This document shows positions 1 through 64,000 of a DNA stretch of 64,000 nt, in pieces. The number at the start of each line of letters is the position of its first letter. Position 1 is the stretch's first letter. The notes beneath the pieces were generated by a model. It ran no database searches, had not been told where the DNA came from, and was given only the letters and a program-made list of their open reading frames with translations. A program made the translations under genes and the position numbers. This DNA comes from Vitrella brassicaformis CCMP3155 (Eukaryota; Protista; Chromerida), in assembly GCA_001179505.1 (NCBI GenBank), contig CDMY01000391.1, positions 25,272-89,271 of the forward strand. Reading direction: 5' to 3'.

Positions 1-722
1 GTTTTCTCATTGCCCACCCGCACTGCCGGGCTGAGCCCTTCTCTTCTCTCTCGGACAGCTGGACCGCACCAACAAGGTAAGGTACGCACAGCCGCCGACA
101 CGACACAACACGACACCCAACATGCCCGAGACACGTATGTCGGGGTGTGTGTGTGTTCCCGTGTGTTGGAATGGTCATGCAGACTCTGCGCGCATTGCCA
201 AGCCGACAGCCACCCGCGGAATTAAGCAGTCAGCGTCCGTCCGACGCCGCCAACAAGTCCGTCCGCGATCACTGATGCGCAAGGGAGAGGGGGGGACGGT
301 GCGCGCGTGGCGTCTGAGGTCGGTCTCTCTGTCGCTGAGCCGCTCCCCTGGTGAGTCTCGCGACCCCTCCATCCATCCATCCATCCATTCCGCAGCCGAC
401 CAACACCACACCCGCCACCCCGACCAACACAACACAAGACATCAACCAACCGATCTGGTGCCACTGGGCACCACCCCGTGACCTCTGCCAGCCATGCCGT
501 CCATCAGGGAGACTCACTGCGTGTGTGCCGTGTGTGGATGCTGTGCGCCGCGCCCTGCTTCTCCAATCTCACGCCCTCGTCTTCTTGTGCACATCCATGT
601 GTGTGTGTGTGTGTGTGTGTGCCTGTGTGTCAGGTCGCCGCTGAGTCGTCGGCGGTCGAGCTGTCAGTAACAGCCATCGCTGCATTGGTGTGTCCATTTT
701 TGGGGGCCGCTGCACGGGTCAG

Positions 723-1647
723 ATGATGGCGCCTCAGTCAGATACTCTGTTATCGTGTGATTGAGAGTGCAATCGCTCCTTGCAGTGGGTGCTGCCTTCG
801 TAAGCCTTCAAGCGGCTGGTGCGGCTGGGCAGCCTTCAAGCGACACGACGATGCCGGGGATGAGGAAGAGGACATTGACGCCATGTGGGAAGAGGCCAAG
901 AAGGACGACAGTGTGGCGCTCCCGCACCCTCCTGTGTCGCATCACCCTTACGTTGCCACGGCGCCGTACGGCCAGCCGCCACCGCCCCCCTACCCCGGCC
1001 TCTACGCGCACAACGGCTGGGCGCCTTCCTCCCTGGCCATGCCGCCGCATATGCCGCATACCGTCAGATACGCTGCCGGTGAGCGAAGGCATCCACGCTT
1101 ATAAGCATTGATGCCATGGCAGGCATCTATGTATTAGGGGTCATCGTGCAGATGAGTGGTCAGGAGCGGCAGCCCCTCTTCCGGACAGATATGTGCAAGT
1201 ACCACCTGCAGGGCTACTGCGGCCACGGGCAACATGTACAGCTACGACACATGGATGGATGGATGGATGGAAGCCGGTGTTGGCTATTGGGTGTTGGTTG
1301 TGGATGTGTGTGTGCAGTGTCGATTTGCCCACGTCGCCGACCAGCTCGTCAAGAGAGGGAGGGGCGGCAACAACCCGGGCAGTTCGAAGAAGGCCAAGAA
1401 GGAAAGACAGCGCAGGAACCGGTGAGTTCGATAACAAAGCTGCACCAAGGCAAACGTGTCCGTCAGTTGAATCGCTCGCGTCGTTCCAAATCTGGCCTCC
1501 TGTTGGTTCTGCAGGCGTGCACGAGGTGCACGAGATGCAGCGGCGGTGACCAATGACGGCGAGGTCGACGACGATGTGTGTGTGAGTGAATGCGATGAAG
1601 TGATGCCTTGTCTGGAAAGTGGGCAGTGGACGGTTGCCTGTGAGTAG
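723..1647 (+). CDS. Single CCCH zinc-finger protein, spliced
   Basis: Joining exons across the intron at GTACAG (~1236) gives FRTDMCKYHLQGYCGHGQH|CRFAH, a C-x7-C-x5-C-x3-H finger. Upstream is an acidic, Pro-rich exon (833-1078). The 5' model uses 31-nt and 33-nt introns and is tentative. Confidence 0.75.
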
Positions 1648-3233
1648 AGGTCAACATCTGAGTGCGCGTGAGAGACCACAAGTCTATCCATCCAGATGAA
1701 TGACACCAGTTTGTGTGGGCATGTGGTTAATACTGCGGGCTCGTGCGTAATGGCCCGCATCAGAATGGGCGTGTCAATCTGATTAGCGAATGACTGTACA
1801 GCTCATCTGCAGTGCACACCGCTGTCGATTCACTCACGCACTCGCTCACTGGCCAGTCGCCATGGTCTTCTTTCTGTGCCACACACACACAAGGGCCAAT
1901 TCACGCACTAGGGTACACCCACACACACACACACACACTCACACTCACACGCATTTCTCTCCGTCCACCAGCGAGTTGAATTCATCCGTCGAGAGGGCCA
2001 CGCAGGTCACGCAGCAAGAGCAAGACACACTGGTCAACACACACACACATAGGCAACGCATTCAGTCAGCCAGCCTTCAGATGCGCATGTGCACATCCGT
2101 GTAGGAGTGAGTGAGTGCACTGACCTGCACTTGGCTGCCTGTCTGTAGCGAACCACCGGCACACACAGCAACAGAGTGATGGTAAGGGGAGGAGGCAACA
2201 GGCGGATAGACAGACAGAGAGACCGACAGACAGAGAGAGACCGCTGCTGCTCGCCGTGTGGGTGTCCTGTCCGTCTGCAAGACAGACGTCGACACGCACA
2301 GTGCGACACAGACAACAACGCCGAACACCGGCCAGTTCGGCGTGTGTGTAGGTACGTATGTCGAACGAAGGCCACCCACCCCTCGCCTCGGGCGTGTCAC
2401 TGTAGTAGACAGCCAAGCAAGTAGGCAGAGTGAAAACATCATGAGAACGCCGTTTCAGTTGTCTTGCGGCCCCCTCCTTGTCCGCCCGCCCCAGTGGATC
2501 GATCAATCCCACAACAAATGGATGGTTTCTCAGTCCGCCCACAGCCCCACTGAACCGACAGACCAACAACCCACACAGATCGACAGACAGACAGACGGCC
2601 ACGTGCAGCTCGGTGGCCGCACTGCCGTCTGTCTCTCCGTCCTGCCCGCCTGCCTGCGCTCACCAGCCACCCAGCCGCCCGGCCAGCAGCCACAAATGGA
2701 CAAAACGCCACCGAGCGACCGGATCGCGAGAGGGAATGCTCTCGGCATCGTGGGTGTGTGTATGTATGCATCTGGATGATGATATAAGGGCAATAAACAC
2801 CGCTGAGGAAATCAAGAGAAATGACAGTAAGGAACACACACACACACAGAGAGAGAGAGAGAGGTGTTAGCTAGGTTGAAAAGGGGGAATGCAGCCGAGT
2901 GAGGGAGTGAGCAGCGATGCTGGATGCTGTCACCCCTTCTGTGCTGGCAGAGAGGCTAGGGGAGGAGCTAGACACGCACACCACACCACACCACACCACA
3001 CACCACCCAGGTATACCATTGAAAGACACAAATACAGCCCCACCACTCACATGCACACATACATAGTTAGTTACAGGCGATAACCCCCAGGGATAAATAG
3101 ACCGACCGGCTCTCAACAAATTTCGCCCCTCTCCGCCCCGCCCCCTCTCGCCATGATGCCCCACTGCTGCCCCCACAGGCATACTCAGGCCGGACACACA
3201 TCATAACATCATATCACAACACAGCACAAGACA

Positions 3234-3266
<33 letters not shown>

Positions 3267-3840
3267 TGTGTGCAGCCACACATGGGGAGACAGCGAGGCA
3301 GGGAGGCAGTACCGACAGCATAGCCCGCCTACCTACCTACCATGGTGAGTGAGTAGGACCGAAAAAAGGCACCCCATCCATCCCACATGACATCCCATGA
3401 CATCGCTCCTCAAAATCAGTGCCATCCATCCATCATGGAGAGGGAGGAATCACCATGCAAGCAAGCTGCCCCCATGTAATGTAAGTGTGTCTCCTTCCCC
3501 GTGTCAGTTAGTCCCTCTCCCCCCCCCCCTCTCTCTCCGGTTGTCTCCTGAAGGGGAGTGACTGCACCCATTATCCGTCCATTTAGGCAGGCAGGCAGGC
3601 AGGCAGGCCATGCACACAAAGGAAAAAACACCAGGCAGAGCAGGGCAGCTCGCATCATTCTACTGTAAACCATCCATCCATCCATCGCCACACCAACCAG
3701 CCGGGCAGCCAGCCAGGCAGGCAGGCAGGCAGCCAGGCAGGCATCAGCTCCACTACCCTCACTCACTCACCCACAACGAACGACGCCCATGCAGGCGTGC
3801 GTGCCAAAAAGGGGCAACATTGTTCCCATCCCTCCCCCCC

Positions 3841-4140
3841 NNNNNNNNNNNNNNNNNNNNNNNNNNNNNNNNNNNNNNNNNNNNNNNNNNNNNNNNNNNN
3901 NNNNNNNNNNNNNNNNNNNNNNNNNNNNNNNNNNNNNNNNNNNNNNNNNNNNNNNNNNNNNNNNNNNNNNNNNNNNNNNNNNNNNNNNNNNNNNNNNNNN
4001 NNNNNNNNNNNNNNNNNNNNNNNNNNNNNNNNNNNNNNNNNNNNNNNNNNNNNNNNNNNNNNNNNNNNNNNNNNNNNNNNNNNNNNNNNNNNNNNNNNNN
4101 NNNNNNNNNNNNNNNNNNNNNNNNNNNNNNNNNNNNNNNN
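3841..4140. other. Assembly gap (300 N)
   Basis: Run of N preceded by a poly-C tract. Confidence 1.
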
Positions 4141-5017
4141 GCCCCTCCCTCTTGTGTGTGTGATGGGTGGGATGCACAGTGAATGATGCGTGCGTCCGGG
4201 TGTGGAGTGGATGGCAAAATTCACTTGGTGGAAATGTCCGTCCCGTCCGTGAGAAGACTTGATCCACTCAGAACGAGCGGGCGAGCGAGGTGGGAGCACT
4301 AGACTAGACATGACAGACAGACAGACAGACAGACATTATGGCCGTTCTTGCTCGCTCCCTAGCTAGCTGGTTAGCTGGTTGGCTGGCTGGCTGACTGGCT
4401 GCATGCAGCACGCGTCGTACGTGTGCATGCAATTGTCAGGAACAAACAAAAAAACAAGCAAACAAGAGGCGGCCAGGGTCAGGTCAACTGAACAAACGAA
4501 AAGGCAGCAGCCGACCAGGCAGGCAGGCAGGCAGGCAGGCAGATGTGTGAGTGTTATGTACAACAGGTCCCTCCCACCCCCTTCCACGTGCGTGCGGATG
4601 AAGTGTAATTATGTGGTGTACACATAGCCCCCTCCCGCTCCCTCTCTCTCTCCCTCCCTCTCTCCTTCCCAAGACACACACGCGCATAAGGTGGACTGAC
4701 TGACCCCCAAGGCACACACGACAGGCGCATAAACAGACTCACTCACTCACTCACTCACCGACACATCATCATCAGCAACCAACAAATCATGCAGTCACTC
4801 TGCCCTGCCCACCCTCCCTTTCCCTCCCTGACCGCCCCATTTCACTCATTCATTCATTCATGTCATGTAGCGGGCCTAAGTGAGACAAGCAACCGTCCTA
4901 CCCCTAGACCCATCACTCCCTTGTCCCCACCCTCCCTCTCCTCTGTCGGCCATCAGCATCCGTATGCACCTACATGACGACCGCGACCGCCCGCCGTTGA
5001 CCTCCGCCCTGGATGGC

Positions 5018-6755
5018 TCATTCTTCATACTGCTCCGGCTCCGCCTGCCGCAGCACTGCACCACCACACACACACGCACACACACACAGAGGCACAACGA
5101 CCATCTATCCAGTGTGTTCGTTGCCCCTCTCTGTCTGTGTCTATGTGCTCTCCCTCCCTCCCTCCCTCCCTCGCTCCCGCTCCCACCCTGCTCATTGCAG
5201 TTGACGGCCATCTGTGACGCCAGCGGGCCAGGAACCTGGCCTGAGCCATCCACACCTCCACTCGGCTGCTGACTCTGCTGCTGAGTCTGCCGCTGCCGCT
5301 GCTGCTGCTGCTGCAAAGCCACACCGCCCCCCACACCAGATCCACCACACCCGGCAGCCATCCCGACAGCCTGCGGCAGCTGCTGCGGCTTGACGCTGCC
5401 CAGGAGAGCCAGCACAAAGACATTGGCGCCCGGGTCGCTGCTGGTCACAAACGGCACGTTGCCCTGGTGGTGCACGACGGGCGACAGGGGGGCGGGGGCG
5501 GGGGCGAGCATCTGTGGGTGTGCCGCTGTGTGCATCGTCTGCATGACGGGCGACTCACTCTCGACTGCGTAGCTGGTGAGATTGCCATTGGGCAGCGGGA
5601 AGGTGACGGACCGGTCGTAAATGGGCTTGTGTGACGGTGGGGGTGGGGGTGGCGGTGGGGGTGAAGAGACGTGCGTGTCGCCTCGATCTGAGGCGCCGAC
5701 GCTGGGGGCAGAGGTGCTGCTGTTGTCGGTGCTGTCGGTGCGACGGTCGGGGGGCGACGGCGGGATGAGTGGAGGCATCTCGCGCTTCAGCGCTTCGTGG
5801 TCCTCACTGATTGATGGAGATTGACGACACACAATGCGGCACTTGTGTGTGTGTGGGATGCGGTTGCTCGCTCACCTTTCTGAGTGTCGCCATCGGCAGC
5901 TGCATCAACCAAACAGCACCGCACCCACAGAAAGACAGACACAAACAGAGCCATATACGGTGTTGTGTGCTGTCAGTCTGTCTGTCTGTCAGGCTCTCCT
6001 CATCTGTCTGTGTACTTGGGGTTCTCGCAGTGTCCGCTGAGCCACTCTCGGCAGGGGACGGTGCGGTCGAAGATGGGCGTGGCCCGCAACTCGCTTTTGC
6101 TGTGCGCAAACTCACATTGGGGGTTGGTGCAGGCGCCCCACTGACATGTCAGACACCACACATACAGAGAGAGAGAGAGAGGCGGCAGCATGAGTTCAGT
6201 GTCGGTGTGTTTGCTGCCTGCCTGCCTGCCTGACTGGCTGGCTGGCTGGCTGGCTGACCCTGGTGAGTGCGGGGCAGATGGATGTGCATCGCAGGGAGGG
6301 CCGCTGACGCAACTCGTGGATGCCCTGACAACCGCACAAACAAATGGTGTGTGTCGCATCCCGTGTGTGTGGTGGCTGGCCGCTCCCTCGCTCGTTCACT
6401 CACGTGTGCGAATCTGCAGTTGGGGAAGTCGCACCGTCCCTGCTCATACCACCGACACAACCTGATGGATGGATGGATGGATGGTGGACAGACAGACAGG
6501 CACGACACACATGAACGAGGCAAGACAGACAGACAGTGAGTCGCTGTTTGTCCACGTGACGTGCGTGTCTGTCGTGCAGTTAGTTCTTCTCTGACCGGGT
6601 CTTCCTGAACTGCTCGTGGTACATCTGACACACACACACACACGACAGCGGGACAAGCAAATGGACATGCGTGCTGCTCTTCAATTTGGTGCTGGTTGTG
6701 TGCTTGCCTGGTCAAAGTCCCGTCTGAAGCTGCGCCGCGTCATCTTGTTGTCCAT
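5018..6755 (-). CDS. Triple CCCH zinc-finger protein with a long low-complexity C-terminus
   Basis: Spliced model: MDNKMTRRSFRRDFDQ|MYHEQFRKTR|LCRWYEQGRCDFPNCRFAH|GIHELRQRPSLRCTSICPALTR|WGACTNPQCEFAHSKSELRATPIFDRTVPCREWLSGHCENPN|CRWRH. All phases are consistent. The first intron has a GC donor (6707). Confidence 0.85.
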
Positions 6756-7114
6756 AGACTAACAGCACTCACTCAGCTCAGTCACTCAGCGACTCAGTCA
6801 CCAGCACCAACAGACTCAGAGTAGAGAGAAAAGAGTGTCAGCAGCCCCAACTCGCTCTCACTCAGCCCGAGCGGCGGGCAGGACGGAAGCCAAGCCACAA
6901 CCAAGAGGCCGATGATGATGTGACGCCAACAATTGCAGTCGACCGTCGCTGTTCCTCCGGTGAGTGAGAAGGCGACAGATTGTGTGTGAAGGGCGCGGGA
7001 AGCTGTCAAGGACGAGGGAATCTGCCCTGATCTGAAGGAGTTGCGCATATCTCATAAATCTTGAAGCTCGCATTTTTCTGCGACTTTAGCTCGCAGATCT
7101 GATGCATCTGAGCC

Positions 7115-8038
7115 ATGGGCGTTCAACTCAGCGCCCCTCTGTGCCCCTGTGCGAAGCGAAGTGGCAAACAGCGGAACCGTGAAGACGAAAGCTTCATTTG
7201 CAGCTGCTTCCTGGTGCAGGCGGATCGGTCACGAAATGACTCATCCATCCGCTCATTCGTTCATCCCGGCGGCTTCCTGTGTGTGTGTGTGTCCTCTCTC
7301 TCAGACGCATGGCTACTTCCTCAAGGCCCGGTGTGTGCACATCGACTGTCCGGACGACTCCTCATGGCGAGATCTCGAGCCCGTCGTCAGGGAGGAGCTC
7401 GAGAGGCAGCGGCAGCACCGCATCGATTGCATCGCCCAGGCCCCTGGCCGCATCCACAGAATCAGAGAGCGGTATCGGCCGAGGGACGCCGAGCTGTTCG
7501 ACTGGTCCGACGGCCGGTGGCTGCACGAGGCCTGCATCGATGTGCTGTCTAGGAGTGGCTGGGAGGCTAAGGGGAGAGGGAGGGCGGTGGTCGAGCAGCA
7601 TAGAGGCGGGCGGTTCCCCGTCGTGTCGATGCCGGTCTTCAGGTAGGCACACGGTGAGTAAGTGAGTGAGGTGCCGGTGTGTCGTGTGTCCTTGGTTGCC
7701 TCACTCAGCGATGAGTTTCTCCGGCGATTTGCCGATGAGCTGACATACTTCCGCTCGCTTGGGCTGCACACGACCAAGTGAGCAAAGCAGAGCAGAGGAC
7801 GGCTGGATGAGGTCCAGGCAGACAATCCGTCTGTGTCTGTCTGTGTGTGTGTGTGTGTGCCTGTAGGCCGAACTCGATGAATGACGGTGGCGTGCTGATG
7901 CGTGAGATGGGCATGGACGCCTTCTTTGATGGGCTGCTGGCTGACGTCCTCACTCCCACAGCCCACCGGCTGCACCTGCTGCCGCCAGACGCCACGCTCG
8001 ACTCCCACAAGACATTTACCGTCGTCTATCAGCACCCA
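7115..8038 (+). CDS. OGFOD2: OGFOD2-like 2-oxoglutarate/Fe(II) oxygenase, 5' part, running into a gap
   Basis: N-terminal FICSCFL|THGYFLKARCVHI resembles the OGFOD2 FCRCACF...LHV segment. Also has the KPNSMNDGGV and LDSHKTFTVVY motifs typical of this family. Confidence 0.75.
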
Positions 8039-8338
8039 NNNNNNNNNNNNNNNNNNNNNNNNNNNNNNNNNNNNNNNNNNNNNNNNNNNNNNNNNNNNNN
8101 NNNNNNNNNNNNNNNNNNNNNNNNNNNNNNNNNNNNNNNNNNNNNNNNNNNNNNNNNNNNNNNNNNNNNNNNNNNNNNNNNNNNNNNNNNNNNNNNNNNN
8201 NNNNNNNNNNNNNNNNNNNNNNNNNNNNNNNNNNNNNNNNNNNNNNNNNNNNNNNNNNNNNNNNNNNNNNNNNNNNNNNNNNNNNNNNNNNNNNNNNNNN
8301 NNNNNNNNNNNNNNNNNNNNNNNNNNNNNNNNNNNNNN
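8039..8338. other. Assembly gap (300 N)
   Basis: Run of N; truncates OGFOD2 copy 1. Confidence 1.
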
Positions 8339-9083
8339 CTGTGTGTGGCGAGGAAGACAGCAGTAAGAGGGTGACAGTGATCGGCACACTTGAGTGAGAG
8401 AATGAGCCGGGAGGGAGGGAGGCAGGGAGGCAGGGGTGTTGATAGGGGTGCGTGAGTGTGGGAGGGGAGGGAAGACACACATAGTATTTATAGTGTGGTG
8501 TGGTGTGGTTCGCTGGCTGACATTTTGCCACAGTGTGGTGTTTCTGAAAGGCTAACTAAGTCGAGGCGTGGAGAGGCCCCACTCACTCATTCATTGATCT
8601 GTGCCAGCCAATATAATGTGGTCGATCGTTTGGAGCGCTTGATGGAAAAGACAAAGGAAACGGTCCATCAATCCGTGAAATGAGTGCAACGCTGCAGCCA
8701 GGCCATGGACGTGACGTGCGCGGCCAACACCACCCTCGACAGACAGACAGACAGACAGCCGATGGGATCACACAAACCACATAATTACAAACAAAATGAC
8801 CATAATTGAAACTCTGTGTGTCCCCCCCTTGTGTGTGCCAACCCCTCTGTGTCCGTCCGTGTGTCTGTGTGTATCCCGCCTGTCTGAAAGAAATGGTGCT
8901 ACTCGGCTATCTAATGCTGCCGGGGTGTGCCGGGGTGCGGTGCGGTGTGTGGGCTGCGTTGCATGGCAAGGGATGGGAGACAAGGGACACACCACACAAC
9001 ACAACACGTACACACACACGTCACCCACGTCACACACATCTTTCGTCGTGTCGCGCGTACCAGCCTGCTCATTCGAGCTCGTA

Positions 9084-9972
9084 TCAGTCTGTGAACTTCA
9101 TTTTCGCCCCTGTCTGGCAGCAGCACTTTAGTCGGGCATCTCCTTGTGTTTCATAGTCCGTGCCGACCTACAGGCACACAGGCAGGCAGGCAGGCATGAA
9201 AACACACAAACAACGCTGACTGGACTGACGATGTTCTTTGTCTGCATGGCATGCATGATCCCTCCCTTACGTACGATGAATGCGTAGAGCTTCTCCTTGA
9301 AGAAGACCTCTGTGGCGTCGAACAAGCATTTCTTTTTTTGCTCGAGGCAGGTGACCTCTATCAGCCGGCCAGAACCCTCCCGCGCGCGCGACACAGCCTT
9401 GGCCACCTCCATCGGCTCCTAAACCCAGTAATACCCACGACATCACACACCACACATTCATCTATCGGCTGTTGTTTCGCAACGAGATGGTGCTGCACCC
9501 ACCAGGTAGCATTTCCTCAGCTCCCTGGAAACACACACGATGGACACAGACACATACCAGGAGGGATCCATCCATCCATCCATCCATCCATCCATCCATC
9601 CATCCATTTTCCTCACCGGCTGGGCGCCTGTGGTGTCTGCGGCGTGTGTGTGAGAGTGCGTCGTGGGGCGAGGGTGGAGGGCGGTTGGGGTGCGGTCCCG
9701 ACGGCGAATTCTCCGCCGAGGGCGCAGTCCTCCCTCTCGCAGGCGTCTGCATCTGCATCTGCACATCCATCCATCCATTCCGCCACACACATGGAGGGGA
9801 TCCGTCCATCGCATCTCACCCCACCCCATCAATATATGGCCACTGGCGTCTGGGACTTACCGAGGCCGTGGAGGCCGTGTTGGGTGTGGATCTCTTCGCC
9901 CGCCGCCAATGGGCCGCAGAGGGCAATGAGCGCAAACAGCAACGCCAACATCGCAGATCTGCCCGCCATCAT
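9084..9972 (-). CDS. Small predicted secreted protein of unknown function
   Basis: Signal-peptide-like start MMAGRSAMLALLFALIALCGPLAA. Five exons with consistent phases end ...ELRKCYL|EPMEVAKAV...KLYAFI|VGTDYETQGDARLKCCCQTGAKMKFTD*. Confidence 0.6.
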
Positions 9973-10266
9973 TTTCTCGCTACGGTATTCTCGACGTTCG
10001 ATCGGCCAGGAGGTTGTTGTAAACAGCGATGACCAGACCTTCAGCCAAGCATGGTTTGCTTTGGACCAGACTGGCTCGGGAGGCCAGCAGCGCTCCCACA
10101 GCACTAGCTGTGCTCGGAAGTGCAGTGCATCCGGCCGCGGGCGACAGTACAGTGTGAGTGCGCGTTGTGGTGCAGAGGACGGCTGGGTGAGGTCGAGGCA
10201 GTCTGAGACAATCGGTCTGTGTCTGTGTGTCTGTGTGTCTGTCTGTCTGTCTGTGAGTGCCTGTAG

Positions 10267-10969
10267 GCCGAACTCGATGAATGACGGTGGCGTGCTTAAG
10301 CGTGAGATGGGCATGGACGCCTTCTTCGGTCGGCTGCTGAGTGACGTCCTCACTCCCACAGCCCACCGGCTGCACCTGCTGCCGCCAGACGCCACGCTCG
10401 ACTCCCACAAGACATTTACCGTCGTCTATCAGCACCCAATGGTTGGTATGTGTTTGTGTGCGTGTGTATGCCCATCTGTCTGTCTCTCTACTTACTGTGG
10501 ATATATGTCCGGTTTGGCTCACACCGTGTGTGTGCCTGTGTCATCTGTGTCATTCAGGGCGACGTTGACCTGGCGCCCCGCTTCGACAACGCAGTGAGTG
10601 AGTGGGGAGGAAGAGAGACGGTCACCATTCATTGAATGCATTGCTATGCTATGGGATGCCATTCGCCGGATGGTTTGGTTGTTGTCCGCTCTCTCTGTTT
10701 GCCGCCAGGAGGTGACACTCAACGTCAACATTGCCGGCGAGTTCACAGGGGGCGACTTGACCTTTCTCGGGCCTGACGAGGCGCTCGTGCCTGTGGGGCC
10801 ATCTGAGAGAGAGGGCGACAGGCGCGCTGTGACGGTGGCACAGCGGCCGGGCATTGGGGTCGTCCACTCGGGATACGAGCGGCACCAGGCGAGTTGGGAC
10901 GCCCCTCTCCCAGCCGTGCTGTGTGTACTGTGTGTGTCTGGATGGATGGATTGATGGTCAGGCTCAGAA
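10267..10969 (+). pseudogene. Partial 3' duplicate of the OGFOD2-like gene, with catalytic His changed to Arg
   Basis: Near-identical to 7787-8038 from ~10173 onward, with no upstream exons. Continues GDVDLAPRFDNA|EVTLNVNIAGEFTGGDLTF...GVVHSGYERHQ, so the HxD motif reads RFD. Confidence 0.55.
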
Positions 10970-11269
10970 NNNNNNNNNNNNNNNNNNNNNNNNNNNNNNN
11001 NNNNNNNNNNNNNNNNNNNNNNNNNNNNNNNNNNNNNNNNNNNNNNNNNNNNNNNNNNNNNNNNNNNNNNNNNNNNNNNNNNNNNNNNNNNNNNNNNNNN
11101 NNNNNNNNNNNNNNNNNNNNNNNNNNNNNNNNNNNNNNNNNNNNNNNNNNNNNNNNNNNNNNNNNNNNNNNNNNNNNNNNNNNNNNNNNNNNNNNNNNNN
11201 NNNNNNNNNNNNNNNNNNNNNNNNNNNNNNNNNNNNNNNNNNNNNNNNNNNNNNNNNNNNNNNNNNNNN
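10970..11269. other. Assembly gap (300 N)
   Basis: Run of N. Confidence 1.
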
Positions 11270-14105
11270 GCCCTCCTTGAACGGCTGGCAGCTATATCGG
11301 CCATAGTTGTCCCTTTTGACCGGCGCGCCATGGCAGTATTTATCCTTTGCCTTCTCCTTGTGCATGCACTTCCCCGACCGTCTCCCCTCCTCTGGCGTGC
11401 GCGTGCCCACCACACACACCAGTCCGCCGCCGCAGTTCTGACTCACCGACCCACCGTGGGTGAAATAGAAGCAGGTGCCTGCTCGCACAGCACACACGCA
11501 TGCAGACAGACAGACACATGTGTACACGCCCGCATGGATGTGGCCTCTGTGTGTGTTTGCAGTGCACTCACCTCCATCGTAGCTTTCGAGTTCAACTTCG
11601 GCGCGGGAGCGTTTCTCGTTTTTCTCACGAGCATTCTTAGCATCGATATCGGCCTGGAAGCCCTCCTGCACAGACGTAAACAAACATATCAACACAAACA
11701 TAACATGGCAGCCAGCCAGCCACACATTACCCACGAACCTTGGTCTTGCATTGGTCTCCTTTGATGCTGCAGATGCACGCCTTCTTGGACGGGCCGCATG
11801 GCAGGTTGGCCGTCTCGGATCCTGTGCAGTATGCGGGCTTGGAGTCATACAAAGAGGGCTGGGGGAATCCGAGCAGTGGTCTCGAGGGCTTGGTGTAGGC
11901 GGCGAACTTCTTGGCGAATTCCTTGGTGTACTCGGCGCACTTGTCACTAGCTGCACACAGTCAACACACGCGTACGAATGAGAACAGAGGGAAGGACCAT
12001 TTCGCGTGCAGGTGCATCGGTGTGTTTGTGTGTATAAAGCACTACGCGTGCGTACGTGTGAACTCGAGGGTTTCATGGGTGATGTCCTTGGCGGCGCAGA
12101 ACTTGAACCAATCCGGCCCGGAGCGGTCGACCCGCTCGCAGACGGGCCCCCTTGTCTTGCGGGAGGCGACGTAGTCCACCCAGACGTACTCGCACTCTGT
12201 GTGCTGAAAATTGTAGTACTGGGCAACCGCGAACGGCTGGCGCTCCTTCTTTGGGTCGTAGTCGTCCCTCTTGCGGCAAAGCTTCTCGACGTCGGCCGCA
12301 TTGATACACACGCCTACATCGGTGTCCCCGTCGAAGCCGTGGTACTCGTTGGTTATCAGGCAGACCAGGCCGTCCGGACACGTGTGCTTGTAGTGGCGGC
12401 GGTCCAGACCCTCATCTGTCGTCACCGTCAGCTCACATTTGCCTGTATACACACACACACACACACACACAAGGATACGTACACCCACACACACATGTAC
12501 GCTGCTCTGCGTTAGTTACGGACCGTGATGTTTGCCGGCAGGCGTGGAAGCGAGATGCTCAGACGGGACAGGGCAAACTGCATTCAGACAAGGCGAGACA
12601 CAGGAAATGCCAACTGGATGGATGGATGGATGGATGGATATGCCTTCGTCGAGTACCCGAGGGTTTGTATGGTCCTTTGCCGTCGCAGTAGTTAAAACGA
12701 TCCGCCGCGCAGACATACTCGTCACCGGGATAGGGTTCGCTGCGGCCCCAGAGAGGGCGCACTGGCAAGCCTCTGGGGGGAAGGCAGTCTGTCTTGTTAC
12801 AATGGGACTCCCGCTCGACAAACGGCACGCACTCGCCCTCAACGGCCCAGTTGACTTAGTCCTGCAGCTTCGGATCAGCATCAGCACCCTCGTGAGACCT
12901 CTTGCAGGTGAGTACGCAGATCTGGCCCTCTGGCGTTAGGAACGAGGGATGGACAGAGAAAGAGAGAGAGAAAGGGAGGGGAAGAGGAAGAGAGAGAGAC
13001 ATGTGCAGACGGCATAGCCAAGACTCACCTGGGCAATGCTCCTGGTGGTTACGGTGCTCTCCGCTTCGCTCCGCGAACCAGCATCTGCCTGCACACACGC
13101 GGGATATCACATTTGGGCAAGCAAAGATCCACGTTTCATGCGATTCATTCATGTGTTGTTTGCGTGCTAACGTCCGGGTGCGGTGGATTTGATGCTGCGC
13201 CCCTCGAGAAGGGTATAACGACGATCCGACCTGTCGATTCATTCGCAGGTGCACATGTGCATGCACAAGCGAGTCGGCCACTTACACGCAAACGTCGTCT
13301 TTGCACTCCAGACCCCATTTGCACGGCTTGCTCTTGGGCTTCTTGGGCTCGCAATCAGGGGAAACACATGAAAAGACCGACGAACGCTTGTCCCCGCTGT
13401 CCCCGCAGTAGTCCTTACGATCGCCCTTCGTCTGCAAAGGCAAAGGACACCACACACAGCAAGGCCGATGAGTTGCATCCGAACCAACAGAACCAACAGC
13501 ATAGGTGACCCTTGCCTGGCAGCGACGTGCATACAGCGGGTTGTTCTTGTCCTCCTTGTATGTTTCTGTTTTCCTGTGTCGGTCGACGTGCTCGAAGCAG
13601 AACCCCTCTTTGCCCGTCGTTGCGCAGTCCTTGTCTTTCTGGCATTCATCTGCAGGGAGGAGAAGAGCCATACAGAGAGAGTGATATTCCCATACATCCA
13701 CCACCCACTGGCCTTGGGGATGCTTTTTCTCGTAGTCGGAATGGCTGGTCTTGACAGCTGTTGCGTAAGTGCCTGTCACATTCATCCATTCGGCAAGACA
13801 ACACAAGACGCATGACAATGCGAACTCGATGGATGGATGGATGGATAAGTGTGGATGCCTCCCTGCCTGCATACCGGTAAGGACATTCAGCTGCGTCTGG
13901 AGGTTATCGAGGGTTGTGTTGGCTGCGACCATCAAATCGTTGGCGGCGCTGGTGACTTTACTGGCCTCGGTGCGGAGATCTGGTGCCATTGGGTCAGATG
14001 TGGTGGCGCTGATGGACCGCCCCCTCAACCGACCGTTTCCCGGGGCGAGGGCCCCACGGCGACCTGCCACACTGTGCTGCTGACGCCATTGAACCACCAC
14101 TTCAT
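11270..14105 (-). CDS. Large Cys-rich, probably extracellular, multi-exon protein with repeated CxxGLxC motifs; 3' end lies in the gap
   Basis: Exons include ECQKDKDCATTGKEGFCFEH, KPCKWGLECKDDVC, CNKTDCLPP, TCPDGLVCLIT and QNCGGGLVCVVG. An in-frame TAA at 12856-12858 may sit in a 33-nt intron. Start codon uncertain. Confidence 0.6.
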
Positions 14106-14258
14106 TGCCGGCGTCAATCTCAGCGAGGAAGGAGTGTCGTCGACAGGTAGGTAGCTGCACATAGACAGACTGCACAGGGAATGCATGCCCGGGTGAAGAA
14201 ACCCATTCGAAGGAGGGAGGGGTACACACTAAGTCTCTCTCTCTTGTTGTGTGTGCGC

Positions 14259-14295
14259 GCCAGGTGCGGTGCGACCCAAGGAGAGAGCGGAGAGC

Positions 14296-14333
<38 letters not shown>

Positions 14334-14795
14334 TAGACAGACAGACAGACATGCATACAGACAGACAGACAGACAGATCAATCCATGAGGATGTATGGTC
14401 CGATCCGTGAGCAGCCAAAGGGGGGAGACGCAATTGTACAGAGCGATGAATGTAATGTGCACATGCATTCAGTTCTTCATGGCAAGCACAGCGATAATCA
14501 GTGAGGTCCGCACGCACCACCGTCCGAAAAGCAAGAACAATCGGTCCTGTACAATGCACTGGACCACCCTCGCTGCCGAAAATTGCTGGAAACTGCGAGC
14601 TCTCAACTCCACCAAGGAAAAGTGAAATTGCGCCACCGGCTGGTGCGCTGACGTATCTATCGCATCACATGCACTGCACTAGCGCTATCAAAATTAACTG
14701 TCACATTCATGTGGAGTCAATCACATAGCTTCATCCACTTGGTCGACTGTCAGCAGCTCCAGCTGTCCCCTGTGTCTCATCGACTTCTCCTCTGC
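14259..14795. repeat. Dispersed ~0.5-kb repeat, copy 1
   Basis: Shares long exact blocks with 26156-26637, e.g. GGTGCGCTGACGTATCTATCGCATCACATGCACTGCACTAGCGCTATCAAAATT and TGTCCCCTGTGTCTCATCGACTTCTCCTCTGCAC-like sequence. Confidence 0.85.
14297..14378. repeat. (GACA)n microsatellite, representative of those that fill most introns in the window
   Basis: Direct reading of the sequence. Confidence 0.9.
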
Positions 14796-15403
14796 ACAGA
14801 CACACTGGTGGCAGCCCATGCGTTTCAATGACGGTCACGACACACTGCAAGCGACAAGGCTGTATAAGTAAAGCACACCCATGGTCGATACTCACACCCC
14901 ACCAGCCCTCAAGACACCATCGATGAGACACAGCATCACCCCAAAGGCAGCCAACTACCCAGCCAGGCAGGCAGCCAAGGACGTCAGAAATGGACATGTG
15001 GATGGAGAGAGGGGGCGAGTCAGACACACGCGACCTACAGATCAACTACCTCACACACACGTGTGCATCAATCAGTCGATCAGAGACACCATACGTCACA
15101 CGCAGCCAGCAGGAGGGAGGGCTATCGACACAGATAGATAGATAGATACAAGGCGCGACAGTGGGGGAAAGAGATGCACACCGGCAGGCCGGCAGCCGGG
15201 GAGTCGCGGAGTCCGTGGGCCATCGGCCTCTCATCTACTCTACGCACAGCTATGCGATGCGTCGAGGCGACCGGACAGCTTGCTACTGCAGCCGGTCAGG
15301 CAGGATACACACACACACACAAAGAGAGAAAAGACTGGTTCAGTCAGGGTCAATTCAATGACAGACACCACGGGCTGTGAGGGGTGTCGGCGTATCTGTA
15401 GGT

Positions 15404-17392
15404 TTAATGACGATTGGTGTGTGTCGCGTCAACGCTGCCATTCTCCTCCTCGGCTGATGCATCCTCACCTGTCATCAAGACACACACAATCACACACACA
15501 CACACACACACACACGTGTGATACGGATCGAGACAAGGGTATCTGTGGTGTTCTGTGTGTGCCTTCTTTCCTTCCCTCCTGTGTACCTCCGCTGCCGTGT
15601 TCGCTGTCGACATCCATCTCGTCACTCTCATTGCCACCATCACCGTCTGCACCACACACATAGAGAAGGCCCATTATCGATCCATTCACGCGAGTGTGTG
15701 CCCCTCCTTGCATCCCTCCCTGTCTCCCTGGCTCCCTCATCCCTCTGTCTGTCCGTCCACTCACCGCTATCGTCACCATCGTTATCGCCGTCACCCTCGT
15801 CGCTATCCTCTTCTGCCGATGTGGATTGACATTGAGGCATGTGTGTATACTGACTGTGTGTGCTTTCCTTCCTTCCTTCGTGCGTACCTCCGCTGCCGTC
15901 TCCATCGCTGTCGTCATCCATATCATCCCAACCGCCGCCATGACCGTCGGAATCTACACCACACACAAAGACAGAGAGAGAAGAAATGCCATTCATCCAT
16001 CCACACCATGGCCACCATATTTGTGTCCCTCCCCTGCCCGCACCGTTGTCATCGTCGCTGTCATCGTCTACTTGGCCGTCGAAGACGTATGGCGCCACTC
16101 GTCCCAGCGCCACACGGGCCAGCTGAGTGGTGACAGGGAAGCGGTCCTTGAAGGAACCGCTCACACACGGCACAGGTGCCTCGGTGGTCCAAACGTCAAC
16201 AAACACTGCAGACAATCAGACAGAAAACACTGATGGCATTTGATCACCACCTGAGCTGTCTGTCTGTCAGCCTGACCGTAGTCGTATCCCACATCCGAAA
16301 TGGCAATCCACGCGACGAAGTTGTGGCTGCTGTCGGTGAGCACCAACCGTCGCACACGCTCGTCCCGGCTGAGTGTGGTGGTGCATCCGGCCACCGGTGT
16401 GTGGGGCGACTGGGTCAGGAGGCCATCCAGGCGGCCGCCACCAACACGCCTGAACCAATCACACACGCCCCTCTTGCCACTGATGCCATTTGTGTGGTAC
16501 CTGTTGAGATATATGAATGTGCGATTGGTATGGTGAGTGTGGTGGAGGTGATCGAGGATCACACGCTTGGCAAATGACGACACCGACGAATCGGTGGACG
16601 AGTTACCGTACGACACCCATCTGCCGGTGTGGCCTCGTAGTCGATGCGGCTCCGCACTGGTGGGTCATGCTGTAGTCGGTGCCGCTGATACAGATGGCCG
16701 GCAGGGAGGGGAGGGTCGACGGTCAGCCGAAAACTAGGAAGGTCCCTGATGGCCCGCACCTCATCGTTGGCACGGCGGAAGATCTGCAGGCGGCTGCCGT
16801 CACCGAAGTCGATGTGGCGGCCGACCACCATCAGCTGCGCCAACACACGAGCTACCAACAGATACGCCTACACCACACAGACAGACAGACAGACAGACAG
16901 ACAGGCAGAGAGGAATGAGGTCTCTCCGCTCTCCCCCGCCCCTGTGTGTGTGTGCCTTACCGTCTTGCTGGCGTGTGTGCGAATGTCATCTGCCGTGAGG
17001 TTGACGGGCAGCGTGCAGCAGCCGCACTGGCTGGCCAGCTGCAGCACCTCAGCGACCTCGTCCCACCTCTGCTCTTCCATCATCCAGATGGCCGCCAGCA
17101 GCAGCTGCGCCCCGACCACCGACTGAGTGTCGAAGGCCAGCAGGGTGTCCAGTCGGGTGCCGTCAGCGAGGCGAATGCGATCCAGTGAGCGGTTGAGGCG
17201 ATGGCGGAGGACCTCGGCAGGGAAGTCGACCTTGCTGAAGAACAGGGCCGACTTTCTGATGTTGCCGAGGTCCTTGACGTTGTGCAGCTCATCGCGCTCG
17301 TCCCGATAGACGACGTCCAGGACCTGGCCGTTGATGGCGGGCGATGCCTCGTCGGTGCTCTTGATCTCGACCTTGCTCTTGACCGCACCCAT
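15404..17392 (-). CDS. Lineage-specific family member A, with MGAVKS N-terminus and acidic micro-exon tail
   Basis: Core motifs LTADDIRTHASKT|, RVLAQLMVVGRH, HDPPV, RLDGLLTQSPHTPVAGC and FKDRFPVTTQLARVALG, followed by four short Asp/Glu/Gly-rich exons. Confidence 0.8.
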
Positions 17393-19236
17393 CGCTTGTC
17401 GCAAAGGCTACTTTCTACGCCATCTCGTCATTGAAGCTCGCAATGAATCACGATCGAATTCATTGCTAGGGAGAGGAGAGAAGTGCAAATGGATGCGAGT
17501 GCAATGAGGTGTGTGGGGAAGCCAATCGTTGTTTGGCTTGAAGAAGGAGTGATTGAGTTTTGAGTGAGTGAGTGTGTACTCATTTGTGTGCATCGATGTC
17601 GACTATTCACCACACGGACATATGAGCAATATAATGCAATACAATGCAATGCTCACACACACACGTCTGTCAGTCCATCCATCAACACAGACAGGCAGAC
17701 AGGCCAATACACACACATGGACTACACACAGAGAGGAGAGAGCGCGACCGATATCAGCCATTCATCCAAAGAGAGAGGGAGGGGGAAAGCCAACGGTCGT
17801 CAGCCATTCCACCGACATGCGTGGCCCCCCTGTGACTGAGTGAGTGAATGAGTGCGTCCCGCGCCACACTCATCCATGGCCACGCAGGCAGGCAACACAC
17901 ACACTCATACACAGATAAAGAGAGAGGCCATTCGATGTGTACACATGTCAGTAACTATGTCACCATATGTATACGGACGTACATATGTGTGTGTACATAT
18001 TTATGTATAGGTGTGTACAGAGATCGAGGGATACAGAGAGGGGGGAGAGAGGGGAGGCAGCCGACGTAAGGCAATTAGGCAGCACAGGTGGACCAACGAT
18101 CGCGACACATGCGCCACATGTCGCGTACCGCCGTCCCACCACCATGCACCACCACCACCACCACCACGAGTAAGTCAGGAGGGCTGGGGCGGATCACTCC
18201 AGTGTGTATGGCTGCGTATACATGACCGAGTGCCATGCAGCAGCCGCACACGAGATGAACTCAGGAAGCCGCCCACAGCCCCAGGGAACCAACAAGGAGG
18301 CAAAGACAACTGACTGCATCGGAGCAGCCTGTCTGTCTGTTTGTCTGTCTGTCTGTGCGTCTGTCTGGTCCAGTGTTGTGAATGGATGGACCACGACTGT
18401 GAAGCACACGCTGCCACGTATGTGTGATGCGTGTGTGTGGAGCAAACAATGCGCCGCAGATGGATCAATGGATGGATGGATGGATGGACACACCATACAA
18501 GAGTGTGTGGTGCGTCGACCGGTCTGTCTGTCTGTCTGTCTGGGTTCAGGCAGACAGACAGACATGTGTGTACCCATTCAGAGAGAGAGGAGATGTCAAT
18601 CATCAGCCCAACAAAAGCACCGGCCGCCCAGCCATGCAGACGGAGAGGAGTGAGGGGCAAAACAGATAGACACGGCAGCGCAGCCAAGGAGTGTGTGTGT
18701 GTGTGTGTGTATTGATTTCTGTCCACCGACACGTGCGCATCAGTCAGTCCATCCACAGACACACACACACACACAGACACAGCCAGGCAGTCAATACCGC
18801 TCACACAGACACAGCCAGGCAGTCATTTTCCATGTGGTTCACCCAGGCAGGTAGTCAGGCCGGCAGCCAGGCACACACATTGCGGCCGAGCCGTGAGGTC
18901 AAAACCGGCCAGCAGTGAAGGGCAACACACCAACCACAGCCAGGCAGGAAGCCACCCAGATAGGTACATATCAACAGAGAGGGCGAGAGAGGGAGGGATA
19001 TGCAGAGAGGCTGGACGGCGCAACGCAGACAGGTCGCCCACCCACAGCCATTGGGCCAGTCATGTGTCAGCAGCTGGTCTCTCTACAGAGTGGGCGGTAT
19101 ACGATCTCTCTCTATCACAGACAGCCATAAGTCGATTCGGGCAGCCAGCAGCCACTGACAGCACTGCAAACACTCTGCTCCAGCGCACTGTGGTGTGCGC
19201 GAGTACCTGTGGTGGTCCCGTATTGAGTTGGGTTGA

Positions 19237-22060
19237 TCAGTCGCCGCTCTCCTCCTCAGCTGAGGCATTGTCACCCGTCATGCAGACACACAGAGACCTG
19301 GATGTGATGCGGGTCGATGTGAGTCTATCTGTCGTCCGCTGTGTGCCTCTCCCCCTCGTGTGTACCTCCGCCGCCCTCTCCGTCGCTGTCGTCGTCCATA
19401 TCATCTCAACCGCCGCCATGGCCGTCGGAACCTACACCACACACACACACAGACAGAGAAGAAATGCCATCCATCCATCCACACTATGGCCACCATATGT
19501 GTGTCCCTCCCTCCCTCCCTCCCTCCCTCCCCCCCCTGTCCGCACTGTCATCATCGTCGCTGTCATCGTCCACTTGGCCGTTGAAGACGTATGGCGCCAC
19601 ATCTGACCCCAGCGCCACACGGGCCAGCTGAGTGGTCACCGGGAAGCGGTCCTTAAAGGCACCACTTACACACACAGGCGCCTCGGTCGTCACAATCCAA
19701 ACCCTCACTGCAGACAACCAGACAGAAATCACATGAAATTTGACCAGCGGAGCTGCCTGTCTGTCAGCCTGACCATTGTCGTTTCCATTATCCAGAATGA
19801 AAATCCATGCGACGAATGTGTGGCTTTCGTCGGTGATCACCAGGCATCGCACACGACCGTCCCGGCTGCTGAGTGTGGTGGTGCATCCGGCCACCGGTGA
19901 GTGGGGCGACTGGGTCAGGAGGCCATCAGACGGCCGCCACCAACACGCCTGAACCAACCACACACATACACACACACAATCACACACGCACCCCTCTCAC
20001 CCACTGGTGCCATTGATGTGTTACCTGTTGAGGAGTATTCCTGTGCGATTGATCTGGTGAGTCTTGAGGAAGTGGTTCATTACCATGCCCTTAGCGAAGG
20101 ACCACACCGAGGAATCGGTGCACGGGAGACCGTCCGACTCCCATGTGCCGATGGCGCCCAAGTAGTTGATGCGGCTCTCCACTGGGGGGTCATGCTCCAG
20201 TCGGTGCTGCTGATACAGATGGTGGGCAGCGAGGGGCGGGTCGACGGTCAGCCGGAAGCCGGGCTCGTCCTTGATGGCCCGCACCTCACCATTGGCACGG
20301 CGGAAGATCTGCAGGCAGCTGCGGTCACCGAAGTCGACGTGGCGGCCGGCCACCATGAGCTGCGCCAACACACGAGCTACCGACAGATACGCCTACACCA
20401 TACAGACAGACAGAGAGGGAATGCACGAGGCCTCTCCGGTCTCTCCCACCCCTCTGTGTGTGTGTGCATGTCTTACCGTCTTGCTGGCGTGTGTGCGAAT
20501 GTCATCTGCCATGAGGATGACAGGCAGTGTGCAGTAGCGGTACTGGCTGGCCCACTGCAGCACCTCCCTCGTCTCATCCCACCGCCCGCCCTCCTCGGCG
20601 ATCCACACCGCCGCCATGAGCTCACCCATCCCCAGCGATGGGTCGAACTGCACCAGCTGCAGCTGCTGAGTGTTGATGCCATCTCCGTCACGGCTCAGCG
20701 AGTGGTCGAGGCGGTTGCGCAGCTGGGCAGATGAGAAGGCTTTTCTGAAGCATGGTGCGGTGGCCCTCAGCTGAAGTGTGGTGCTGATGTCGGGGATGCA
20801 GCATCGGTCGTCGACGAAGAAATGGGCAAGGGGATGGTCCTTGTTGCTATCCTGCAGACGGCACACACACACGTCAAGGCACATCTGGCGCATTTCGGTC
20901 GGCTGTGTCACGCCCACCTGCTGCTGCTGCTGCTGCTGAGGGTGGTTGTGGACCGCGGGTTGCTCGGATGAGGGTCGTCGCCAACACCATGACCACACAC
21001 GGCAGCAGATGTGCCACATGAGCACCATCCACCACACAGACACCTACATAATGGGAACCATCGCAACACTCACTCTTCAAGTCAGTTGTGTCACACCCAC
21101 CTGCTGGTGCGGGTAGCTGTGCGTCGATGCGACGCTGTGGCGATCGGGCGAGGCGAACAACTCATCCACTGCATCCGTCACTAACTGGACGAAGGACACA
21201 AACGACACACAATGAAACCACCGCGTTGGTCATTCTGCTATTCTTATGACATGGTCACCCCTTTGGTGGTCTGTGTGTCGCGCCACAGCAGCCGCAGCAT
21301 CCTCAGGGTCGCTATGCCAGACTCCAACGCCGCCTCGCTAAACGAACTCTCAGCCACAAGGGCCGCACTCTGACGGACATTGACCCCCCCAGGCCATCAC
21401 ACACATCGTCGCACATCATGACACGTGGTGCTCCTTCGGCTGACCCAAATGCGGCCCGCTATCTGGTCCTGGTTGGCCTTGCGTGTGATGTAGACGGCCG
21501 TGGCGGCCAGCAGGCGGACATCGCACCCGGCCAAATCGACGTCACACATCGAGAGAAACTGTGGACAAACACACAAAAGGGCAAGGACAGACATGGATAA
21601 GCCATTCGATGGCTGGAGGTGTCTGTGTGTGGCTAACGGACCGGCTTACCATGAGGTATTTGGCGACTGAGAACAGGCGGCCGTGGGTGTCCATGCCGGC
21701 GGCAGTGAAGAGCCTCTCCAGACACTCCAGCCCGCAGTCAGATCTATCGGCCATCGCTCGGCCCACCAGCTGCACACACAGACAGCCGAACAAATGTCCG
21801 GTGTGCCTGTCTGTGTGTGTGACGTCAAAGCACCCGGGTGTATGTCGGCTGAATGGGCACATCAGCGACACTGACCAGCCGCACCGCCCGCATGACCGTC
21901 GTGTCGCCGCAGCCAATCCGTGACGCCCTCCCAACTAACTGGTTCACCCAGACGGCTGCACCACCAGACACACACACACACAGGAACACATCAGAAATGG
22001 ATTTGTGAATCGTTCGTGTGTCGTCCGGGTGGGCGGACCTCTCCGCTGCGGCCACTTCAT
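19237..22060 (-). CDS. Family member B: partially deleted cyclin-like N-terminus plus family core
   Basis: MKWPQRR|AVWVNQLVGRASRIGCGDTTVMRAVRL...AKYLM|FLSMCDVDLAGCDVRLLAATAVYITRK, then DHPLAHFFVDD...LQLRATAPCFRKAF and the shared core. Confidence 0.75.
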
Positions 22061-22895
22061 CTGCCGTCCTACCAGACAAACACACAGCATCACACCGACG
22101 TGCAGATCTGTCATTCCCGCCATCAGGTCGTCCCATTGGCCTCACCTTAAACACATTAGTCAACCAACCAACGATGCCCTCCGACATCGCCCCAGGCGTC
22201 TCACCGATGGATCCCAGCCATCAGGGCGCCTCGTGAAGGCCTCTGCTGTCCTCAAAAGAGGCCGGGGAGGCCCGGAACAGGCCACAGATCAATCCACACA
22301 AGGCTCGCCGAATCGAAGCCACGCAAACTGTCCTCAATCGCCGTGTGCAGATGCCGCTCTGCACACGCCGAATCGCCCGGTCCTACATCCGAACGATCTT
22401 CGCCCGAAAACGATAAACTTCAGGGTTCGAAGGGTCAAAGGGTTTCATACCCTACAGCCTCCCGGACAGTCTGTGCGTTGCGAGCGTGACGCACTCGGCC
22501 GAGAATGGGTCACTCGAGTCATCCTCTCGCTTGCTGCGGTGAGATGGTGGCCCATTGAGCTTACAGACATCGGAGGTGAGGGAGGCCGACCACTCACTGA
22601 CAGTTCACTGACTCACTGATGCACTCACTGATCCATTGGCCTCAATGCGGTCGCCGTCCTTTTCTGTTGGCATCTCTCCCTGTGTGTCTGTCGGCCCATC
22701 GCTGCAGGTTTGTCGTTGAGGAGTGACGGCGGCCTCCTCATCTGCCGCTGCTGGTGCTGGTGCTGCTAGTGGTGCATTCAGTTCTCTGCATGCTCATCTG
22801 TCCATCTGTTCATCGAACGAGGTGAGCAGCACACAGATCAATGAGCAGCATGCTTGATGCACACGATCCTCTGTCGGCTCTGTCGCTCTGTGCAG

Positions 22896-24007
22896 GCTGT
22901 CGTCGAGCACATCATAGCCCAGATGCACCGCTTGTTGTCCCTTGGCGATCCACGAGACGCGTGTGCTTCGAATTGGCAGCGCGGCTCGGGGCATCGCGTC
23001 TGGTGGTGCTGCGAGATTCGGCCTACCGAAGATCTTGTGTGTCTTGGTTGGTCTTGTGTGGTTGATGGGGAGTGCTGAGAGCACGTCGGCGGAGGAGGAG
23101 CAGGTGGAGATGGAACTCAAAGACATGGAACAGGGTACGCAGGCAGGCAGGCCTGTGCTGTGGCAGGCTCGGTCTCACGTTACGCTGCCTTTTCTCGTTT
23201 CTTTCTTTCTTGCGTCACGTCAGGTGTGTTGCAGGACGACAATTTTCCGTGGTTCCACATCGTGCAGTGGTGCAGCGAGGACGTGTCGTCGGACACCGTG
23301 TTCCGCTGGTCGCTGGACGAGGTCCGCGAAAGAGTGCTGCGGCTGACCGACAGCGTCGAGTCGTTCCTGGAGCAGTGCCCTCCGGCTGACATACCCGAGT
23401 TCACACTCGATGACTCCACCACATTCGTAGAATGGTCAGTCAGCGAGACAGACAGACAGACAGACAGAACAGCAGGGAGAGACAGCGCACGTGTGAGTGT
23501 CTGTGTGAGTGTAGGGCGGGTGCCTTGTTGGACCAGCTGCCGTCGCTCAAGGAGGTGCGGTACCGTCTGGTGCCGTCGAGGATCAAGGAGGAACGGTTCT
23601 GGAAACGCTACTTCGGAGCCATCAAGAACATTCTCACACAAGAGGTACGTACGTACGCCTGTCTGTCGGTCTGTCTGTCAGCCAGAAAGGCAGAGAGATA
23701 GAGAGGGAGTCAGAGAGATGGAGAGGGAGATACATACATGCATGGCCACAGTGGCCAGCACCGTCCCTGTCTGTGGGTGTCGTGTTGGTCCATTGTGTCC
23801 ATTACTCAGTTGCTGGCCACGCCCACAGCTGAGAAGACCCGAGCGTTCTCCATCAAGGCCTCCGTGCAGAACGGCCTCCCGCCACGTCCTTCATCCATCG
23901 CACCCGACGCAGCACAGTCGCACACGCACTTGATGAACGGCACCACCCAGCCCAATGGCGTCCCACAGACCGACGCCCTCTTGCCCCCTACCATCCCCAG
24001 CCCATGA
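22896..24007 (+). CDS. BSD-domain protein (5' end uncertain)
   Basis: LLDQLPSLKEVRYRLVPSRIKEERFWKRYF matches the BSD pattern (L..LR..LVP....EE.FW.RYF). Flanking exons are in phase. Confidence 0.75.
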
Positions 24008-25773
24008 TAGCCGCTGCGCCACACCATGCCGCTCCCACGATGCCGTACTACGCGCACCCGAAGATGGCGAGTAGGGTGGACCCCAGGCAGGGACTACTTT
24101 CCGCGGCGACGGCTGCAGCACTGTGGGGCCAACAGCACCCACACCATCAGTACCACCAGCAGCGACAGCACGAGCAGCTTGGTGGGATGAAGATGCAGGA
24201 ACCGCACCATCAGCAGCATCAGCAGCATCCCTTCTCATACATCTTCGTTGGTCGCCGCACCTTCTACCTCCTCAGCCTCACAGACATCCTGCGGCTGAGG
24301 GCCACCTGCACGTGGCTCAGGTGTCTCTTCCGAGCGCCCCAGCTGAGAGTTCGGCTCCGCCACTCTGTCGGCTCACAGGCGGGGCTGCGGCGGCTGGTCA
24401 ATGGACAGCAGGTGCAGCTGGTGCGGTTCGACGACGACCACTTCGGCGTGTGTGATCTGCTGGCGGCTGTGTGTGTGATGGAGGAGGGGGACTGGATGGA
24501 GATGGGCGAGGTGATTGAGCTGGCGGGGCAGTGCGGCCACTGTGACCTGCCCGTCATCCTCACAGCCGATGACATTCGCACACACGCCAGCAAGACGGTA
24601 AGGCACACACAGAGGGGCGGGAGAGAACAGAGAGGCCTCATCCCCTCTCTGTCTGTCTGTCTGTGGTGTGGTGTAGGCGTATAGATCGGTAGCTCGTGTG
24701 TTGGCGCAGCTGATGGTGGTCGGCCGCCACGTGGCCTTCGGTGACGGCAGCTGCCTGCAGATCTTCCGCCATGGCAATGGTGAGGTGCGGGCCATCAGGG
24801 ACGAGCCCTTCTTCCGGCTGCAGGTCAACCCGCCCCTCCCCGCCCACCATCTCTATCAGCAGCATCGACAGCCACACGACCCACCAGTGAACGGCGGCTT
24901 CATCTACTCGGACGGATGGGGGCCGACCGGTCTCCCGTACACCGATGCGTCGGTGTCGTCGTTTGCTAAGGACATGGTCCTCAACCACTTCAGCGAGACT
25001 CACCAGACCAATCGCACATCGAGTGACCTTGACAGGTAACACACTCCAATGGCACCAGTGGGTGAGAGGGGTGCGTGTTTGATTGTGTGTGTGTGTGTGT
25101 GTGGTTGGTTCAGGCGTGTTGGTGGCGGCCGTCTGGATGGCCTCCTCACACAATCGCCCCACACACCGGTGGCCGGATGCACCACCACACTCAGCTACGA
25201 CGGTGATTTCCGATGGCTGGTGCTCACCGCCGGCAGCCACAACTTCGTCGCATGGATTTCCATCACCGGATTAGTAAACAACGATGGGAAGGGAGACAGA
25301 GAGGCAGCTCTGCTGGTTAAGTGTCGCGTTCTCTTCTTCCCCTTGTGTGCAGTGGGTGTGCGTGTCGAGACCACTGAGGCGCCTGTGTGTGCGAGTGGTC
25401 CCTTCAAAGACCGCTTCCCTCTCACCACTCAGCTGGCCCGTGTGGCGCTGGGAGCGGTGGCGCCATACGTCTTCGACGGACAAGTACAGCAGCAGCAGCA
25501 GCAGCAGGATGACGACAACGGTACGGACACACACATGGATGGATGGATGGATGGATGACGTGCCTTCCCTCTCTGTGTGTGTGGTCTGCAGATTCCGAGG
25601 ATGGTGCTGATGAGGGTGATACGAATGACGGCAGCGGAGAAGGCGACGGAGGTACACAGCCACACGCACCACAGAGGACCTCACATTGGCCTGAATGACT
25701 TTCATTTGTGTGTGTGTGTCCTGTGCACTCGACAGGCGAGGGTGGCGTAGCTGAGGCGGAGAGCGGCAACTGA
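24004..25773 (+). CDS. Family member C, with a Gln/His-rich N-terminus
   Basis: HPFSYIFVGRRTFYLLSLTDILRLRATCTWLRCLF (F-box-like), then the shared core and acidic tail exons. Confidence 0.8.
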
Positions 25774-26155
25774 TCCATCCGTCAATACTGGTGAGCTCGC
25801 AGCGATTCACTTAGGCCATGTGGCTGATGTTGCCCTGATGAGTGTGCGTCTGTGTGTGTCATCAGGAGGGTGTTGGTTGCGTGCCGGCTGTCGTCATCTC
25901 TGCAGGCGATCCATGTGTGTGCACGATGGATGAATCGCATATCGCTCACTCTGCAGACATACAGACCAGCTGCTGATATGTGACCGAATGGCAGCTGTGT
26001 GGGTGTTGTGCTGAAGAGTTCCATGCCTCTCTGATGCATGCGTTGCATGAATGAATCGGCCCGTGCGTCCCTATTCTGTATGCGCAGCCCTTTGCGCAGC
26101 GACGCTCGCGATAGTGGCGGGGCCGGGAGAGGGAGAGGGAGAGATGGACGGCCAG

Positions 26156-26637
26156 CGCCAGGTGCGGGGCGACCAAGGGGAGAGCGGAGAGCGACAGACA
26201 GACAGACAGACAGACAGATCAATCCATGAGGATGTATGATCCGGGAGCAGCCAAAGCGGGGACACGCAATTGTACAGAGCGATGAATGTCATGTGCACAC
26301 GCATTCAGTTCTTCACGGCAAGCACAGCGATAACAATTGAAGTCCGCACGCACCACCGTCCGACAGGAAGACAGCCCTCGCTGCCGATCAATCATGCGCA
26401 CCGGCCGGAAAATTGATGGAAAACTACGAGCGGCTGACCTTTCTCAGCTCCACCAAGGAAACATACACAAATTGCGCCACCAGCCGGTGCGCTGACGTAT
26501 CTATCGCATCACATGCACTGCACTAGCGCTATCAAAATTGTCACATCCATGTGGAATCGGATCACATATCTTCATCCACTTGATCGACTTCAGCAGCTCC
26601 AGCCGTCCCCTGTGTCTCATCGACTTCTCCTCTGCAC
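26156..26637. repeat. Dispersed ~0.5-kb repeat, copy 2
   Basis: Homologous to 14259-14795 in the same orientation. Confidence 0.85.
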
Positions 26638-29600
26638 CACACAACACCGCACCACGCAAACCAACAGGGAGACAGACATTGGGACGTGATCCGATCGTTG
26701 TCATCATGAAATGCGGCTGTTTGTTTGTCTGTTTGTCACCTTCTCTGTCCATCTCATTCTCGACTGTGTCAGACAGCAACCGGCTTGACGGCGGCAAGCA
26801 ATCGTCGCGTCTCTTTTTCCTGCCCCTCCCTCTGTTGGCCATCTTGGCTGCAATGCCTCGTCCAGCAGGTGCGTCCATTAGAGCGTCCACCTGTTGCTGG
26901 CTGTCCTCTTTATCAGAGCGCAATGGCGCCAGAATGGCCCCCAAACGCTGCGAGGCACCACAAGTAGATAGACACAGACAGACAGACACACAGACACACA
27001 GACAAACAGTGTCAGACACGACACGTTTGTTTATGTCTTGCGTGTCTGGTGATCTGATTCCTCCCGTCTGGTGCCCCACCTTTCTCTTGCTGTATCTGAT
27101 GTCTCGGCGGCCCATGCCCACACGCCGCTGAGGCACGCCACGCGGCACAAATGTATCGAGAAGATGCACCAGCTTGGACATAGAAAAACTGTCGGTTTGC
27201 AGCGCGCTCTGGAGATTCCCTGCAAATGCCAACCAAAATACACACCACACGGATTCGGCGGTGGTCCGTCTGTCTGTTCTGTGTGGGATTGGGCTGACTA
27301 TTAAAGTTCTTGTCTGCTTCCCACCCACCGCAAAGAGCGATCCAGGTGGCGGCTTTGCCGACTTGGCATGGCACGGTCATCGCGATGCCGCCTGGAAGCC
27401 GGAGCTTTCCTTGTTTGTGCAGACGGCCAAGAGTGTGCGACGACCGAGCGCCGTGCTCGTCGTCCCAGAGGAAGAAGTGATAGAATTCATGCTCGTGAGA
27501 AGGAATGTAGCAGCTCTGCACGCACACATTATGCAGACGGCTGTCTGAAAGAGAGACCAGTGCTGTGCAAAGAGGTGATCCAGGAGGGACACGAAAACCT
27601 GCAGCACGTCACAGAGAGAAATAAGTGAGTGATTGACTGAGACACCCCTTACGCCTCTCACCATACCTGCCCGGGTATGTGTTGTGGCAGCCTCTGTCTG
27701 TGGGTGGTCTTGTGGGCTGCCACCAGTGTGTTGAATATTAACTTCATCTTCCCGCCGTTCTTCGTGATGTCTCGCACCAATCTGTCAGCAGCATGTCTCT
27801 TGTTCTCTTCGACCACTGATCGATCGTCACACATACGAGGTGAGAGTGCGCATCCGTGTCGGCTTACATGTTCCTTCTGACATTTGCCACTTCGTGCGCT
27901 TCCCTGGCTTCATGCGATAAGGCTCCAGAGGCCTGGGAAAGCACACCGTAAAGTACCTGCCTTTGTCTCGGCCTCACCCATTTCCCTTTGCCTTCTCACG
28001 TGATGGTCTTGCCGTTGAGCATGTCGATTAGCACCTCATGCGTCTCGCTGCTGCTCTGACCAAGAAGCGCCTGCTTTCTTTTCAAAGACTCCCAATACCG
28101 CCCCAGCTGGCCGTTCCTGTGCATCTGCTGCACGTAGCTGGCCAGGTGCATAGTAGTGGCGAGACACGGCGGACTGCCAGCCATGCCGAAAGCTGCGAGT
28201 ATCAGCGAGTGCTTGGATTTCCTGTAGCCGAGCTTCCATGCCCGTGAGTCGAGATAGTTGGCCTCTGTCGCCTGAACTTACACACCTCAATGAGTGCACA
28301 AATTGTGTCGTCGATGGCTGCACTACATGCCCACCAGGGTGAGATAGTTCGTGAGGACCATGTCTTTTACATCTTCAAGCTCGCCGTTCTGGTTACATTC
28401 GCTATTGAGATGGTGGACAATGTACGTCAGCGGCGTGAATACTCCCACCGTCACAGTGCCGCTCTCTAATAAGAAACGGGTGCCTCTCTGGTGTTCGAGC
28501 CTAGCGAAAGCCAGGGTGATGTCCGAAGCTATAATGTACCTGCCGTGAGCCACCGCTTGCACCAGCCACCACAGCAAGTGCCTTTTCACGACCACACTGA
28601 CCGCCAGCCACTGTCTCCACCGCTCTGGGCTGAGCTGTGTGAAAATCTTGAACAACTGCATGTTCCCAGCCCACTCGCTGCTGCTCTTCTCCCAGAGGTC
28701 CTGTGCCGCGACAGCGTTCTCCCGTATGATAAGATAGCCATTGTCGTTCGTGCCTCTTGTGTCTCGAGGGACTGAAAAAGGGATCGCATCGTAGTCAGCA
28801 TTGCGTTGAATGTCTCCGCCGACATCTGATACGCATACCCTACATGCAGAATACAAAGAAAGGAACAATGCCCTATGTGATCATCCATGGTGTCCTTGTC
28901 CTTGCACATACCTGTCTCGGCGAGGTATCTGAGGCACCTCTCTCCCTCTTGCTCGACCACATGCACCATCAGAGTGAGTCTGCCTGTGGACATTCACTAT
29001 CGTGTCTGCTGTCAGTATTCGCTGCCCTGTCTCGCCATACGGCCCTTCGAGAGCCACTCGCAAAACAGCACTGCTGTCAGCAGCAATCGCCGAGCCGAGG
29101 AAGCTCAGCCCGTTAAAGTTCAGCCGAGAGAGGTACTTGACGTCGGGCACCCATTGCAGCATGATCTGGACCATTGCTGTGTGGCCCTCCGAGGCGGCAA
29201 TGTGCAGCACTGTCTGCAGGCGAAGAGAAACGATGATGGAGACATGAGGGGGTTATTGGATTCGTAGTATATTGCCTTCTCCATCTCTTTGTCCGAACAT
29301 GATTTTGAGGAGGTCAGTCCTGGCGCCGAAAAAAAGCATAGCCTGGAGCACCCCGACATCCTCGTTCTTCGCTGCAAGGTGCACTGGAGTCCATAGCCGC
29401 TCAAGCGACATCTGACGGAAGACTCGTCTCCTATATATTTGGTCCCATGAAATGGCTCCCTCGGCCGCCGCTGCAGCAGTGGTGTTGCCGTCTCCAAGGT
29501 CCCAGAACGAAGTGACAATGTCATAGTGCCTGCAGCAAGCCGGGAGAAAATGGAAATGGCTGTGTGAGTGAATACTGCTAATGTACTTGCGGTGCTTTGC

Positions 29601-31203
29601 GATGTATGCCCTGTCCATCAGGAAGCCCATAATGAGCTACGCCATCTCGCCATTGCCATTTTCCGCAAGCACATGGAGCGACGATGTGTGGAGGTTCTTT
29701 CCCTCGCCCGGATGGAGGTCAGCCTGCATAACGATCTCGTCGTTGTGGAGTGCATACTTCCTTGTGATGGCGTCATCCAGGTTGGCGCCCATCTCGAACA
29801 TTTCTCTCACAAGATTCACACTGCCGCCCCGGATGGCATACCTGCAGACAAAAGGGAGGGACAAACACGGAGCACAGTGTGTAATGCGCACGCACGTGTC
29901 CCCTGCTTTTGGACGCCTACATGAGCGGGGTATACTCATCATGTGCATCGTGAATCGAAGCCCCGAATGCTGTCAGAAAGATGCCCTTGGGTGTGTTGAG
30001 CCACTCGCGCAGATCCTTTTCCATTTGTTCGGTCTTTTCGCTGAGGATGTTATGCGCCACGTTGTAATGGCCGTTCGATGCAGCATGGCACAACGGGAAA
30101 TATAGCGGGTCGATGTTGAAATCAGCGCGCGCATTTGCCCTGTTGACGAGCATCTTGAATATTCTGAGACGGCCGTGTTGGGCTGCCAGAGACATGGCCG
30201 AGGTGAGTGCAGTGTCGTCGGTCTTTGTAGGGTCGGCGCCAAGAGACAAAAGGGAAATCACGACTGCATAGAGAAACGCACATGAGGGTGAGCACTCCTT
30301 AAAGATGACACATACAGAGTGTACCTTTCTCGTGTCCATTCATTGTTGCCAGCATGAGGGGACTGAAACCATTGACGCCGGGGAAGTCAACAATCCGCTC
30401 GAACTCTCCCGCGCTGCACAGACCACACACGAAACTGGCTCCTGTTGCGTGCTCTTTCCTCTGGTCTTTCTTATAGAAATCTCCGTTTCGCTTGGAAGAG
30501 CATCCATTCCAGTAGCCTCAGAAGCCCGCTGCGTGCTGCGAAATGGACCGGAGCCTCAAAGTACTCGATGGCAATCGCCTCCTTTCTTCCATAGAAAGAG
30601 TTGACGGCCTTCGACTTGATCCACTCCAGGTCAAGCCGGAAGACATCGTCTGTCACGATTTCATCCACAAGAAAGACGAGAGGGTAAATGTAGTCTCGTT
30701 TCATGTCGGTTCACTCGCCTACCTACCAATTGCGGTCAGACGTTCCTTCAACAGGGGCCACTGTTTGTCCCTGTTGCCGCCCAAACCATACGAGAGGCGT
30801 ATCTCCCTGTGAATGACGATCACGGCCGCCTCGCGACACACGAGTTTGTTCCCGCTCTTGAGCCTTCTGCGCGCGTCATCGGACTGTTTTGTTGATGGAA
30901 GGACCATGTCGTAGATGAGTTGTTCACACTGCTCTGAGAGAAACAAAGGGAGGATCTTCATCACGTGTTGGTGTTAAGTAAATGATGGGTGTGTCTAGAA
31001 AGACCTTCTTGACTGATTCCTTTCATATGCCCAATTTCTTGGACCGCTCCGAGGTCCAAGAAATTGGGGACATGGAAGGTCCACCGGCTGAGTTCCTCCC
31101 TCCGTGCCTCTGGTGTGTCTGCTGCAGCGAGAGACGACCAGCTGGGCGGATCGCGCTTGTGTCTCAACTCAGGAATCGTGACTCGTACGTGCAATACAAG
31201 CTG
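26501..31203 (-). CDS. Ankyrin-repeat region of a large, probably fused and possibly disrupted gene
   Basis: Ankyrin motifs: APVHFAARSGLLRLL, FSPLMLATMNGHEKVVISLLSLGADP, AMSLAAQHGRLRIFKML, PLCHAASNGHYNV, TPLMYAIRGGSVNLVREMFEMGAN, TPVHLAAKNEDVGVL and VLHIAASEGHTAMVQIML. Apparent frameshift at ~30487 and in-frame TAG at 29637. Exon linkage below ~28000 is less certain. Confidence 0.7.
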
Positions 31204-31262
31204 AGAGAGACAGACAAAGGAATGAATGAATAGTCTCACTGAATGCCGCTCATGCCGCTTGC

Positions 31263-33297
31263 CTTTCTGTCTTTGACGCCTTTGACCATTTCTTGAACCG
31301 CTGTGTTGCAGAAGAGCAGCTCGATTTTGTGTGAGTTGTCAGAGCCATGCCACGTTGGCTCGAGGCCACCACCCGAGTAGTCATCCACACGATGCAACCT
31401 TGTGGCCGTGTGTGAAGTCTCTGTGGCGAGGAGTGGGATGCAGTTCTATACAAGACAACAACATACACACCAGAGACCAGATGCCATCCACCACCCTTCC
31501 ATAAATGTCCTTTTTGGTCCGTTCGGCTCACTTACGTAGCTGCACCGGATCGTTGTGGCCATAGCGAGGGAATCCCCACCGCACTCCTTGACGCCGGTCC
31601 GCATGTTAATGAATCGATCCCAAGTCAGCCTCACACTGCTTGGAATCGGCGCTTTCTGCCGCAGCAATTCCGACACGCTCTTGCCGTGAGTATTCAGCTG
31701 GGAGAAGTAAACACGACACATCGTCAGAACGAGGGCACCCATGCCTTCAGCTGACCTTCTTGGCGTATATATAGTAAATCTCTTTCTCGATGTCACACTC
31801 GTTGGTGCCTCGGCGGACATTAAAGTATCCCTCGTTTGCAAACTTATGACCCATGCTGTTGCGCACGATCCAATAGGGATTGCTGTGGCCGCCGCCCCAC
31901 CCCACCAGCACCATCCCATGTCTGCCTGTAAAGGGCGATATCCTGAAAGCATCAACGAGCCAATAAGAGTAGAGACGACGTGGTGTGGCTGCGCGGCGAG
32001 CTGCACCTGCCCCATGCGTAGACGGCGTTTTTGTCGTAGAGCTGAATCTCGTCCAGACAGTAGGCGAAGTCATAATAAATATCAGACTGCATGACAGCAA
32101 CACTATAAAAACGGAAGCATCCACAAAACACCACGTTACCAGTCCTGTCTCGACGAATGCGAGCGTTTCAATAGTGACTTACTGTGACGGGCAGACTACC
32201 GTAATGCATCAGCTGCAGCTGGATGCACTTGACCACCTACATGCACAGTCGTGAAAGACAAAGACACACTCGTCTACAGACACATGCACGGCTTCGAAGA
32301 GACCACGGGCATGTCTCACTTGCCTCTGCCCCCGTCAGCCGTCGATCGAGCAATGTGTCTCGCATGGTCGTGTCCGGCATCAAGAACACGCCCGACTGAT
32401 AATCTGGGTGCCGCCGCCCCTCGGGAATCTCGTGATAGTCCATTGCCTTCCATGGCCGCGGCAGCCTCGCATCACACTCAGGCACCAGGAACTTGCCATC
32501 CGGACTGTACCAAAGCATACATACACAATGATGTTGGTCGTCGTCCTTTCTCGTCGTGTTTGACCTTTTGCGCACGTTCTTGATAGAGCGACAGTGGTGG
32601 TTGTCATTGACCATCGCGGAGCCATGGATGTCGGAGGGCTGCATTGTCACACAGAGAAGACCTGTCTCTGTCAGGCTCATGGAGAGGATGATTGGCGTGA
32701 CGTTCTTGGCGAGATGATTACCATGCAGCCTGACATATAGGGCAGGCTAGTGTCAAGAGCCGCCCCGTTCCCGACCAGGTAGTCCAACGCCACGTGGATC
32801 TCGCCACCTGTCGTTCGCCAGACACCATCGATGGGCTTCTTGTCATTCTTTCCCACCTTCGCAAGTGTAGTCCTCAACACACGAGACAAGGTCCTGCGCC
32901 GAGAAGGTATGTCGATGTCCGTCCATCACAAGGGAAGGGGCGACACCGTGCTCCAGGTCACGCACACAATGCCGATCGGCAAACATGCCTGCTGCTGCGA
33001 AAGCGTAACACGCACTGCACTCGCGCTGGCACAAACAAACAGACAGACAAGGCATGCCTCGAGACACAGCACAGCCTGCTCATCCCACCTGATCTTCGAC
33101 AAGATAGCTAGGAAAGCATGTGTGCCATTTGTGTGAGGGCTGTCGAGGGGTCGAACTCATCCGGCACTTTGGCATCATAGTCACAAAAGCGAAGGTCTCT
33201 GGCGCCGATCCGCTCAACTTGTGGGTCTCTCTGTGTCCGAGCGCGATATGACACATCGAGGCCCTGAGCCTCCTGAGTGCGTTTCTTCTCTTCCTGC
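31263..33297 (-). CDS. Papain-family (C1A, cathepsin B-like) cysteine protease domain plus linker exons
   Basis: VPDEFD/PRQPSHKWHTCFPSYLVEDQ|RECSACYAFAAAGMFADRHC (catalytic Cys), FSAQDLVSC, CEGGEIHVALDYL, TGRHGMVLVGWG (His) and YWIVRNSMG (Asn), then GYFNVRRGTNECDIE. One +1 frameshift at 33147-33150. Confidence 0.85.
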
Positions 33298-34359
33298 AGT
33301 GTATTTCATGTGCAAGCTTTTACGAGCCGGTGTGAGCTAAGCTTGCAAAACCAGCACCGAACGGACGACTAACGACGTGCGTGCGCTGACTCGAAACAGC
33401 CTCCGTTTGAAAGGATACGTGTCGGCAGTGAAGATCTTTGATCAACGTGAGTGTTCGTGATTCCCCTCCTCTCTCTGACGAAGTCGCAGATCAGCAGCCT
33501 TGCCCCTTCTCGTCCGCAGCCTCGACGTTCAGGTATGAAGACACCGGTGCGTGCGTGTGTTGCGTGGTGATCAGGGGGTGGGGAGGGTGCTTGTCATGGA
33601 AGCGGGCAGCTCTGGCAGCACGAGAGACAGGCGAGTACTTCTCTCAGCGATGTGTCGTGCATCCACCTCCCCTCGTACGAGTCTTTCTTCCGGAAGAGCG
33701 AGGGCCCAGGCCGACGCCCATCGGGTGTTCCCTTGCCAACGCCGGGCGGCGGGCAGTTGCCTTGAGCGGGCCGGGACGAACTGGGTTATTCCAGGCGGGC
33801 AGCCTGCAGCGAACTCGGATGGGAGAGAGTCCTCGGACGGGACTGATGGGCTGTGATGGAGAGAGAGAGAGGGAGGGAGCGAGGAAGTAAGTGAGACAAG
33901 CCAGGTACGAGAGAGCCAGTGACACGTTTGATGGGTACATAGCTGTCAGTACAGAGAGAAAGCGAGGCAGCAAGACAGACAGATAGATAGACAGGCGCAT
34001 GTAGGCAGACAGGCAGGAAGGAGGCATTTCCTCACCATTTGGCTGAGGGCTTATACGGACCTTGTGCAGTTGATCGTCGACTAGACACAGGGCATGATGG
34101 ATGGATGGTGTGTGTGGGCGAGAGGCCATGCACACTGAATTATGGATGAGAGTCGTTTTGTCATGATGACTGACCGACTGACTGAGTGCTTTGGGTTGGA
34201 CTTGAGGAAAAATTGCCTTGGTGACTGTCCAGGGAACAGAAATCGACAGATGCCGATTGTGTTGGGCAGGTGGTCCCGACAGAAGAAATCCTCCTGAGAG
34301 AAAACAAGCATAGGAAACCGTGCGGGGTCATCGATGGATCCGTGAGACGTCTGACTGAC

Positions 34360-35376
34360 CTCGCATGTGTCTTGGTTTCTGCACTTCATGCGTGTGTATG
34401 GCAGCTGAATTTGGCCCTCCTTGAAGAACATCTGTTTGCTACTGTTACCTCCCCAGTGGTAGGCAAACCAGCTCTTGGGACTCCGCTCATACGTCACTCC
34501 CCTAAATCTCACTTCGTGATAGAATCTGTGATAGGAAGGCTCAGTTGTGGGCCCATTTATGTGGTCTCCCTGCCGACAGCCATGGCCACTCATCGGAATT
34601 TCAAACTCAAGGCGGACTCGTACACCTCTGCCCACAAACTGGACATAAGAGGCAAAGACATCGTCTGCAGCACTGAACCGCCAGCGCGGCCTCTTTGTCT
34701 TGCAGAGGCCGTCCAACTTCTGCTGCAGCGCTGTTGCCGCCTCCTTGACGATCGGGTTGGTGAGCTGTACGGCTGTCTCGCCATTGACGACATCACCGGC
34801 AGCGAGCTGATGGACGTAGGGGATGGTGCTCTCTGGCTGGAAGCGGAAGAATCTGTGAATGCGGCAGACAGTGCCGGTGCCATTATTCCATTGTTCGTCT
34901 TGCTCATCAGTGCACTCGGGATCGAGCATCTCGTTGAAGCGAAAGAGCACGAAGGGGTTGAGCTGTCCGTCGCCCTGGCCGTGATGAAGGGAATGCGCGT
35001 GGACGATCACATGTATCTCTGCGCCAGTGAAGCCCTTATGAGTGACCACAGACCCCTTTTGCCGCCTGCAGAGCCTCGCATCAGTGACCCTAAACTGAGT
35101 TGGTCGCAGTTCAGGTGTGACGGTGAGGGGGTTGGCGGCACGTTGCAGGTTGAGATCGTTGATGGCATCGGTTAGCAGCTCCTCAACCTGCCGCTTCTTG
35201 CCTTTCTTCCACTGCTGCGACTCCCCGCCGCCCACGGGGAACCACACCTCCGTGTCCGCTGGGCAGTCGCCGACAGACAGAAAAGACGCGAGATGGTCGA
35301 TGGGGCGAGAAGGAGTCCCGGAGGCCGTGGTCACCAGCATAGTTGCAATCAGCAAGGCTGTCAGCAGAAGCTTCAT
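34360..35376 (-). CDS. Signal peptide plus ~320-aa ectodomain exon, possibly tandem cystatin-like; may be the 5' end of the protease gene
   Basis: MKLLLTALLIATMLVTTASG signal-like start, long open exon and a GTCAGT donor. Cystatin-like segment PIVKEAATALQQKLDGLC...YVQFVGRGVRVRLEFE. Confidence 0.6.
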
Positions 35377-35608
35377 TGTCCAGCAGCAGGATGCCGCCGG
35401 GAAAAAAAGCGTTGCTTTGATTCTTGGGGGCCGGGGCGTCTCGGAAGCGCCCCCAGCCCCACCCCACTTCGTTTCCTTGCTGGGAACAAGCGATTCACTA
35501 ACTCTGTAGGCTTGCATGCATCCCCACACAGACGTATGGCAACACCAACTCGGCACAAAAATACACAAATGTATCAATGACATGTCTCTGTCTGGCTCAG
35601 TCAGTCAG

Positions 35609-38600
35609 TCAGCAGACATCGATGTCGTCCAGCGCATCGTCGCCATAGGCGTGCCGGGAGGGGAAGATCTGCGTCCAGTGGAAGGCCCACTCGTTGGGCA
35701 GCCCCCTGTGCGGCCATCCTGGCCACCTCTCTATTTCTGAAGCATTGCCGCTGCTGGCACCTATAGCGCCCCGCCACTTGAAGGCCGGAAGGGGAATATG
35801 GGGCGGACCGGACGTGCCTTGGGGCATCATTGCCGCAAACAAGCACTTGTTGACTACCTGCAGCCAGCCAGCCAGCCAGCCAGCCATGGATGAGATACAA
35901 ACACACGATGCACAGTACTAGATGTGTGTTTGAGGATGCGTCCATTGTGTGCTCACTTACTTTGGCGTCGATGGCGCCGTTGGGTATGGGGTCGATCTTT
36001 GAGAGGTCGAAGCGCGCGGCGATGGCTATGCTGGGGTCCTCAGGCAGCCCACTCTCACTGCACACAAATGGCCGGGTGCACAGAGAGACAGAGAGACATG
36101 AGTGTGTGTGTGTCTGTGTACCGATTGTCGAGTGGCGATCTGTTTCTCGTCATGAGTTGCCTCAGTTCATGCAGCTCGCTCATGTCGGCACTGTGGTGGG
36201 CCAGCAGCACTGCCCGCGGGTTGTGGTCATACGAAAAGATGTTGCCGTGCTCCTGCTGCGCCTCTATGTAGCCCATTCCCTTCGCTACGTCGTCATAATA
36301 CGGGCGATTGGTGGACAGAAAATGGCCCTTAGATGACAGCACCTGCGTCAACACACACATGCACATGACATGAATGGAGACCTCTGTGTGTTGGGTGGGC
36401 ATGTGCCTGCACACCCACACAGCCTGCGTGTGTACGTGTGTGATGTCTCCAAAGTGTGTGAGGCCCGGCGACTGCTCGAGCAGGAAGAACGCATTGTCAG
36501 TGAGGCCGCCAGACTGCCGAAAACGGCCGTAATCCATCGCCATCCACTGGCTGCTGCCATACCCTACACACACACACACACACAGAAGCCACCATAAATG
36601 CACTCGACAGAGTGTGTGTGTGTGTGTGTCCCCTGTGCAGACCTGTGTTCTGTCTGGCGACGCAGCTGGTGAGGTGTGTGCCGGTGGTGGCGGTGCGGCC
36701 GCATGCGACCACGTGGAGGAAAAGAGGAATGGGGGCGGCCTCCTCGTCGGCCACTCGGGTGTGCATGGCCTTGTCGATGAGAGGGAGTGTGGTGTCCATC
36801 AGCAGCAGACCGCTGCTCAGCACATAGAAGCTGTCGCCCGATCCGATGAACCCTGCACGTACAAATCAAATCAAGGAAGGATGAACAGCTTTCGCACCGA
36901 AGGTGCCATCTGTATGTGTGTTGTGTGTGTGTGGTGCCTGCGTATGATGAAAAGCTGATCCGTGGGGCGGCGAGCTGCGACTTTGGCAGAGCACCGAGGT
37001 TCAACTCATACCTGCAAAGACCAGACCAGCAGACATACCGAGACGCATTGGCCGCTCCGGTCTGACTATCGACCTCACTGACTGACCGTTTCCATATTCT
37101 TGTCATGGTGGAGTAGTCGGACCATGTGGTGTGGCCGATGAGCACATCGCTGCCGTCGTCGGTCACCTTGACCATCGCCGAGCAGTGGCCCGACCGACGA
37201 ACCAGCCGAGACCACTCAAGAAACGCCTAACACACGCCCAGCCATCGATGCATCACATCATGCCCCATTGAGGCCTTCCCCACCTGCTGACCTGTACTTG
37301 TGTGGTGGCATTGTTGAGTATAGCCGCCTTCTGTCTGCTGTCGCCCGTCTGCATGAGCACGGCAGCGACGCTCTCAGGGGGCGGCTGGGAGGGCTCGGGG
37401 GGCGGGCTCATCTCGACATGTGAGTCGTCAACCACCACTTGCTGCTGCTGGGGGCCTGTCTGCCGGTACTTTTGGCTGACAAGACAGTGGGAGAGATGGT
37501 TGTGTGTGTCTGTCCTGCCAGTGGTGCGGTGTGTGTGCGCACCGTACCGTTCATGGCTGGCCTGTGTGTTGAAGGCCTGCCTGAGGTCGCCCATGTATGG
37601 GTGTGAGTTGAGGAAGATCATGTCGGTCATGCTCATGGGGGTGGCATGGAAGTGCCGCGCATTGTCGTTGTAGCCATCCATCATTCCCCACAGCTGCCCA
37701 CACAAAACACAGAAGACCTCCCACTCACACTCACACACGAGAGGCCTTCCATCCACAGGCAATGTGGCCCACCTGGAAGAAGGCGTATCTGACGTGCTTC
37801 AGATAGGGGTCGTCAATCTCGTCGACCAGTGTGTGGTGGTGGAAGTGTATTTCTCGCTTCATCGCCGCCAGTTGCCGCTCGAAATGCGCGCCGATGTTCT
37901 GCAGGGCGTCCGTGTCGTGGTCCTCCATCAGCAGCAGATCCACTAGATTGGCATTCATCTCCCCTGCACAGCGACACACAACACACCGACCCATGTGTTT
38001 AAACAAACGTCTGTGTGTATGGAAGAAGCAGAGAGCTGACCGATTCGCACGGCAGAGAGGAATCCCTCCGCATAGCCTGACAGACACACAGACACACAGA
38101 CGGGCGTTGCTGATTGATGGATGCCCTTCCTTCGTGCGTAGGGTGCACACACAGCTTACGGACCTGCGGCGTACATTTTGACGTCATTGCTGGCGATGTC
38201 GTGGCCAGAGGTCCGCAGGTAGAGATGCCCCCACCCCTCCGTACTCAAAGTATCGTTGAACCTGCAGGCAACACACACAATCCACGCAGACAAAGACGAC
38301 AGACACCAATCTGCCCATTGCAAAGGCAGTGCACCCTCCCTCCCTTACTGGTGTTTTGTGTTGTGCTCACCATCCATAGGCAATGCAGGTGTGGTCAAGC
38401 CCCTTGATGACCCGCAGCTGCCCAGTGCCCCTGTTCATGCAAACGCTCAAGCCATCCAGCGGGTCACACGCCTCCATGTCCAGCCCAATCTCCATTGGGA
38501 ACAGCCTGCCAGACGGCTGGTGGTGCCCCTGGCCAGACGGGGCGCCTTCATTCGGCTGCTGTTGTTGCTGCTGCGACAGGGAGGCGCTGATTGAGCGAGA

Positions 38601-38696
38601 TCCGCTGAATGCCAGCCGCCTATGTGACGAGAGGCGGGCAGATCTGCCAACGCCTACCAGCAGAAGGCACACAAACCAGCGTGAAAAAATCCTCAT
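35609..38696 (-). CDS. PLBD2: Phospholipase B-like Ntn hydrolase
   Basis: Signal peptide, then GHCSAMVKV (N-terminal nucleophile Cys), GHTTWSDY, RISFSSYAG|FIGSGDSFY, LEQSPG, YDHNPRA, AIAARFDL, GAIDAK and WPHRGLP. Confidence 0.9.
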
Positions 38697-38776
38697 CCGC
38701 CCTGTGAAAAAATAGAAAACAGTGTGTAAATAGACGGGACTTCTCTATTTCTTTCTCTCCAGGCTTCCACTCTGTG

Positions 38777-41004
38777 ATGGGTGGCATTCTGTCCATCATT
38801 GCCGCCGCCCGGTCGGCTCTTCTGTCCTTGATCTTCCCGTGGCGCAAAACCAACCTCACGGAAGCACCTTCCAAGAGCTCCAGCGGCGGCTCAGCCCGTC
38901 GCCGCGTGAGCTCATCGTCGACTCCAGAGTGGTGCCGGTGCTCAACACTCTGCTCAAGAACAGCTGGCGTCCGCGGCTCCAGGCGGAGGCGGTGAGATCT
39001 CTGGCAGCTGCGGGTGCGGTTTCTGTCCCGACGCTGGTGCAGCTTCTCTCGAACCCGTCCACTCATCTCGGGGTGCGCGTCATGGCGGCGGATCTCCTTT
39101 GCCTTGCCAAGATGTGTTATGACGTCGAGCAAAGCGTCTCGGAGAGCGTCAGCATGACAGCTTTGCTCGACGTCCTGGCCAATGGACTCAACGGCGGTGA
39201 TGCAGCCATCAAACTCGAGGCCGCCAGTACAGTTCGCAGGCTGCTGTCCATCGGAGAGGAGCCGCCCATCCAGGAGTCCATCGATGCGGGCGTCATCCAA
39301 CCACTCGTCCAGGCACTCGCCGACTCGGCCTGCCCGAGACTACAATTCGAAGCGGCGGGGGCGCTGACCAACATCACTGCGGGCACATCGGAGCAGATCC
39401 AGGCGGTGGTCGATGAGGGTGCCATCCCGCTCTTCATGCAGCTGCTGGCGTCTCCTGACGACGCTGTGCGCGTCCAGTCCGTGTTGGCACTGGGCCACAT
39501 CGCAGACGACTCGACAGCACACCGCGACCTGGTGCTGGAGGCTGGGGTGATGCAGCCGCTGCTCAACCTCCTGCGCGATACCGAGACGGTATTCGCCCTC
39601 CTTGGCGCTGTCACTTGGACGCTCGTGGGTCTCTGCCGCGGCCGGCCAAGGCCCCTCTTCGGTCTGGTGTCACCCGCCCTGCCGCCTCTCGTCGGCCTCA
39701 TCAACACTCCCCAGCAAGACGAAATAGTGCTCATCAACGCCTGCTGGGCACTGGCCTACCTGACCGACGGGCCGGCAGGGCAGATCGACACATTCATGGG
39801 CACTGGCGCGTGCCGCCGTGTAGTGGATCTGCTGACCAACGCCAGCTTGGAAGTCCAGACATCTGCCCTGAGAACAGTGGGCAACGTCCTCACCACTGGT
39901 GGGTGGGTGGGTGGCAAGCCCGAGGGGCCAATAGGTACTCTGTCTGTGTGTCGTTCAGGTGACGATCATCACCGTCAGGCGCTCATCGAGTGCGGTGCCC
40001 TTCCCCAGCTGAGTGTGCTGCTGTTGTCACCTAGGAACGACCTTCGCAAACAGGCGTGCTGGGTCGTATCCAACTTCGTGGCCGGTAGGTGGCTGGGTGG
40101 GGAGCTACAGAGGACGCCGCATGTTTGATTTGTGCAGGCACGCGTCAGCACATCCAGGCAGTTATCGATGGCGGCCTGGTACTTCGGCTGGTCGAAATGG
40201 TCGCAACAGACGAGTGGTGGGTGGGCCAAGAGGCCGCATGGGTCATTGCCAATGCAGCGACGGCCGGATCACAGCAGCAGGTACGCAGAGGGAGACACAA
40301 TCAACATGGTCAGTGGGGTGGTTTCTGTGACCCCCGTTTCTTCATTCAGGTTGAATCTCTGGCCAATTGTGGATGTGTGGAGCCCCTGTGTCGTCTCCTA
40401 GAGCTAGCTTAAGACCGCAACGAGACCATTGTTGCCCTCAACGGACTCACAAACATCCTATAGTATGCATATTCACACATGCTGCGCACACACATACAGG
40501 CACACGAAGCATCCTCGTTGTGTGTCCAATGCGTGCAGTGAAGGGTGGCAGGTGCAGGTGCGTGAGGGCTACCCAATCAACCTCTGGTGTATGATGGTGC
40601 AAGAGGCTGGCGGCCTGGACAAGATCATCGAGCTGCAGGACAGCGAAGATCCGACCATCGCACATAAGGTCAGTACAACCAACACATATATGAATACACA
40701 AGGCAACCCAGCTCCTCCCCTCACCGTATGGCCCGCCTTTTCTTGCTCACAGTGTCGTGCGATTCTTGAGGCCCACTTCCCTCGAGCTGGCGGCGGTGAC
40801 CAATACCCGCTGGGCCATGATAGTGATGGTGCTGATGAGGGGGGTGAGGCGGCTCACGACGACGATAGCTACGGGGACATCGATAGCGATGACTACGTAG
40901 AGACCGGTGTGGTCCCTGCAGCCGACACCGACGGGAAGAAAAAATCGGCGGGCAGCCTGACGCAGTCGGAGCCTTCTGAGTCGATTTCTGACGGGGATAG
41001 CTAG
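38777..41004 (+). CDS. Importin-alpha-like ARM-repeat protein lacking an IBB domain
   Basis: NPPIQ-like EEPPIQESIDAGVI, LQFEAAGALTNITAGTSEQ, ACWALAYL, ALRTVGNV, KQACWVVSNFVAG, EAAWVIANA and EAGGLDKIIELQ, ending in an acidic tail. The start is uncertain (38777 via a 53-nt intron, or later). Confidence 0.85.
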
Positions 41005-41170
41005 ATGATGTACGGGGGGGAGTAGATGCTTCGCTTCTGTGGTGCATCATGTGTACAGTGAATACGTCATGGATCGATGGAATTTGTGGTGGTATGCATC
41101 CATTGCATTATATAAATGGCCGCATCCTGGCCCATCAGTAAACGGAAAAAGAAAGTTCCGCCGCTACGCC

Positions 41171-41729
41171 ATGGCGACGCATTTGGCGAAGCCGTCCTAT
41201 AGTGAGCGTTATCGCGACGACACCCACGAGTTCCGGCACGTCATACTCGACAAAGAGGTCGGTCCGACAATGATGGATCTGGCAAGAGAAGGCCAATGGC
41301 TGGATGGCTGGCTGGCTGGCTGGATGGTGGTTCTTTCTTCGCAGACCAAGAAGATCTATGACGAGTGCATCCGCGAGAAACGGAAGAACGGCGAGGACGA
41401 ACTCCTGGTATGTAAGCCACAGCTGGGGAAATGCCCACGGTCATCCATCCAATGTCATCCAATGGCACATCCATCATTCGTCGCTTTCCCTGGTGTGTGC
41501 AGACGGAGAAGGAGTGGCGTGAGGTGCTGCACCTCACACAGTCCAGCGGCTGGCGCCACTACGGCATATACAAGTGGGTAGATCTCCATCCATCCCACGC
41601 ACCTGCATTGCAATGCATTCGCATCACATCTGTGGCAGTGGATGGATGGATGCTCTGTGTCTGCCTCCCGGTGTGCGCAGGCCGGAGCCGCACATTTTGT
41701 TGTTCAAGCGCCCCCGCACCGACAAGTGA
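41171..41729 (+). CDS. CKS1: Cyclin-dependent kinase regulatory subunit
   Basis: Four exons: YSERYRDDTHEFRHVILDKE|...LL|TEKEWREVLHLTQSSGWRHYGIYK|PEPHILLFKRP. Confidence 0.93.
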
Positions 41730-43777
41730 GTGGGGAGGGGCCGGAGCATGATGCTGCCTGCCAGCGAGGCGAGGCGCGGCGCAGCAGCAGCAGTAGACGC
41801 GATATATAGATGGATGGATGGGTGGGGAATGCATTGAATCGATGGACGGGACCGACCAATGGTGTATACCTAACTGGCATGATCCATGACAGACAGACGC
41901 GTGTATGTGTGTGCCAACCATGGACACGACATGACACTCGTGCGTGCAAGAGCGACAAGTCAAGAATATCCTTTGCCCTGGGCCGGCCATTATTCTCTTG
42001 ATTTTCATTTTCGACCGTCCGGTCCGCTGTGTCCTGTCTGTCTGTCCACCAACCATCATCTCTTGTCTGTCTGTCCGTCTTTCTGGCCTGTCCTTCCCCC
42101 CGTCTTTCGGTGGGCAGTGGGTGGGTGGGTGCCAGTGGGTGGCTGTCATCGCCCGGCTGTCTTACATACTTGCTGCAGTGCTTGCTTGCTAGATAGATAA
42201 ACTGTCTGTCCGTCTGTACAAAAGTAGGCAGGAAAAAACCCTAACACTCTCCTCTCCGCCCGCCACAGCGCACTCCACTCATCCACTCCATGCATGGCAC
42301 AGGACACTCAGTGAGGCAGGTCGACACGTACAGCGTCGATTGGCATGCCATCTCTTGGTTGCTTCGGTGTGCGTCTGTCCGCTTGTCTGTGGCACTCGGC
42401 TGGAAAGGCATCGCATGTCGACCGGACCGCCGGCGACACTTGAGACCAACCCGGCCGACATGCCACACAAACAGACATACGCGCGTGAGACAGACACAGA
42501 CAGAAATCACGCCACGCCCCATTTCATTCATATCACTGTATCACTGCACACAACCGACCGCATGGTTACGATACGCACCATTTCTCCCTCTCAGACACAT
42601 CACCACCGCCAGGCAGCCAAGAAGGCAGTCGGACCGGTATCAACTCAACTCGTGTGGCAGGCACGCAGACTGATTGTGTTGAGGGTCGCCAAAACCTCAC
42701 TACCAGCTGTAAACACCGGACAGACAGACAGACAGACAGGCAGACACACAGACAGACGAGAGCGACGAGCGCCGGTCAGGCATGAGCATGCGGGCATCCT
42801 TTCACTTAGACACTGTCCGTGGAGTGTGATGTGGTGTGTGTTGCGATCGGCGCTGGCTGGGTGCAGACCTGGCTCGGCCAGACAAGTGCGAAGAAGTGGC
42901 TGAGTAGTAGCAGCCGTGCTTCGCTGAGATGCATCCGCATCCATCCATCGTCACACACAGGCCGGCCGACCAGCGCACCAGCGGACGAAAAAAAGGCTCC
43001 ATCATCGAATGAGTGAGTGAGTGAGTGAGTGAGCTGGTCATGGTCATGCACGCAGCAGGCATGGATTAGGCAATCAATCGGATTGGATTAGGCAATCGCT
43101 GAGAAGAGAAAGGCAATCTTACCTACCTACACTTGGCCAGCCGTGGAGAGGAAAGATAATGCATAGCTACCATACACTCGGCTGCTCTCTGTCTCTTGCA
43201 AACATACGTACGTATCTCGCTGCCCCTCCCTCCCTCCCCTCCCCATATCTGTTCGCCCGCCTGTACAAGTTCTAGTCGGCTACCTGCTCTATGCTCCAAA
43301 GTCTACACTCAGTCATTGTCTGGCCATCTGTGTCGGGGGCAAGAGGGGCATTGGGGAGGGAGGGGAGGGGCATTGGGGAGGGGGAGGGATTGGAGGGGAG
43401 AGAGCGGTCCGCTGACGGGCTCTCTGTCTCCTCCTCATCTAGATCACTAGAGATAAGACAGATGGCGGGCTGGCTTACTGGCTGACCGATGGCCCGCATT
43501 TCGTCTGTGTGTGAGTGTGTGTATGTGTGGGTGTGATGCGTCAGTTAGTCAGTCGGCTTGCAAAAAACCTAGGCATGCAATGCAGCAGGGGAGAGCGAGC
43601 GAGAGACAAGCGAGTACACGGACTCGAGTCGAGAGAGGCAGGCGTAGCGTATCGGTATGGTTAGATAAGATGAGGTGGATGCGTGGATGCTGCCTCAAGC
43701 AAGAGAGAGCCTCATTCGATTCGTAGAAACACACGACACGCACACACGAAAGGCCCAGGCCCCCCCCCCCCCCCCCC

Positions 43778-44077
43778 NNNNNNNNNNNNNNNNNNNNNNN
43801 NNNNNNNNNNNNNNNNNNNNNNNNNNNNNNNNNNNNNNNNNNNNNNNNNNNNNNNNNNNNNNNNNNNNNNNNNNNNNNNNNNNNNNNNNNNNNNNNNNNN
43901 NNNNNNNNNNNNNNNNNNNNNNNNNNNNNNNNNNNNNNNNNNNNNNNNNNNNNNNNNNNNNNNNNNNNNNNNNNNNNNNNNNNNNNNNNNNNNNNNNNNN
44001 NNNNNNNNNNNNNNNNNNNNNNNNNNNNNNNNNNNNNNNNNNNNNNNNNNNNNNNNNNNNNNNNNNNNNNNNNNNNN
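43778..44077. other. Assembly gap (300 N) inside a poly-C tract
   Basis: Runs of C on both sides of the N run. Confidence 1.
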
Positions 44078-46849
44078 CCCCCCCCCCCCCCCCGCATCGC
44101 ATTAGCCAGCAGATGACTGCATGCGCAGCATAGGCGCAGGAAGTGAGTGGGACGGGCCGAATGACTGACTGGCCGTGCGTCATGGGTACACCACACCACA
44201 CAGCATACCATACACACACGCACATGGGGGAAAGCCGCCAGCCGCGTGTGGCCGGACGGACGTAAAACATGACATGGTCAGACTGCTAGCTATCGACAAG
44301 ACAAACATCCCTCGGGAGGGACGTCGCAGAGAGAAAGAGAGAGCGAGGGGGAGAGAGAGGATGTTATGTCAAAATCCAGCCATTCATTCGTCCGTACTCC
44401 CAGCAGTCGTACATGTGTGTGCATTCACAGGTCCGTCCATCCATCCATCCATCCCCCCTCCCACAGAGCCCACATGGTGCTACGCAAAGCACAACGAGGG
44501 AGGGCAAAAGCAAAGTCCACACCCACACCAAAGGGCACATCAGTCATCAGCCACTCGTTCCATCAGCCAGCCAGACATTCAGCAAGACGTCCTCCTCCTT
44601 CCTTGTGTGTGTGTGTCTGTGTGTGTGTATGGTTTATCAAGGGCCATTGATTAGACAGACAGCCGTAGTTATTCTTAACACGGATGTGCCGTCACCCTTG
44701 GCCCTGTTGCCTGTTGCCCGACCGCCAAACAGACACACCACACACAACACACGGACGGACGGCCTCGGCGTTATCGATCTCAATCAAGCAGTCGAGTCAC
44801 TCAACCACACACACACACACACACATACAGCCTCCACAGCCAGGTCGGTAGGGAGAGGGAGAGAGGAGGACCCAATGTGTCCATGCAGGGAGGCAGGCGT
44901 GCAGGCAGTAGCACGACACACCACACACAGCACACACAGCAAAGCAGCGGCCAACCAGCCATGCCATGCCATGCCATGCAGGCAATGTCCAGCCGTCCGT
45001 TACATGTATCACACCAACGACACAGACAGAAAAAGATGAAAGAATAAAAGTAAAGCGGGAGGAAAGGACAAGACCCAAGACCCTCTGTAGGCGCTTTCCT
45101 CTTCCCCTCCCCCCATCCCACCCCACCCCTCCTATAAATATGGGATATATAATAATGGACATGGTGGACACGGTTAGTTACTGATGGTCGGTTGCACCTC
45201 TCTATATACACACACAGCCACCATTGCAAGCGACCAGGCAAGGCAAGTGGTATCGTATCGGTATTTGTAAATTTGGTAGGTATCGTATACACACAACACA
45301 ACACATCCGATCCGCTCGCCGTGTGGGCGCCGCTCCCAGACTGGAACGTGGCTGGCTTGCGACACACATGGATGGCATGGATGGTTATACACATAAATGA
45401 ATCCATATTATATATAGATAGCATGGGTGGCATGCAATCATCAAATGAGTATATATGGCGTGACGCCCCTCCCCCCCCTCCCGTAAGTGAGCAATCGTAC
45501 GCACCACCCAAACAAGGATACATATCTGTCCTTCACATATCAACCAATGAGTCGGCCAATTGATGGGCGCCCACCAGACAGGCAGCCAGCCAGCGGTGGA
45601 CGCAGCCAGCCAGCCAGCCAGACAGCCAGGCAGGCAGGCAGGCAGGCATTTTCCCTTCACTTGTTTGTCTACTACGTGGAGCCCTCACTCCCCTACTGTC
45701 TGTTCCTCTCTCCCTCTCTGTCTGTCTGTCTGTCTGCCTTACACACACACACACATACACACCTACACGCGTGTGAACAACTAACAAGATTACAGCACTC
45801 ATCTCTCTCTCTCCCTCTCCCTCGCTCAGGGTCTTTTACGCAGTCACACACACAGTCAGACAGTCAGTCAGTCAGTTAGTGTGTGTGTATGTGTATAAGT
45901 GTGTGTTAAGGAGGCAGGCAGGCAGGCACGCAGGCAGGCAGCCAAGCAGTCGCTTTCAATCATATCATGGCGGGACAGACAGAAAGACAGACAGACAGAC
46001 AGCCGAAAAGGAGGCAACACTCACACGCATGCCGTCATGTAACTCAGTCATTGTAAGAAGTATGTAGTCATTACTCAGTGTCGGTCGGTCGGTTGGCATC
46101 TGTTGGTCGTGGGCCAATCAAATCATCAGGCAAGGGATTTGCAACGGATGCGTCTCGCTAAGCAGCCAGGAAATACCAGCGAGTCGATCGACCGATCGAT
46201 CGGTCGATCGTCCTCCTTACACAAGAACAACAGAGAGAGAGAAAACCAGCAGCAAAGGGGGAAGAGCCCATCCCTCCCTCCCTCCCTCCCCCCTGCCGCC
46301 AAGGTGTGCGTGTGCCCTTCCCATCTACACAGCACGCCCAATCAACGTATCCCAGACCCACAGCTGAGACGTGGGCCAGAAATGCGTTCATTGCGTGGCT
46401 GGTAGAGGAAGAGGGCACATACGACACACACTCGGCAGCTCAGCAATAGGTGGAATCACACCGATTCTTTCCATACATTCCTGCATCCCTCCATCCATCC
46501 ATCCCTGACCTGACTGGCTCGATGTGAGTGTTGCGGGCCTCCCTCTGCTGCCGTGTGTCTCACCGCCCCCCAATCCACGAAGACATCCAACCACAGAGGA
46601 ATGATTGGCTGGCTCGGTGGATGGCGACTGGTGGAACTCTCGGCAGCAAGAAAGCACCGACCACACAAACACACAAAGGTCTACACAGCAAACCCGCTCC
46701 ATCCATCCATCCATCCATCCACCATGCTCCCCCTCCCCCCCAGCGTCCCATCAATGGATCGATTCACACACCAGACAGTCACGCACACACAGCAGCATCC
46801 GTTCAAAACACCCTAATCACACCCCCACCCCCCTCCCGCCGTCGGTCGA

Positions 46850-49800
46850 TCATGCGTTAAAAATCTGTGGCCCGCCGTACTCCTTGGCGGCCACCGCGGG
46901 GCCGTGGCTGATGATGGCCTTGATCGAGTGCAGACCCCTCTCGGCCGCTGGGTCCAACCCGCCCCCCGCACCACCCGATGCTGCCGCTGCCGCTGCCGCT
47001 GCTGCTGCTGGGGTGGTCTTCTCGGCGTGGGCAGCATTGGCCGCGGTGGCGATGGTGGCCTGTGGCTGTGGTGCGGCGGTGGAGGCGTTTGTGTCGGTGC
47101 TGCTGCCGTTGGTGGTGGTGATGGGTGGCTGGCTGGAGGGGTGTGAGGGAGAGGTTGAGGGGGGCTGGGGGGTGGGGGCCTTGTCAGTCACCTTGCTGGT
47201 GGTGCGGCTAGCGTCAGTCGTCTCCTCACACACAACGGCCTGTAATGGAGAAAGAAACAGAGACCTATCCAATCCATGCGAAGAGACGAAGCCCCTCTCT
47301 CTCTTTCTCTCTCTGTCCACTCGGTGGTTACCTTTTCGGCCTCTGCGATGTCTGCCTTCTGTGTATTAGGGGTGTTGGGTGCGACCTGCTGCTGCACGTT
47401 GGTGTGGTCGGGTGACGGCTGGCCGCCGAGCTCGCCGGTCGTCGGGTCGCCGCCCGATGGCGCCCACACCGATGTGTGTGCAGCGGGCGCGTTGGTGGCC
47501 TCGGACGGCACATAACCTGACACCACACCAGACACACACACGCATGCAGAGAGGTGTTCCGTATGTTGGGGGTATGTTGATGCGTGGCGAGTGACTGACT
47601 GACGGACCTTCGCTGCCCCCCGGCTGCTGCTGCTGCTGCGTCAACCCCTCCCCGGCTGAGCCGCTCGCCCCTCCGTCCCCCTGCTGCTGCTGGTGGTGGT
47701 GGTTGCCAGCTAGTGTGCTCTGGGCGAGCTTCAGCTGCAGCTTCTCCATCAGCAGCCGGATGTCCTCCGGATTGGCGAGGTTGGACACCAGCGACTCGAG
47801 CGCGTCCTTAGCAGGCATCATCTGTGTGTGCTGCTGCTGGGCGGGGGTGTAGGGGTATTGCTGCTGCTGCTGCTGCTGGTACGCGTTGGGGTATGCCTGC
47901 TGCTGGTGGTGGTCCTGTGTGTAGGGTGTGCCAGTGGTGTGCGGGGCGAAGTATGCGGCCGATGAGGCGATCTGGCCGTTGTGGCTGCTGGGGTAGGGCT
48001 GCTGCTGCTGCTGCATCTGCTGCATGTGCTGGGTGGATGCCAGGGAGTTGGGCGAGACGTCCGTGGGGCTCTCCTGACCCATCGTCGACCCACACGACGA
48101 ACGTACACCTGCACAACACACACACCGACATAGACGACCGCACAATCAATCGTAGGCCATGTGGTCTCCCTCCCTCTCTACGTGTGTGTGTGCGTGTGTG
48201 TGTGTGTGTGAGGCGTACTGGCAGTCATGGCCATGGCCATCCCTCCGATGGTGCCGTTGGCTGCGTTTGGCAGCTGGTCGGCCCGCTGGCCGTGGGGAGG
48301 GGGCGGCTGCGGCTGGGGGACAGTGAACCGCACCGCCGCCGACGGGAACCACCCACTGCAGCCTTTGTTGCGACCTTGGGTGCACTTGCCATACGTCCTT
48401 GAACGCACACACACGCATTCACGCAGAAGCTTCAAGATGGATCGCATCTCTCTCTCCCTCCGTCTCTCTAAGTGACGGGTGATGTGTGACGCACCAGTCA
48501 TTGGCTTTGTGGATGGTGACCAGCACCTGGTCCCCCCGGTTGAGGAAGAGCATCCTCTCCGTGTGCCTGAAGCCCTCCATCGGCTGGAAGTCGTCGATGA
48601 TCTCGGCGGGGGTCTCGCTCATGGTCACCGGGACGCCCACCTGGCCCTGGACCTGCTGACCCACCCCCACCAGGCCGTCCATGGCCGCCGCCGCCGTGGC
48701 GTCGGCCGGCTGCCCCACTGCCGCACCCATGCCGCCCACACCCATGCCGCCAACACCCACACCCATGCCGCCATCAACGTACCCGCCCTCAGCACCACCT
48801 GACGATGACCACACCACACAGAGATCCATCCATCCTGTTGGCTGTGTGTGGAAGGGCCACTGACCCGTCATGAGCCCTGTGGCGTATTCGTTGATCATGT
48901 TTTGTTGTCCCTGTGTGGGGTAGAGTATGGTGGGCTGCTGGTAGCCGTAGGGGACGCCTGGCTGCGGCCCCATGGGCTGGTGCGACGCGCTGGGCGGGGG
49001 CGGCTGCCCATAGCCGGGCGCGGGGGGGTGGTACCCGTAGAGACCCGGCTGACCGTTGCCCGACGATTGACCACCTGCAGTGAGGGCACACATCCATCCA
49101 CCATACACCATACACCACAGAGAGAGAGAGAGGGAGAGATGGAGACAGAAGGGGTTGTGTGTGTATGTGTGTGTGTGTGTATGTGTGTGTGTATCCCCCT
49201 TCCCCTCCCGTCTGTCCGTGTCCGTGTCCGTTTCTCACATACCTGCCATGGGCATGTGGATGGGCACTGCCTGGTTGGCCGGGTTGCCGAAGGGCCGCCA
49301 CGGCTTCTGCGGGCCCCCACCGGCCGGGTCATGCCGCAGCACCCTCCTGCCGCCGCCCATCTGCTCCTCGGGCAGGGGGTCGCCTGTGCGCTCGACGAGC
49401 GAGACGCCCTCGATGGGCGGGATGTCGATGCCCTTGGTGTACGGCAGCTTGTAGGCGCGCAGGGCACGCTTCTCGGCGAACCCGTGGATGAAGGGGCAGT
49501 AGTAGGTGTCGCAACCGCCCTCCTGGTACTTTTGGCATATGTGCCTGACAGACACGATGGACACACACACAGAGGGAGAGACGGCATGAGACAGACAGAC
49601 GAATGTGTGGGTGTGGGGGTGTGTGCATGCATCTGTGCCACAGAGACACGAGCCTGCCTGTGAGTGCTCTGCCTCTCTGCACTCGCCCCGCCTCTCCCCT
49701 GCCTCCCCCCCCCCCCCGCGCACCACACACGCCCCGCCACACATGCGCCACAAATGCAGTCAGTCATTTCGTCTCCCCGGCTCACATTTTGTAGAATAGC

Positions 49801-50099
49801 GGGTGGTAGACAATCTCCTCGTTGGAGTGTGCGAAGGGGCATGACCCTCCCCTCTTGCACCTGTTGGAGAGAATCTCGTCGCTCATGCCGAGCGACACGT
49901 CGGGGCAGGCCATGGGCACATAGCGGAGGCAGTCGGGGTCGCTGAGGTAGAAGGGGCACCTGCGAGGCCAGTAGTCGTTGTGGGAGTACTGGCACCGCCG
50001 GCTGCCGAAGTCGCATCCCTCGGGCGCCTTGACGCGCCGACACGGCTTGGTCCTGAAGCGAGAGAGGTCCTCGTCAGACAGCAGCGACGAACACGCCAT
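46850..50099 (-). CDS. Unkempt-like multi-CCCH zinc-finger protein with an SH3-like domain and low-complexity tail
   Basis: LSRFRTKPC...[38 protein letters not shown] and CQKYQEGGCDTYYCPFIHG. SH3-like segment: AEIIDDFQP...LFLNRGDQVLV...NDW|TYGK...GWFPSAAV. Confidence 0.85.
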
Positions 50100-50722
50100 G
50101 CCGACTGCACTATCGCCGACACACACTAGGCCGTCACAACAACAACAAAACCCAAGTGCAGCACCCAAAAGGAGAACTTGCACGACTCGCGAGCTAGTAA
50201 GCTCGCAATGGTGGGGCAAGATCGTTCAGATGTAGGCCCCCCTGAGGACAGCAGGAGATTCAGCAGACATCGTGTGATGGCTGGAATCCATCGCAGAGCC
50301 GCCTGTGATGTCACACAGCGCCGCGAGCCGAAATCAATGACAGTGGTGAGCTGGAGGCGAGGAGGAAAACCGACAAGCATGATGTGTACGTGTGTCATCG
50401 TCTGTGTGTGTGTCTGATCTGTCAGGATGCGTTAGGTTCTCTGCCCCACCTCTCAGAGATCTATCTCACTCGGGTGATCAGATCTCTCTGCTCTCCTATC
50501 GGTTGCTTCCTTCGGCAATGACGAAGGACCGGAGGATGACAACGAAGGCACTCCCAAGACACTCATCCACAGCAAGCAAGACCCGACATCAGCCATACCA
50601 ATCCTGCCCAACTCTTCTGCAAAGCCAAGACCCTCCATCATCGTCCGCTGCTCTCCCAGCAGCTGCCCCTCTCCATCCGACAGCTCTCTTTCTAACAGCA
50701 ACCAGCCGACTGACCCGTGCCA

Positions 50723-52160
50723 ATGGCCCGACCTGCTGCCTGTCATCTGGTGCTGTATGTGGTGGCTCTGCTGATGACCTTGGCGGCCTCCCAGAGCAGC
50801 AGCTCTCATCACTACGGCCATGGCATTGGGTACCAGTCTGACCATGGTGTGTGTCACAAGAAGGAGCCAGTGCACTATGAGTGCCCCCACGGCTACACAT
50901 TCGATGACGACAGCCACAAGTGCGTCAAACACCAGTACGGCGACCTGCTCTACTACTGCCCAAAGGTCAGTGAACCGACACACACAGATGGATGGCAATA
51001 ATCGTGTTGCTGATTCATGTCTGTGTGTTGTGTGTGGTGCAGGGCACCAAGGAGGCTCATGACGGCTCATGTGTCAAGTACGACTACACTACCAAGACGC
51101 CCTACTGCAAGCACGGCAAGCTGGACGATGCCGCCCACAAGTGCATCGACCACCAGTACTATGACGTCGATTACAAGTGCCCACACGGCTACTTATTCAC
51201 TGCCGATGAGACCAAGTGCTACGCCGACAAGTACACTGCCAAGCTCTACAAGTGCCCTTATGGCTTCAAGCTGACCACCGACAAGAAGAAATGCATCAAA
51301 CACATCTACGCCGACCTCAAGTACTACTGCCCAAAGCATTCGTATGCCACGGCCAAGGGCTGCAAGGTGACGACTTACAAGGCCAAGGTGTCCTACTGCC
51401 CCCACGGCCATCTGGAGGGCGGCAAGTGTGTGGTCATCAAGGACAGCTACTACTCCTATTACCCCAAGTGCAAACACGGCTACTCATTCCACAACCGCAA
51501 GTGCGTCCTCAAGACCTTCCATGACGCCCACCACAAGTGCCCCTATGGCTTCTCGCTCACTGCCGACCACAGCAAGTGCTATGTGGACAAGTATGTGGCC
51601 AAGAAGGCCAGGTGCCCCCACGGCTACCAGTGGAGCAAACATGAGAAGAAGTGCATCAAATACGACTATGCCGACCTGCAGCACTACTGCCCAGAGGTGA
51701 GACCGAGTGAACACCGCACAACTCACAGGAGGGATGCATTGACGTGGCTGTGTCTGTCTGTGTCGATCAGTACTCTGTGTTGACGCACAAGGGCTGCAAG
51801 TCGACCACATATGAGGCCAAGACGCCCTACTGCTCACACGGCCATCTTAATGGCCACAAGTGTGTCGTCAAGAAGCACTACGGCATCCACTATGAGTGCC
51901 CTTATGGCTATCAGCTGACCAAGGACGGCAGCAAGTGCTACGCCGAGACCTACCATGACCAGCTCTACAAGTGCCCGTCCGGCTATGAGCTGACTGAGGA
52001 GGACACCAAGTGTGTCAGCTACCACTATGCTGACGTGGCCTACAAGTGCTTGAAGGGCAAACTGACGTATGTGGGCTCACAGCCCATTTGCTGCGTCGAT
52101 CACTATGGCCACGGCAGCAGCAGCAGCAGCAAGTTCAGGGGGGCCAACAGCTACCACTAG
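50723..52160 (+). CDS. Oocyst-wall-protein-like, secreted Cys/His/Tyr/Lys-rich repeat protein
   Basis: Signal peptide followed by many CP(H/Y)G(Y/F)x7-8KC...Y.C repeats over three exons, resembling COWP/OWP Cys-spaced repeats. Confidence 0.75.
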
Positions 52161-52730
52161 CTGAGTGACCGAGAGACTCACTCACCCGCTCAGGCAGACA
52201 GAGAGGGGGGGAGGGGGGGCCGACTGCTCTGCTCTTCCGACGTGTGTATACCAGTTGTGACTTGACATTGGTGTGAATAGATAGATGGAGGCCTGTGGGC
52301 GGTGTGGTGTGCCCTTTTTTGCTGGCCGGCTGTATGTGTTTGGCGTGTGGGTGAGTGCTTTCGGGTTGTTTGCTCCCATAGTGTGGGCGGGCCGGGGGGC
52401 CGCGAGGGGCGTGTGACGGACCTCAGGTGTGTGCGGTGTTTGTTTGGCCATGTGCATCTTGTGTGGGTGTCGATAGATAGGACATGAACTAATTGATGAG
52501 TGTAGCCAGCAGTGAGTGCACTTATGGACGTCAGACGTCACACACAGTTGTGTCGATGCATGTGTGTATGTATGTGCGGAGACACGTAAGCTTCAAGTGT
52601 GGCGGTCCGAGCTAAGCTAAAAGGCTTCACCCACTCTCCCACCCAACTATTCTACTGCAGGCTAGCCACCACGTGAAAACCCGTCAGAAAAGACGTCTAC
52701 ATGCAGCCACACATAGATGTGTGTGTCTGT

Positions 52731-54764
52731 CTACCCCTCCGCCCCCTCCTCCCCACTGTCACCCTCCAGCTGGCCGTCCACCTCCCCCTCGCTACCGCCA
52801 TCGCTGTCACAACCGCTGCCGATATCATCATCCGGCCCGACATTCGTCTCAACCTCGGCTGTTTGCGCCACATGCTGCTGATAGAGGGCCGCCACACGCT
52901 GTTCGTCGATGCTGTCCGGAATATGGCGGCCGAGAAACACGATCGCCTGAATGAATGACAACAGACGACCCAGAGACAGTTTGGTGTGTGTTCGCGCCCC
53001 TAGGTCGACATAAGGGAGTGCCTTGCAGGTCGGTCACCGGAGCTGCGATGTGAATGTCATTATGTGTCTGCAGCTCGACCAGCTTGTCCACACCGCCGGC
53101 CTGCGTGAAACGGAATAGAGAACAGCCGTGTGAATGGTGTCCACTGTCCTCATTCTCTCTCTCTCTCTCTCATCCACTGACCTGCTCTACTAGAGTGGAG
53201 TAGGGGCTTTCGGGGAGGCCCTCGAGGGCCTGCTTCTGACGACCCGCACTGATGCACACACCAGACGAACGCAACACAGCACGTGATAGGTAAATGCGGT
53301 GTGTGTCCTTTGGCCTTCCCCTGCTACCGTAGTATCTTCTCCAGCACGGAGATGATGATCCCTGGATGGTGATCACTCGATTGTCATTGGCGTTACCATC
53401 GAGTGCGTCACAGATGGGCTGGACGCCGCCACACTCAACCACATACTCAACCTGCACGATTGAACGAGGAATGAACACACACACAGACAGGCCCGTGATT
53501 GTGGGGCGGTTCAGCGGTCAGCGTAGGCACCTGTTGCTGCGAACCTCCACGGGCTATACTGCCGATGCTCGCTGCTGCTATCTCCCTCTTGCGAGGATCG
53601 CTGCCCCCCCTGGCCGCCGCGTTGACCAGCAGCGGCACCAAATCGGCATCGATGACCGTCTGCACGTGGGCAGTGGTGCCTGCATCAAATCCATATATTA
53701 CACACACAAACACGGCCCCCCACACTTGACGTCCACGGAATCAGTGAGTGTGTGTGATGGTATGTCTTACCTTCAGCGATGCAGTGCACCATCATACATG
53801 CGATGCATTTCCCAACGTCATCGGCCACCTCCAGCAGCGCCGTGAGCGATCCCACGGCGCCACACTCGACCAACGCGTCACGGTCGGCATCGGTACCTGA
53901 GAACGCGGGCAGGAAGGACAAAGCCGACCATGCAGCTCAGAACGGTCTCTCAGGCACTCATGTATACTGACCGTCTTCCCCAACACACAAACTCGCGAAG
54001 TGCGCCACGGCTCGTCGTGCGGGCTGCAGCACACGGTCATTCTGCTGAGGTGCGCCGATCAGGTTGACCAGGACCGGCAGGAAGGGGGCGAACTCGGCCA
54101 GGGGGGCGGGGAGGGGTCGGTCGCACCACAGGTTGCCCAGCAGGTGGGCACCCATGGCGAGCACGTCGGCCTTGGTGCTCTCGCGCATCGCCGTCAGCAG
54201 CGGCTGCAGGACGCCGGCCGCCACCACGGCATTGCGACAGGCCACCGATCCCTCCGTGGTCTTGAACAGCGCAGCAATCGCCATTACACGCACATTGTCA
54301 TGAGGTGACGACACGAGCTGCACGAGAGGCGGGACGGCACCGGCATCCACCACCACCACCGCATCGCCATGACGCACCGCCAGCTCGCTTAGGGCAACTG
54401 CTGCAAATTTCTGCGCCTCCTCGCAGCCGCTCAGCTGCTCGACCAGCGCAGGCAGCGCGCCCGCACTGATGGCCTTCTGCTCCATGACATCTACGTGCTT
54501 GACGGACAGCAGCAGGAACAGCAGCCGCACGGCGTCAGCCCGAAGTCGTGGTTGGTCCTGGTGCTGTGGACCGCCGGCAGAGGCCATCACTTGGCAGAGA
54601 TCGTTCATGACGGCAGTGATCTCGGCCTCGATGGCCTCGAAGCCCCGCTGCTGGACGGCTTCGTCGTATGCCTCTTGCGTGTGGATGGCATTGTACAGCT
54701 TTGTCGCCTTGACCAACACCGCTTGGGGCGGTGGATGGCCAGATGTGCTGTCCGCCGACTCCAT
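52731..54764 (-). CDS. Second, highly divergent importin-alpha-like ARM protein
   Basis: VDAGAVPPLVQLVSSPHDNVR, CRNAVVAAGVLQPLL, AGTTAHVQTVIDADLVP, GSQQQ|VEYVVECGGVQPICD and AGGVDKLVELQTH, ending in an acidic tail. 5' end uncertain. Confidence 0.8.
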
Positions 54765-55410
54765 CTCGTCACACTGCGAAGACCCACACCCACACACACA
54801 TGGTGCAGAATAGTCCGTGCCTGCTCTGCTTGATCCATCTGACCTTGAGGTGCTCAGCGGTCCTCTGTTTTGCTGCTGAATGGTCCCGCTGCCGCCCTGC
54901 TGTCTGTCCGGCGCAGATGTCACAACTCACACCTGGAGAAGAAATGACAGCACGAAATGAGATAGATCAGGGCTGCCCGAAGATTCCCTCTGGACCCTTG
55001 CTCATCACTGCTAACTCACCGACAGAGATCTCCTCCACAGCCCGAGAGATGGACGCAGCCCGACAGCAGGCAGGCACTCAACGCTAAAAGAGAACACAGC
55101 ACGCCTCTGCAGAAGTCTGGCGGCTCACGGGAAGGGCACCTCCATCGCCGGCATCCAGAGTTTCTCATCTCTTCCAGCTCGCACTGCCTCGATCGTTCCT
55201 GGCAGCCTGTTTCAGCGATTGTGGTGCCTTCCAGAGGGCAGCAGGAGCCCTATCAGACACAAACTGATGGTTGGAACTCATCGCTGAGGCCCATCGCAGG
55301 GCATCATGGCGGCTGTCACGGTGAGAGAGGGAATGATGATGGAATGATGACTGATCAATTAAGAGGTGCTCTGTGTTCTGTGTGGTTGGTCTGACAAACA
55401 GGTCGGTAGC

Positions 55411-58106
55411 ATGAAATGGCCGCAGCAGAGAGGTTCGCCCGACTCGCACACACCAACACACAACAGATGCCCTCAGAGGTGTGCTGTGCTGTCTGTGATG
55501 TGTTGCAGCCGTGTTGGTGGACGGGATCGTCAAGAGAGCAGCGTCGATGGGCTGCCGCGACGCGACCGTCATGCGGGCGGTGCGGCTGCTGGACCTGTGC
55601 CATACCGATGGAATCATCGACACGGACAACGCCACACAGGCAAAGAGATCTGAATGACAGACAGAGAGTAAGGACTCGTGGGATGTGTGTGTCACTTGGC
55701 TGGCTGCTGACACGCAGGTAGCAGTTGCGTGTGTGGCCGCCTGCGTCAAGCGGCTGGAGCCACACCTGCTGATGGACGACATGCCTGATGACCCTTCCCA
55801 CACACGGGCACAGGTATTGAAACACAGACACAGACACGCACACGACGCTCACCTGTGCAGCGCCGACCTGTTTGTCTGTCTGTTTGTTTGTTTGGCTCTG
55901 TGTGTGCAGGTGGTGGGTCGTGCGGCGGCTGATAGTTCTGTGTGCGGCATTGGGTGTCTGGAGAAGCTGTTCACTGATGCCGGCATGGACACCCACGGCC
56001 GCCTGTTCTCAGTCGCCAAATACCTCATGGTAAGCCGGTCGGCCACTCAGACACAGACACCTGCAGCCGTCGAATGGCTTATCCATGTCTGTCTGTGCCC
56101 TTTGTGTGTCCACAGTTTCTGTCGATGTGTGAAGTCGAGTTGGCCGGGTGCGATGTCCGTCTGCTGGCCGCCACGGCCGTCTACATCACACGCAAGAACC
56201 ACCAGGACCAAATAAGGGGCCGCATATGGGTGGGCCAGAGCGGCACGTGTCATGATGTGTGTATGTGTGATGGCCTGGGTGGGTCAATGTCCGTCAGAGT
56301 GCGGCCCTTGTGGCTGAGAGTTCGGTTAGCGAGGCGGCGTTGGAGTCTGCCATAGCGACGCTGAGGATGCAGCGGCTGCTGTGGCGCGACACACAGACCA
56401 CCAAAGGGGTGAGGGACACACCAGCACACAATGTGCGTGTCACTGTGTGTCCTTTGTGTGTAATTGTGTGTGCAGATAGTCACGGATGCAGTGGACGAGA
56501 TGTTCGCCTCGGCCGACCGCCACGGCGTTGCGTTGACACACAGCCACCCGCAGCAAGAGCGCCAGCAGCAGGTGGGTGTGACACAGCCGACCGACCGAAA
56601 TGCGCCAGATGTGCCTTGACGTGTGTGTGCCGTCTGCAGGATGGCAACAAGGACCATCCCCTCGCCCATTTCTTTGTCGACGACCGGTGCTGCATCCCCG
56701 ACATCAGCACCACGCTCCAGCTGAGGGCAGCCGCACCATGCTTCAGAAAAGCCTTCTCACCAACGCAGCTACGCAACCGCCTCCACCACTCGATAGCCCG
56801 TGAAGGCATCGACACTCAGCTGGTGCAGTTCGACACATCGCTGGGAATGGGTGAGCTGATGGCGGCGGTGTGGATCGCCGAGGAGGGCGGGCGGTGGGCT
56901 GAGACGAGGGAGGTGCTGCAGTGGGCCAGCCAGTGCCGCTACTGTACACTGCCCATCATGCTCACGGCAGATGACATCAACACACACGCCAGCAAGACGG
57001 TAAGGCACACACAGAGGGGCGGGAGAGAACAGAGAGGCCTCATCCCCTCTCTGTCTGTCTGTCTGTCTGTCTGTGGTGTGGTGTAGGCGTATGGATTGTT
57101 AGCTCGTGTGTTGGCGCAGCTCATGGTGGTCGGCCGCCACGTGGCCTTCGGTGACGGCAGCTGCCTGCAGATCTTCCGCCATGCCAATGGTGAGGTGCGG
57201 GCCATCAAGGACGAGCCCGGCTTTCGGCTGACCGTCAACCCGGTCATCCCCGCCCACCAGCTGTATCAGCAGCATCGCCTACAGCATGACCCACCAGTGG
57301 AAAGCCGCATCGAATACTGGGCCATCGACGGCAGATGGGTGTCGAGCTTCCCGTTCGAATATCCGTCGGTGTCGTCGTTTGCCAAGGACATGATCCTCAG
57401 CCACTTCGCCTTCACTCACCAGATCAATCGCACATCGATACGACTCAACAGGTAACACATCAATGGCACCAGTGGCGAGAGGGGTGCGTGTTCGATTGTG
57501 TGTGTGTGTGTGGTTCAGGTATGTCGGTGGCGGCCGCCTGGATGGCCTCCTCACCCAATCGCCCCACACACAGGTGGCCGGATGCACAACGACATACAGC
57601 TGGGACGGTCGTGTGCTAGACCTGGTGCTCACCGATAGCAGCCACAACTTCGTCGCATGGATTCCCCTTGAGGATATGGGAAACGACAATGGTCAGCCCG
57701 ACAGACAGACAGCTCTGCTCGTCAAATGTTATTAGTGTTATCTGTCATTGTCCACAGTGTTGGTTAGTGTCGAGACCAGTGAGGCGGCCGTATGTGGGAG
57801 TGGTGCCTTCAAGGACCGCTACCCCGTCACCATTCAGCTAGCGCGTGTGGCGCTGGGGCGAGTGGCGCCATACGTCTTCGACGGCCAAGTAGAATGATGA
57901 TGACGGTAGGGACACGCACAAACACAGGCCGGATGGACGGCACGACGTGGCTTGTGTTGTGTGTGGTTGTGTGTTTGTGTGTCGTGTTAGGTTCCGACGA
58001 TGGCAGCGATGATGAGGGCAGTGCAGGTACCAAAGAGAGAGGGAGGGAAGGCACACAGCACACAAGTGTGTCCCTCCTTGTGCACTCGACAGGTGACGGT
58101 GTCTGA
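55411..58106 (+). CDS. Family member D: degenerate cyclin fold plus F-box-like motif plus family core
   Basis: MKWPQQR|AVLVDGIVKRAASMGCRDATVMRAVRLLD...Q|VAVACVAACVK...AKYLM|FLSMCEVELAGCDVRLLAATAVYITRK is spliced in phase through helical linker exons to DGNKDHPLAHFFVDD and the core. Confidence 0.78.
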
Positions 58107-58693
58107 TTGAGCAGTCAACTACCACTGGTACGCCACAGAAATGCCACGCGCGAAGCCGATGAATGTCTTCGGTCATCCAATTGCGTTGTGTGTGCACAGG
58201 CCGAATGGTGGTCGGTGTACCACTCACTCACTCTGGATCTTGGATGGTCAGGGGTTACCATATGCCTCTGATGCCGTCACGTCAGTTAGGCTATGGCTTT
58301 GCTTTTTGTCCGTGCGTCTCTCCCTCCCCCTCTATGTGTGTGTGTCTGTCTGTGTGAATAGAGATCTTCTCGTCCTCATGGCTGGCTGGCTGGCTGGCTG
58401 GCTGTGGGTGGGTGGGCCTGTGGGTGCGCTGAGTGCTCTTCACTGCTGCAGTGGCCGATTTTGATGTGATGCTGCGGGGTGTGTGAGTGTGTTTGGCTGC
58501 CTGGTCGGGCCACTCGCAACCAATCAATGCATGTGTGTGTGCTGATGGAGACCTCTCTCTCAATGATTGTGCGCCTGAGTGTCCAACACTGTCCCACACC
58601 CCCAGAACGTGGGTCCAGGATTTCAAACCCTCCTCCCCCTCCCTCCCCTTCAGTAGATCTTCCTCCGCCGGCGTGGCTCTTCATCTTCTGCAG

Positions 58694-60281
58694 ATGCAGC
58701 AACAGCAACATCAGGAGCAACAGCATCCCTTCGCGTACATCTTCCTCGGCCGCCTCACGTGGTATCTTCTCAGCATCGTCGACGTCGTGCAGCTCAGAGC
58801 CACCTGCACATGGCTCAGGGGTCTCTTCGGAGCGCCCCAGCTGAGAGATCGGCTCCGCCACTCTGTCGGCTCACAGGCGGGGCCGCGGCGGGCGGTGAAT
58901 GGGCAGCAGGTGCAGCTGCTGCGGTTCGACGACGACCAGTTCGGCGTGCGGGATCTGCTGGCGGCTGTGTGTGTGATGGAGGAGGGGAGCTGGGTGGAGA
59001 TCGGTGTGGTCATTGAGCTGGCGGGGCAGTGCGGCTACTGTGAGCTGCCTGTCATCCTCACATCCGATGACATCAACACACACGCCAACAAAACGGTGAG
59101 CCAGCAAACAGAGGGGCGGGGAGGGGACAGTGAGGCCTCATTCCCTCTCTCCCTGTGTGTGTGTAGGCGTATATGTCGGCTCCGCGTGTGTTTGCACAGC
59201 TCATGGTGGTTGGCCGCCACGTCAAGTTCAGTGACAACAGCTGCCTGCAGATCTTCCGCCATGCCAATGGTGAGGTGCGGGCTATCAAGGACGAGCCCGG
59301 GTTCCAGCTGGACATCGACCCGCCCCTCCTCGTCGGCCATCTGTATCAGCGGAACCGACTAGAGCATGACCCGCCAGTGCGCAGCGGCATCAACTACAAT
59401 GGCGGCAGATGGGTGTCGAGCTTCATCCCGTTCGAGTATCCGTCGATGTCATCGTTTGCCAAGCGTGTGATCCTCCGCCACTTCCCTCAGACTCACCAGA
59501 TCAATAGCACATTGACTACACTCCACAGGTACCAACCACATCTACGGCACCAATGGGCGAGAGCGGTGCGTGTCTGATTGTGTGTGTGTGTGTGTGTTTG
59601 GTTGGTTTAGGCGTGTTGGTGGCGGCCGTCTGGATGGCCTCCTCACCCAGTCGCCCCACACACCGGTGGCCGGATGCACCATCACATTCAGCCGGGACGG
59701 TCGTGTGCGATGGCTGGTGCTCACCAACAGCAGCCACACCTTCGTGGCATGGATTCTCATTGAGGATCAGACCGATAATGGTCAGGCCGACAGACAGGCA
59801 GCTCTGGTCGTGATCGAATGCCATGTGATGGTCTCTCTGTCATTGTCTGCAGCGTGGGTTGACGTCGTGACGACCGAGGTGCCCCTGGCGGGTGTCAGTG
59901 AGAATGCGCCTTTCAAGGACCGCTTCCTCGTCACCACTCAGCTGGCCCGTGTGGCGTTGGGGGCGGTGGCGCCATACGTCTTCGACGGACAAGTACAGCA
60001 GCAGCAACAGGATGACGATAGCGACGATGGTATGCACACACACACATTGGTGGACGGATGGACGATGTTCCTTCACTTCTGTGTGGTGCAGACGGCCATG
60101 GTGGTGGCTGGGATGATATGGACGACGACAGCGAGGGCGAGGACAGCGGAGGTACGCAGCCACACACAGCACACGCATACCCGCACGTCGGCCTGCGTCA
60201 CATTCAGGTGTGTGTGTGTGTGTGTGTCCTGTGCACTCGACAGGTGAGGATGCCGCAGCTGAGGAGGAGAGCGGCGACTGA
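58694..60281 (+). CDS. Family member E, tandem to D, with a Gln-rich N-terminus (closest to C)
   Basis: HPFAYIFLGRLTWYLLSIVDVVQLRATCTWLRGLF, shared core and acidic tail ...GEDAAAEEESGD*. Confidence 0.8.
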
Positions 60282-60859
60282 TCGATCCATCAGTCAGTAC
60301 CGGTGGCTGAGTGTGGGTGTCTGCCGTCAGGAGGGTATCTTTAGCTGCTGGCTTTCGTCATTCATCTCTGTAGCCAATCTGCTCACTCTGTCGACCAGCT
60401 GCTCATTGATGTGTCACTTACCGAATGTCTGGCATGGCTCTGATGCTTGCGTGAGTCGGTCTATGGCTTCGCCTTCTTCTCCGTGGGTCTCTCTTCTCAG
60501 CTATGTGTGGCCCTCTCCCTCCCTCCCTCGCTTCGTCTCTATCTGTGTCTGTCTGTCGGTGTGGTTCGATTCGCTGCTGGCCGATTTTGATGTGATGCTC
60601 CGGCCGGTGTGTGGCTTTGGTTGGTTGCCTGGCTGACTCACCTGCCTGCCTGCCATAACTCTCTCGAGATGACTGTGTGATGGAGTGTGTCTCTCGGCGT
60701 GTGCACACGATGGCCGTGAAGTGACATGTGTTCATGTGGTTGTTCAGATCTTTCCTGTCAACGACTGTTAAGTGATCGCAGAGTGAGCTCTGTCGTGGGC
60801 GAAGCTACTCTGGGGGGCTAAGCTCGCAGACCCGAATGTAAATCTCCTCGTTCAGCTGC

Positions 60860-62104
60860 ATGCCCCTTCTCCGTCGCTTCTCGCCGTTTCATTTGCCTTC
60901 CCATCTCCGCCGGCGGGTGATGGTGGCTTTATCAATGCAGACGGGCGTCATCATCTCCGCCTCTCGTCATCACCAGTTTGCCGTCAATGCGTCCCTCTCT
61001 CCCTTCACCACGGCAACTCGACAACTTTCTTCAAGGAATGCTGACGCCCTTCTGCGATGGGAGGATGAAGGAATGGGCGAGGCCGCCGCTGCAGAGCGCC
61101 GGCGGAAGATGGAGTGGAGGCTCATCGGCAACTCGGGCGTGCAGTGTGTGATGGATCTGCTGAGGCGATGGTTTGAGGTGCAGAGGACCTGGGAGATGGC
61201 CCAGGCTGACCTCGCTGTGCGGCCTTTGGGCGTGGATGAAGATGTGTGGCTGCCAGTGCAAGTCAAGACCAGCAAGGAGAAAATAACCCGTTTCTGGTTC
61301 TTCGGCCGTGTTCACCATTACGCCGACATGCCCGTCATCTGTGTGGCTCTTTCGGACCTCCGCATCTGGTGCTACAGCGGATCCGTACTGCAGCAACGAC
61401 TTACATATGGGAAACTCAGCGTGTATGAGAATGGGCGGTGGAACCATGAGAGCTTCCGGTGCTCAAGGGCCCTTGAGGGCCCGGCATCTCTGTCGCACAA
61501 GCTGCTGGTGGCCTATCAGGACCCCTCGTTCACCAAGGACTCGCTGGCGAACATCATGCTGCAGCGGTCCGAGACGCAGCAGAAAGGCCAGGAATCCGTT
61601 GCCGCATGGGCTGACCTACTATCTGCTGCTGACGTGGAGGTCCGTCAGCAGCTCATCTACGAGATGACGCCTGTCGATGCTGTTTGGTGGTGGAATAAGA
61701 AGCGATTCCCCATTCAGCACAAACAGGCTTTCCTTCACCATTGCAACAACGGCTCATATCATGTCGTCCTTTAGAAGAGCGCCGGCAGGAAGGGAGGACG
61801 CTATACATGGCAGCTGTACGATGAAGGAGACTTTGATCTGCTCGCTGTTTCTCTGCCTGGTGGCCGCTATGCCTATCTCATTCCCATGAGGAGGCTAATG
61901 GAGCGTCGGCTGGTGAATGGACCGACGGACAGGCGTCAGTGCAGTAGTGCGTCAGTGATACTTTGGACGCCCGAGGAGATGCAGAAACGACGGGGCCACA
62001 GAGCTGACTTTTGGGCGAGCACGCACATGATTGACGCACATACAGCAGATGGCGGGGTGGGGAGGCTGCACGCTATCCTTGAGGGTGCCAGGTGCTCTAA
62101 ATGA
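60860..62104 (+). CDS. Putative tandem PD-(D/E)XK (QxK-type) nuclease with a mitochondrial-like presequence, interrupted by an in-frame TAG at 61772
   Basis: Motif 1: ADLAVR...LPVQVKT. Motif 2: VDAV...PIQHKQ...YHVVL*K..GR...YDEGDFDLLAV...YLIP. The reading frame continues unchanged past the TAG. No introns. Confidence 0.6.
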
Positions 62105-62172
62105 CATGGTATGACACATTCGTGCCTGTGTGCATGCGTCTCGGTCAATGATTGCGTGTGTGGTTTTTCAAG

Positions 62173-62399
62173 GGACAAAGAGGGGGCGTCCCATACAACA
62201 GCTGTACGACGAGGGAGGCTTTGATCTGCTGGCCGTCTCGCTGCCTATTGATCGCTATTTCTATGTCACTCCCATGAAAGTGCTGGTGCAAAGGGGCCTC
62301 GCAAATAGCAGGACAGACGTGCGCATGCTGTTTGTGAGCACGGGATGTGCTCGACATAACACGATGATTGGATCTGTGCGTGCGTCGGATTGGATGAAG
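62173..62399 (+). other. Duplicated C-terminal segment of the nuclease gene, as a candidate exon
   Basis: GTKRGRPIQQLYDEGGFDLLAVSLPIDRYFYVTPM parallels KSAGRKGGRYTWQLYDEGDFDLLAVSLPGGRYAYLIPM. Flanked by a TTTTTCAAG acceptor and a GTATGT donor. Confidence 0.6.
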
Positions 62400-62661
62400 G
62401 TATGTGTAAGGGAACATGCAGATCTGTCAAAACAGTCGAACACCTGCAACCACTGTCCATGTCTCAAGACACACGCACACACACACATCGATAGGTGCAA
62501 GTGCCTGTGTGTGTGATGAACGCGTCTGTCAATGTATACGGCTGTAAGAAGACAGGCGAAATGGATGCGAGAATCGAATCGTTGTGCAGAGACACACAGG
62601 CAGACGTACATGTTCTCCCATCTCAGCGAGTGAGATGGGATATACGCCCTTCCACTGGCTG

Positions 62662-63792
62662 CTATCCATGTTCTGTCTGCCCTCCACTCTCATCATCACT
62701 GTCGCTGTCGCTCTCCGCCCCTGGCTCTTCATTCTCCTCTGACCACACCTTGCTGCCCAACTCACCCCCACAGACACCCATCACCGCACCACGTGTCCGT
62801 GTGTATGGACACTCTTCGGTCGTGTGCACTTGAATGCCCACCGATCCGTACACACGCCGACCGTCATTTAGCTCTAGATACACCACAACAACCGCCGCCA
62901 CCTCAGTGTCCGCCAGCAGCACATATCGGCTGTGCCAGGTGGGCTCCGTCTCGGTCTTGGCATCGAAAACGTGACACCCCTCAACTGGCCCGGCAGGCGA
63001 TTCCGTCAGCAAGGCCACGCACCGACGATAGCAGGACGATTCAGACAACAAGGACCGCCACGTCTTGCAACGGCTGCGGAGCCGCTCATCAGCCCGCAGC
63101 AGGCAGTCGCCGACCATGCAGCTCAGTGAGCGGAACGTCACTCGAAACTGAGGATACCGTGCCGACGGGTTATGCGGGTCGAATGCGTCAAGAAAAGGGG
63201 CATAGGGGATCGTCCGCAGCTGGAAGGGGTGGAAGCCACTGCTCGTGAAGTCAGCCAGCCGATCATTGCCCTCCAGCAGCCGCTGGCCGTCAACCACCGC
63301 TTCCCTACCAATCACACTCAGCTGTCTCATGGCCTCTGGGGCGGTCAGGAATGACTGCCGCCCTGCCCTTCTGCTGACATGGTCGAAACTCGCCTCACCC
63401 AGCACCAGTGGCTCGCCGCGGAGCAACCGCATGACCACCAGATGCGGCCGCCATCTGACCCACTCGCCGCCATGCTCCAGCACAAACAGCCGCCTCAGCA
63501 CACGGGGCAGCTCGTCAGACACGCTCAGCCACGCCGCCCCGTCGCTGCGGCTGCGCCGATGGTGGGGGCCCTCGATGGCCGCCACACGCAGCAGCTCAGC
63601 GCCGAGGTTCATGTGAGTGTCGATAGCCTTTGAGAGGCGGCTGGTGAAGTAGGCACCATCGATTGGGTGCTCTGTGGCGACAATGAAGTCGGTCTTGACC
63701 AGCCGGAGGGTCAAGGCGTCATCGGTGTCCAGCAGGTCGGCCAGCAGCGGATGTAGAGAGGAGGGGATGCCGGAAATGGGGGAGGCGGCCAT
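62662..63792 (-). CDS. Intronless, divergent family member F
   Basis: LLDTDDALTLRLV (F-box-like), FDPHNP (cf. HDPP), RCVALLTESPAGPVEGC (cf. RLDGLLTQSPHTPVAGC), RYVLL (cf. RWLVL) and HTTEE (cf. TTEAP), with an acidic C-terminus. Confidence 0.7.
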   Translation of the reverse strand: MAASPISGIPSSLHPLLADLLDTDDALTLRLVKTDFIVATEHPIDGAYFTSRLSKAIDTHMNLGAELLRVAAIEGPHHRRSRSDGAAWLSVSDELPRVLRRLFVLEHGGEWVRWRPHLVVMRLLRGEPLVLGEASFDHVSRRAGRQSFLTAPEAMRQLSVIGREAVVDGQRLLEGNDRLADFTSSGFHPFQLRTIPYAPFLDAFDPHNPSARYPQFRVTFRSLSCMVGDCLLRADERLRSRCKTWRSLLSESSCYRRCVALLTESPAGPVEGCHVFDAKTETEPTWHSRYVLLADTEVAAVVVVYLELNDGRRVYGSVGIQVHTTEECPYTRTRGAVMGVCGGELGSKVWSEENEEPGAESDSDSDDESGGQTEHG

Positions 63793-64000
63793 GGGAAGAT
63801 GGAGTCGAAAAACGCGGAGACCTCTTTTCGAAAGGGCTAGGGGACTGTTTCTGTAGCCTGCGAGGGACAAAAGTGTAAGAATAGGTGGGAGAGAGTCGGG
63901 GAGAATGGTGAAGAGAGGATCTGCCGGGCGGTCAGTCCCGGATAAAGGATTAAGTCAATGCAACGTAAGGTCTGTGGATTTTGTGGAGAGTCCACGTAGG

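Follow-up and report, generated by a model that had tools for sequence, protein, structure and literature searches.

Few proteases have been studied as thoroughly as the C1A cathepsins. Some C1A peptidases carry accessory domains, such as the cystatin-like pro-region of cathepsin F and the granulin domain of the plant RD21-type enzymes. The family described here belongs to a chromerid, a free-living alga closely related to the apicomplexan parasites. Like cathepsin F and the RD21-type enzymes, this family has a papain-family catalytic domain combined with extra modules in one secretory polypeptide. The accessory modules differ, and neither of those two enzyme types is known to have ankyrin repeats. 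In common with cathepsin B and cathepsin-B-like enzymes (MEROPS family C1, subfamily C1A) the family has the Peptidase_C1 match, the Gln/Cys/His/Asn set and an ancestral signal peptide, and its best matches among solved structures are procathepsin B and cathepsin B, including the propeptide end (LPxxFDxR). Unlike cathepsin B, it has an N-terminal extension of ~400 aa and a C-terminal extension of ~1,500 aa, the latter consisting of a linker, ~10 ankyrin repeats and a C-terminal region.

Ankyrin cysteine proteases are known among bacterial type III effectors, RipBH of Ralstonia and EspL, and the ankyrin repeats of RipBH are required for activity and for the choice of cleavage site (bioRxiv 10.1101/2023.03.08.531657). 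In these effectors, as in the Vitrella family, ~10 ankyrin repeats come after an N-terminal clan-CA cysteine protease. However, RipBH and EspL have an AvrPphB/EspL-type fold, are injected into the host cytosol and lack a signal peptide, an N-domain and a long C-terminal region, whereas the Vitrella protease is C1A by Pfam and PDB matches, leaving only the domain order in common. The likeness would thus be convergent architecture at most, with no sequence relationship, and the resemblance to protease-ankyrin immune or toxin proteins raised in the preliminary description is an analogy only. The RipBH repeats are the best available model for a possible role of the ankyrins in the Vitrella family.

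We analyzed a 64,000-nt stretch of the Vitrella brassicaformis CCMP3155 genome (hereafter, the window). Its protease-ankyrin locus is probably a transcribed and spliced, degenerating member of a three-locus family, the other two loci being referred to as C316 and C123.

Exon structure and domains of the window locus

The gene lies on the minus strand, and its exons are real (Table 1). The RNA evidence consists of assembled contigs, from which rare isoforms are dropped; 12 introns of the locus were seen directly as contig joints and three more through loose ends.

Table 1. Features of the protease-ankyrin locus, in window positions
Feature	Position	Strand	Remarks
Ancestral 5' exon(s): signal peptide MKLLLTALLIATMLVTTASG and N-domain of ~375 aa	34186..35376	-	open frame from ATG 35376
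Dispersed repeat, 925 nt	33261..34185	.	set exactly between two codons of the N-domain/pro-region exon
Pro-region remnant	33111..33260	-	its frame closes at TAG 33108-33110
One-base frame disruption, pro-region frame versus protease frame	33141..33150	-	VPDEFDP and RQPSHKWHTCFPSYLVEDQ in different frames
First protease exon, in protease frame	33089..33256	-	first ATG 33256; oxyanion Gln 33089-33091; intron 33088-33026 in RNA contig
Catalytic Cys exon (RECSACYAF)	32857..33025	-	Cys codon 33008-33010; Peptidase_C1 E 2.1e-6; both flanking introns in RNA
Five middle protease exons	32007..32807	-	32807-32722, 32638-32565, 32504-32324, 32236-32183, 32086-32007
Last protease exon	31756..31942	-	His 31918-31920, Asn 31858-31860; end ...YIYAKK; Peptidase_C1 E 1.3e-13
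Key GT..AG phase-0 intron, protease to linker, 58 nt	31698..31755	-	exon end 31756, exon start 31697
Linker exons	30727..31697	-	31697-31536, 31445-31263, 31200-31005, 30933-30727; homologous to paralog L010:7014-7736
Ankyrin repeat 1 exon (PVHFAARSGLLRLLEWML), then start of repeat 2	30325..30649	-	includes remnant 30414-30480
Ankyrin repeats 2 to ~9	28912..30263	-	30263-29921, 29841-29587, 29529-29276, 29209-28912; Pfam Ank_2, Ank
Post-ankyrin exons	27377..28839	-	28839-28335, 28271-28000, 27932-27868, 27815-27667, 27598-27377; introns in RNA
Conserved C-terminal exons, open but out of frame with the transcript ORF	26501..27515	-	ancestral stop 26501-26503

As the preliminary description had led us to expect, Pfam placed Peptidase_C1 on the Cys and His/Asn exons (28.4 and 52.0 bits for the exon pieces; cut-off 20.7) and Ank_2/Ank on downstream exons, and the codons of the catalytic Cys, His and Asn are all present. 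The match of the last protease exon extends to profile position 218 of 220, and the oxyanion Gln, six residues ahead of the Cys, completes the Gln/Cys/His/Asn set of the window copy. His and Asn could be aligned with those of solved C1 enzymes, and the position of the Cys follows from the Pfam match together with the paralog alignment; the Cys exon alone had no match at E 0.01 among PDB sequences. Dipeptidyl peptidase I (DPPI), cruzain and cathepsin B were about equally matched by the last protease exon, and the best PDB match of the N-terminal half of the paralog was procathepsin B (E 1.7e-8). By its Pfam and PDB matches the protease is a C1A enzyme, probably a cathepsin-B-like one. Its active-site motif reads CSACYAF, instead of the CGSCWAF of cathepsin B and the paralog. 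Among the protease introns, 32856-32808, 32721-32639, 32564-32505 and 32006-31943 are present in RNA contigs; 32323-32237 (with a GC donor) and 32182-32087 were inferred from frame and paralog homology.

The N-domain upstream, which probably contains an intron at 34359-34294, is collinear with its C316 counterpart and has 28% identity to P0002. The latter is the sole public gene model found for the family; it carries PF00112, is 550 aa long and stops inside the C1 domain of the C316 paralog. No Pfam family matched the N-domain, a profile search of PDB sequences returned none at E up to 10, and the ESM Atlas gave no usable match. Only a helix-plus-strands pattern hints at a possible cystatin-like fold; an AlphaFold model built on two aligned sequences is unusable at a mean pLDDT of 36.

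The 925-nt repeat is 96% identical to G000:C407:73316-, has a DNA depth 3-6 times that of its flanks and shows neither an Rfam match nor terminal inverted repeats; the paralog has only ~9 codons in its place. Beyond it, the pro-region remnant aligns with paralog residues 453-490 (local alignment score 85, 16/38 identical). At the one-base break the paralog reads IPLEF|DPREDEKVKTCFPDNIVKNQ through a phase-1 intron, and the window sequence there is matched by both DNA and RNA contigs. The C316 paralog has the C1A feature of an inhibitory propeptide and a signal peptide that share the frame of the catalytic domain. The window copy lacks it: its pro-region is read in a different frame, and the repeat severs this region from the signal-peptide exon. 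One possibility is that an 881-nt intron (34174-33294) together with the one-base break would bring the N-domain in frame with the protease. Once this intron was removed, 44 nt of the repeat would stay in the message; its splice scores are weak (1.3 and 2.7), and it is not supported by the RNA contigs.

The phase 0 given earlier for the first three linker exons is correct, and these exons are joined by one RNA contig that includes the GC..AG intron 31262-31201, whose GC donor had also been recognized; the remainder is connected via a loose end at 30935 and the joint 30649/30727. Two junctions into the ankyrin exons are phase 1, again as described, except that the acceptor of the last junction lies at 30649 and not at 30694. 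Pfam has no family for the linker, and a homology search with the ORF holding its first exon gave no match. In the ankyrin region, the piece covering exon 30263-29921 scored 31.3 bits for Ank_2 and 28.9 bits for Ank, both above the cut-offs, with weaker ankyrin matches on three more exons, and ~9 repeats are readable in conserved frames.

The post-ankyrin exons match the MMETSP transcript ORF P0001 at 97% identity, and when a 168-aa post-ankyrin exon was compared with 1.84 billion representative proteins, this transcript fragment was its sole match. The transcript ORF stops at 27377-27379, its C-terminus being truncated by a 23-nt intron remnant (27516-27538). The C-terminal exons further downstream align with paralog residues 1932-1989 (score 80-84) in a frame other than that of P0001.

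The junction between protease and linker

The key intron follows YIYAKK, and its donor, previously placed at 31745, is at 31755. Its splice scores (5.8 and 6.1) are mid-range among 17 confirmed introns, and the gene-structure script picked it at every penalty tried. Across it, the window YIYAKK|LNTHGKSVSELL aligns gap-free to paralog YIYPDKLTLPKDKTIRDML, a single exon in C316; this stretch of C316 matches cathepsin B tails, and its ORF also has an ankyrin repeat (E 2e-8). In C123 a strong phase-0 donor follows immediately past the C1 end, at the same spot as the window intron. The GC..AG intron and the joint 30649/30727 on the way to the ankyrin exons were seen in RNA as noted above, but no contig crosses 31756|31697. 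A canonical intron, a gap-free paralog alignment and the phase-0 intron of C123 therefore support the junction well even though it was not seen in RNA, as does an RNA contig that ends exactly at the acceptor, 31697, and we infer that the 58-nt intron is spliced, joining the protease to the linker. Spliced-leader trans-splicing at 31697 was rejected, there being no loose end at this position.

If the intron were kept, the frame would close at TGA 31747-31749, and the locus would hold two genes, a protease ending in YIYAKKVS and a linker-ankyrin gene with its own promoter. The uncrossed junction fits such an arrangement, as does RNA run X2, which covers the linker exon but leaves protease exons 31698-32925 bare; with a depth of 4-5, chance may explain this gap, and run X1 has similar depth over protease and linker exons. 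The RNA contig end at 31697 is the exact AG acceptor and not a plausible transcript start, and no start codon context is present in the linker exon itself. Given also the undivided exon of C316 and the phase-0 intron of C123 at the same place, we consider two genes highly improbable.

Lesions of the window copy

No uninterrupted frame runs through protease and ankyrin repeats in the window copy. The intron remnant 30414-30480 is unspliced and contributes an in-frame TAA (30471-30473), the reading frame changes after ankyrin repeat 1, and repeat 6 has an in-frame TAG (29637-29639) opposite an Arg of the paralog. RNA contigs 30442-30649 and 30325-30587 cross the remnant yet are spliced at their other ends; the remnant has no usable donor, whereas the paralog has a GTGAGA donor there. 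Likewise, the TAG lies inside the spliced RNA contig 29586-29779. One ancestral gene for protease and ankyrin repeats, retained at three loci, is supported, but in the window copy, whose RNA carries premature stops, the long array is not encoded in frame with the protease.

An intact gene, in which splicing joins the protease to the complete ankyrin array in one frame, would agree with the collinearity of all exons, with the conserved frames kept by most splice junctions and with the fact that contigs can miss minor isoforms. It is nevertheless extremely unlikely: both stop codons are in spliced RNA, the remnant offers no usable donor, and any in-frame bypass would remove conserved helices of the ankyrins and conflict with the contigs. 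Introns 30548-30491, 29723-29637 and 27568-27516, proposed by the script, are weak detours round lesions, contradicted by RNA contigs and low splice scores. Very short introns of 14 and 23 nt were also rejected, since their lengths or frames do not fit and the transcripts read through. Two frameshifts near 28990 and 28800 that would compensate each other were dismissed as well, the alternative-frame similarity falling below the 95% level of shuffled controls.

As a consequence of the lesions, the longest ORF of the RNA-supported message is 641 aa (ATG 33256 to TAA 30471). It comprises a protease that lacks both signal peptide and pro-region, followed by the linker and a single ankyrin repeat. 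Such an ORF, open over 13 exons with intact catalytic residues in an expressed and correctly spliced message, could be the product of a working shortened gene encoding a cytosolic protein, the downstream exons being a spliced 3' untranslated relic. However, the prodomain normally needed for C1A folding is out of frame, the active-site motif has drifted from that of the paralog, more than 10 introns past the stop would be expected to make the message a target of nonsense-mediated decay, and the remaining lesions fit general decay; we regard a working shortened gene as unlikely. The window copy is probably a young, still-transcribed pseudogene or truncated gene. Since long open frames remain downstream of each lesion, decay may be young or pieces may still be used, and there may be a minor productive isoform.

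Paralogous loci and the ancestral gene

The three paralogous loci of the genome have a common order, N-domain, Peptidase_C1 and ankyrin repeats, with a signal peptide ahead of the N-domain in all three and a common linker shown for two. C316 is collinear with the window locus from signal peptide to C-terminus. In C123 the N-domain was matched at E 1e-13, and Peptidase_C1 and Ank_2 exceeded the cut-offs in the same order. The models of the C316 paralog and C123 come from a crude gene-structure script and have visible errors; the script skipped the His exon in two models. Because the three loci keep the order, and because the C1 end and first linker segment share an exon in C316, sequence comparison supports the origin of protease and ankyrin repeats from one ancestral gene. 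Paralog divergence (~30-45% identity) among three collinear loci indicates that the combination was kept through long divergence. Like the window copy, C316 is interrupted, by an in-frame TAA within its C1 domain, and a functional copy is no more than a possibility at any of the three loci.

The ancestral gene would have encoded one secretory protein of ~2,100-2,200 aa, with a signal peptide, an N-domain of ~400 aa and a short pro-region ahead of a cathepsin-B-like C1A peptidase. A linker of ~250 aa would lead from the peptidase to ~9-10 ankyrin repeats, and the C-terminal ~650 aa would be a region specific to the family. Since the ancestral gene starts with a signal peptide and the C316 model has no transmembrane segment to separate the protease from the ankyrins, the whole protein would enter the secretory pathway, which speaks against the earlier notion of a lumenal enzyme combined with a cytosolic sensor. 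By the likeliest mechanism, an intact member would act as a cathepsin outside the cell or in the endolysosomal system. The ankyrin solenoid would be a built-in binding or substrate-selection module, and the N-terminal extension might be a prodomain-like regulator.

The suggestion that the architecture may be undescribed agrees with our searches. Homology and literature searches found no described case of a C1A cathepsin with ankyrin repeats in one polypeptide, the 368-aa ORF of the paralog had no match among proteins of 202-644 aa, and no paper on a C1-ankyrin combination in chromerids came up in the literature search. The combination looks undescribed among the proteins covered by the homology search, which were shorter than full-length annotated proteins of ~2,000 aa, and P0002, ending at 550 aa, hides it. 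As a pseudogene or truncated gene, the window copy is the wrong one to express or assay.

It can be speculated, though we hold it to be rather doubtful, that Vitrella has, or until recently had, a secreted ~2,100-aa 'ankyrin-cathepsin' family in which the solenoid aims a C1A protease at its substrates and at least one member is functional; the substrates would possibly be proteins of a coral host, prey or competitors. If true, the family would be an independently evolved eukaryotic counterpart of the bacterial ankyrin cysteine protease effectors. The Vitrella family is a natural test case for the way in which a repeat scaffold might direct a papain-type protease.

Domain organization and transcript support of the window gene

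The minus strand from 35376 to 26501 holds a single gene unit rich in introns. Single exons or ORFs served as queries in all database searches; joined spliced models were used solely to keep track of the reading frame and to compare the copies pairwise. The peptidase and ankyrin domains named in the preliminary description were both matched by Pfam, on exon pieces: Peptidase_C1 on pieces 33067-32846 (E 2.1e-6) and 32124-31750 (E 1.3e-13, up to profile position 218 of 220), and Ank_2/Ank on piece 30339-29920, over the curated cut-offs, with weaker ankyrin matches on three additional exons. The catalytic Cys, His and Asn that it listed were located in the translation, as was the Gln, and the His and Asn of the last protease exon align in register with solved C1 enzymes.

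Two of the public sequencing runs are RNA-like, with spliced contigs, and two others are DNA-like; this evidence consists of assembled contigs, in which rare isoforms are hidden. After shifting of the RNA-contig joints to GT..AG, they show twelve introns of the window gene; further introns are implied by loose ends or added by P0001, an MMETSP transcript ORF (398 aa) that is 97% identical to the window copy and stops at 27377. All three linker exons are connected by a single RNA contig, as proposed earlier, and other RNA contigs connect the linker and ankyrin exons. The GC donor placed within the linker exons was borne out by a GC..AG intron. The proposed junction at 30727 is likewise an RNA joint, with its acceptor at 30649 and not at 30694.

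Introns with a GC donor seem to be fairly frequent here: in addition to the RNA-confirmed intron 31201-31262, those at 32237-32323 and 29210-29275 are required for the frame. An alternative splice form was also observed, in which removal of intron 28911-28840 is accompanied by skipping of 67 nt (28838-28772) with a single G kept, which shifts the frame; P0001 has this form, and one RNA contig starts exactly at 28772. In each of the four runs, whether RNA or DNA, contigs match the window up to 30231 and continue with 184-225 letters unlike it; these may come from a variant or from a further ankyrin gene with about 90 nt in common.

Coordinates of features of the window gene
Feature	Position	Strand	Evidence or remark
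Catalytic Gln codon	33089-33091	-	translation
Catalytic Cys codon	33008-33010	-	translation
Catalytic His codon	31918-31920	-	translation
Catalytic Asn codon	31858-31860	-	translation
Intron	33088-33026	-	RNA joint
Intron	32856-32808	-	RNA joint
Intron	32721-32639	-	RNA joint
Intron	32564-32505	-	RNA joint
Intron	32006-31943	-	RNA joint
Intron	31535-31446	-	RNA joint
Intron, GC..AG	31262-31201	-	RNA joint
Intron	31004-30934	-	implied by loose ends
Intron	30726-30650	-	RNA joint
Intron	30324-30264	-	implied by loose ends
Intron	29920-29842	-	RNA joint
Intron	29586-29530	-	RNA joint
Intron	28911-28840	-	RNA joint
Intron	28334-28272	-	RNA joint; also P0001
Intron	27999-27933	-	implied by loose ends; also P0001
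Intron	27867-27816	-	added by P0001
Intron	27666-27599	-	added by P0001
Lesion 1, 925-nt dispersed repeat	33261-34185		exactly between two N-domain/pro-region exon codons
Lesion 2, one-base frame break	within 33141-33150	-	splits pro-region frame from protease frame
Lesion 3, intron without usable donor	30414-30480	-	after ankyrin repeat 1
Lesion 4, TAG	29637-29639	-	conserved ankyrin repeat 6, opposite an Arg
Lesion 5, 23-nt intron remnant	27516-27538	-	C316 counterpart is a 65-nt intron

The junction between protease and linker

No contig of the two RNA runs crosses junction 31756|31697, and we thus infer that the protease is joined to the linker by splicing of intron 31755-31698; its donor is at 31755, not at 31745 as first placed. 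The intron is GT..AG, 58 nt long and in phase 0; among the 17 confirmed introns its donor score of 5.8 and acceptor score of 6.1 are mid-range, and a simple gene-structure script selects it at all penalties tried. One RNA contig end coincides with acceptor 31697, the kind of end that a graph-based assembler leaves when coverage is low and the spliced form diverges from the unspliced one.

The two paralogs support the junction as well. On contig C316, a single exon (L010:6896-7211) holds both the C-terminal end of C1 and the first segment of the linker, and the window and C316 copies align without gaps (window YIYAKK|LNTHGKSVSELL vs C316 paralog YIYPDKLTLPKDKTIRDML). Cathepsin-B-like enzymes match the start of this exon with their C-terminal tail, and the ORF that holds it has an ankyrin repeat further along (E 2e-8). 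In the paralog on contig C123, a strong phase-0 donor (AAG|GTAAGA) lies immediately past the C1 end, and the 77-nt intron is followed by a linker-like exon.

Lesions of the window copy

By comparison with C316, the window copy carries five lesions. For the inserted 925-nt repeat, a full copy with 96-97% identity lies at C407:73316-74248, and C701, C430, C800 and C339 hold partial copies. RNA depth over the repeat is 7-30 times as high as in the gene around it. Searches for an Rfam match and for terminal inverted repeats found neither. At the one-base break, where C316 has a phase-1 intron, the pro-region frame runs on to terminate at TAG 33108. Two RNA contigs, spliced at their other ends, read through the third lesion, which brings TAA 30471-30473 in frame, and the TAG of the fourth falls within a spliced RNA contig. 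The protease-ankyrin fusion claimed in the preliminary description stands as an architecture shared by the family, but in the window copy these two stops break the frame. The transcript reads through the fifth lesion and stops at 27377, and the conserved exons that extend to 26501 thereby fall out of frame. The longest ORF of the RNA-supported message is 641 aa (ATG 33256 to TAA 30471). Past each lesion the frames are still open over long stretches, which suggests that the decay is recent.

Paralogs and family architecture

From the signal peptide through the last exon, the C316 locus (C316:22100-30400) and the window copy are collinear. Our gene-structure script reads this locus as 24-25 exons, separated by introns of 51-114 nt and coding for about 2,140 aa. 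The model comprises, in order, a signal peptide, an N-domain, a pro-region, a C1 peptidase whose NQGTCGSCWAF, GGHAV and IRNS motifs are canonical, a linker, about 10 ankyrin repeats, and finally about 650 C-terminal residues that matched no family in the Pfam search. The signal peptide is visible in the hydropathy profile, which contains no convincing transmembrane segment. An in-frame TAA (C316:24046-24048; L010:6046-6048) falls within a conserved C1 motif, and P0002 (550 aa), the sole public model found for any family member, terminates there, inside the C1 domain.

The C123 locus (C123:104800-110300, minus strand; stretches L017 and L018) is a third, more divergent copy. It contains a signal peptide and N-domain (E 1e-13 to P0002), and Pfam matches to Peptidase_C1 (26.6 bits) and Ank_2 (31.8 and 27.9 bits) on the same strand and in the same order; its linker similarity is no more than suggestive. 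A possible frame change was noted in its N-domain near 109700. Searches of this genome (Vitrella brassicaformis CCMP3155; 72.7 Mb, 1064 contigs) with the first linker exon, second linker segment and N-domain revealed no further loci.

The pairing of protease and ankyrin repeats is a genuine architecture. Three paralogs have kept it over a long divergence, at about 30-45% identity and with introns gained or lost from one copy to another. Functionally, its closest analogue is RipBH, a bacterial ankyrin cysteine protease effector in which about 10 repeats are required for activity and for cleavage-site choice. However, RipBH-type enzymes, unlike the Vitrella family, are not C1A, and the likeness is thus best regarded as convergent. 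The preliminary description had also argued for a cytosolic sensor; this argument fails, since the family architecture begins with a signal peptide, and the full protein is predicted to be lumenal or secreted.

What the first reader, a model, noticed from the sequence alone, without database searches (positions are those of the whole stretch)
55411..56660. Degenerate cyclin fold fused upstream of an F-box-like motif in a lineage-specific family
Seen after splicing: QRAVLVDGIV...TVMRAVRLLD...QVAVACVAACVK matches the cyclin box pattern (MRAILVDWL...TL.LAV.LLD...QLVAVACL.IA.K), but the MRAIL/W substrate-patch residues are altered. AKYLMFLSM...LLAATAVYITRK matches cyclin C-terminal helices. It runs in phase into HPLAHFFVDD...LQLRAAAPCFRKAF and the family core. 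Established: cyclin F has F-box then cyclin. Inference: this is the reverse order, a cyclin-derived substrate or CDK-binding module grafted onto an expanded adaptor family.
Basis: partly seen in the sequence, partly recalled or inferred. Interest (0 to 1): 0.75.

Follow-up and report, generated by a model that had tools for sequence, protein, structure and literature searches.

The report
Divergent cyclin fused to Vitrella-only family
This expressed gene of the alga Vitrella brassicaformis joins a very divergent cyclin to a member of a large Vitrella-only protein family that may begin with a worn F-box, so it resembles animal cyclin F with the parts in reverse order; no binding partner has been shown.

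Summary
Window 55306-57897 (+) is a 12-exon gene of Vitrella brassicaformis CCMP3155, public protein CEM09038.1 / A0A0G4F9T8, which UniRef already names "Cyclin C-terminal domain-containing protein".

- **Cyclin part.** Residues 1-238 are a divergent double cyclin box. Pfam Cyclin_C passes its curated cut-off. Cyclin_N falls just short but lies in the right order before it. ESM Atlas features and its model point to B-like cyclins.
- **Fusion.** RNA-like contigs splice the last cyclin exon to the family-core exon (56571|56640), so the fusion is transcribed.
- **Copies.** At least 13 Vitrella gene models carry the module, and at least 11 of them run on into the core.
- **Selection.** The C-terminal cyclin lobe is the most constrained part (dN/dS 0.42). 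The N-terminal, CDK-facing lobe is eroding (0.69), and four copies have deletions in it.
- **Core.** It folds confidently (pLDDT 86) but matches no known fold. All ten family members I looked up are from Vitrella.
- **F-box.** Support is weak. Seven of 29 family motif segments give sub-threshold F-box-like hits to the second half of the profile only. This gene's own motif gives none.

The scan already followed up a paralogue on other DNA (s1-221691) with the same reading. Verdict: a real, new variant of a known kind. The cyclin-F-like function is unproven.

The parts
55306..55320 (+). Exon 0 with the probable start codon (5 residues)
   Evidence: In frame with the next exon, with an upstream in-frame stop. 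Same N-terminus in public protein P0052. A paralogue's transcript contig covers 55226-55319 and continues into exon 1 (X1 record 3).
55402..55432 (+).
   Evidence: Joint 55432|55509 seen in X7 and X1. Splice sites checked.
55509..55639 (+). Exon 1: N-terminal cyclin box helices 1-2 (QRAVLVDG..., ...MRAVRLLD)
   Evidence: Pfam Cyclin_N: residues 10-73 match profile positions 27-89 of 127, at 16.6-19.8 bits against a cut-off of 23, E 6.5e-4.
55640..55717 (+). GC-AG intron between cyclin helices 2 and 3
   Evidence: Donor reads GCAAAG. Reading on in frame meets a stop. The junction is used in P0052 and in a paralogue transcript (table 5c, X1 55601-55711).
55718..55813 (+). Exon 3: N-terminal cyclin box helix 3 (...VAACVKRLE) and an acidic loop
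   Evidence: End of the Cyclin_N match. Missing from in-window paralogue B and from P0051, P0056 and P0060.
55910..56571 (+). Exons 4-7 (55910-56029, 56116-56229, 56298-56408, 56476-56571): end of the N-lobe, the whole C-terminal cyclin box, and a Gln-rich linker
   Evidence: Pfam Cyclin_C: residues 113-226 match profile 11-115 of 119, at 27.3-30.4 bits against a cut-off of 22. Nearly invariant among 12 paralogues. dN/dS 0.42. Joints 56029|56116 and 56408|56476.
56572..56639 (+). Intron joining the cyclin module to the family core, in phase 0
   Evidence: Joint 56571|56640 in X7 (72 nt on the shorter side) and in X1 (record 4: 56475-56567 plus 56636-855, no mismatches).
56646..56807 (+). F-box-like motif of the family (residues 241-294, HPLAHFF...LQLRAAAPCFRKAF...QLRNRL)
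   Evidence: This copy gives no Pfam hit. Seven of 29 family homologues of this segment hit PF12937 below its cut-off. The paralogue model shows three short helices here at pLDDT 63-79.
56640..57897 (+). Exons 8-11 (56640-56999, 57087-57451, 57519-57691, 57758-57897): conserved family core, ending at stop TGA 57895
   Evidence: 45 representatives in 1.84 billion proteins, and all ten looked up are from Vitrella. The paralogue core folds at pLDDT 85.9 and pTM 0.83 with no clear PDB or Atlas match. Joint 57451|57519.
19571..22187 (-). In-window paralogue B (public protein P0054): same cyclin-plus-core layout, but without about 49 residues of the N-terminal cyclin box
   Evidence: tblastn of the exons, sequence reading, alignment A1.
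53958..54923 (-). Head-to-head upstream neighbour, an armadillo-repeat gene (large exon)
   Evidence: Pfam Arm 58 bits. An Arm / Arm_3 gene sits in the same position in 4 of the 6 paralogue loci fetched.

Best explanation
This is one transcribed gene of Vitrella brassicaformis, and it has two parts.

Part 1 is a highly divergent A/B-like cyclin with two cyclin-box lobes. Part 2 is a member of a Vitrella-only expanded family. That family's conserved core starts with a short three-helix motif resembling the second half of an F-box, followed by about 300 residues of an alpha/beta domain with no known relative.

The fusion arose once. It was then amplified to at least 13 gene copies, often together with a head-to-head armadillo-repeat neighbour.

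Inferred mechanism: the cyclin module no longer works as a classical CDK activator. Its CDK-facing N-lobe is eroding, while its C-lobe is kept. It therefore most likely serves as a protein-binding module on a family that acts as an interaction adaptor.

If the worn F-box still binds Skp1, the protein would be an SCF substrate receptor analogous to cyclin F, with the domain order reversed.

Shown here: the architecture, transcription of the junction, the copy number, and the pattern of constraint. Inferred only: any partner, Skp1 binding, and loss of CDK activation.
For: - **Cyclin identity.** Cyclin_C passes its cut-off in P0052, P0002 and five further paralogues scanned, and is precomputed for 11 of the 12 fused models. 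Cyclin_N falls just below its cut-off and lies directly before it in order. 29 of the 30 nearest ESM Atlas clusters are cyclins (score 0.93). The Atlas model of residues 2-229 aligns to a 'B-like cyclin' cluster at TM 0.78. The cyclin-fold proteins Brf1, TFIIB and Ctk2 rank 1, 3 and 5 when my poor AF2 model is aligned by VIA-align; cyclins T1 and C and the Rb pocket come lower in the list; all at Z 4.8-6.6, which is not significant alone.
- **Fusion and expression.** Spliced contigs cover 56571|56640 and four other joints. The public model P0052 has the same junctions. Paralogue fragments occur in the MMETSP transcriptome.
- **Copy number.** 12 fused public models. A further fused copy is split into two gene models. 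DNA contig depth is raised over the region.
- **Constraint.** Pooled dN/dS over 6 copies is 0.69 for the N-lobe, 0.42 for the C-lobe and 0.48-0.65 for the core. Four copies lack 45-50 residues of the N-lobe.
- **Patch residue.** The Met of the MRxIL patch, which cyclin F needs to bind substrates (PMC8670743), is Gln or Arg in every copy that keeps this segment.
- **F-box-like motif.** PF12937 is the only Pfam family that recurs over the motif, in 7 of 29 segments with best E 0.0082.
Against: - No F-box family reaches its Pfam cut-off, and this gene's own motif gives no hit at all.
- The hits cover only profile positions 15-45, not the N-terminal part that carries the LPxE signature.
- The motif profile finds no F-box protein among PDB sequences. 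Fold searches of the core find none either, although so small a domain is barely tested that way.
- My AF2 model of the cyclin part is poor (pLDDT 47), and Foldseek found no cyclin with it.
- Pairwise and paralogue-profile searches find no true cyclin.
- By my manual alignment, the Lys of the ASK-type motif (K70) and a Glu in helix 5 (E109), which contact CDK in cyclin A, seem to be kept in this copy. CDK binding is therefore not excluded.
- dN/dS of 0.4-0.7 is only moderate constraint, and the 15 pairs compared are not independent.
Confidence: 0.55

Rival explanations
1. The family core is not an F-box protein at all. It would be an unrelated Vitrella-specific domain, perhaps ligand-binding since its last 110 residues faintly resemble helix-grip / SRPBCC folds. 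The cyclin module would then be a regulatory or localising add-on with no link to ubiquitin ligases.
For: - No F-box hit above cut-off, and none in this copy.
- Weak Foldseek matches (E 0.01-0.08) to Bet v 1 / PYL / SRPBCC proteins over model residues about 245-360.
- An Atlas match to Polyketide_cyc2 at TM 0.46 by the target.
- Other family members carry unrelated N-termini such as CBM_20.
Against: - PF12937 is the only Pfam family that recurs over the motif, and always in the same register.
- The motif sits where an F-box usually sits, directly before a large C-terminal domain.
- The helix-grip matches have low TM (about 0.3) and Z of at most 5.7, which is at background level.
Confidence: 0.27
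2. The cyclin module is still a working CDK partner. The fusion would tether an active CDK/CRK to the family domain, so that the kinase phosphorylates whatever that domain binds.
For: - Both cyclin lobes are present in this copy.
- The Lys of the ASK-type motif lies at the end of the Cyclin_N match (residue 70), and a helix-5 Glu appears retained by manual alignment.
- One paralogue locus has a CKS gene immediately downstream.
- An earlier scan note reports a natural CDK-cyclin fusion in this genome (s1-231056, not tested here).
Against: - The N-lobe, which engages the CDK C-helix (PMC6170502), is the least constrained part (dN/dS 0.69).
- The N-lobe is partly deleted in four copies.
- K70 is Glu in several paralogues.
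- Cyclin_N is below its cut-off or absent in every copy tested.
Confidence: 0.12
3. The copies are young duplicates drifting towards pseudogenes. They are transcribed, but the cyclin part has no specific function.
For: - Introns of the two in-window copies are 64-90% identical, so the duplication is recent.
- Copies carry deletions, truncations and a lost acidic tail.
- dN/dS reaches 0.9-1.1 for the N-lobe in some pairs.
Against: - C-lobe dN/dS is 0.35-0.58 in all 15 pairs.
- The C-lobe is nearly invariant in protein sequence.
- Reading frames are open across 12 exons in most copies.
- Spliced transcripts exist.
Confidence: 0.06

Closest known systems
Cyclin F (CCNF / FBXO1) of animals, the substrate receptor of SCF(cyclin F)
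   Same: One polypeptide combines a cyclin domain with an F-box-type motif. In cyclin F the cyclin domain recruits substrates rather than activating a CDK, using its hydrophobic patch (PMC8670743).
   Different: - The order is reversed: the cyclin comes first.
- The F-box is unverified, and undetectable in this copy.
- The patch Met that cyclin F needs is Gln here.
- An extra domain of about 300 residues with unknown fold follows.
- It occurs only in Vitrella, in a dozen or more copies.
- No sequence search here found any relative outside Vitrella, so the combination is probably independent of cyclin F; no tree was built.
A/B-type mitotic cyclins (Pfam Cyclin_N plus Cyclin_C)
   Same: Two tandem cyclin-box folds. 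Cyclin_C is above its cut-off. The nearest ESM Atlas structural cluster is 'B-like cyclin'.
   Different: - The N-lobe is below its Pfam cut-off and eroding.
- There is no N-terminal regulatory region; the protein starts about 10 residues before helix 1.
- The module is fused to another domain.
- No pairwise similarity to any cyclin is detectable.
Lineage-specific expanded F-box families of plants and nematodes
   Same: Large, fast-evolving, tandemly duplicated families. Each has a short N-terminal motif and a variable partner domain, and evolves by birth and death (PMC3719486, PMC8665587, listed).
   Different: Those families have F-boxes that Pfam recognises and known C-terminal domains. Here the motif is sub-threshold and the C-terminal domain has no known fold.
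Paralogous Vitrella cyclin-plus-family fusions (P0002, P0046-P0056; earlier scan report s1-221691)
   Same: Same architecture, at 64-81% identity in the cyclin part.
   Different: This copy keeps the full N-lobe. It has lost the acidic C-terminal tail through an early stop at 57895.

Membership tests
Cyclin (cyclin-box fold proteins) | C-terminal cyclin box recognised by Pfam Cyclin_C above the curated cut-off | tested here: met
   P0052 scores 27.3-30.4 bits against a cut-off of 22, with residues 113-226 matching profile 11-115 of 119. Paralogues score 32-36 bits.
Cyclin (cyclin-box fold proteins) | N-terminal cyclin box recognised by Pfam Cyclin_N above the curated cut-off | tested here: not met
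   Best score is 19.8 bits in P0052 and 21.8 in P0050, against a cut-off of 23. The match covers only profile 27-89 of 127. Two of six copies give no hit. The match does lie in the right order, directly upstream of Cyclin_C.
Cyclin (cyclin-box fold proteins) | Predicted or solved structure with one or two five-helix cyclin-box folds | tested here: inconclusive
   - The ESM Atlas model, itself low-confidence, aligns at TM 0.78 to a B-like cyclin cluster over residues 2-229.
- My AF2 model has pLDDT 47 and about 11 helices.
- Foldseek found no cyclin with it.
- VIA-align top hits are cyclin-fold proteins, but at Z of only 6.6 or less.
Cyclin (cyclin-box fold proteins) | Binds and activates a cyclin-dependent kinase | not testable with these tools
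   Indirect evidence only: the N-lobe is the least constrained part and is deleted in four copies.
F-box proteins (SCF substrate receptors) | F-box domain recognised by a Pfam F-box model above its cut-off | tested here: not met
   - This gene gives no hit.
- Across the family, 7 of 29 motif segments hit PF12937 at 13-16.3 bits against a cut-off of 24.3.
- Only 1 of 49 longer family sequences hits, at E 0.22.
F-box proteins (SCF substrate receptors) | N-terminal LPxE(I/L)L part of the box (helix 1), which by general knowledge contacts Skp1 | tested here: inconclusive
   Profile matches start only at position 15 of 47. A conserved His-Pro followed by hydrophobic residues lies at roughly the right distance, and three distant members start with LPAEP or IPAEP.
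F-box proteins (SCF substrate receptors) | Binding to Skp1 | not testable with these tools
Cyclin F-type proteins | Intact MRxIL hydrophobic patch used for substrate (Cy motif) binding | tested here: not met
   The motif reads QRAVL and is followed by Gly where cyclins have Trp. The Met is Gln or Arg in every paralogue that keeps this segment. The requirement for Met and Leu in cyclin F is from PMC8670743.

The most novel reading that the evidence does not exclude
Vitrella independently built its own 'cyclin F': an SCF substrate receptor in which a cyclin C-lobe, rather than the classical hydrophobic patch, recruits cell-cycle proteins such as CDK/CKS complexes. It then amplified this receptor to a dozen diverging copies, giving an expanding and possibly stage-specific set of degradation adaptors in a free-living relative of apicomplexan parasites.
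Probability: 0.2. Interest if true: 0.7.

Novelty: new variant of a known kind. Interest (0 to 1): 0.45.

Why it matters
Outside animals I know of no described protein that joins a true cyclin fold to an F-box, and my three full-text searches, none aimed at that question, turned up none. An independent, reversed-order version in a chromerid alga would be a case of convergent domain pairing. It would also give a handle on how cyclins are reused as plain binding modules once they stop activating kinases.

The copies form a natural deletion series: the N-lobe is present, eroded or deleted, while the C-lobe is always kept. That series points to which half carries the retained function.

The family core, confidently folded but matching no known structure, is a candidate new domain.

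The practical value is modest until a partner (Skp1, a CDK, CKS or a substrate) is shown.

Tried and rejected
- **Exon-by-exon searches.** Pfam on ten exons and PDB sequence searches on two cyclin exons gave nothing. The exons are too short, so this says little.
- **phmmer and a paralogue profile of the cyclin part against PDB sequences** found no cyclin. The profile is built from very similar paralogues only.
- **Word-indexed search with the cyclin alignment** found only Vitrella copies, so I could not obtain a true cyclin for a profile-profile comparison or to trace the donor cyclin.
- **AF2 of the cyclin part with 12 paralogues** gave pLDDT 47. Foldseek with that model was meaningless.
- **Searches on the core** found no convincing relative: profile against PDB sequences, Foldseek PDB, VIA-align wide, Atlas by shape and Atlas by features.
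- **Motif profile against PDB sequences** found no F-box protein.
- **'Separate genes joined by a wrong gene model'** is rejected because of the spliced contigs.
- **Downstream joints as a new gene start.** I considered that 57905|57991 and the joints after it start the next gene. They more likely mark the former acidic-tail exons of this gene, now behind its stop codon.
Full report
**What is there.** The window is eukaryotic DNA of about 58% G+C with many short introns. Reading the three forward frames gives a 12-exon model from ATG 55306 to stop 57895. Eleven introns of 67-96 nt separate the exons. All are GT-AG except 55640-55717, which is GC-AG. My model has 583 residues.

**Public record.** A search with the largest core exon found only 45 representatives among 1.84 billion proteins. 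A word search seeded from one of them returned 12 full-length relatives. All are named as Vitrella brassicaformis CCMP3155, and UniRef of them 'Cyclin C-terminal domain-containing protein'.

One relative, P0052 (CEM09038.1, A0A0G4F9T8, 587 residues), is this gene's own public model. It is identical to my exon model through residue 358. After that it skips 11 conserved residues at the exon 8/9 junction, and at the 3' end it reads past the stop by using another donor.

I used P0052, a sequence returned by a tool, wherever a joined protein was needed. My own joined 583-residue model was neither searched nor folded.

**Transcription.** In one search, two of the four runs laid on 54500-58500 (X2, X3) give unspliced contigs and behave as genomic DNA. 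The other two (X7, X1) give contigs that skip exactly the predicted introns, so they behave as RNA.

- Joints seen: 55432|55509, 56029|56116, 56408|56476, 56571|56640 and 57451|57519.
- The key joint between the last cyclin exon and the first core exon is carried by X1 record 4 without a mismatch, and by X7 with 72 nt on the shorter side.
- A contig about 95% identical, from a close paralogue, links the region around 55306 through exon 1 to exon 3. This supports both the upstream start and the GC-AG intron.
- No single contig spans the whole gene, so a full-length transcript is not shown.

**Is it a cyclin?**

- Exon by exon, nothing is detectable.
- On P0052, Pfam Cyclin_C matches residues 113-226 (profile 11-115 of 119) at 27-30 bits against a cut-off of 22.
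- Cyclin_N matches residues 10-73 (profile 27-89 of 127) at 17-20 bits against a cut-off of 23, directly upstream and in the right order.
- Paralogues give Cyclin_C at 32-36 bits. Cyclin_N scores 12-22 bits in four of six copies tested and is absent in two.
- In the ESM Atlas, 29 of the 30 nearest clusters by language-model features are cyclins (score 0.93, 171-173 shared features). The Atlas's own model of residues 2-229 aligns to a 'B-like cyclin' cluster at TM 0.78 over 214 residues.
- My AF2 run on 12 close paralogues failed (pLDDT 47), and Foldseek with that model found no cyclin.
- VIA-align on the same model ranked Brf1, TFIIB and the cyclin Ctk2 at positions 1, 3 and 5. Cyclins T1 and C and the Rb pocket come further down, all at Z 4.8-6.6. 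The enrichment is suggestive, but the scores are not significant.
- Pairwise and paralogue-profile searches find no true cyclin.

I conclude that the module is a real but extremely divergent double cyclin box. The C-lobe is secure. The N-lobe is probable.

**State of the cyclin module.**

- The hydrophobic-patch motif reads QRAVL followed by Gly where cyclins have Trp. The Met is Gln or Arg in every paralogue that keeps this segment.
- In cyclin F this Met and Leu are required for substrate binding (PMC8670743).
- Alignment A1 shows the region from residue 117 onward is almost invariant, while the N-lobe varies.
- P0051, P0056, P0060 and the in-window paralogue P0054 (22187-19571, minus strand) lack 45-50 residues running from the end of helix 2 to helix 4.
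- Codon comparison of six copies (this gene, paralogue B and loci L001-L004) gives pooled dN/dS of 0.69 for the N-lobe, 0.48 for exon 4, 0.42 for the C-lobe, 0.48 for core exon 8 and 0.65 for core exons 9-11. The C-lobe is below 0.6 in all 15 pairs. The pairs are not independent and the duplicates are young, with introns 64-90% identical.

The N-lobe is the part that engages the CDK C-helix (PMC6170502). This pattern therefore argues against a classical CDK-activating role and for a function retained in the C-lobe. Against that, my manual alignment suggests that this particular copy keeps the Lys of the ASK-type motif and a helix-5 Glu. CDK binding is not excluded.

**The family core and the F-box question.** The core gives no Pfam hit in P0052. 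AF2 on paralogue P0002 residues 160-550, with 49 family sequences, gives a confident model (pLDDT 85.9, pTM 0.83). It has three short helices over the motif, a mixed alpha/beta middle, and a C-terminal sheet packed against a long helix.

No search found a convincing relative:

- Foldseek against the PDB has its best hit at E 0.011, to helix-grip (Bet v 1 / PYL) proteins over the last 110 residues, with TM about 0.3.
- VIA-align wide has a best Z of 5.7.
- Atlas by shape has TM of 0.31 or less by the query.
- The family profile against PDB sequences finds nothing.

For the motif itself:

- Only 1 of 49 longer family sequences touches an F-box model, at E 0.22.
- When the 50-58-residue motif segments are scanned alone, 7 of 29 hit PF12937 F-box-like. 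It is the only family that recurs. Scores in the members re-scanned one by one are 13-16 bits against a cut-off of 24.3, always over profile positions 15-45 of 47.
- The segment from this gene gives no hit.
- A profile of the motif finds no F-box protein among PDB sequences.

The motif is therefore F-box-like in its second half in part of the family. It is degenerate in the cyclin-bearing subfamily. Skp1 binding is untested.

**Origin and spread.** The window holds five family members. Two carry the cyclin module (this gene and paralogue B). Three are core-only, at 17308-16069 (minus strand), 24229-25474 and 58727-59983.

- Other family members carry different N-termini, for example CBM_20.
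- All ten members I looked up are from the Vitrella genome or its MMETSP transcriptome.
- One further fused copy is split into two public gene models (L006).
- One copy has cyclin exons 1-7 but no core within 3.8 kb downstream (L005).
- An armadillo-repeat gene lies head-to-head upstream in the window (Arm 58 bits) and in four of six paralogue loci. The duplicated unit therefore often includes both genes.

**Comparison with what is known.** The nearest functional analogue is animal cyclin F, which has an F-box followed by a cyclin domain. Its cyclin domain binds substrates through its hydrophobic patch. Here the order is reversed, the patch is altered, the F-box is unproven and a large unknown domain follows.

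As a family member, the protein passes only the Cyclin_C test. It fails the Cyclin_N and F-box cut-offs.

Full-text searches pairing Vitrella with 'cyclin' and with 'F-box' did not surface a description of these proteins in the top-listed papers.

Within this scan, an earlier follow-up on a paralogue on other DNA (s1-221691) reached the same reading and noted that no full-length transcript was shown. The present work adds the spliced junction, the pattern of constraint and deletions, the confident core model without a known fold, and the register of the F-box-like hits.

**Verdict.** This is a new variant of a known kind: a cyclin domain recruited into a probable adaptor protein. Interest is moderate and depends on whether Skp1 or a CDK partner can be shown.

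Noticed in passing
window 53958-54923 (-); L001 1-1448, L003 1-787, L004 1-1083, L006 1199-3756: An armadillo-repeat gene (Arm, Arm_3, faint ARMC5-like) lies head-to-head upstream of the cyclin-fusion gene in the window and in four of six paralogue loci. The pair seems to duplicate as a unit and may share a promoter region.
   Followed up: partly
L003 5323-5833: Directly downstream of paralogue P0050 lies a small gene whose product hits Pfam CKS, the cyclin-dependent kinase regulatory subunit. This was seen at one locus only, so it may be coincidence.
   Followed up: no
window 57889-58200: This copy ends at TGA 57895, where paralogues continue into a long acidic tail. The local sequence looks frame-shifted relative to paralogue B. 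RNA-like contigs still splice three downstream introns (57905|57991, 58026|58091, 58127|58200), which now lie behind the stop. The public model P0052 avoids the stop by using another donor, which the listed joints do not show.
   Followed up: partly
window 55640-55717: A GC-AG intron, with donor GCAAAG, lies inside the cyclin N-lobe. The public model uses it and a paralogue transcript supports it.
   Followed up: yes
window 56999-57120; L006 4001-6487; L005 4001-5015: The public gene models of this family are uneven. P0052 skips 11 conserved residues at the exon 8/9 junction. One fused gene is split into two models (P0059 and a 361-residue model). P0058 and P0059 read into the intron after exon 6.
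   Followed up: partly
window 21100-20852 (-): In paralogue B, the intron before the core exon carries an insertion that repeats the donor-side sequence (a Gln-codon run followed by GTGGG). The public model P0054 translates this as an extra hydrophobic segment.
   Followed up: no
L005 4101-5157: One genomic copy has cyclin exons 1-7 but no family core within 3.8 kb downstream, and no assembly gap there. It may be a truncated duplicate or a stand-alone form.
   Followed up: partly
P0062 / P0063 (MMETSP and JGI records): A Vitrella transcript fragment joins a cyclin C-lobe exon directly to an acidic tail, without the core. It may be an alternative form or come from another paralogue.
   Followed up: no
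window 17308-16069 (-), 24229-25474 (+), 58727-59983 (+): Three further members of the family core lie in the same 64 kb. tblastn with this gene's cyclin exons found no cyclin exons beside them.
   Followed up: partly

What the first reader, a model, noticed from the sequence alone, without database searches (positions are those of the whole stretch)
60860..62104. Putative mitochondrion-targeted tandem PD-(D/E)XK nuclease with an internal amber codon
Seen: the first ~60 aa are R/S/H-rich with no acidic residue. Two D...QxK motifs follow (ADLAVR...VQVKT and VDAV...IQHKQ), and the second ends in Y...DFDLLAV...YLIP. The gene is intronless, and the frame runs on for ~110 codons past TAG 61772. Established: this motif set resembles the PDDEXK_5 / I-Ssp6803I-type endonucleases of mobile introns and viruses, and myzozoan mitochondrial genomes are reduced and fragmented. 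Inference: a domesticated or horizontally acquired nuclease acting on organellar DNA or RNA, now disabled or read through.
Basis: partly seen in the sequence, partly recalled or inferred. Interest (0 to 1): 0.7.

Follow-up and report, generated by a model that had tools for sequence, protein, structure and literature searches.

The report
Broken copy of giant-virus-type double nuclease
This intronless nuclear gene of the alga Vitrella brassicaformis encodes a protein of two restriction-enzyme-like domains behind an organelle-import-like leader. It belongs to an unnamed family shared with related protists and giant viruses, but this copy is cut short by one young stop codon, and four of its five sister copies are broken too.

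Summary
ORF 60860-61774 ends at TAG 61772, and the frame stays open for 109 more codons. The whole 414-codon reading is colinear with an intact 427-aa paralogue, P0002, of Vitrella brassicaformis.

The fold claim also holds. A confident model of P0002 (pLDDT 92.9) matches homing endonuclease I-Ssp6803I with domain 2 (Z 15.7). Domain 1 matches SPARDA, NhoI and EcoRV-type nuclease domains (Z 9-10). The two domains are homologous, and each keeps D...QxK. No Pfam model reaches threshold, so the family is unnamed. It has two branches: a leader-bearing one in Vitrella, Chromera and Alphamonas, and a larger zinc-ribbon one in giant viruses.

The TAG is an ordinary, young nonsense mutation, not a recoded codon:
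- Paralogues have R, H or Q at that site.
- Three sister copies carry private stops (TGA, TAA, TAG), and two carry frameshifts.
- The part after the TAG is as constrained as the rest.
- A marine-sediment contig, 98% identical, reads TCG there, though at low depth.

Mitochondrial import is plausible: there is no acidic residue in 61 aa and a conserved RxL-S end. It was not tested.

This scan already found the family on two other pieces of this genome (s1-205579, s1-205618). This window adds a broken member.

The parts
60860..61042 (+). N-terminal leader, aa 1-61. It has no D or E and is rich in R, S, H, T and A. It ends in RQLSS (61019-61033).
   Evidence: Composition. The leader type and the RRL[LFS][ST] end are shared with Vitrella paralogues and two Alphamonas members, whereas viral-type members have a Cys-rich zinc ribbon instead.
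61037..61500 (+). Domain 1 (about aa 60-214), restriction-endonuclease-like. D at ADLAV 61205-61219 and QxK at VQVKT 61256-61270. The helix-1 Glu of the family is Gly here (GNSGVQ 61127-61144).
   Evidence: In the model of paralogue P0002, residues 1-151 match SPARDA nuclease domains at Z 10.2 and NhoI at Z 9.1, plus EcoRV and PvuII.
61541..61771 (+). First half of domain 2 (helix, strands 1-3). D at VDAV 61673-61684 and QxK at IQHKQ 61712-61726.
   Evidence: Family profile against I-Ssp6803I (2ost) E 9.1e-7 and MepB (4lqe) E 4.4e-7. Fold match Z 15.7, rmsd 2.8 A, 146 of 148 residues.
61772..61774 (+). Premature TAG, in the loop between the QxK strand and the next core strand of domain 2.
   Evidence: Paralogues have R, H, H or Q here, with CAG in L002. 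The TAG stands in the X4 DNA contig, and the X10 metagenome contig reads TCG.
61775..62104 (+). Open continuation, 109 codons plus TGA: the second half of domain 2 and the C-terminal helices. DFDLLAV 61829-61849, YLIP 61874-61885.
   Evidence: It is colinear with P0002 to the shared end GVGRLHAILEGA. dN/dS is 0.27-0.39. It keeps 7 of 11 family-conserved residues, against 6 of 11 in the intact copy.
62172..62399 (+). Relic fragment of another copy's domain-2 core (YDEGGFDLLAVSLP...YFYVTP).
   Evidence: Direct repeat D3, 70% over 125 nt. tblastn against P0002 residues 306-364, E 8e-11. It is 90% identical to the L003 copy and 81% to the adjacent copy.

Best explanation
Window 60860-62104 is one nuclear, intronless paralogue of an unnamed protein family. 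In this family two homologous I-Ssp6803I-like PD-(D/E)XK domains sit in tandem as a built-in pseudo-dimer. The family has a cellular branch (Vitrella, Chromera, Alphamonas and small metagenome contigs), many of whose members carry an Arg/Ser-rich, acid-free leader, and a larger giant-virus branch with an N-terminal zinc ribbon.

In the sequenced strain this copy is a young null allele. A single nonsense mutation (TAG 61772) ends translation inside domain 2, before two core strands and the C-terminal helices. At best, the leader plus domain 1 and a domain-2 stump that cannot fold are made.

Shown: the family membership, the fold of both domains, the stop in DNA, and private lesions in four sister copies.

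Inferred: the intact members are imported into an organelle, more likely the mitochondrion. There they bind or cut DNA as dimers of pseudo-dimers, as the I-Ssp6803I tetramer does. The family turns over by birth and death.
For: - Family and organism: one search finds Vitrella paralogues at 53-64% identity. In one search the TAG lies where paralogues have R, H, H or Q, and the frame after it aligns to the shared C-terminus.
- Lesions: of the six full-length copies recovered, only L001/P0002 is intact. L003 has a TGA, L004 a TAA, L005 a TAG plus a frameshift, and L002 a 2-nt frameshift.
- Age of the lesion: pairwise dN/dS is 0.29-0.53, and 0.27-0.39 downstream of the window's TAG. One stop is expected per about 2% neutral divergence, against dS of 0.36-0.98 between copies. 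The window keeps 23 of 36 family-conserved residues, the same as the intact copy.
- Reads: the TAG is in a DNA contig of the organism, and TCG is in a 98%-identical environmental contig that also has a synonymous change at 61825.
- Fold: model pLDDT 92.9. Foldseek against 2ost E 2.9e-7. VIA Z 15.7 for domain 2 and Z 9-10 for domain 1.
- Sequence profiles: family profile against 2ost 9.1e-7 and 4lqe 4.4e-7. hhalign of domain 1 against domain 2 gives E 6.8e-5 with the motifs in register.
- Range of the family: 569 relatives, named from Vitrella, Chromera and Alphamonas. Viral look-alikes are, and a 156-kb gene-dense contig.
- Tree: a 23 to 76 split between members without and with a zinc ribbon, SH-aLRT 95.
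- Leader.
- I-Ssp6803I works as a tetramer in which two subunits touch the DNA (PMC3384342).
Against: - No RNA or protein data were laid on the gene, so neither expression nor read-through is excluded.
- The DNA run that confirms the TAG may be the assembly's own data. Two other runs of the organism have no contig across 61730-62173.
- The TCG allele rests on one contig at depth 2.6.
- The fold was predicted for the 59%-identical paralogue, not for the window's own broken protein.
- The helix-1 Glu that over 80% of the family keeps is absent, as aligned, from both domains in the Vitrella group. Even intact members may therefore bind rather than cut.
- Targeting was not tested with any predictor.
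- Five of six copies being broken at about the same recent time is unexplained.
Confidence: 0.72

Rival explanations
1. The gene is functional as a full-length protein because the TAG is read through or suppressed, keeping the dose of a dangerous nuclease low.
For: The frame after the TAG is perfectly open and as conserved as the rest. Three sister copies also carry single in-frame stops in otherwise intact frames.
Against: The stops are of all three kinds (TAG, TGA, TAA, TAG) and lie at unrelated positions. Two copies have frameshifts instead. That is the pattern of random lesions, not of a signal. Paralogues and the environmental contig have sense codons at this site. No known read-through context is evident.
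Confidence: 0.07
2. The truncated 304-aa product (leader, domain 1 and half of domain 2) is itself the working protein, a single-domain derivative.
For: Domain 1 is complete, with its D and QxK. The public gene model ends at the TAG (P0001).
Against: The truncation removes core strands of domain 2 (DFDLLAV, YLIP), leaving a stump of about 75 aa that cannot fold alone (secondary structure). The discarded part shows purifying selection, so the truncation is recent. No intact member of the family ends here.
Confidence: 0.08
3. The family is a selfish, mobile, free-standing homing-endonuclease-type gene, or a processed retrocopy family. It spreads through the nuclear genome and decays after each insertion. 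The leader is incidental.
For: The copies are dispersed and intronless among ordinary host genes. Similarity between copies stops about 56 nt upstream of the ATG and at the stop codon. Most copies are broken, each by private lesions. A relic fragment lies next to the gene and is closer to a distant copy. The nearest solved relative is a homing endonuclease.
Against: The acid-free leader with its RRL-S end is conserved between Vitrella and Alphamonas members, which argues for a host function. No target-site or intron context, terminal repeats or poly(A) remnants were seen. Copies differ by dS of 0.4-1.0, so there has been no recent burst.
Confidence: 0.15
4. The TAG is an assembly or sequencing error, or a mutation of the culture line only, and the gene is intact in nature.
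For: An environmental contig, 98% identical, reads TCG. Two runs of the organism have no contig over the site.
Against: A DNA contig of the organism reproduces the TAG with no differences over 397 nt. Four sister copies show lesions of the same kind, so errors would have to be frequent in this family alone. A mutation confined to the strain is compatible with the best explanation.
Confidence: 0.08

Closest known systems
I-Ssp6803I (PDB 2ost), group I intron homing endonuclease of Synechocystis; Pfam PF11645 PDDEXK_5
   Same: Restriction-endonuclease core with D on strand 2 and QxK on strand 3 (I-Ssp6803I itself reads QVK). Domain 2 of the family superposes over 146 of 148 residues (Z 15.7, rmsd 2.8 A). 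The family profile scores E 9.1e-7 against it.
   Different: I-Ssp6803I is a 150-aa single domain that forms a homotetramer and is encoded inside a tRNA intron. Here two diverged domains are fused in one chain of about 415 aa, the gene is free-standing and nuclear, and it carries an import-like leader. No window piece or homologue reaches the Pfam gathering score.
Unnamed two-domain proteins of Nucleocytoviricota (for example A0A076FH51 of Aureococcus anophagefferens virus, A0A1V0SIJ8 of Klosneuvirus, A0A3G5A8P9 of Hyperionvirus)
   Same: The same two-domain architecture over the full length: Foldseek E 3e-15 to 3e-16 with TMq 0.64-0.66, and Atlas TM 0.59-0.66 over 305-334 residues. Both domains share the invariant D, Q and K.
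   Different: The viral branch has an N-terminal Cys-rich zinc ribbon and keeps the helix-1 Glu. The Vitrella group has an acid-free leader and lacks that Glu as aligned. Sequence identity is about 20%.
MepB (PDB 4lqe, Staphylococcus aureus)
   Same: Domain 2 plus the C-terminal extension matches by profile (E 4.4e-7) and by fold (Z 10.7).
   Different: MepB is a single-domain bacterial protein of unknown function with no tandem partner.
[quoted passage not shown]
   Same: The same core fold: Hjc with domain 2 (Z 8-8.6) and the SPARDA DNase domain with domain 1 (Z 9-10).
   Different: This is fold-level likeness only. There is no sequence-level match and no Argonaute partner. Junction specificity was not tested.

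Membership tests
PD-(D/E)XK (restriction-endonuclease-like) superfamily | Alpha-beta-beta-beta-alpha-beta core fold | tested here: met
   The model of the 59%-identical paralogue has pLDDT 92.9. All top PDB matches have this fold, for both domains. The window's own protein was not folded, because of the stop.
PD-(D/E)XK (restriction-endonuclease-like) superfamily | Acidic residue on strand 2 and (D/E/Q)xK on strand 3 | tested here: met
   The window has D (ADLAV) with QVK, and D (VDAV) with QHK. These columns are 95-99% conserved in 95 distant relatives.
PD-(D/E)XK (restriction-endonuclease-like) superfamily | A second acidic metal ligand (the helix-1 Glu in this branch) | tested here: inconclusive
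   The family columns E18 and E172 read G and G in the window and S and G in P0002. A Glu lies one or two residues later in domain 2, and E40 is kept in domain 1. Alignment register was not checked in three dimensions.
PD-(D/E)XK (restriction-endonuclease-like) superfamily | Metal-dependent nuclease activity | not testable with these tools
   Needs an in vitro assay of an intact paralogue.
Pfam PF11645 PDDEXK_5 / I-Ssp6803I homing endonucleases | Score above the Pfam gathering threshold (26.1 bits) | tested here: not met
   No hit at E up to 1 for any window piece. Three homologues score 19.7-20.8 bits.
Pfam PF11645 PDDEXK_5 / I-Ssp6803I homing endonucleases | Significant similarity to I-Ssp6803I itself | tested here: met
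   Family profile E 9.1e-7, Foldseek E 2.9e-7, Z 15.7. Atlas PDDEXK_5 clusters score TM 0.54-0.77 normalised by the cluster model.
Pfam PF11645 PDDEXK_5 / I-Ssp6803I homing endonucleases | Encoded within a mobile intron or intein, with homing | tested here: not met
   The gene is free-standing between host genes. No intron context was found in the window or in five paralogous loci.
Unnamed NCLDV/chrompodellid double-domain family | Two tandem homologous domains, each with invariant D...QxK, colinear over about 350 residues | tested here: met
   Alignments; hhalign of domain 1 against domain 2 E 6.8e-5; 569 HMM hits; in the tree the window groups with Vitrella copies at 99-100 support.
Unnamed NCLDV/chrompodellid double-domain family | N-terminal zinc ribbon (viral branch) | tested here: not met
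   The window and the other cellular members have no Cys pairs at the N-terminus. The window and many of them have an acid-free leader instead.
Mitochondrial presequence | Arg-rich, acid-free N-terminus with an R-2/R-3 type cleavage motif | tested here: met
   There is no D or E in 61 aa and there are 8 Arg. RQLSS / RRL[LFS][ST] lies at the end of the leader in Vitrella and Alphamonas members. This is composition only.
Mitochondrial presequence | Positive call by a trained predictor, or observed localisation | not testable with these tools
   No TargetP or MitoFates was available. A moderately hydrophobic stretch at aa 20-34 leaves a bipartite plastid leader possible.
Pseudogene / null allele | A disabling lesion present in genomic DNA at a site that is sense in relatives | tested here: met
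   The X4 contig carries the TAG. Paralogues have R, H or Q. The environmental contig has TCG (low depth).
Pseudogene / null allele | No full-length product made | not tested
   None of the listed runs that hold the stretch is on record as RNA, and the single reads call was used on contigs.

The most novel reading that the evidence does not exclude
Chrompodellid algae and their predatory relatives domesticated a giant-virus-type, built-in pseudo-dimer of homing-endonuclease-like domains by swapping its zinc ribbon for a mitochondrial presequence. The intact members cut or resolve the fragmented linear mitochondrial DNA of these organisms. The family evolves by rapid birth and death, so the TAG here is a segregating null allele that is still a sense codon (TCG) in wild populations.
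Probability: 0.15. Interest if true: 0.75.

Novelty: new variant of a known kind. Interest (0 to 1): 0.4.

Why it matters
The fold and chemistry are classical, those of restriction and homing endonucleases. The packaging is not described in any paper I could find. Two diverged I-Ssp6803I-like domains are fused in one chain, shared between giant viruses and the closest photosynthetic and predatory relatives of apicomplexan parasites. In many of the cellular members a zinc ribbon is replaced by an organelle-type leader.

If the intact members act in mitochondria, they are candidates for making or maintaining the fragmented mitochondrial genomes of this lineage, whose enzymology is unknown.

This particular copy matters less. 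It is a young pseudogene or null allele. It shows that the family is decaying in the sequenced strain, and that public gene models hide the lesions behind spurious introns.

Tried and rejected
- Direct family scans of the window pieces and of P0002 found nothing in Pfam or NCBIfam. The only hit was an unnamed PHROG at 4e-6.
- The profile of the eight Vitrella rows against PDB sequences gave only chance hits.
- The first AlphaFold run, with that shallow alignment, was unusable (pLDDT 40). It worked only after the library-wide HMM search gave 95 distant relatives.
- An intron that removes the TAG was rejected. The acceptor-like tttAG is preceded by in-frame conserved coding sequence, the only nearby GT leaves 12 nt, and no joint at this locus appears in the contigs. 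The 82-nt and 470-nt joints belong to contigs with 6-8 mismatches, that is, to paralogues.
- Codon reassignment was rejected because all three stop types occur among the copies.
- The downstream relic as an alternative exon was rejected. It is closer to another copy (L003), and no supporting joint from this locus exists.
- An endogenous giant-virus island was rejected. The neighbours of all copies are ordinary host genes.
- X1 and X3 were not read as RNA. Their contig totals fit genome-sized DNA, and they cover the intergenic DNA upstream.
- The original I-Ssp6803I structure paper is not held, so its catalytic residue numbers are not quoted.

Full report
**What is there.** The window comes from Vitrella brassicaformis CCMP3155; its closest protein matches are named so. 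An ORF runs on the + strand from ATG 60860, the first start after the in-frame stop at 60839. It covers 304 codons to TAG 61772-61774. The same frame then stays open for 109 more codons to TGA 62102-62104. The leader has no acidic residue until D62 and holds 8 Arg, 4 His and 9 Ser.

**It is a real gene with a real break.**
- A word-based search found five Vitrella paralogues at 53-64% identity.
- One of them, P0002 (427 aa, single exon), is colinear with the window's reading across the TAG, right to the shared C-terminus GVGRLHAILEGA (tblastn 1e-153 in one frame).
- At the TAG position the paralogues have R, H, H and Q, with CAG in the L002 copy.
- In the contigs of public runs, one DNA run of the organism reproduces the TAG over 397 nt with no differences. 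That run may be the assembly's own data.
- A marine-sediment metagenome from a different study holds a contig covering 61682-61870 with three differences. One turns TAG into TCG (Ser), and another, at 61825, is synonymous. Its depth is only 2.6.
- Two further runs of the organism have no contig across 61730-62173, which proves nothing.

**The whole family is breaking.** I fetched the loci of all five paralogues and read them in frame.
- Only L001/P0002 is intact.
- L003 has a TGA where the others have W or Y.
- L004 has a TAA where the others have Q.
- L005 has a TAG where the others have E, plus a frameshift.
- L002 has a 2-nt deletion.
- The published models P0003, P0005 and P0006 jump over these lesions with 'introns' that delete catalytic motifs. 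P0001 and P0004 simply end at the stop.
- The stops are of all three types and lie at unrelated sites, so a recoded codon or a read-through signal is unlikely.

**The lesions are young.**
- The copies differ by 18-29% at the nucleotide level.
- Pairwise dN/dS is 0.29-0.53. Downstream of the window's TAG it is 0.27-0.39, no weaker than upstream.
- The window keeps 23 of 36 family-conserved residues, exactly as the intact copy does.
- In this ORF one stop is expected per about 2% of neutral divergence, against dS of 0.36-0.98 between copies.
- Why five of six copies broke at about the same late time is unexplained.

**What the protein is.**
- Pfam, NCBIfam and a shallow profile gave nothing. An unnamed PHROG matched domain 2 at 4e-6.
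- An HMM search of 1.84 billion representatives found 569 relatives.
- With 95 of them in the alignment, the invariant columns are D, Q-x-K in the first half and E, D, Q-x-K, Y in the second.
- That profile hits I-Ssp6803I (2ost, 9.1e-7) and MepB (4lqe, 4.4e-7) with domain 2.
- hhalign of the two halves against each other gives E 6.8e-5 with helix Glu, D, QxK and Y in register, so the halves are homologous.
- AlphaFold on P0002:76-427 with this alignment gave pLDDT 92.9 and pTM 0.87.
- Foldseek's best PDB hits are 2ost (E 2.9e-7) and 4lqe, then SPARDA, EcoRV and Hjc.
- VIA-align places I-Ssp6803I on residues 165-352 (Z 15.7, rmsd 2.8 A, 146 of 148). It places SPARDA DNase domains, NhoI, Eco15I, EcoRV and PvuII on residues 1-151 (Z 9-10).
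- Both domains therefore have the restriction-endonuclease fold.

**Who else has it.**
- Named relatives come from Vitrella (also P0007 and P0105), Chromera velia (several, some 650-1044 aa with 3-6 domains) and transcripts of the colpodellid Alphamonas edax.
- Full-length structural look-alikes are uncharacterised proteins of Aureococcus anophagefferens virus, Klosneuvirus and Hyperionvirus, and three Nucleocytoviricota clusters of the ESM Atlas.
- One zinc-ribbon member sits on a gene-dense 156-kb contig with UDG, dUTPase, kinase and RING genes.
- In an unrooted tree of 99 members, 76 are separated by a branch with SH-aLRT 95 from the other 23. Nearly all of the 76 carry Cys pairs of a zinc ribbon at the N-terminus, and nearly all of the 23 carry none. 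The 23 hold every named cellular sequence. The link between virus and host is real, but its direction is open.

**The leader.**
- Acid-free leaders of 36-76 residues occur in the Vitrella group and in Alphamonas.
- In the Vitrella group, including P0007, and in two of the three Alphamonas members the leader ends in RRL[LFS][ST]. The window reads RQLSS at 61019-61033.
- By general knowledge this resembles R-2/R-3 cleavage sites of the mitochondrial processing peptidase.
- A moderately hydrophobic stretch at aa 20-34 means a bipartite plastid leader cannot be excluded.
- No predictor was available, so targeting stays an inference. My estimate is about 55-60% mitochondrial.

**How it probably works.** I-Ssp6803I acts as a tetramer in which two subunits contact the DNA and two hold the assembly together (PMC3384342). 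A chain with two such domains is a ready-made dimer, and two chains would rebuild the tetramer. That is inference. In the Vitrella group the helix-1 Glu kept by over 80% of the family is missing, as aligned, from both domains, so catalytic competence is uncertain even for the intact copy. For this window's copy, translation should stop before the DFDLLAV and YLIP strands. It is most likely a null allele.

**Surroundings.**
- A 230-nt open relic of the same domain lies at 62172-62399. It is closer to the L003 copy (90%) than to its neighbour (81%).
- Similarity between copies ends about 56 nt upstream of the ATG and at the stop codon.
- The neighbours of all copies are ordinary host genes, so there is no viral island.

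**Earlier work.** The scan found this family twice before on other pieces of this genome (s1-205618, s1-205579). The verdicts there were the same: a giant-virus-type double restriction-fold nuclease, a leader in place of the zinc finger, and sister copies recently broken. I reached these points independently here before reading those notes in full, and I tested each of them.

**Verdict.** The gene is a young, broken member of an undescribed variant of a known nuclease kind.

Noticed in passing
window 62172-62399 (+): An open 76-codon relic of the domain-2 core of the nuclease family lies 70 nt after the gene's stop. It is 90% identical to the distant L003 copy but only 81% to the adjacent copy, which hints at ectopic recombination or a partial insertion rather than a local tandem duplication.
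   Followed up: partly
window 56300-58100 and 58480-60250 (+); also 15442-15968, 19229-19437, 25497-25784; L001 16921-17209, L002 14188-14848, L004 2548-3202: A tandem pair with a period of about 2.1 kb belongs to an abundant lineage-specific gene family, the one another note calls cyclin/F-box-like. A conserved element of about 150 nt follows its 3' end (window 60545-60691). Members lie within a few kb of several nuclease copies, which may only reflect how abundant the family is.
   Followed up: partly
L002 8001-9210, L003 4001-5427, L005 4001-4978 (GCA_001179505.1): The public gene models of three paralogues (P0005, P0003, P0006) contain 'introns' that sit exactly over a frameshift or an in-frame stop and delete catalytic motifs. 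These look like annotation artefacts that hide pseudogenes.
   Followed up: yes
proteins P0008-P0015, P0017, P0019 (Chromera velia where named): These are very long members (650-1044 aa) with three to six matched stretches. They are either arrays of the nuclease domain or fused models of tandem genes.
   Followed up: no
window 61730-62173: Two runs of the organism with word depth of 10-60 elsewhere have no contig over this stretch, while a third run and a metagenome do. The cause is unknown; it could be a filter, a graph tangle with paralogues, or a polymorphism.
   Followed up: no
window 60800-60851 vs L003 3886-3940: Similarity between nuclease copies stops about 56 nt upstream of the ATG, and there is none after the stop codon, although synonymous divergence (0.44) should leave the flanks alignable. 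The duplicated unit is therefore almost exactly the ORF.
   Followed up: partly
window 62662-63870 (-): A 402-codon ORF on the opposite strand converges on the nuclease gene. It was not examined.
   Followed up: no
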